Notes under the pieces: generated by a model
Databases searched by the model: none
Told to the model about the DNA's origin: nothing
The model's input: the letters and a program-made list of their open reading frames with translations, nothing else
Assembly: GCF_902459465.1 (NCBI RefSeq)
Contig: NC_047074.1
Span: 7,626,001 to 7,690,000 of the forward strand
Origin: Asterias rubens
Taxonomy: Eukaryota
Direction: 5' to 3'
DNA length: 64,000 bases
Program-made: the position numbers and the translations under genes
Part shown: piece after piece, positions 1-64,000 of the stretch
Numbering within the stretch: the stretch's first letter is position 1
Layout: every line of letters begins with the position of its first letter

Positions 1-150
1 GAGTGATGAAATTAGTTTTCTTTATTTCTAAACAAATAAACATTTCAAGAGTTGTTTTCTACTGTCATTATCATTAGATCGTGTAAGTTAAATATAAATC
101 TGTGATCTTCACGATTTTTTTCCTAACCAATTCTTTAATGCTCCTTTGAA
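1..150. mobile_element. Right end of a non-autonomous TTAA-type (Kolobok-like) element, same family as 3359-3648 and the termini of 20241-25993
   Basis: Shares ATTTCAAG.G.TGTTTTCTACT.TCATTATCATTAGA.CGTGTAAGT...AAATCTGTGATCTT with 25880-25950 and 3543-3605. Confidence 0.7.
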
Positions 151-229
151 AATAATGAAACAACATCAACAATTTGTCAACACATTGCAGTATTGAAGTA
201 AGGTTTAGTATCACATCTTTTGAATTCAG

Positions 230-3200
230 ACAATTACCAATGCACCGAAGTGGTCCCGAGACGTCTCCAAGCTTCTCAACCCCGAGCATGAACACGATTG
301 GAGGTACCTGGCTATACGTCTCGGCTTCACTGGAGAAGATGTCCGTAACTGGGCACTGTCTCCAGACCCTACGATGTCCCTACTGGCGGAATGGTACACT
401 GTACATAAGAGTAGTGAAGCTACGTATGCTATACTGACTGCATTACAGGATATGGGTAGAGAAGATGCGTCCGCCATAGTGGAGGAATCATTGCAAGCTG
501 CAGGTATGATGACGTCACGGTGATGACGTAGTTTGGTATCTCCGTTTAATACTGGTTACTCTTTGATATTCTCACAGCGAACGTGTTCTTCCATACATCA
601 ACATTTTTACAACGGTAAGAATCTTAAAGGCACTAGAAACTTCTACTCAAAATGAGTCCTAGTAATAGCATAAAAACTTACTTAGAAACGAGCAATGGAG
701 AGTTGTTGATAGTATACAACCTTGTGGGAAACGGCTCCCTCTGAAGTAACGTTTTTTGGGGGAAAGAGGTCATTCTTACTCAAAGTCTTTTGATACTTTT
801 CGGCATCTAAAAAGCACATCAAGTTGTGCAACATGGGTGTTTTTTCTGTCATTGTTCTCTTGCAACTTCGATGACCAACTGAGTCCAAATTTAACAGATT
901 TGTTATGTTATTCATATAATTATGGGATACACCAAGTGAGAATACTGGTCTTACCAAAATGTGTACAGTGTCTTTAAATGGATACCTTTCCAAATAAATA
1001 ACAAGAGACACACGACAAGCTGTTTACCCCAGAAAACATGCATTATATCTGTATTCTGTTTTGATCCGTTGTACTAATGAAGTGATTGATTAATGTTCAT
1101 TAAAATTACCGAGACTTAATCATGATATAAAAACGCTTGACACAACAAAACAATAATACATGTATATGTTAATTTTCCGTGCGTGACAGATGCTCTGGTA
1201 CCCAAGGCTGCCCCCGAAATGTCAGAGAAACCCCCTCGGGTCTTCATCAGCTACCAATGGGATCACCAAGCAGAGGTGAAAGTCATCAAGGAACATCTTG
1301 AGAAAGCTGGCTTTGGTTGCTGGCTGGATATCGGTCAGATGGGAGGTGGTGATAGCCTCTTTGCTAAGATCAACGACGGCATGAGAGCTGCAAAGGTAGT
1401 CCTCTGTATGTGCACCGAGAAATACTCCAAATCAGAAAACTGTAATAAAGAGGTGAGCGCACATGATTCTATATGTCACCATCTTGGTGATGTTCCCTGT
1501 TTCATGAATGCTAACATTCATTGTGCACACATGGCACCAGACTATTATTTCATCCAGCCTCAGTTTGGTTACAACTAGTAGGAATGGAGTAAAATCAGAG
1601 ATGGTCTTACCGTGATAAAGGGCTATACTGTCGACAGTCATAAATTTCACTATACAATACCATACTGACCACAGTACGCCGCACCTTTTCTTTGGATTAG
1701 TCTATCTGTGCATATTCGCCATGCTAGTTCTTTACAATGTTTTAAGCTGCTTATATGTAATCGTATATTTTACTTATTGTATATTTTATTGTTCTTCGAA
1801 TGTGCTGTGAGGCTTTTTGCATTAGGCGCTTTACAAATGTCCTAACCATTACTACATTGTAGGCCTATGTTGAAGTATTCCTCACAAACTTGAAATCCCA
1901 TATACCATTCAATCCATGCCAACATTGAAGCCCTTTCCTCTACAACAGGTGAATCTTGCCAACCTGTTGAACAAGCCAATCATTCCTGTACTCATTGAGA
2001 AGACAGCTTGGCCACCAGCTGGCTCTATGAGTATGTTGTTTGCTCAGCTTCTCTACATCCAGCTTTATAACGACAAGGAATACATCAGAGGAGACAAGTT
2101 TTGGGGAGACGCAAAGTTTGCTGAGTTACTTGGACAGATTAGTTACCATGCTGCTCCGGATGAAGACATGATTTCTGACGGTAAGACTTCATTAACTTCT
2201 TCATAGTTCACAAAGTAAACATAAAATAAAATAGTGGCTTCTTATAGTGCGAACAACCGTCACTCAGTGACGCTCAAGGAGCCTCAACATTCATCTTTAT
2301 CCTGCAAGGTATGTGGGACCGCGTTTGAATCACGAGACCTACCGGGGCGAACCCCTTCTCTTTTCGATAGAGTACACTGCATTACACTGCATTACACACC
2401 GCACGGGCCCAAGGCATTACGTCCCATCCGAACGACGTAGCAATGGTTAAGTGTCTTGCTTAGGGACATAGGTGTTAAGACTGGGACTGGTTCACCCATA
2501 CTCTGCTGATCAGAAACACAGAGTTTGAATCTGGCTCTGTATACCGCTAGGCCGTGGCCCGCCATGTTAATGTTAAACAGTTGGCAAACAAACCAACCAT
2601 GAAGTCATAAAGCTGTATTCATAAATACCCAAGACAGTTTCTCTAATCCTATTAGGGGAGAGCGCGTCACGTGGGGGTGTTTAAACGGTTGATAATGACC
2701 AGTGTTTATAACCGGCTGGTTTCCGCGTGTCAGGCGCGCAAGATTATCACGCGGAACTCAATTCATAGCTATTAGAAACAGTGCGTAATCTACTTCTAAG
2801 CGCGCGCGTAGTCCAATTCTAGGCGCGCGCGCGTACTCACAACACGGCAATAGACTCTTTACAAAGTTTTTGAAAAAAATATTTAAAACCTCAAATTTTC
2901 AACTGTCGAAGTGTCTGTAATTGTATTTTTGTAACGTTTTTTTAACGAAAGGGCATTTATGAATGGGAATCAAAGAGTAGTGACTCGTTCTTATATCATG
3001 AAGGGTCGTTGCCGTCATCGGCTCGGGCCTTTATCACACGGCAATTTGACCCTGCCGGCTTTAAACGGCCGTGTAAGAACTCTTAACTACCCTTTTATTC
3101 CCTTAACAAGGTACGGAGCCAGTCGTTGAAAGTGGACATACCTGTTCTTATTGCTGTTCCTTCTTTTCTTTCCTTAATAACAGAGTATCGCAACTGGGTG

Positions 3201-5135
3201 CCCCAGATTGATGATCTTCCTCAAGTTGTCAAGAAAGCAGATACTCAACCATCAACCAACTCATCCACTCATAACCCAACATCACAGGATCAGGTAAAAC
3301 TAAACTTTATAAATCACAGTAGATTAACGGTCATCACTACTTATTGTGTAAAACTTAAAGGAACGTTACAATTTTTGTTGCTAACAAATTTATTGGCAGT
3401 GTAAGTACTTTATGTAATCCACTATATACATAAACTGACAAACCTGTAGAAATTTGAGATCGATCGGCCACTTGGGTCACGAGAAAATAGTGAAAACCGA
3501 TACACATTCTGCATGACATCGGTAAAAAAAATATATATATATATTTCAAGGGATGTTTTCTACTATTATCATCATTAGACCATGAAGCTTCATGAAAATC
3601 TGCGGTCTAAGGCGAGTTTTTATCTTGCCAATCATGTAATGTGTCTTTTTAAAACAACGTTTGTACAAAGCTAGACAAATTAAAGCCTCACAACTTTTTC
3701 CTCTGATTCCTTTCCCCTTGACAGGTGGATAAGTTGATCCCGCAGGTATTTATCTCCTACCAATGGGACAAACAAACTGAGATCAAGAGACTTTACTCTC
3801 GATTGACATCACTGGGATTCAGCTGCTGGCTTGATATCCTCCAGATGGGTGGAGGAGATCCTCTCTACTCGAAGATCGATAAAGGAATCAGGAATGCCAA
3901 GGTATCAACAAGTTCTTATAATAGCACATTTCACAACTACCGTCTCAATTCGCTTTACATTAGTGCCCTGGCCATTGGGTCAATATCCATTTCGTTGATC
4001 TTTCTCAGCTCCCTTGGGAGTACACAACCTTGCCAACCGTGGCTATTTAACAGGCTTGTTAATACACAATATCGACCTCTACCCTCGCAGGTACCCATTT
4101 ATACCCCGGGTGGAGAGATGCAATAGTTAAAACCATTTGCTCAAATCATGACCGCTATTCGAACCCACACTCCGCTGACCTAACCACCATGTCTGGAATT
4201 TAATCCTCTTTACAACTCAGCCATGACACCCTACTTATTAAAAACAAACATTACATTCCTACTTGAGTAGGAAGGTAATGCCTCATAACAGTTGTGTAAA
4301 ATATATGAAGTTTTTATGAAATATTTACTATTTTCCTCAACAGGTTGTGATTTCTAGTGTGACCCCAAAGTACGCCCTCTCTGCAAACTGTCGTCGAGAG
4401 GTCAGCCTTTCCGATGCTCTCAGGAAACCCGTTATCCCGATCCTCATGGAGCAGATGACATGGCCTCCAGAAGGTCCAATGAGCATGCCCTTTGCGCAGC
4501 TTCTCTACATCGACTTCACCAAAGAGTCAACCCAGAAGGAATTCACCGATAACAAATTTGATGAATTGCTGGAGAAGCTAAAAGAACACGCAACAGTTGA
4601 GGAACTCCTCATTCAGCGAAAATTATCAGCAGAGGAGGGCGAAAAAGAGGAAACACAAGCAGAACAACCTGCAACTAAGAAGCCCTGTCAGACCATGGAA
4701 CGGACGGAAGACAAATCGTTGACATCTCTCCCGGATGAAAATCACCTGGAAGAAGCAGATCAACCTGAGCGGCCGAGATTAGCAAGTGACCCTCAGCATG
4801 AGGTAGTTGAACCTGAGAGACCCAAACTGGCTCTTGTAAAGTTCAAAAAATCTTCGTCCGTCATTCAGCAACCAGAACGGGGTTGTCATGAGGAACTACC
4901 CGAGGAACAACCTGTAACTAAGAAGCCAAGTCAGACCATGGAACAGACGGAAGGTAACCCATTGACACCTTTCCCGGATAAAATTCACCATGAAGAAATA
5001 CTAAAGTCTATAGATAAACCTGAGCGGCCAGGATTGGCCAATGGCACTCAGCATGCTAAGGTAGTTCAAGCAGAGAGACCCAAATCTGCTCCTGAAAAGC
5101 CAAAGAAATCTTCGTCTGTTTGTGCAATTATCTAA
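230..5135 (+). CDS. 5'-partial multi-exon gene: Death domain - TIR_2 - TIR_2 - acidic duplicated tail - C-terminal CaaX. Exons 230-503, 1190-1452, 1949-2180, 3184-3293, 3725-3901, 4344-5135
   Basis: All six exons have AG/GT boundaries and compatible phases (0-1-0-1-0-0). Exon 1 translates to a death-domain-like helix pattern ([22 protein letters not shown]...LLAEW...[16 protein letters not shown]). Two TIR_2 domains begin RVFISYQWD and QVFISYQWD with WLDI.QMGGGD and CNKEV/CRREV motifs. The protein ends [10 protein letters not shown]. Upstream exons lie outside the window. Confidence 0.9.
628..973. mobile_element. Kolobok-like MITE, family K1 (termini AGGCACTGGACAC-like)
   Basis: TTAA at 624-627 and 974-977; imperfect TIR AGGCACTAGAAAC / GTGTACAGTGTCT; the body recurs at 26796, 36345, 37993, 38648, 55893, 58082 and 63865. 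Confidence 0.8.
2225..2565 (-). mobile_element. tRNA-derived SINE
   Basis: Minus strand starts GGCGGGCCACGGCCTAGCGG (A-box-like), has a degenerate B box, then GTCCCTAAGCAAGACACTTAACC and ends GCACTATAAGAAGCCACTATTTTATTTT; layout typical of aquatic invertebrate SINE2 families. Confidence 0.65.
2610..2900. repeat. Dispersed unclassified repeat segments
   Basis: 2612-2705 matches the reverse complement of 62715-62812; 2760-2905 matches the reverse complement of 32857-33010. Confidence 0.6.
2935..3110. repeat. Dispersed repeat, inverted copy at about 32105-32320
   Basis: GGGCATTTATGAAT.GGAAT...GTAGTGACTC and ATCGGCTCGGGCCTTTATC...CCCTTTTATTCCCTTA are shared in reverse complement. Confidence 0.7.
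3359..3648. mobile_element. Short Kolobok-like MITE; internally deleted relative of the 5.75-kb element 20241-25993
   Basis: Starts TTAA|AGGAACGTTAC; the left half matches 20255-20410 and the right half matches 25880-25950. Confidence 0.7.
3945..4200 (-). mobile_element. SINE with a Deu/Nin-type conserved central domain
   Basis: CAGGTACCCATTTATACCCCGGGTGGAGAG (4088-4117) is the reverse complement of the conserved CTCTCCACCC.GG.GTATAAATGGGTACC core; TTCGAACCC (reverse B box) follows at about 4159. Confidence 0.6.
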
Positions 5136-5450
5136 ACAATAAGACAAAGTAGAATTGAACAACTTTTAAATGCGCTTGTGTGACTATTGCCTTTATTTGA
5201 ACGGTCAAAGTTGGAACAAATACTTGTTTTGAAGATATTTATTTTTGGTACTGCACGAAGAAATGTAGGAAAGAGGCGCCTTTGCGGAAATTTGTTTCAG
5301 AAATAACATTGTTTGTCTGCACGAGGCGTGGTTTCAATGGAAATGCGGTTCCATTTACAGGGCTGTGTCATTAAGCACGGGCAGCCATTTTGTTTTTCCT
5401 ACTTTCGCATCAACGTATTTTGACGTCATATTATTAATACTTCTTACCTG

Positions 5451-5616
5451 GGCCCAATTTCATAGAGCTGCTACGCACCAAATTTGCTTAGCATTGAATT
5501 TCTTCCTTGATAAAAACAGGATTACCAACAAGTTTGTTGCATATTGCTTTTTACTGGTATTCAACTGTTGTTTGGTAAGCAAATTTTTGTGGTTAGCATC
5601 TCTATGACATTGGGCC
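5451..5616. mobile_element. MITE with CWG target duplication (PIF/Harbinger-related, NuwaI-like)
   Basis: CTG|GGCCCAATTTCATAGAGCTGCT...AGCATCTCTATGACATTGGGCC|CTG; related copies at 23598-23860 and 38836-39064 are flanked by CAG. Confidence 0.75.
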
Positions 5617-6203
5617 CTGAAAACTAAAGTTCCCTGACCGCTTTTGTGGTGCTGAGTTGCGAGTGCGATTGTCTTTAGAGGGCGCACTACGTTGCGTATC
5701 GCCCGACAGGGAAAGAAGTCACGCTTAGTGAAACAATCAAGCTGGGGAAAAGGAGCAACAACACAATTGTGTCCCTTTTTAATTCTGCCTGGCACCAGCC
5801 TAAACAGTATACGGTTTAACTTTTGAAATGAACAATTGTCAAATTGTTTCGACTGTATCCGCTCCCATGAGTGTGAAGATATACATTATAAAATAACTCA
5901 AAAAACAATGCAACTCGAACAGTCTGCACTAATATTACTTGTTACTCTTTAATTCATTTCTCTTCGGTACGTTATTGTGGTCTCAATATTTGATTTTATA
6001 GTGCGTTAAATCAATAATGCCAAGTCTCGTGGGTATTCAACAAGTTTCCGGAACCGTGTGTTCCCTTTAAATACGTAGTATAATTTTTGAAAACTCGCGA
6101 GATTTGCACTTGATAAACAGGATACAGGTGATTGGTACAGTGTTTGCAAAAAACATTTAGTATATATTTACAACATTAGTTAAAGGATACTTGTATTGTT
6201 AAT

Positions 6204-6460
6204 AGGCCGTTTCCGATCAGCTACGGCTACGTCTAAGGTATTCGTGCATCGCCATGCATGTACATGTATTGAGGTATCGGGCAGCCTTGGCAACTCCCTG
6301 AGCAACGGCCGTAGCTAAAGCTTCAGCCGCCATTTCGTTATCGTCGTCACTGCTAATGAGCAATTGGAGGGGAGGCGTGATGAATACCAAGCCCCCTTGC
6401 ACCACATGACCCAATCAGTATTCACCTGGATTTACATAAGTGTTGACATAACGCTTTTTC
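6204..6460. mobile_element. MITE-like repeat, inverted relative at about 36868-37112
   Basis: Shared GCAATTGGAG.GGAGG.GTGATGAA.ACCA.GCCCCCTTGCA and GTATTCACCTGGATTTACATAAGTG; termini AGGCCGT(T/G)TCCGA. Confidence 0.65.
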
Positions 6461-6687
6461 ATGCAGGTGATGGTGGAGCATCAGGAAAGTTTAACGTGTG
6501 TTAAGAAATAAAGTACTTATAAGAAGAGATCAAGCGTTTAATTAGAGGTGACGTCATTCCATACTACAGTGTGACATCATAACCTCATGGAAAGAAGTGT
6601 AACTGTTTATTAAGAAGATGACGGGGAAACGGTTCTTCACGCGTTTCGATTTCAAAAGAGGTAGGCAAGTCAGAATAAAGTGTTCAT

Positions 6688-7558
6688 TTAATAAAGGGAT
6701 TTAATATTCAGATAAGAACCGAGCAACCAAAGACAATAATCATGATTAGAGTATATTTCCTCATCAGAAACATGTGAATCCAGATAGTAGCAGCGGACAC
6801 TCTCTTGAAAATATTCCCTCACGACTTGGTAGCGAGTGGCATTAATAGTGAGCTCACAAAAATGGGGCGTGGAACCAGACGAACTCCGCTTGATGATGAA
6901 TGAAAGACAGTCCTGGCGCTCCATACATCGTCGTCTGCAGACGGCTTCTGTGTCAGTTGGATATATCTGTCCAGGGTGTGGCCGAAGAGACAGCGAGACA
7001 CAAAGTGACCAGTAGACTAATCTATGGTCATGCAGTACACGTTCATAGCAGACTGGCTACGGCTGACTTGGCGAGGACGCTCACAGACGATGAACATAGG
7101 TCGACCTTTGCTCATATCACCCCAAAAGCCAAGTATGTCTGGATTCTTATCATCGTAAACTTGGGTTATCCTGAAGCCATAATCCTGATTTGCCTGCCAT
7201 TTGTCATCATCTGGTTGGTCGGGCTCCCACTTCCGATAATCAGTCAGATATTTACCATTCTCGATGCAGTTCCATTCACCTTCAACTTCAGCATCATTAC
7301 AATTGATCCAAACACCTCCGTGGTGCTGAAACGCATTCAATAGGAACTCATTTTCGCCATCTGAGCTTGGGACCATTAAAGATGCATTGTAACGATCACA
7401 CTGCATTACGGCAGTGGGCTGTGTGCCATTCATGGATCCATCCAGACCCAAGAATCAGCAAAAGGCACCCATCCATAAGGGCACCCTCTCCCTGCAAAGA
7501 CACCCTTGATCACCATGCCAATGACAGATAGAGAAACAACTGAGGTTGAATACATCAT
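6688..7558 (-). pseudogene. C-type lectin + PAN/apple pseudogene (QPD-type)
   Basis: ATG at 7558 gives MMYSTSVVSLSVIGMVIKGVFAGRGCPYGW; a 7-nt deletion relative to the 34.7-kb paralog shifts the frame; CTL motifs GVWINC..WEPDQPD..WGD..IVCE; TAG at 7017-7019; a 2-nt insertion in the PAN region. Confidence 0.85.
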
Positions 7559-8269
7559 CAGATGAAGTAATGAGCACTATTTAACAATGTGAGTCTGCCA
7601 GATTTCTTGAGGTATTAAGAGTGGTGAAATCTTGGTGCTAAAATAGCGAGCATAAGTCAACAGTGAGTATTGCAAACCTGTGACGCAGTAGTATAGACAA
7701 GGCTTTTGCTAAGGTGTTGCGTGTACTACCGAATACGTGACCAAACAACGACTAATTTAATTTAATAATTGCAAGCATTGTTGCGAAGTAAAGCGGAATA
7801 TTTTGTTTAATTATTGGTTACCTGGATACGGTCAAACCTTGATGTAATTTTATTTCGTTTGGCCAAGACGTTATATATTCAGTACGATTAGAACATGATG
7901 AACAATATGCACAAGCAAATTTAGTCAGCCCTGTTACCAGTAGCACACGATAATCAACGGCAATTGCCGAAGGTATAACTTATTCCATCAATAAAACAAC
8001 ATTGCTAACACTGTGAGTACAATTCATTTGAAATGACCATTCTAACCATACACGGTGTCCGCCATTTTTGATCGTTGACTTTGGAAGGTTTTTTAGGCCT
8101 TCACAACCAGCTGGTAACCAAACTGAGTGAGGCCAGTAGGCATACTGGTTCCCTCATTATCCATCATGTGGTCAACTGATGACGGCATGCACTGGTACTC
8201 GTCGCCTTTTGCTTGGGTATTGTGTATTCGTGGGCACGCCATTATACACTTTCGGGACAGAAAAGTTAA

Positions 8270-8510
8270 CAAATAACTTAGAAATATTATTCCATGCAAT
8301 ACTTTAGTTTTTGATCGAGAGTTACGATTTTTTTTAAACACATGTCATGACACGGCGAAACGTGCGGAAACGGGTGAGTTTTCCTGTTATTTTCTCCCGG
8401 CTACGATGACCGATTGAGCCTAAATTTTCACAGGTTTGTTATTTCACTATATAAGTTGTGCTATACACGAAGTGTGGGCCTTTGGACAATTCTGTTTACC
8501 GAAAGTGTTC
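8270..8510. mobile_element. Fragment of Kolobok-like MITE family K2
   Basis: Matches 16190-16380 and 50500-50765 (ACATGTCATGACACGGC...GATGACCGATTGAGCCTAAATTTTCACAGGTTTG...CCGAAAGTGT.CAATGG). Confidence 0.7.
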
Positions 8511-9837
8511 AATGGGTGAAAAAAATAAAAAGCTTAACAAATTAGTGAGCCAAACTAACTATAATTTGTCAGGCCTCAAATTAAATAGTAACATTTTGGT
8601 GGTCATGCAAAAGATACTGGTTATCGTGGCAAAATCACCTTCAATTCTAAAAGGTTAGTTGGCATGCAGCTTTTGATTTTGACAATCGCTCAGTCCCAGT
8701 GTTTTTCAGCAGACCTCGGAAAAGTACTGAGTACACAGTGCTATTACACAAATCGCTGAAGGTAAAACCTAAATTAATATTCTCAATATCCCCGATGCAA
8801 CTTTAACAGCTATCGCGGTACCTGATGAAAAACCATGGAGGATGAAAATTGGATCATAAACTGCTTCCAGTCAATCTCGGTGGTCTATAGTAAAGGATAA
8901 TAGTATAGAATCGACGGTTACGGAAGATTATAGAAACTAACGAAAAGTTTAAAGAATTTTAATGACGGCATTCGAGCAGGGCGCCCTCTTGCTTAGAGGT
9001 AAAAAGGAGGTTGTTCTTTAGCCTGAACATCTAACGTTACACTTCAAGGCTCGTGAATATAAACGTCAGAGACCTACCTCGAGTCCGGCGTGTATATTCA
9101 CTTTTAACCTACCCTCATTTCAAATAGAGACATGCAGTTAAATTTTATTGCGGACGTGACAGCAGTGACTGTTTGGGCATCTTATGTCACTGCACGTTTG
9201 ATATCATTGTATCCAATGGAATCACTAGTTGTAGCGGCAGGAAACTCTCTTTATCCTTGCGGATAAAGACAGGGGCCCAGTCTAACGGGTCAGCAGCTGT
9301 AACAGTTACTTCGAGTGGGCTTGCCAAAAACTTAAGGTGCTTTGCTCTTGGCTGGCAAACAGTAATTATTTAAACAACTCTTGAATAATTGGGCTCTTTC
9401 GGCTAAGTGTTCCGAGGCGAAAGGAGGTTGGCGAAAACTTATGTAAGGGGCTTTGCTGTGGGATGCTGGTGACAGTAATTATTTACACAACTCGTGAATA
9501 ATTTGACTCTTTCTGCTAAGTGCTCTCAGGCTATATTTATTTTATTATATTGTTTGTGTTAAAAAGTGTTTGAATTAATTATTATTATTAAGGTCAATAT
9601 CACTCTCATAGTCCGATCTGTACGATTACTGGATGTTTGGTGTGTAGGTCACTCAGAAAGTAAGGTTCACTATCAGTTATAATCGGTGAGATACTTTCCC
9701 AAAGCCTAGTGACTCTAACTTGAGAAAGCCGGAGACATTAATCAATGCTAGTGAGAACGACTATTATGCTAACTTAAAATTTCAGAACTATTGAGAGCGC
9801 CTCACATTAATATTGAAGAGTAAACCAAAACAATAAT

Positions 9838-10089
9838 GGATGTGTTCGATTAGCTTCCCTGGGTCGACCCCGCAGTGATCACTGGGTGATTCCTGACAAG
9901 TGCTAATCGAACGATCACACTCGCTCTCTCGTGGTGACCCCATACACCTCAGATCGCACCCCCCCCCCCCCCAAGTGACCCACTCCACAAGCAGGGCACT
10001 GGGGGCTGACCCGGGTGAGCCCCGTAAAAACTATTCAAACATACCGGGGCAGACCGGGGTCGACCCAGGGAAGCTAAACGAACGCACCC
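9838..10089. mobile_element. MITE with about 35-bp TIR and AAT target duplication (PIF/Harbinger-related)
   Basis: AAT|GGATGTGTTCGATTAGCTTCCCTGGGTCGACCCC ... GGGGTCGACCCAGGGAAGCTAAACGAACGCACCC|AAT; a shorter relative lies at 54239-54325. Confidence 0.8.
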
Positions 10090-10644
10090 AATGAACATGC
10101 CAGAAGTTTTCCCTTCACTCGTAGTGTTTGAAGGGCGGGCTTGTTTCAAACTATTACAAATTCATTGTCTCTGCCACAACCAACGCCCTAGTAGTAGAGA
10201 CGACCATTGCACAACAAACCAAACGAGTCGTTCGATTGAGTGCGTCGATTGCGCATGTACGTTGCTGGTCAGTGGTCAATCACGGGTCGACTAAATATGC
10301 GCAGTTGAACTTGCTCATAGCTGCCTAACGACCCTCGGTCAATTCTTATAACAGAGCAATTCCATAGGATCCACTGTGTTATTTTGCGCACGTTTTTTAC
10401 ACAGTATCATCAAGTTTATTTATTTCCGTCTGACGCCGCCGTTTCGGTGACAAATGGGGGATATATAAACCGAGGAGAGAACAGCAGAAGTTCTATTAAC
10501 AAGACCAATCGCCTTGCTGATTCGTGTCAACAATTCTACTGTAAACTAGAGTCTTTTTCACACACCTTAAAACTTAAAAGATATCAACGCAGTCAAAGTG
10601 AGCATGTGACGGGTAAACAGATACCGAGCCAGGTGTGTCACGAA

Positions 10645-11670
10645 ATGGCCTATCGAGTTATTGAAAAGATTTGTTACAGTTTGGTGTCACTGTCTGTCAT
10701 CAGCATGGTGATCAAGGGTGTCTTTGCTGCAAGAGGGTGCCTTTCTGGATGGGTGCCTTTTGGTGATTCTTGCTACTTGGGTCTGGATGGATCCATGGAG
10801 GGGCCACTGGTCCACTGCCGTGATGCAGTGTAACCTTCACAACGCATATATAATGGTCCCAAGCTCAGATTGGGAAACCAGATTCGTTATCAATTCATTC
10901 AGCTCCACGACGATCTAATTGGCGTTTGGATCAATTGTAATGATGAACAAGTTGAAGGCGAGTGGATCTGCTACGAGAATGGAAATCCGACTGAATATCG
11001 GAAGTGGGATTATGATCAACCGGATGATGATACGCGCTCTTCTGATCAGGATTATGCCATGATGATAACCAAGGGCAACCCAGCCAGTCTTGGCCGTTGG
11101 CGCGATCTGCATAACGAATTCTCCCAGTCATCAGTCTGTGAGCGTCCCCGTCAGCAAGATGTGGTTAAATCAACCATCTCGCTGTCTCTTCGGCCACACC
11201 CTGGACAAATATCAATCGGATGGAGCGCAAAGACTGTCTCCCATTCAATACCAATCGGAGTTAGCCGCTACTATTCTGATTGCAAACGTGACTAAAAACT
11301 AACGTAACCAGTACATCGTCTGTGAGCGTCCCCGTCAAGCCAGATGTGGTTTATCAACTATCTCGCTGTCTCTTCGTCCACCTTGGACAGCTATCCTATG
11401 GACACAGTAGTCGCCTGCAGACGACGATGTATGGAGCGCCGAGAATGTCTCTCATTCAATAACAATCGGAGTTAGCTGCCACTATTCTGATTTCAAACGT
11501 GAATAACAAATAACTTAAGCAGTACATCGTCTGTGAGCGATACGCCAAGCAAGATGTGGTAAAATCATCTCGCTGCATGTCTCTTCGGCCACACCCTGGA
11601 CAAAATTAAATAGACACAGTAGCCGTCTGCAGACGACGATGTTTGGAGTGCCAAGACTGTCTCTCATTCA
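10645..11670 (+). pseudogene. C-type lectin + PAN pseudogene with a triplicated CTL/PAN junction
   Basis: MAYRVI...KGVFAARGCLSGWVPFGDSCYL; +1 frameshift near 10800 creates a TAA, -1 frameshift near 10899; WDYDQPD and WRD motifs; junction segment repeated at 11134, 11318 and 11529. Confidence 0.85.
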
Positions 11671-12454
11671 AAAGAAACTTTTCAAACTTTCAAAAGAAAA
11701 TTTTCTGTAACCATGTTCTGAATCTGGAGCAATATCGGAACTTTCAAGATCGCCAAACTATGTTAGTCGATACAAACGTCTTACTTTTCGACTACATTGT
11801 AAGCGGAGAACAAACCTGTCATAACTACAGACAGTTCAAATACCTTGACTTCGACAGTTGGGGGACATTTTTACTGAGCAAACTGTAGTTTTTTACTTGT
11901 CAGTATTATAGACAAATTCTGCCTTTGCTACCTCATGGAAAATTGTGGTAAAATATTTGCTCGCCGTGTACACTTAAACTTCGCGCCAGATGTCACTTGT
12001 TGTTGTATTTTAATATTGTATTTTTCATGTTATCGATTTGCCTTAACCTGATTATCATATGTGCTGTATTGGTGTCTAAAGTAATGGAAATAAAACAATG
12101 CACTCTTAGATGTTACTTAGTGATACACGTAAACTGATAGAGGCGCCATTTCAGGTATTCTAATTCATCAATTCAAGAGAAGTATTTTACCATTACCTTC
12201 TGTAAACCCTGTAAGTTATTTGTAAATCTGTGAACTTTTGTTTTTTTATCCGAAAGTGTATAATGGCTTTAACAACAGTGCTATAACAACTCGGTATAGT
12301 AAGCCCACATTCGAGCAATTGCGCGCAGGAATCATTGAACCATTGTTGTGCTCGACTCTTGCAACAAAGTTTGCACAAAAACAGTATGATCTTTTACAAA
12401 CAAATAGATCACTTCGTAGTACGAGCCACAATATTATGACGTAAATTTATTTAA

Positions 12455-12836
12455 AGGAAACGTTGCCTTGGATCGGACGAGTTGGTTTACAAAAAGCGTT
12501 TGTAACCATTTTTTTAATAAAATGCATATGGTTGGAAAGATGTTTTAAAAGTAGAATACAATGATCCACACACATTTGCCTCGAAATTGCGTGGTTTCCC
12601 TTTTACTGTGCGAACTAACACGGTCGGCCATTTATGGGAGTGAACAATTTGACTCCCATAAATAGCCGACCGTGTTAGTCGACGAGGTAAAAGGAAAACC
12701 GTGCAATTTCGAGGTATGTTTGTGTGAATCATTGTATTCTACTTTTACAACATCTTATACCCATATATATTTTATAACAAACGGTTACAAACGCTTTTCA
12801 AAGACCAACTCGACCGATCCAAGGCAACGTGTTCCT
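12455..12836. mobile_element. Kolobok-like MITE, family K3 (uninterrupted copy)
   Basis: TTAA|AGGAAACGTTGCCTTGGATCGG...CCGATCCAAGGCAACGTGTTCCT|TTAA. Confidence 0.85.
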
Positions 12837-13240
12837 TTAAGTAACCATAATTAATTCAAGGTGCATGAAAGACAAACTTTTACAATGTTTATGAAAAAGT
12901 ACTTCCTGCGAAAAATAAAGCTCATTACAAATTTATTTCATTGTTGATGTACATGGTTAGAAAGGGGCATTTTGGTTAATAGGGTTTAACAACACACTTG
13001 ACTGACTGTTATTAAACCGCCAATAAAGGATGATCGCAAATATATAGATATTACAGTTTGTCGTTCTAGTAAAGATTATGTCTTTTGTGTCGGTTGTCTT
13101 TCTTGTCCTGTATGGCATTCCCAAATCAAGCAAACACTTACCGGGTTTCACTAAGTCTACCCCATCCATACTATAATATACCATAAATGTATGATTAGCA
13201 AATGTGAAGTTGAAAAAAAAACTGGTGAAAACCCTTTTAA

Positions 13241-13320
13241 TGCATAGCATGGCACGGTATACACAGTCCGTCCAGCTACCATATCAGACACCATGACGAA
13301 CATGACGGTGGCCATAATAA
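13241..13320 (-). pseudogene. Diverged partial copy of the transporter last exon
   Basis: IMATVMFVMVSDMVAGRTVYTVPCY versus IMATVLYVTVSEMVAGRTVFTVPCY in 13403-13480. Confidence 0.8.
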
Positions 13321-13377
13321 GTCTGCTGCCACCTAGCGTTCCAAAGTCTCCCATTCGATCTATGGACTTTTCTTGAG

Positions 13378-27330
<13,953 letters not shown>

Positions 27331-27963
27331 GATTGGTATACGGGGAGTTAACTGTGTGAGTGTTTTGACCCAGACTTTGGTTCTTACAATGAAGTGTTTA
27401 CGCCTTTCAACATTTCACAGTGGAGAACGATTCAGACCTGACTGCCAAAACAAATTCACAAAAGAAAAACACATAAAGCTGTGATACGCTCTGTGAATAA
27501 ATAGTTATTTCAAAACCACTGACGCATTTACCGGTACGTGGTGTGTACATTGCTTGCAAGAAACGCTACTGCAAAAAATCATTTATGAATTGTACGTAAG
27601 CAGCCATCTGACCCTTGCCTTCAGGGCCCATTTTCACAATGCATGTATTAGGCACAAGTTGCATGGGTCTGTAGCAGAGAATTGGCGCTCACAAATTACA
27701 AAAAGAAGAAGCAGTTTTCTATCTGGGCTTTTCATGGGTAAGCAGGGAATGTTGGCCTGTGCGCGTGCTTAAACGACATTTGAAATTTTAGTCCACATGA
27801 TTGTATTAAGGGACTAAACCACTTTTAGATTTAAATTAAATCGTTTGAGATTTAAATGTTAAATGCTTTATAATAAGTTTGATGAGTCAAGTGGATTGGT
27901 CCTTGACTACAATCCTTTGGATTAACTTTAAAATTCCTCAACTTTAGAGTAGTATTTTATTAA

Positions 27964-28320
27964 AGGGTCTATGTACTTTTTGTAGGATAAAAAACACAAT
28001 GTCCACAAAATTGCACTAAACTTACACAGTTGCATGATAATGATAGTAGAAAGCTTCCCTGAAAACATTACTTGCCGAGGTGCTGTAGTTTTTGATTACA
28101 TAAGTAAAACAATGTAATGAAAATAATTTTCGTCTCAGTGATCATGATACGAAAATTGTTTTAGCATGTCAAAACGTATTTTCACGACATTGTTTTACTC
28201 ATTTCTCAAAAACTACAGCACCTTAGCAACTAATATTTCAAGGTATGCTTCTGCTATCATTATCTTCAAACGGTGTAAGATTTAATGTGAATCTATGGAC
28301 ATTGTGTTTTGTATTAACAA
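27964..28320. mobile_element. Kolobok-like MITE family K5 (also 51566-51912, fragment near 61200-61290)
   Basis: TTAA|AGGGTCTATGTACTTTT start; body shared with 51566-51912, which ends AGTACATAGACCCT|TTAA. Confidence 0.75.
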
Positions 28321-29584
28321 ATCTCGTCTGCACTAGCTGGGCATGTAAGCCCCCTAAGCACTTACACAGCTAGTACAGTAATTCTGCACTTGCCCTGGGA
28401 TGAGAGCGGCAAGCATGAGAGCGGCAAAATTTCATGGGGCTGCTTAAGCACAAAATAATTGCTTAAGCACGAAAATAGCTTGCTTATGTTACACACTTGC
28501 CAAAATGTAATACCATAATTACATTGGTTGTGACTGGTGCTTAGCTGATTTTACTTAGCATAACAATTGAGTGGAGTGTTGGCCGGTGGTCCAATTTTAC
28601 CAAAGGCCCTGCTGAACGTATACCAACGTATGCACAAAATAGTTCGAACATTTTCAAAGTCCAAGAACGTCCAACTTCCCAACGAATTGCATCGAAAAAG
28701 TCGACATCGGTGTTGGAAATGTGTGTTTGAGCAGCCCGATGATTAACATCGTCTGACAACAAAGATTAATTTTAAATTTCCGAACATGAGATTCCATTCA
28801 TCAGCTGTCCACAAATTCGCTCAGTTTTCTAAATGCGCCAGACTAATAATACTAGACAGAATAATTATGCTCCCTTTTTTTAGGGTTAAGTGGTTAGGAA
28901 TACGTAGGAATCCATTAGGAATACGTTAGGAATGTGTTTCTATTGTTATTATTATGTTTAGTAGTATAGTAGTCGTAGTATAGTTAGTTATATTTCATTA
29001 TGCCATTTCAACGATAAAGAACAGTACTTTCAGATGGGCTATGGAATAAACAAAAGCATAGTAGTTTACTTTGATCCGTAGACCCGCCTCCCCACATATG
29101 GTTGTAAAACAAGTAATACAACGAATAATAAAATATAATTATAATGTATATTTAATACAGCAAAGACGGAGAGGTAAATAAACTATAAATAGAACATTTG
29201 CATGTACATCAATTGATTATATGAAACAATGTGAAACATTAGGCCTACGGCAAACAAAACTTGTCTAGTGAAATGTTACAGAGATACTTTATCGTACTGG
29301 AAAATTAATTAATAGAAGTTCCAAGCTTGCATCATGTGATTCCATGCTATCTTTCGCTGTGTAGCAACGTAAAAACCTATATAGTTTTACGATTTTCGTA
29401 TGTCAATTTAGAAATAGTCTAGTTCGTCAAACCGATAATTCCTAGCTGTGTATACAGTGCTCAGTCTTGTAACGTCTTGCGAGGTAACCAGACTTCTGCA
29501 AAAGAAAATTTATTCTCTATGTTTATCTCATGATAAAATTAACGAATTTTCTCAGAACGCACCATAAAGAACTTACCTACATGT

Positions 29585-30090
29585 TCGTTTTTGTTTCCCA
29601 CGAAAATCATCATACGTCGTCCTCAGAACGAGAAAAACTCCTCCATCTGTCGGTTGGTGGCGCTGTTTAATGGACTATGCAAAGTTGTACAAAATAAACA
29701 CTACAAGAAAGAGCAGTGTTGTATTCAAGACCGTTACACCCGAGACCAAGACAAAGACCAAGATCAGCATGTCCAAGAGCAAGACCAAAGAAAGTGGAGA
29801 CCAAAGGGTAAACTGTTTGTTTATGTTTCCCACGAAATTCATTATTAGTAGTCCTCAGAACGAGAAAAACGCCTCCATCTGTCGGTTGGTGGCGCTGTTT
29901 AATGAACTATGCAAACTTGTACGAAATAAACACTACAAGAAAGAGCAGTGTTGTATTCAAGACCGTTACAACCGAGGCCAAGACAAAGACCAAGATCAGC
30001 ATGTCCAAGGGGGAGACCGAGACAAACACCAAGAAAGTCGAGACCCAAGGGAAGACCAGGGTGCCGAGGGGAACCGGTCTCGAAGACAGG
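29585..30090 (+). repeat. Tandem duplication of about 241 bp containing a hAT-like terminal segment
   Basis: 29585-29810 and 29826-30050 are near-identical; each holds CAGTGTTGTATTCAAGACC followed by GAGACCAAGAC/AAGACC motifs. Confidence 0.8.
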
Positions 30091-30803
30091 TACTTGCTTT
30101 TCAGATTCAGTGATTCTCTTGGACACGATATCATTGGATACACGTGCAGTTACATGAGCTTTTCATAGTCGGTTTTGATTAGTTAGGAGGATGTTGGTGC
30201 AATCACCTCGGACCAATCAAAACACAAATGATGGAAAGCTTACTTTCGGTCGTCTACATGCTGTGTTCACGTCCGTTTACAAGGAGCGACCAAATTAACA
30301 AGTAATTTCTCTTTCTGTAATTTAAAATTATTTGCTTATAACTGCGCAAAATGCAATCACTTCTTGGGACCATATATGCAATGCCGCGGTAAAAGACTGG
30401 TCATAAGTGCGTCACAAATTTTCAACACAAGATCATCTCCCAGAGTTAATGCCGTAATTTGGTAACAACTTGTTATTTGATCCCACTGTCTGTTATCATC
30501 ATGGCTTGACGAAATGATAACAAACAACATGTGTTTAGCGTATCCCAGCAACGGCTAAGATTAAATAGACAAAATATTCCTCTTTTCCGCACAACACTGC
30601 ATCAAATGCAATCGCTTCTTGATCTGCACCTTAAAATGCAGTGCTGCAGAAAAAAAGACTAGTTGCCACCTCGTCACAAAATTTGTAAGACTCACTGCAG
30701 ATTTTTGCATGCACAGCATCACCTCAAAGATCCATCAACTTGCAAAATACCTTCTAGAAATCTTCCAGTCTCTAAAATATTAAAGTGCTCATTGTGTCTG
30801 CTG

Positions 30804-31505
30804 ATGACTTCAATGACAGTTATTACTCTATCCGTTATCATCTTGGTAACCAATGGTGTCTTTGCAGCGAGAGGGTGACTTTCTGGATGGGTGCCTTTTG
30901 GTGATTCTTGCTACTTGGGTCTGGATGGATCCATGGAGGGCGACTGGTCAACTGCCGTGATGCAGTGGGGTCGTAAAAACGCATCTATAATGGTACCAAG
31001 CTCAGATTGGGAAATTAAATTCATAACTACTTCGTTTCAGCACCATGGTAATCTGAAAGGTGTTTGGATCAATTGTTATGATGCACAGGTTGAAGGTGAC
31101 TGGAACTGCAACGAGGGTGGTACCAATCCGACTGATTATCTGGAGTGGGAGCCAGATCAACCAGATGATGAGAAACACCTCACTGATCAGGATTATGGCT
31201 TCATGATAACCCGTGATTACAAGAATAATCCAGACATACTTGGAATTGCGGTGACATGTATGCAACGTACGAGATGTTCGTTGTGTGCGAGCGTCCCCGT
31301 CAAGCCAGATGTGGTTAATAATCCACTACGAATGTGCAAGGTCTTTTGGTCACTTTGTGTGTCGCTGTCTCTTCGGCCACACCCTAGATGTCGAACGGAC
31401 ACAGAAGTCGCCTGGAGACGTCAGTGTTTGGAGCGCAAAGACATTCATATCAAGCCGAGTTTGCTGCTACTATTTGGATGTCACATGTTTCTAATCCTAA
31501 AGTAA
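30804..31505 (+). pseudogene. C-type lectin + PAN pseudogene (QPD-type)
   Basis: MTSMTVITLSVIILVTNGVFAARG* (TGC to TGA at the first Cys, 30876-30878); a second Cys is lost (MQW); frameshift near 31250; degenerate PAN start. Confidence 0.85.
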
Positions 31506-32323
31506 AGTGACCATTACGACTATTATCGTTTTCTGTTTTATTTATCACTCAATAGACCTCCGGAGCAAGATGGGAACTTTTAAGATCACCGAATATTGTA
31601 AGTCGATAGAAATTTATCATTTCAGAAAAACTCTGCTTGGGTCGATCCACAAGGCCTTTTACTATATAGTTATGCATCGATAAAAAAAATATGCTTTTTC
31701 GATTACCTATTGAAAGCAGAGCAAGAGAACAAAGCTATGTGATTACACCGATGAAAGAACCACTACTAAGGAACAGTGTTTCTTGGAGAAAACGTTTTGC
31801 CTCGGTTCTATTTTAAGATTTCTTTGTTCTGCCTTTTAGCCACTATAAAAGATAAAGACAAAGTGGGGAAAACAGTGCAGGTACTTAAATTAACTTTAAT
31901 CCGTGAACAATTACTTAACTTGGTGCCAGATGCCGGTTTTTGTGTGTGTAATGTTTTAATTGTTCATGTTGGTTATTAATTTCACTGGACATTTATCTGA
32001 TTCATGTGTGCTTTATATCGTAAGCAACATAACGAGGGGTCACTGCAACTAAAATTTTATGTTTGAGAAAACAGTTAAGAAAGTAGATGATTTTGCGACA
32101 TATTCGTAAATAAGGGAATAAAAGGGTAGCGACGAGTTCTTACACGACCGTTTGAAGCCGGCAGGGTCGAGTTGCAGTGCCCGAGGCCCGATAAAGGCCC
32201 GAGCCGATGGCGAGGGCCTTTAGCGCACGGCAACGACCTTGCAAGGTTTTAAACGGACGTTTAAGAGTGAGTCACTACTGATTTATTCCTATTCATAAAT
32301 GCCCTTTTGTTAAAAAACGTTGA

Positions 32324-32831
32324 AGTCACCTGGAAGTGGTATTTTTCAAAATAAAGCTGTTGTCACTAATATATGTGTTTTGATGAGTGGAATGTGAATA
32401 AACAGTTAACTAAGGTTTTAAAAAATCAGTACTTACGTTATTTACAAATTTAAGAGTAGAATCCGACCCGAGAGGGCGTTGTTCGTGGCGTCAATCGAGG
32501 CAGACTTTGCCTGTAATGCGTAGATTTATTTATTTTTTTTCTGGTAATGTCGACCAGGTGTATTGCTGCTGAATGCAGAAAAACACTTTTTGAAATGTAC
32601 CAACTCACGACTTGGACGCACATGTACTTTGCACGTGTGTTTACTATGTGCATTGCAGGCAAAGTCTGCCTCGATTCACGTCACAAAAGGAGTAGGCGGA
32701 GTCAGCCCCCAAACAACTTTATATATTTTTTAACATATAAATCGTGACAAATAATTACTAAAAAAATTGTTTTATGGTTCGTGAGCATATACTCTTATGT
32801 TTGAAAGAAAAAAATATATTTCCAGGTGACT
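32324..32831. mobile_element. Kolobok-like MITE family K4, uninterrupted copy with a THAP-like start remnant
   Basis: AGTCACCTGGAA...TTCCAGGTGACT TIR; inverted homolog of 19756-20236 plus 25998-26079; MSTRCIAAECRKT at 32547. Confidence 0.8.
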
Positions 32832-34725
32832 TGAAACAATACAATTAATGACACGTTGACAGTTGAAAATTCGAGGTTTGAAATATTGTTTTCAAAAACT
32901 TTGTGAAGAGTCTGTTGCACGTGGGTTGTATGACGCGCGCTCGCTTAAAAATAGATTACGCGCGCGCGCTTAGCAGTAGACTACGCGTTGTTACTAATAA
33001 CTATGAATTGCGAAATTACTGTCGATGTACAGCATAAAGTTAAGAAAAGAACAAGTGGTCTCAACTGTGGTGTACGCTAGCTGGTCATTGCATATACTTA
33101 TTGCTCTAATTTACGTGTGTATGATTCCTTATGAATGATTGGATCACAAACATCCCCATGACACATCGGGCCAAATATGAATTCGAACCGTTTACCTACC
33201 CCCCCCCCCCCCCCCCAAACAAAAAAAAAGAAGAAGAAGAAAAAAGAAGAAGCAACCGGTTCAAAACAGTTTATAAAAGTTAAAATACTTACGTTGTTAC
33301 GTAGCCTGGCCTAAATTCGTCACCATAATTATTTAAGATCTGTAATTTTAAAAGCACTTATAGGCGTACGATTAGTGGGGGAAGTTTGTATATTTAATGT
33401 ACTTTCATCTTTTTATCTTCCCCATTTTTCGAAGCTATGAGGAAATAAATAAGTTAAGACATAAGTAGCACAGTACTAAGATATTAAATTATTTTTTGTT
33501 AGAAAGGGGGATTATTACTAATGGTATTTATAAACACTAAAAGGGTTAGCTGGTACGCAAGAGGGTTTTTCATTACATTTTCGTCGGCAGCCAGGAAAAT
33601 TTGCATACAATGCTTGACAGAGTCTTTTGAGGATGATAAAGTACAGGGAATTTAAAACAGCTAAACGTATTCACTGGTGTTTTAACACTATATACGAAGT
33701 GTGGACCCAAAAAATAACATAGGGTCACAACATGTAGGAACTTTAAACACTTTGTGGACTAACTATGTACTGTTCCTTAAAGGCCAAGGGCTGGTACCAC
33801 TACAAGAAAAATGGTAGAGGCCGATACAAAACACTGTACGATCACTCTGACCCAACCCATTTAATATTTTATAGATATCTTTTAAGATATTAATATTAAA
33901 CTGCGCGCTGCAGAAGCACTTTACGATCTCGGTTTTGTCATCGTAAAAATGTTTTTAGTTGTCGCGCTTAGTATGGAGTCCCCAAAATATATTTATTCCT
34001 TCTTGCTCATAATTTTGCTCCCCGATTTATTATTTCGTTCCCTCAAAAGACAATTGTTCGTCAAATAAAAAAAATTGTTCCCTAAGAACATGTTTTTGGT
34101 TCCTCGAGATTTTGTTTCCCTAATTATATTGTTTTGTTTCCTCGAAATAATATTCCGTTCCCTCAAAAAAAAAATTTATTGTTGTTTTCCTCGAAATATG
34201 ATTTTATCCCCCGAAATATATTTGTTCCCTAATGAGCGGAATTCAGTTTCGGGGGGGACGAAATAATATTTATAGAAACAAAATTATCATTATTATTATG
34301 GTCAGAGTTCTAGTTTAAAGCAACGTAACTTTATTTCGAGGGAGCCAACTAATAGGCCAAAGGAGAGAAAAACATTATTCGAAGAAACAAAAGAGTATTC
34401 GAGGAAGCATATAATTTTTACCGGTATTCCCTTTTTCCCGTAGAAAAGCTTGCCGGTATTCCCTTTTGGGCTCCGTAGAAAAGCGTGCTTTGTGTTTGTC
34501 TTGTTGTACATTAAGGGGCGTCATTAAGGCAGCACCATGACCTTGCATTTTCTGCACGCTATCCTTTCTGTGACAATGATTAATTTAAAGCACTCCAATA
34601 TTCTAAGTAGGAATCTTTGGAAAGACCACTCGCCTCAAGAGAGGTAGAGTTGAGGCCATACCGATTGGCAGACCTGACTGAAATCGCTGGTAGAGACGTA
34701 CATGTGAGCAATTCAGTGGCACAAG

Positions 34726-35295
34726 ATGGCCTGTCGAGTTATTGCGGCAACTTTTAACATAGTTTCTTTTACTGTCATCATGGTCAGCAATGGTCTCTTT
34801 GCATCGAGAGGATGCCCTTATGGATGGGTGCCTTTTGCTGATTCTTGCTACTTGGGTCTGGATGGATCCCTGCAGGGCTACTGGTCCACTGCCGTGATGC
34901 AGTGTGATCGTAACAACGCATCTATAATGGTCCCGAGCTCAGACGGCGAAAATGAGTTCATATTCAATTCGTTTGAGCACCACGGAAATCTGAGAGGTGT
35001 TTGGATCAATTGTAATGATGCTGAAGTTGAAGGTGAATGGAACTGCATCGAGAATGGTAAATATCTGACTGATTATCGGAAGTGGGAGCCCGACCAACCA
35101 GATGATGACAAATGGCAGGTAAATCAGGATTATGGCTTCATGATAACCCAAGTTTTCGCTGATAAGAATCCAGACATACTTGGCTTTTGGGGTGATGTGA
35201 GCAAAGGTCGACCTATGTTCATCGTCTGTGAGCGTCCTCGCCAAGTCAGCCGTAGCCAGTCTGCTATGAACGTCTACTGCATGACCATAGATTAG
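34726..35295 (+). CDS. Secreted C-type lectin (QPD/WGD, galactose-type motif), single coding exon, stop before the PAN domain
   Basis: Signal-peptide-like N-terminus; CPYGWVPFADSCY, GVWINC, WEPDQPDD, FWGD, FIVCE; open for 189 aa. Confidence 0.75.
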   Translation: MACRVIAATFNIVSFTVIMVSNGLFASRGCPYGWVPFADSCYLGLDGSLQGYWSTAVMQCDRNNASIMVPSSDGENEFIFNSFEHHGNLRGVWINCNDAEVEGEWNCIENGKYLTDYRKWEPDQPDDDKWQVNQDYGFMITQVFADKNPDILGFWGDVSKGRPMFIVCERPRQVSRSQSAMNVYCMTID

Positions 35296-35523
35296 TCTAC
35301 TGGTCACTTTGTGTCTCGCTGTCTCTTCGGCCACACCCTGGACAGATATCCAACTGACACAGTAGCCGTCTGCAGACGACGATGTATGGAGCGCCAAGAC
35401 TGTCTCTCATTCAACATCAAGCGGAGTTCGTCTGGTTCCACGCCCCATGTTTGTGAGCTCAATAACGCCACTCGCTACCAAGTCTTGAAGGAGTATTTTC
35501 GAGAGAGTGTCACATGTTTCTGA
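35296..35523 (+). pseudogene. In-frame PAN/apple domain remnant after the TAG
   Basis: STGHFVSRCLFGH...VCRRRCMERQDCLSFN...VCELNNAT; 20-nt deletion near the end relative to the 7-kb copy. Confidence 0.7.
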
Positions 35524-36344
35524 AAAAAGGATACCCGAGCACTGTATTATAATTTCGAGATTTTCGAGCATTTTATTGAAACTTTTTGTATTTTTCCGTG
35601 TGGACCGAGCGACAGACAATTCAAAGGAATATGTTCATTTGTGTGTTACTTTCTTCGGACTGAAAGAGAACAAATCAATGAAAAGTGATAACAGACAAAC
35701 ACTGCCCTTTGCACTCAAACACAACACTTTATTTTTGCTGCTGTTGTTTCCCCGTCATTTAATTTTAATACACAACAAGTTTTTTAACCGGAGGTATTGG
35801 TGTTACATTAATGGTACGAGATGACTTTTACCTCTATATAACATGTTGATCTATTCTAAGTACTCTATTGCAATGAACGTAAAACTGCCTGATGCTCCAC
35901 CTGCATTGAATGGAACATAAACATTTGGTTTTTGAATCATCCGATTGTTTTCATCCTACATCAGATATGTAGATATATATACATCAAAACTAACCTTTGA
36001 AAATTGCATTTCCAAAGGTGATAGCGTTTTTGACACATCGCCGAAAATCCTTTGCGGTTTAGTCCATGCAGGAAAAGGAATACACAATCTGGGAAACGTT
36101 TCAGACAGTAACGTTTCTCAAACTCACATTTTCGGGTAAACAAACCATTGTCTGTCTTTATAACCACATCACTTCGAAGTGAATTTATTCTCAAATTGCT
36201 TCATGCTCTCGAACGTTGACGTGGGCCTATTTCTTCTAAAGTAAGTTGTCATAACATCTCTGTGGTACCCGCTGCTTAACATGATTCGAATTGCCTCTAG
36301 CTACCGGGCAATATCATTGGTCTAGTAGGTATGACTGCTATTAA

Positions 36345-36724
36345 AGACACTGGACACTTTTGGTAAAGGTCAAAGACCAGTCTTCTCACTCGGTGTATCT
36401 CAACATATATGCATAAAATAACAAGCCTGTGGAAATTTGAGCTTGATTGGTCGTCTGAGTTGCGAGATAAATATGAAAGAAAAAACACCATGGTCACACG
36501 AAGTTGTGTGCTTTCAGATACCTGATTTTGAGACTTCAAGTTCTAAATCTGAGGTCTCGAAATCAAATTCGTGGAAAATTACTTCTTTCTCGAAAACTAT
36601 GTCGCTTCAGAGGGAGCCGTTTCTCACAATGTTTTATACTACCAACCTCTCCCCATTACTCGCCACCAAGTAAGGTTTTATGCTAATAATTATTTTGAGT
36701 AATTATCAATAGTGTCCGCTGCCT
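36345..36724. mobile_element. Kolobok-like MITE family K1
   Basis: TTAA|AGACACTGGACAC...GTGTCCGCTGCCT|TTAA. Confidence 0.85.
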
Positions 36725-37126
36725 TTAAACATTGGTGTATATGGGTAAAACCAAAACTACTTTTCTTTATCCCCGAAGCAAATTTAACATCCATAAAGTT
36801 GTCACTAATTTTCAAGAGTGATCATCAAACATTTACCTTCCCTTTAGAATTATTACCACCGGGTTTTTCAGCACTTATGTAAATCCAGGTGAATACTAAT
36901 GGGGTCATGCGATGCAAGGGGGCGTGGTGTTCATCACACCTCCTCTCCAATTGCTCATCAGCAGTGACAATGAATAAAATGGCGGCTAAGGCTATGGCTA
37001 CGGCTACGGTAGATGCTTAATGGATTGCTTACAACCCCCAATTCTTCAACGCATGATGATGCGTCAGTCCAGCTTAAGACGTAGCCATAGCCGCCATTTC
37101 GGACACGGCCTGGTACTAACTCCCAT

Positions 37127-37288
37127 AGGCCCCTTTCGAAACAACGGCTTCGGCTTTGGATTCGGCTTCAGGCCGTGTGAAGCCCTGATCACGTATACGC
37201 AAAGCACGCTCAAAATGTCAAAACAGTCGCGGGGCCAATCTAGCCTGAGCCGAATCTGGAGCCGAAGCCGTGGTTTCGAAAAGGGCCT
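37127..37288. mobile_element. Palindromic Harbinger-like MITE
   Basis: TIR AGGCCCCTTTCGAAAC / GTTTCGAAAAGGGCCT with internal GGCTTCGGC repeats. Confidence 0.75.
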
Positions 37289-37992
37289 TAGAAACAGAAG
37301 TTCCATTATCAATGCCGTTAGTTTGTTGTATACACGTGGGATGGATCTTTGAGCTTACCTTTCATTTCAAACGCATTCAAAGCCATAATTCAAAATTGTG
37401 AAAGCAAATCCGTACCCGCCCTCCCTTCCCCTTCACCTGAACTGAGTTATTAAGTCACTGGAATTCTCATGTTCAATTATCGTGTTACACCTGGTTTATC
37501 AATAAGTGTGTACTTGGGAAAGTACAAAAATAAGGCAATGCAATTCTCGCGTGATTTTAAAAGTTTATTGCATAAAGGTGGAAAATGGAAAATGTCATAA
37601 TCCAACAAAATGCAGAGATAACCTTATGCAGTTAACGATATTTTCAATTAGTTCATTAGACAAGCAAATATTGCTTGGAACATCGACGAACGATTTTGTT
37701 TTACTTTAATTCCATAATAGTACACCAAGTATGAGCTTACAATAGCCTACAAATTTTAGCTGACACTAGGTTGCATTATTACTAACTACTGAACATTATT
37801 TTGCTCTCATGTCTTAAGAAGCGTCTTGTCTGTAGGTGGCGACATAGCATTTCAGCTGTTTCCCAAGGAATTAGTAATAAAAATGACATATATTTTTCGG
37901 AATATAAAATGATATGATATCAAAGAATGATATCAACTGTTACTTTCAATCGTTAAATAAAGTTAGTTATCAGGTAAATATGATTCTTTTAA

Positions 37993-38372
37993 ATGCACTG
38001 GACACTATTGGTAATTACTCAAAATAATTATTAGCATAGCAACTTACGTGGTAACGAGCAACGGGGAGCTGTTAAAAGTATAAAACATTGTGAAAAAGGA
38101 CTCCCTCAGAAGTAACGTAGTTTTTGAGAAAGAGGTAATTTTTCACGAATTTGATTTCGAGACCTCAGAATTAGATGTTGAGGTCCCGAAATCAAGTATC
38201 TGAAAACACAAAACTTCGTGTGACAAGTGTGTTTTTTTCTTCCATTATTATCTTGCAACTTCGACGACTAATGGAGTTCAAATTTTCACAGGTTTGTTAT
38301 TATATGCGTATGCTGAGATACACCAAGTGAGAAGACTGGTCTTTGACAATTATCAAAGGTGTCCACTGTTTT
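37993..38372. mobile_element. Kolobok-like MITE family K1
   Basis: GCACTGGACACTATTGG start and GTGTCCACTG end; body as in the other K1 copies. Confidence 0.8.
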
Positions 38373-38647
38373 TTAATTAAAACGTGACATGACTATAGTA
38401 AAAAAAGAAAAATAAAACCTAATCGAATGAATCAATATTTATGAGTAAATAGTTTGTTAAGTTTTATAATGGTTTATCTACCATTAATTTTATCAAATCG
38501 ACGAAACAAATTTAGAGGGTTTTGTCGTGCCCCTTCTATCTTAACACTGCCCTCTGTTGATTGAAACACCTCTCTTTAGGAAGTGGCATGGTCCAACTTA
38601 TAGGGTATCCTGGCATATGAGCTGGCCGGTGTGCACGGTGTGGTTAA

Positions 38648-51565: not shown

Positions 51566-51912
51566 AGGATTTGGGTACTTTTTGTAACACACAACACAAT
51601 GTCCACATATTTACATTAAACTTTACACCGTTTGAAGTTAATGATAGTAGAAAGCATGCTGTAGTTTTTGAGAGATGAGTTTTAAAAACAATGTTATGAA
51701 AATACGTTTTTACATGCAAAAATAATTTTCGTCTCATGATCACTGAGACAAATTTTTTTTCATGACATTGTTTTACTAATTTCTCAAAAACTACAGCACC
51801 TCAGCAAGTAATATTTTCAGGGAAGCTTTCTACTATACCATTATCTTCAAACTGTGTAAGTTTAGTGTAATTCTGTGGACGTGTTTTTTCCTACAAAAAG
51901 TACATAGACCCT
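51566..51912. mobile_element. Kolobok-like MITE family K5, complete
   Basis: TTAA|AGGATTTGGGTACTTTT...AAAAGTACATAGACCCT|TTAA. Confidence 0.8.
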
Positions 51913-52175
51913 TTAAACACAAATTAAAACGAATATTTTAAGATTTAGAGAAGTGATTGTTACGTCCCAAATAATAAACTGCAGTTTGTGGTTTTCTCCA
52001 TTTCTCCGGTTTTCTCCAAATGACATATATTCTGTCACATATGGAGCACCTTAGTTTCGTGACCTGTGACCTGAGTGTCATAATAAACCACTCTCTTGAT
52101 TCCCGACATGGTGTCAGTCTATTACACATTCTTGAGTATGACCGAGTCTCTCATTTAATTATTAGTATTTAATTA

Positions 52176-54167
52176 TTAGTATCTGCTTTTATTAACATTT
52201 TCTACACATTTTCTACACGAAATCGGTTTCGTAATTGGAACTCGCACGCAGTGCAAGATCTTGACCGAGTGAAAACTAGCTATGATTAGTTCACCGGCAG
52301 GAGTAAACGTCATGGATATAGCAAACAAGCCACGAGCTACACGGCCGATGTGCTCACCCGATGCATCGTAATGATGAATCTCACAGGCTCCCAATGTACC
52401 GTAATGAAGAGACACATATATGTCTCCAGCATCGTCGCAGCACACACCGACAGGTTTTACAGGTTTGCCGCCAATAGTGGTCCTGATATTGAACACCTCG
52501 TTTCCCATGAAATCCACACAAACCAGTTTCATCTTGTGGTAGTTTGTAAATATTAGTCGCTCTTTGCTGCTTACAGATATCCTGCATGGATTGCTTATAT
52601 CGCCATGATGTGTAGTATTAATGGTAGATCCGTCCATATTATGGAAAGATATAATCTTTCTTATACAGTCAGCCACTGCAATTCGATCTTTCTTATCCAC
52701 TGCGATTCCACTGAGTAGACTCTCTGACTGCCCATCGAATTCATTCTGCGAGGGTCTGAACTGACGAATGTATCTCAGTTCTCTGTCATAAACCTTTACG
52801 TCCTGTCCATCAGTAACCAGAAGCAGGTCATCAGAGGTCACGGCAACACCGTAAGGATGTTTTAGTTTACCATCCTCTGTTCCGCATTGAACGCCTGTGG
52901 ATTTGGGACAACCCTTTGCTGTAAATGTGCTTAATAGCTTTCTCTCTGTATCAGTAACAACCAAGTATCCAGTGTTAAAACAAGCAACGTCTGCTGCCAA
53001 CTTGAACTCCCCCTCACCTTCCCCTTTTCTACCAAACTCTGTCTTCACCTCCCACTTCTCTTCCTCTAGTATTTCACCGATATCCGCATCAGTGACGACA
53101 CCATGACCTTTGAACATGATGAATGACTTGCTACGCTGCACTGATCGAAACTGGAGCTCTTTGAGGAAAGTCAAGTTGTGCATAACCTTTGCCTTGAGGT
53201 CCAGCAGCTCAAAGTCATCAGCATATTGCATCAAGTTGTTGACTGAAGCTACGATTTGCTCTCCACGGCTCATCTTGTTGCAATTGCTGCTCCTGATGCT
53301 GCCAAATTTCTCACCTCTTTCTTGACCGATTTGAGTGACTCTTTTTTGTAGGAGGCGAGATGCATTTCTTATTTTAGCGATTTCCACTTTCTCCTTAGCC
53401 GCAATATCTCGAAGAGCCCGGTCGACCATGAGCTGTAATCTACGCTGCGAGTGTTTAACGGAGTCATCCACTTTTTGAAATTGCTTGCGACATTCATCGA
53501 AATTCATCAATTCCGCTGCGACAGCTTCACGAAAAACTCGAATGAAATCTTTGATTTCAAAGATTTTGTGTTTTGACGCTCGGTGATCATACACAACACA
53601 AACAGGGCACGCATGTACATCACAATTTTCGCAGTAAAAACGCAACTCCTGGTCAGTGTGTTTCCAGCACTTTGGAGATTTAGATTTGTCCTTGTCTTTG
53701 GGTCGCCCATTTGACGAGCCGACAGCATCATTGATCCGATGATGCCTGTGTCTTTTCGCGTGGTGTTCCAGACATGCAGTGCAAAAACTCATGTCACAGT
53801 CAACACACCATGAAACGGCTTTCAGACCTTCGTCGCATCCTTGGCAAGTTGAGCTACGAGGGTTGGTGTCTTCTTTTAGACCTTCAAGATTTATGACGTC
53901 GTCAATAAGTGAGCTCAAGAAAAAGCAGTTAAGAAGAGCCGACACTCCCTTTTCTGGGATTAAAGTGTTTTCTCTACAGACGGGACATATAATAATATTC
54001 GTTTTCGGATCCTGTTTGTCTGTAAGATCATGAAGGCATTTTAGGCAGAAGCTGTGCTGACAGTCCAGGATTTTTGGATCCGTGAACCGAGTCAGACAGA
54101 TTGGGCATTCGATGTGTATATGTCTAATCTTGCAAGTGGTCTCAGTGGGTGGTGCAGATTCGGCCAT
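52176..54167 (-). CDS. TRIM-NHL E3 ligase paralog, 663 aa, single coding exon
   Basis: Same architecture and long identical stretches with 39594-41534; start MAESAPP after the homologous acceptor; 22-aa C-terminal extension. Confidence 0.92.
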   Translation of the reverse strand: MAESAPPTETTCKIRHIHIECPICLTRFTDPKILDCQHSFCLKCLHDLTDKQDPKTNIIICPVCRENTLIPEKGVSALLNCFFLSSLIDDVINLEGLKEDTNPRSSTCQGCDEGLKAVSWCVDCDMSFCTACLEHHAKRHRHHRINDAVGSSNGRPKDKDKSKSPKCWKHTDQELRFYCENCDVHACPVCVVYDHRASKHKIFEIKDFIRVFREAVAAELMNFDECRKQFQKVDDSVKHSQRRLQLMVDRALRDIAAKEKVEIAKIRNASRLLQKRVTQIGQERGEKFGSIRSSNCNKMSRGEQIVASVNNLMQYADDFELLDLKAKVMHNLTFLKELQFRSVQRSKSFIMFKGHGVVTDADIGEILEEEKWEVKTEFGRKGEGEGEFKLAADVACFNTGYLVVTDTERKLLSTFTAKGCPKSTGVQCGTEDGKLKHPYGVAVTSDDLLLVTDGQDVKVYDRELRYIRQFRPSQNEFDGQSESLLSGIAVDKKDRIAVADCIRKIISFHNMDGSTINTTHHGDISNPCRISVSSKERLIFTNYHKMKLVCVDFMGNEVFNIRTTIGGKPVKPVGVCCDDAGDIYVSLHYGTLGACEIHHYDASGEHIGRVARGLFAISMTFTPAGELIIASFHSVKILHCVRVPITKPISCRKCVENVNKSRY

Positions 54168-55290
54168 TTTGATGAGAATGGGCAATCCTGTAACCTGAAA
54201 TAAAACGAATTTCATTTCGGTTAGTTTAAAGAATCAATGGCTGCGTTCGATTATGACGTAGAAGCTATTCTAACAGAGGGTTGTGTCGACCTTGGTCAAC
54301 CCGGAAAGGCTAATTAAACGCACCCATTGAGTGGAGCAATCAGATGAGTGGATACTTTTAGAAAGTGCAGAACCGATTAATGGGATAGGCGCGACAACTT
54401 GCGGTTAGAATCTAGTTTTGGTCCAACAAATGCATTGATGAACACATGAAGTGCCAGACGGTTCTGCATATTTGGCAAAACTGTATTTTGACTCAGAATG
54501 GTGTCGACCAACGACGTGACCAAAGCAAACTGCATGGTCTCGCTTTGTAGCAACTCTTTCGATCAAAAACAATACATGGTCTTACCACCTAAAATACCGC
54601 TAAAAAGGACTGGTGTCATTTCATGCCAAAATGAACATACTTATAGGTTCAAAACTATTCTCAGTGCTTTTCCCCTACAGTTGTTTTACCAAAACGTTTA
54701 ACTAAGGACAATCACACAAACAATTTTGTTCTGTAAACCATGTGCATTTTAGCTTTTGCCTGTGATACAAGTTCTTTATAATTGCCCGATTTCCAAATCG
54801 ATGGCTTTTGAAACCACTATGTTAACTCATTTTAATGTGGGTTCTGTATTTTGCATTTCTGCATTTTTAGCTGATTTTTACCGTGTTTATGATTTTTTCA
54901 AAACTGTAAACCATGTGCGATTCAGACTTTGCCTGCAATGCAAGATCGAGTCAGCATAAACTTGTCAGATCGAGTTTCATTAAAGGATTTGGTACTTTTC
55001 ATAAACAAAGTACTGATTTGTGTGAGCCATCGTGCTCATGTTTTAGAGTGTCCGATCTGTGTCGGTTATTGGACAGCATGAACTCCAAATGAAAGTTAAG
55101 TCCTACCTGAAGCTGTTGTTGCTTTGACTTCACTCTCTGCGTAGAGTTGATCCCTTTTGCTGAACTTCGGGAAGAGGCTAATGGCCGGCAGAAATTGGAT
55201 CCTGAAAGACAAACCCAAATAATATAGTGAACTTAGGCGAATGAATGTACGGTACATGTATCGGCTATACTAACACCCACGCGCAAAGGT

Positions 55291-55317
55291 AGTTTCTCAC
55301 AACTGGAAAAACCCACA
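55291..55317 (-). promoter_or_regulatory. Paralogous conserved upstream block with a Rel/NF-kB-like site
   Basis: GTGGGTTTTTCCAGTTGTGAGAAACT; see 43509-43535. Confidence 0.45.
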
Positions 55318-55392
55318 AGTATTTATAGCGTTCAATGGTGCCTGGATTGGTACTGCATTATAATGTAGCCTACCATTGCTAAAGAATCCAGC

Positions 55393-55697
55393 TATAGACC
55401 TTTCTTTTGTTGATAACCAAACAAACCGCCTTGGTTGGCATGGCCGGCCGAATCTTAGTAAAACACTTAATCGTAAAAACATATGTTTAAGCAAAATTCA
55501 ACATTTTCTGCAAGTTTTCAACAATAAGTAAAATACCCCTGTAATAAGTTGTTATGTATTAAACAAAATCAACAAATTTTGCTACATTGTTACCAAAAGT
55601 AGCGATCTTTTCTTGATTTGCACCTATGGCTTTCAATAGTTTTCCAATCTGGGTTGGCAAAAACTCGGGCTGTGACGTTGCTAAAGAAAGGTCTATA
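55393..55697. mobile_element. MITE (TIR ATAGACCTTTCTT), second copy at about 63256-63545
   Basis: The two copies are near-identical throughout; inverted termini TAGACCTTTCTTT / AAAGAAAGGTCTA. Confidence 0.8.
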
Positions 55698-55892
55698 CGA
55701 TGATTTACACAATTCGCCTATGTGTTTAAGGAACTTGATTATTTCAGTCATTTACCTGGTGACCCCAACATAAACAATAACACAAAAATTATGCCAATAC
55801 AACCTGTTTATGTTTGGTAGATGCATGACAGTTCGTCTGCGTACCCACATCGCAACGTCATCAAGTAGGCCCTGACCTTCACATTCCCTTAA

Positions 55893-56195
55893 AGACGCTG
55901 GACACTCAGTGGTAATTGTAAAAGACCAGTCTCCTCACTTGGTGTGTCTCAACATGTGCATAAAATAATAAACCTGTGAAAATTTGAGCTCAATTGGTGG
56001 TCGAAGTTGCGAGATAAATCTGAGGTCTCGAAATAAAATTTGTGGAAAATTGCTTCTTTCTCGAAAGCTATGTTAATTCAGAGGGAGCCGTTTCTCACAA
56101 TATTTTATACTATCGACCTCTCCATTATTCGATACCAAGTAATGTTTTATGCTAATAATTATTTTGAGTATTTACCAATAGTGTCCACACTGCCT
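55893..56195. mobile_element. Kolobok-like MITE family K1
   Basis: TTAA|AGACGCTGGACAC...GTGTCCACACTGCCT|TTAA. Confidence 0.8.
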
Positions 56196-58081
56196 TTAAG
56201 GAAAAAGAGGCGTTTTGGTAACAGCATAATTATTGTTATGCAAACTAAGCCAACAATGTGAACCACTTGGCTGCTGATGACACAAACAGTCCTGCTGTAA
56301 TTGCTGTTTACGGTGTTCATGTAGCTGTAACCGCTGTGAAATGTGCCGTACAGTCCTGCCATTGGGATTCGTTACCTGCCTTGTTAACTTTTGAAAGAAT
56401 TTTTATTCGAAAACGGAGGATCCGTTTTACTGTTGCTTCCATCACAAAAGCACCAATGGACCACAGCACTGTGGAATGTAGATCTAATTTAGCAAACATC
56501 CCTCGTCGAAAAAACCGGGACTCGAAAAGCATGTTGTTCTATCGACTTTTTATTTCAACAGAAAAAAATTACACGAATAGATTTATATAGAGAAAAAAAT
56601 CAGAATAGAGACACCTATCAGCATTTATTAAGTCTAAGCTTTAGGTATGAAACTTCTATGTATGGTATCATCTTCCTCAAGACAATCTACTTCATTTACC
56701 AATTTCAAAAGAAATACAAATGATATAAAAATGATATAAAATTTGCTGCATTACGTATATGGACATCAGACGATTCAGACGAAGGCTTTGGCACCACCAG
56801 ACTTGACTCAAATCCCAATCCCTTTGCCATTCTCGGAAAAACAGTAGCTACATTTTGACGGTGAGGGCGCACTGCTACACGGTTGGCACGGTTATTCCTA
56901 AGGGACGTCTCACACGAGAACGGGACTTGAATCAAGTCTAACACCACTCAGGTGGGGAAGCCACAATGGCATTTAGCGGTTTCTAATGGTTAATATTTTT
57001 ACCAAACGTTAAGGGTATTTAAACACTGCTAAACACCCAACGTTAATCTGTTCGATACTTGGCCGCCCAATGTATATTCATCAATTATTTAATGTACCCA
57101 AAGCGACAATTATCAACTTGTAATATATACTCAAAAAGATATACAACTCGCGGGCTGAAACACAATACACACATGGATGCCACAAGCAGGAAGTAGCTCT
57201 TTCGATGCACCAATCAGACAATGACCATTTTATTTTTATTTTTTTTAAAATTTATTTATTGACATCCAACAGCGGAAAGCCGCCACTTACAGGAATCGTT
57301 AAAACTATGTAAAAATATAAATTTAAATATGAATATAAATATAACAATATATCACATTAAAAATTACACAATATTATAAGTAGACAAAAATAGCAATGCA
57401 TTAAATGATTTTGTTTTATTATTAAAAATTTAAATTCGAATTCAAATACACGTGTACTTTCATACTTTCATAAACACAATTGACGACAAGTTCATGTATT
57501 ACGGAGTAAGTAAGGCAAACAGATCATTTTAGTAAACATAAATGTAATAAATAGAGTATGGGCCAATACGTCTATCTGGTATGTAAAGACGTAGCTTTAC
57601 TGACCGCTAGTTTAAGGGCGGTATCAATTCTTAATTTTCCTCCTGTGGTGTGGAGATTTGGGCAGTCTTGTTACTAGTACTAATTCGAGCTTGTATTTCA
57701 ATTAAGGTCGTTATAATATTATTCCTGAGCATGGATTACATTCCTTTAATGCGAAGGTGTAACCAGCATGCAGGGGACAGGGGTAGGAGTCACCCCTCCA
57801 CCCATTAGACCCCTCCCCTTCTTGGCTTCAATATGAGATCGGGAGTAATAATATGCACGAACGATAATTTCAATAAGTTTAATAATATCAGCACTTACAT
57901 ATAGCGCCTTTAATCATGTCGATATGCTCGAGGGTGCAAGTACAGATGGTTTGCCTTCCTCCCAATCATTGTTATAGCCTACCTGCACCCCCCCCCCTCC
58001 GCACCATAACTAATGTCTAGTTACGCCACTGCTTACAAGCAAAGCATAAACTGTGTCCATGTTGAATGGATGGAGTGTTAA

Positions 58082-58475
58082 AGACACTGGGCACTTTTGG
58101 TAATATTGTCAAAGACTAGTCTTGACAGTTGGTGTATCTCAACATATGCACAAAATAATAAACCTGTGAAAATTTGAGCTCAATCGGTTGTCGAAATTGC
58201 AAGATATTAATGAAAGAAAAAAAACCACCCTTGTCGCACCATGGTCACAGGAAGTTGTGTGCTTTTAGATGCTTGATTTCGAGACCTCAAATTCTAAATC
58301 TGAGGTCTTCAAATCAAATTCTTGGAAAATTACTTCTTTCTCGAGAACTACGTAACTTCAGAGGCAAATGTTTCTCACAAACTTTGCTGCTATCAACCTC
58401 TCCACATTACTCGTTACCAAGTAAGGTTTTGTGCTAATAATTATTTTGAGTAATTACCAATAGTGTCCACAGCCT
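58082..58475. mobile_element. Kolobok-like MITE family K1
   Basis: TTAA|AGACACTGGGCAC...GTGTCCACAGCCT|TTAA. Confidence 0.85.
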
Positions 58476-58969
58476 TTAAGCCGGTTATGGCCTGTAAAAA
58501 CCAATGACTTTTATCCAGATGAATTTTACTACAGCAATTTATTGGTTGTTGTTTGTTCATAATACGAGCACTTGGTATTGTGTGATATATTATGGATCTC
58601 TTACTCAAGGACTCTAAGTACGTCTCTGCATGACAAGATGACTATACCAACAATCCTGTGCAAAAGCATTTAATTAAATTTGCTCGTAAGGTCTACATTA
58701 TGCTACCTTTTATTGTTTTCTTTCTTCTTATAAACGTATCGACAAACAAGAAATTCTATAGACAAAATCAGAATAGGATCACCATAGTAGTATTGACGCA
58801 GATACTTGAAAACATCAGACGTTTACTATTAATAACCAATTGTTACCTGATGGTACCAAAGTAGGCTAAGCTTTTTTCATGCAAGTAACAATTTTCTAGC
58901 GTAGCTGGTCAGACTTTGTAATTTTATCTCCACCAGAGAGTCTTGTACATCTTTCTTGTATTCATTTCA

Positions 58970-59716
58970 ATGTCAACCATGAAGACTTTAGTTTTACTAT
59001 TCGCAGTTGCCCTTTATTTTGTGGTGTCGAGCTGCAATGAAGGTTTGATCTGCCCCACTGAGTGGGTGTTATATGGCGAGTCATGCTACAAGTCAGTAAT
59101 GGAGAAAATGGCTTTTGATACCGCAGTCATCACCTGTGCTGTTATGAGTGGCCACGTTGCAGTGCCTACGTCACTCTCAGAGCACCAGTTTATCTGGGAC
59201 ATGGTCAGTGAAGTCGCAGAAGGTCCTGTCTGGGTTGGCTGCACTGATAGGGAAGAAGAAGGCAAGTGGGTGCAGGTTGATGAGGTAGAGTGCAGTTTCT
59301 TCAACTGGGGTCCAGGAGAACCCAATAATGCTGGAGGTGAAAATTGTGTGTTAATGAATCCTCCTTTTGATGGTAGCTGGAATGATGGTCCATGTACCTG
59401 GCCGACCTACGTGGTCTGTCAGCGCCCTGCCGTCGCACCAACCATCCCGCCAGTCGGCCTGCACTGCCTGCAAGCAGACACCAACGGCCGCTTCGCATCC
59501 CACTGCCTGACCGGTCATGTCATCAAGGAGTTACCGATCAAAGGCGTCGTCGGGTGTGGTTCAGCGTGCCGGGATGAGCCTCGATGCCGCTCCTTCAATG
59601 TACGACTTAGACGCAGAAGCAACGAGAAGATCTGCCAGCTCAACAACGTCACTCGTGAGGAAGCTGATAACGAGGATATTGACATGGACAATGCTTGTTA
59701 CTATTTCAACATCTGA
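58970..59716 (+). CDS. Intact secreted C-type lectin + PAN/apple protein (EPN/WND, mannose-type motif), 248 aa
   Basis: Signal peptide MSTMKTLVLLFAVALYFVVSSC; CPTEW...SCY, VWVGC, WGPGEPNN...ENC, WNDGPC...VVCQ; PAN CLTGH...CGSAC...CRSFN...CQLNN...CYYF. A likely 5'-UTR acceptor ends at 58935. Confidence 0.92.
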   Translation: MSTMKTLVLLFAVALYFVVSSCNEGLICPTEWVLYGESCYKSVMEKMAFDTAVITCAVMSGHVAVPTSLSEHQFIWDMVSEVAEGPVWVGCTDREEEGKWVQVDEVECSFFNWGPGEPNNAGGENCVLMNPPFDGSWNDGPCTWPTYVVCQRPAVAPTIPPVGLHCLQADTNGRFASHCLTGHVIKELPIKGVVGCGSACRDEPRCRSFNVRLRRRSNEKICQLNNVTREEADNEDIDMDNACYYFNI

Positions 59717-61831
59717 CAACATACATCCAAGCTTGTCCGTGGACCTCCTATTGTCCCTCTTTCGTTTATACTAAACTTTTTTGCAACAGCCCCATTGGTT
59801 TTGTACACATTTTCCAACTGTGGACCTTTCCCAAACATTTGACTGTATTGTCCTCATTTGAATATGTGTACCTACTCATACGATTATTAATCAGTTATTG
59901 ATATAACCTTTCAGGAAGTTACAGTTTTTGAGTTTGTTTGTTTGAACATAAAGTGCCACCTGCAAAATCAATGGAAGCTTCATTCTATGGCGTCACATAC
60001 TGTAAAATTAACGGTCAAGCTGTGACATTTTTGAGGATTTACCCTTTCAATAAACACAGTTATGGACGTGGTTCGAGACAAAACAAAAGATGCCATAATC
60101 TTTATTTTCCATTTTTGGTGTTCACCTCACAAATTTTTACCGCTGAATACTTGAAATATTCGTAAGATATTGGTAAGGAGAGTGCAAATGACCTATCGAC
60201 CACCACTAATCATAGAGAAAAGAACTTGATCTTTCAATAGTATACAAAATGTATAAAACCAAAACCAACAATCTTCTGAAATATTTGTTGTTCAATATTT
60301 CACTCATGTAAACACATCAAAGGGTCATCCTGGTGCTGCAGCTTTGGTCAAGCTAGCTGTGCACCTCATTTACGTTTAAATCGAGAATTAGGCTACTGAT
60401 AACAACGAAATTAATAAATGTCAGTAATTATGAATTACCATTATAGGTTTCCTTTGTCATTCTTATGCAAAAATCAGCCTTTTTCACTTTCATTATTTTC
60501 TATTCAACCGAAATCGTCTCTTCAGTGATGGAAAAAGTAATTCGGTTTTCACTTGAAGACCGTACATAAAAAACAACATTATATTTAAATAAACCGATGA
60601 GGCATTTTGGCCAAATGAAGTCACCTTTAATTCAATAGAGATAGGCGCAACTATTAAGGCTTCTTCTGCCTAAAGTTGTTGCGAATTTGACTGCAGATTT
60701 GCAAAACAACTTATTTTTATTTTCTCGCATAACGCATATTCGTATAAACTGGCCGATTTGTTGACCGGTAACCTATAGTAATTTGACAGACACAAATACT
60801 TTTTTTAAGTGGGAATTATGGTCATTCTCGTCCTCCATATCTACTATACAAAAACAAATACACACATATTCTACGAACTGCTTGTGCCAATAAACATTAA
60901 AAAGCTAAATTACAAACTAAAACAGCTATAATCAAGAATTTTTTTACAATTTTGGCCAAAACGATGAAAATTACAAATTTGGTCATACCTCACTAATGGA
61001 CTCACAGTAGACCTAAGATGCATTTAGTTATAAACCAGATTCCCAAAATACTGCCCTCATCGTGAGGTACAGCCATGAAATTCGGCCCATGTCGTACTGT
61101 CGAAACTTATCTTAGGTCACAGGTTTTCAACTAATTTAGTTGTGTCTGTTTTCCTCCGTTTGTTATGGTTTTGAATCATTTTTCAAAATTACAGCTCCCA
61201 TCAAATAACATTTTACGGGAAGCTTTCTACCATCTTCAAACTGTGTAAGTTTAATGTAAACCTATGGACCAAAAGTTCCAACACCCTTTAATATCTCCTT
61301 TTTTTTTTAAATTTACCTCTTTTAAACACAGCGATCACTATGCAGTTTTGGTCAAAATATGCACTTCCAATATCTATAATAAACAAGGCCACTGTTCTTA
61401 CATCGAAATTTGATAGATCAATAAAAACGCCAAATTGTTATAGGTTTCCCTTGTCATTCTTAGGCACAAAAAACCAAATTAATTTCAATAATTGTTTATT
61501 TGAAACCGAAATCGTCTTTTCAGTGGAAAGGTTTATTCAGTTTTCCTTTAAAGACTGTACATTTAAACAGCATTTATTTACAAGGCGTTTTAGCCATGAC
61601 TTCAGTTTTAGTCGATTAATAATTTGGATTATAAAGCATTTCCTTAAATGGCCTTAAATCGATTTTTTTTCTTTCTGGCGGAAATAGAATAATGCGGCGT
61701 TTAAATTGGCCACTTATTTGACTTGGAAACCTACATTAGTTCGACGGATAAAATACAATTTACAATTTAAGGATTTTTTTTTCTGATGTGGAGTACTTAG
61801 GATAAGGGAACCATTGGTGGTGAAGAGGTTT

Positions 61832-62095
61832 TCAACTAGTGGTTTAATCCCAACGAGGCCTGGTTCTTGATAATTTTACCGAGACGAAGTCGAGGTAAAT
61901 TATAAAGAACCAGGGGTCGATTTCACGAAGAGTAAGGACTAGTCCTAACTTAGGTATAGTCCTAGAAGATATACAAATTGCATGAATAGTCCTAAGTTAG
62001 GACGAGTAACTGGTCCTAACTCGAGATAAGACTAGTCCTAACTCTTTGTGAAATCCAGCCCTACCTCGGTGGATTTAAACCACTAATTGAAAACT
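61832..62095. mobile_element. Palindromic element with a nested MITE (about 61913-62061)
   Basis: Outer TCAACTAGTGGTTTAA / TTAAACCACTAATTGA around ACCGAGACGAAGTCGAGGT; inner TIR GGGTCGATTTCACGAAGAGT / ACTCTTTGTGAAATCCAGCCC. Confidence 0.65.
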
Positions 62096-63864
62096 GATTC
62101 AACACACTTTGATTCCCATTCATAAATACCTTTTCGGTCAACAACATCATCACTTGTTTGTTAAAAAGTAAAAAAATTATAATTGTTAAATGATTTCTTT
62201 TATTACACAACACCCCTCCAGCTATGAAATGGTAGAGCCCTCCGCTGCCCTGGCGTAATCAACTCCTTATAAGGGAATGCTGTGGGCGTCGCGCGTATCG
62301 CGTGATGTGGCACAACCATTATATATGGAATAGAATAACTATATCGGCCGCGCGTACATACGCGGGTTCTGGCATGGGGGCTGTCATTGCCTATCTCCCG
62401 TGTACATTTTCTGTGCGTTGCCGTCAGCACGTGAGGCTTTGCCGTCAGCACGTGACATTTAGCGCGTCAAAGGCCTATCTCCCGTGTTCATTTCCGCGCG
62501 TCGCCTTTCGAACGTGAAATTTTTACCGCGTCCATGGCGAACAAAAACTTTTTCTACACAGGCAATGGCGCGTATGTACGCGCGGCCGATCCATTTATTT
62601 TAATTATATATCTATGGGCACAACTGTTTCAGCCGTTGCTCTCGACCAATAGGAATAAAGAAACTGTTTTATAAGAACAGATGCAAGGTCGCGTGTCACA
62701 TCCATGAATTAACATTTTTTACCGGTCATTAACAAAAGGTTTATGCACGCCCACGTGACGCGCTCTCCACCAATAGGAGTAGAGAAGCTGTCTGAGGTAT
62801 TTATGAATACCTCTTAAGGCCTATCTATATTAAGCTAAAACAAAATTTAACTCATATTATTCTATGAACTGTTATGAAATGCAAATTATAGAAACAAGCT
62901 AAATGCAAACTCAAACGGTTTCATGTACTCTAAAAGTTTCCAAGCATTATATTTGCCCTAAAAATGCGTCCTGGATGGTGGTTAATTGAGACTCACTGAC
63001 GATTTTTATCAGTAAATACAGGAACTATCATGGGTCATGTTGTGTTCGAAGGAATCAGTTGTACCTCATAAATCTTGTTTTTCACACGAAATCTCTTTTT
63101 ACCGAAATTTGATAACAATGCAGGACTTGACCCTTTCAATTAATAGTTCAAATTTATGTGCACAATTTAAAATTTGCCATCTCCAAGACCAGTGTGGTTA
63201 GCCTCGTACCGTGCTGAAATTTTTAAAGTTAACGCCATTTTGCATTGCGTGCTATTATAGACCTTTCTTTTGTTGATAAACAAACCGCCTTGGTTGGCAT
63301 GGTCGGCTGAATGTTAGTAAAACACTAAATCTTGTTTTAACCAAATTCAGCATTTTCTGCAAATTTTCAATTAAATAAAATACCTTTCACAATTATTTGT
63401 TTTGGTTTTAACAAAATCAACAAATTTGGTTACATTGTTACAAAAAATAGCGATCTTTTCTTAATTTGCACTTACGGCTTTCCATAGTTTTCCAATCTGG
63501 GTTGGCAAAAACTCGAGCTGTGACGTTGCAAAAGAAAGGTCCATTGATCGGGAAAAGACTTAACGCACGGGTGATCACGTGAAAGTAATACGTCACCGTT
63601 TGGACTTTGCTTTGTTTTTATTTGTTGAATGCTCGTCCTTAATTAATCGTAAGTTTAGTCGTGATTTTTGGGGTGAATGTTGGTGAATCGAAGTAAATTT
63701 TCACATCTTCGGTCACAAGCTGAGATCATTACTGTTATCACCAATAAACATAAACTTTAAAATACTGGCACTGACTAGTGTCTATACAAATCCAGTTTGT
63801 TTTACTTTCTCTGTTAAAAAGGTCTTTATATTTGACCTCACCTAACCCGAACTCAGTGACTTGA

Positions 63865-64000
63865 AGGCACTGGACACTATTTGTAATTACTCCAAATAAT
63901 TGTTAGCATAAAAAAAACCATGTAAAAACGTACTTGGTAACAAGCAGTGGGGAGCTGTTGAAAGAATAAAACATTGTAAGAAATGGCTCCCTCTGAAGTA
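63865..64000. mobile_element. K1 MITE truncated by the window end
   Basis: AGGCACTGGACACTATT start; body as at 37993. Confidence 0.8.

Follow-up and report, generated by a model that had tools for sequence, protein, structure and literature searches.

A conserved C-terminal CaaX box points to probable membrane anchoring of an invertebrate ARM-Death-TIR-TIR protein family

A 64,000-nucleotide stretch of Asterias rubens chromosome DNA (the window) contains the final six of the 17 exons of a gene. The gene product, of about 1230 amino acids, is built from an ARM-like solenoid, a coiled coil, a Death domain and two TIR domains, followed by a disordered tail of ~185 amino acids that ends in a CaaX box, Cys-Ala-Ile-Ile. 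Judged from the sequences of this protein and its relatives, the box is likely functional: the cysteine at position -4 would be isoprenylated, most likely with a geranylgeranyl group, the -AII residues removed and the new end methylated, leaving the Death-TIR-TIR module tethered to a membrane on a flexible leash. The gene is a member of ecTIR-DC family 6 and has the same architecture. The family has been described as cytosolic, yet its members are probably anchored to membranes. A preliminary description of this DNA had read the product as a lipid-anchored TIR protein, and that reading is supported by the comparisons presented here.

The open frame at 4347..5135 on the + strand belongs to the real last exon, 4344-5135, which joins the exon at 3722-3901 (Table 1). 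The preliminary description had placed the end of the coding sequence, C-A-I-I-stop with lysines and serines before it, at 5094-5135, and these coordinates proved exact when the frame was read: Cys is encoded by TGT (5121-5123), Ala by GCA (5124-5126), the two Ile by ATT (5127-5129) and ATC (5130-5132), and the stop is TAA (5133-5135). Pfam places the Death domain within 224-520 and TIR_2 halves in four more open stretches, and it recovers a Death and two TIR_2 domains in the window exons as well as in the homologues. Upstream of the window come the other 11 exons (G000:C14, about 7617468-7625709), which match residues 1-620 of P0151 and P0156, the two A. amurensis proteins, in tblastn. The spliced 615-amino-acid translation of the window exons agrees at every junction with the NCBI model of P0156, the A. 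amurensis orthologue. The host genome measures 417.6 Mb, and the window carries one masked run of N at 16683-16835.

Table 1. Features of the gene in the window (positions count from the first nucleotide of the window)
Feature	Position	Strand	Evidence and remarks
Death-domain exon	230..500	+	Pfam Death 4.4e-11; contigs X12 record 6, X1 record 1 and X3 record 10 join 500 to 1187
TIR1, first half	1187..1450	+	Pfam TIR_2 3.4e-18; borders given by spliced contigs
TIR1, second half	1947..2179	+	Spliced contigs; corresponds to P0156 residues 798-876
Inter-TIR linker exon, predicted disordered	3183..3290	+	X12 record 6 joins 2179 to 3183 and 3290 to 3722
TIR2, first half	3722..3901	+	Pfam TIR_2 3.3e-11; GT donor after 3901
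Last exon, part 1: TIR2, second half	4344..4589	+	Pfam TIR_2; acceptor AG at 4342-4343
Tail repeat unit 1, 84 aa, ending ...KFKKSSSV	4611..4862	+	Nucleotide identity with unit 2: 72%
Tail repeat unit 2, 86 aa, ending KPKKSSSV	4863..5120	+	Contains the basic patch and Ser -7 (5112-5114)
CaaX box Cys-Ala-Ile-Ile and TAA stop	5121..5135	+	Same in the chromosome-11 paralogue and both A. amurensis proteins
3'UTR, minimum (contig-covered part)	5136..5526	+	X12 record 9 (5107-5526), X1 record 5

Transcript evidence comes from Logan contigs of four public runs, aligned to window positions 1-5600. One contig (X12 record 6) joins 230-500, 1187-1450, 1947-2179, 3183-3290 and 3722-3888 with zero mismatches. 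The first three of these joins are also seen in X1 record 1 and X3 record 10, and several contigs skip introns at canonical borders. Because contigs skip introns, the runs, whose types are themselves guessed, should contain RNA-derived sequence. Three further contigs (4383-4537, 4508-5129 and 5107-5526) form an unbroken path from 4383 to 5526, which carries the transcripts across the CaaX codons and the stop and on into the 3'UTR; among the contigs listed, no joint removes the motif. The splice from 3901 to 4344 is absent among the contigs shown; for this last intron, a single GT..AG pair keeps the frame and gives the exons 3722-3901 and 4344-5135, and the orthologue junction ...RNAKVVISS... 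agrees with a GT donor after 3901. No polyadenylation signal was found near the stop, the first + strand AATAAA after it being at 6507.

The fold was modelled with AlphaFold2 on the chromosome-11 paralogue P0155, using a 40-sequence alignment, and this model stands in for the window protein. Residues 1-540 form a helical solenoid (pLDDT around 90), followed by a 59-residue helix (544-602), the Death domain (628-714), TIR1 (729-879), a disordered linker and TIR2 (922-1053). The equivalent of the linker exon, residues 885-916, has pLDDT <50, and the tail, residues 1061-1156, is modelled as coil with no secondary structure (pLDDT around 30). In the window protein itself, 74% of the tail residues are polar or disorder-promoting. 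A Foldseek search with the model returned full-length human SARM1 as the top hit (7anw_A, E 3.9e-6), together with ARM/HEAT solenoids. No SAM domain is detected by Pfam; the 59-residue helix and the Death domain sit in that place instead. At the sequence level, p75NTR has the closest Death domain, and the TIR domains are closest to bacterial and SARM1 TIRs, the SARM1 matches being weak. A glutamate at the catalytic position is invariant in both TIR domains across 40 homologues (E799 and E992 of P0155), and the TIR motif ...NKEV... lines up with ...QKEL... of the bacterial TIR 3h16. The preliminary description, which spoke of a Death-TIR-TIR protein, named domains that are indeed present, but the protein is larger: exons upstream of the window encode an ARM-like solenoid of ~540 amino acids and a coiled coil.

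The CaaX box is kept in orthologues and paralogues across tails that otherwise diverge, as seen in the tails themselves, in the alignment and in the tree. The terminus SSSVCAII is identical in the window protein, its A. rubens paralogue P0155 (LOC117295983, on C11; last-exon identity to the window copy 83% and 67% in two parts) and the A. amurensis proteins P0151 and P0156. When the last exon served as query in an exhaustive HMMER search, there were 409 matches, and 115 of the 150 best representatives have a Cxxx terminus. With the Death-TIR-TIR-tail part of P0151 as query, a word-seeded search added 102 new named full-length homologues, 87 of which end in Cxxx; its matches cover all five echinoderm classes, hemichordates, three Branchiostoma species, many molluscs, the annelid Owenia and the nemertean Tubulanus. 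Among 248 distinct homologue tails, 198 carry Cys at -4, and they represent six phyla (echinoderms, hemichordates, amphioxus, molluscs, annelid and nemertean). Of all residues in the homologues, 1.7% are Cys; in the remainder of the tails, 0.34% are.

This conservation is sharply local. The spacer between TIR2 and the motif ranges from 64 to 377 amino acids and is unalignable overall, with a pairwise identity of 0.17 where it can be aligned and 0.09-0.13 when anchored at the end; the corresponding values are 0.62 for the Death-TIR-TIR segment and 0.55 for the last nine residues. A 40-protein full-length alignment has just two columns after TIR2 that never vary, Ser -7 and Cys -4. An end-anchored logo of the 198 tails reads K (-9), K (-8), S (-7; 194/198), K/S (-6), S/T/A (-5), C (-4) and a variable -3, followed by I/L/V at -2 (190/198) and, at -1, L in 146, I in 24, V in 7, M in 6, S in 10 and Q in 5 (L/I/V/M in 183/198). 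The tail consensus is K-K-S-[K/S]-[S/T]-C-x-[I/L/V]-[L/I], and since Ser -7 is nearly invariant, the conserved signal is longer than the CaaX box alone.

In a tree of 101 Death-TIR-TIR segments each phylum forms one clade, and the family was therefore inherited vertically. The few proteins on this tree that lack the CaaX box account for 8 state changes, all nested within clades that bear it. Some are short models that stop just after TIR2; others form small clades, among them several pulmonate snails and a Haliotis group with the ending ...MPDVSD. Read most simply, this distribution makes the motif at least as old as the last common ancestor of deuterostomes and spiralians. Within the genus, the last 12 codons of the paralogues are identical at the nucleotide level, so synonymous changes are uninformative there as a signal of selection. 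Other asteroids, Patiria and Acanthaster, end in CAIL, which indicates that the X position changed from Leu to Ile in Asterias. Ile at X is the minority state among the tails (24/198), and it is a weaker GGTase-I determinant than Leu.

The terminal residues match what is known of protein prenylation. The GGTase-I consensus is Caa[L/F/I/M/V], and the screens in the same paper put weight on a branched aliphatic residue at a2 and a hydrophobic one at X (PMC11304957). CAII, with Ile at both a2 and X, fits this rule, which bears out the earlier statement that a terminal Ile is compatible with prenylation. The preliminary description had also pointed to a basic patch before the box. The stretch is basic and serine-rich, resembling the hypervariable region of small GTPases, and lies in a tail predicted to be disordered; in Asterias the patch is modest, the last 20 residues holding four Lys and one Arg vs two Glu. 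The genome encodes prenyltransferase beta-type repeats (PF00432) at three loci (C11, C20 and C1), each a candidate for the GGTase-I beta subunit, and an ICMT gene (PF04140) on C19.

The same conservation might instead mark K-K-S-x-x-C-x-I-L as a docking motif, whose hydrophobic end a PDZ-like or other domain would bind, or as a site of another modification, such as S-palmitoylation or redox control at the Cys. Conservation that extends to Ser -7 and to Lys -8 and -9, beyond the known needs of prenyltransferases, would suit such a role, as would the second nearby Cys present in 25 tails. We regard this as unlikely, given that a Cys fixed at -4 is followed by I/L/V at -2 and by L/I/V/M at -1, exactly the a2 and X determinants of GGTase-I (PMC11304957). 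A variable a1 is moreover typical of CaaX boxes, and a basic, serine-rich lead-in is usual in prenylated small GTPases (PMC7958859). A second Cys, for its part, would add palmitate to a prenyl anchor and not substitute for it.

For a prenylated tail, the cytosolic enzyme GGTase-I, with FTase as a fallback, would place the isoprenoid on Cys -4, after which Rce1 would cleave off -AII and ICMT would methylate the end so exposed. Together with the neighbouring basic patch KPKK, the lipid would keep the protein on the cytosolic face of a membrane, from where the ~185-amino-acid flexible tether would allow the Death-TIR-TIR module to reach receptor TIR domains or partners at the membrane. The near-invariant Ser -7, three residues before the Cys, could, more speculatively, act as a phosphorylation switch for prenylation or membrane release, as in Rap1B. 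In that GTPase, PKA phosphorylation of the stretch before the CaaX box blocks both SmgGDS-607 binding and prenylation (PMC7958859). Rap1B, with its polybasic region and CQLL end, is similar in having a disordered, basic, serine-containing stretch right before a CaaL-type box. It differs in being a GTPase, whereas the protein here is a non-GTPase of about 1230 amino acids with its Ser at -7, not adjoining the Cys.

A bolder and distinctly tentative proposal would make ecTIR-DC family 6 an ancient bilaterian SARM1-like NAD-cleaving or signalling switch, anchored by geranylgeranyl, in which a phospho-switch at Ser -7 controls prenylation or release. If this were true, a Ras/Rap-style tail would let invertebrates station a Death-TIR-TIR protein, as executioner or adaptor, beneath their expanded arrays of Toll-like receptors, a form of TIR regulation that has no described counterpart.

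The window copy itself arose by duplication within the Asterias lineage, according to the tree, and its tail contains a tandem duplication (units 1 and 2 in Table 1) with CAII-stop after unit 2 only. The tail duplication is common to the A. amurensis orthologue P0156 and absent in the chromosome-11 paralogue; it makes the tether ~80 amino acids longer and leaves the anchor signal intact. Such a history could mean that the CaaX box works in the family at large and is merely left over in a young, decaying duplicate, and in the tblastn pieces identity to the A. amurensis orthologue is as low as about 73-80% for some N-terminal exons. This we hold to be very improbable. All exons are accounted for (17/17 matches), stops occur in the upstream matches only where alignments overrun into introns, and spliced contigs with zero mismatches exist (X12 record 6). 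Between A. rubens and the A. amurensis orthologue, the folded Death-TIR-TIR part is about 96% identical, the tail about 85%, and the last 29 residues are identical; the tail duplication is present in both species with the terminal CAII preserved. Finally, the notion that the terminal Cxxx arose by chance, or from a frame with the wrong 3' end, has in its favour only the base rate, a few per cent of proteins ending in Cxxx, and is rejected: the box, kept across six phyla, covered by transcripts through the stop and matched by an independent gene model, is not a product of chance.

The family to which the protein belongs has been recognised before. In the classification of Gerdol et al. 2017, as described in PMC6836662, ecTIR-DC family 6 comprises proteins with an ARM-like arm, a Death domain in the middle and a pair of TIR domains, and its members are predicted to be cytosolic in view of the lack of a transmembrane segment or signal peptide (PMC6836662). 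High expression of the family in the gills of mussels, and co-expression with Toll-like receptors in those of clams, have been reported (PMC5549309, PMC6836662). An Aplysia member has been listed as 'MyD88-like with Armadillo-type fold' (PMC9334734); Aplysia LOC101850562 (P0013) and a UniProt entry of S. purpuratus, 'MyD88-like protein L1' (P0161), are direct matches here. The family is restricted to invertebrates, and the conserved K-K-S-x-x-CaaL tail is what the present analysis adds to it.

Comparison with SARM1 and C. elegans TIR-1 shows a common plan, in which an ARM-type solenoid is followed by an oligomerisation module and then by a TIR domain of the NAD-cleaving type. The Glu at the TIR catalytic position is also common to them, and NADase activity of the window protein is putative. 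SARM1 and TIR-1 have tandem SAM domains where a coiled coil and a Death domain are found here, they have one TIR domain against two here, and their targeting is N-terminal whereas the CaaX box is C-terminal. SARM1 resides on the mitochondrial outer membrane by way of its N-terminus. MyD88 likewise combines Death and TIR domains, but the window protein is not a MyD88 orthologue. In MyD88 a Death domain, an intermediate domain and a single TLR-type TIR follow one another, whereas the window protein has an ARM arm, a coiled coil and a second TIR besides; its TIR domains match the Pfam TIR_2 model and not the TLR/MyD88-type model, and its Death domain has its closest match in p75NTR.

Lipid-based positioning of TIR adaptors has precedents. 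TRAM is N-myristoylated, and TIRAP/Mal and Drosophila MyD88 bind phosphoinositides. In each of them a TIR adaptor is pre-positioned on a membrane, as proposed here, where the anchor would be a C-terminal isoprenoid. The preliminary description had called a lipid anchor unusual for TIR proteins; lipidation as such is not, as TRAM illustrates, and what is unusual is the prenyl type and the C-terminal position. Prenylation is also familiar among vertebrate innate-immune proteins, such as OAS1 p46 (CTIL), GBP1/2/5 and ZAP-L. In these proteins a C-terminal CaaX box sends an otherwise soluble immune sensor or effector to endomembranes, and the likeness ends there, as their domains are unrelated and include no TIR or Death domain.

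TIR signalling hinges on where TIR domains are concentrated, for which vertebrates rely on sorting adaptors that are myristoylated or bind lipids. In invertebrates, an entire TIR family that ranges from starfish and amphioxus to molluscs and worms seems to rely on a prenyl tail of the Ras type; prenylated innate-immune proteins would then comprise TIR/Death-domain machinery besides the antiviral factors of vertebrates. For ecTIR-DC family 6 this offers the first concrete and cheaply testable cell-biological hypothesis, and Ser -7, the second conserved residue, is a possible regulatory site. The family and the CaaX pathway are each known, and their combination was not found in the searchable literature: no report of a CaaX box in the family or of a prenylated TIR protein appeared there, the founding classification paper (Gerdol et al. 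2017) lying outside this scope. In the Aplysia paper, the only mention of prenylation is a reference to the OAS1 prenylation paper, which is cited there (PMC9334734).

Two further groups of sequences share the tail. An apparent separate family of TIR-only proteins of 150-500 amino acids with the same ending was rejected as such, since these are mostly last-exon frames on genomic contigs; P0001, for example, is the last exon of the paralogue. In P0051, P0058 and P0117, the CaaX box is followed by W or Y and extra residues, and these extensions are probably stops read through by a gene caller that used another genetic code.

Three residues ahead of the CaaX cysteine, a serine at position -7 from the C-terminus (window 5112-5114) is present in 194 of the 198 homologue tails that carry a cysteine at -4, a conservation equal to that of the cysteine itself. 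Its usual setting in these tails is K-K-S-[K/S]-[S/T]-C. Prenyltransferases have no known requirement for this serine, which might instead act as a phosphorylation switch or make contact with a chaperone. Some family members whose models are without a CaaX form small clades, comprising the homologues P0245, P0248 and P0252 from Haliotis and P0211, P0223, P0228, P0237 and P0254 from pulmonate snails, and their C-termini read ...MPDVSD or are basic and K/S-rich without cysteine. In these clades the motif could truly have been lost, or the proteins could use a different last exon, or the gene models could be wrong.

The disordered tail of the window gene contains a tandem duplication, which is common to A. 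amurensis and missing in the chromosome-11 paralogue, and only the second tail unit is directly followed by CAII-stop. A 779-nt contig from one public sequencing run (X1, record 5) matches both flanks, 4508-4635 and 5003-5526, while window 4636-5002 is replaced by 124 different letters. The contig may come from an allele in which the tail is shorter and has a single unit, or from an additional copy of that kind. The paralogue, LOC117295983, is full-length, with 17 exons laid out as in the window gene, one tail unit and an identical SSSVCAII end, and the tree confines the duplication that produced it to the Asterias lineage.

Both TIR domains (window 1187-2179 and 3722-4589) retain a glutamate at the SARM1/bacterial catalytic position, corresponding to E799 and E992 in P0155, the paralogue protein, and invariant across 40 homologues. 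This hints that the TIRs cleave NAD rather than serving purely as a scaffold.

Contig depth over six stretches of the introns and 3′ flank is in the thousands in every run, which identifies them as interspersed repeats, and the read tables show many false joints among them. Elsewhere in the window, two intronless open frames are of the TRIM-NHL type. Two further exons encode C-type lectin domains, and genes of immune type seem to be plentiful in this neighbourhood.

Features of the window and the chromosome-11 paralogue (window positions unless a chromosome is named)
Feature	Position	Strand	Remark
Tandem duplication, disordered tail	4611-4862 and 4863-5120		unit ~84 aa
Intron/3′-flank repeat stretches	562-1122, 1310-1683, 2245-2992, 3367-3740, 3928-4114, 5424-5600		from contig depth
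153-N run	16683-16835		gap or masked
Intronless open frame, RING, B-box and NHL repeats	39594-41588	-	664 aa
Intronless open frame, RING, B-box and NHL repeats	52176-54215	-	679 aa
C-type lectin domain exon	7017-7451	-	
C-type lectin domain exon	58943-59716	+	with PAN domain
Paralogue LOC117295983	A. rubens chromosome 11 (G000:C11), ~4795391-4802700	-	1156 aa
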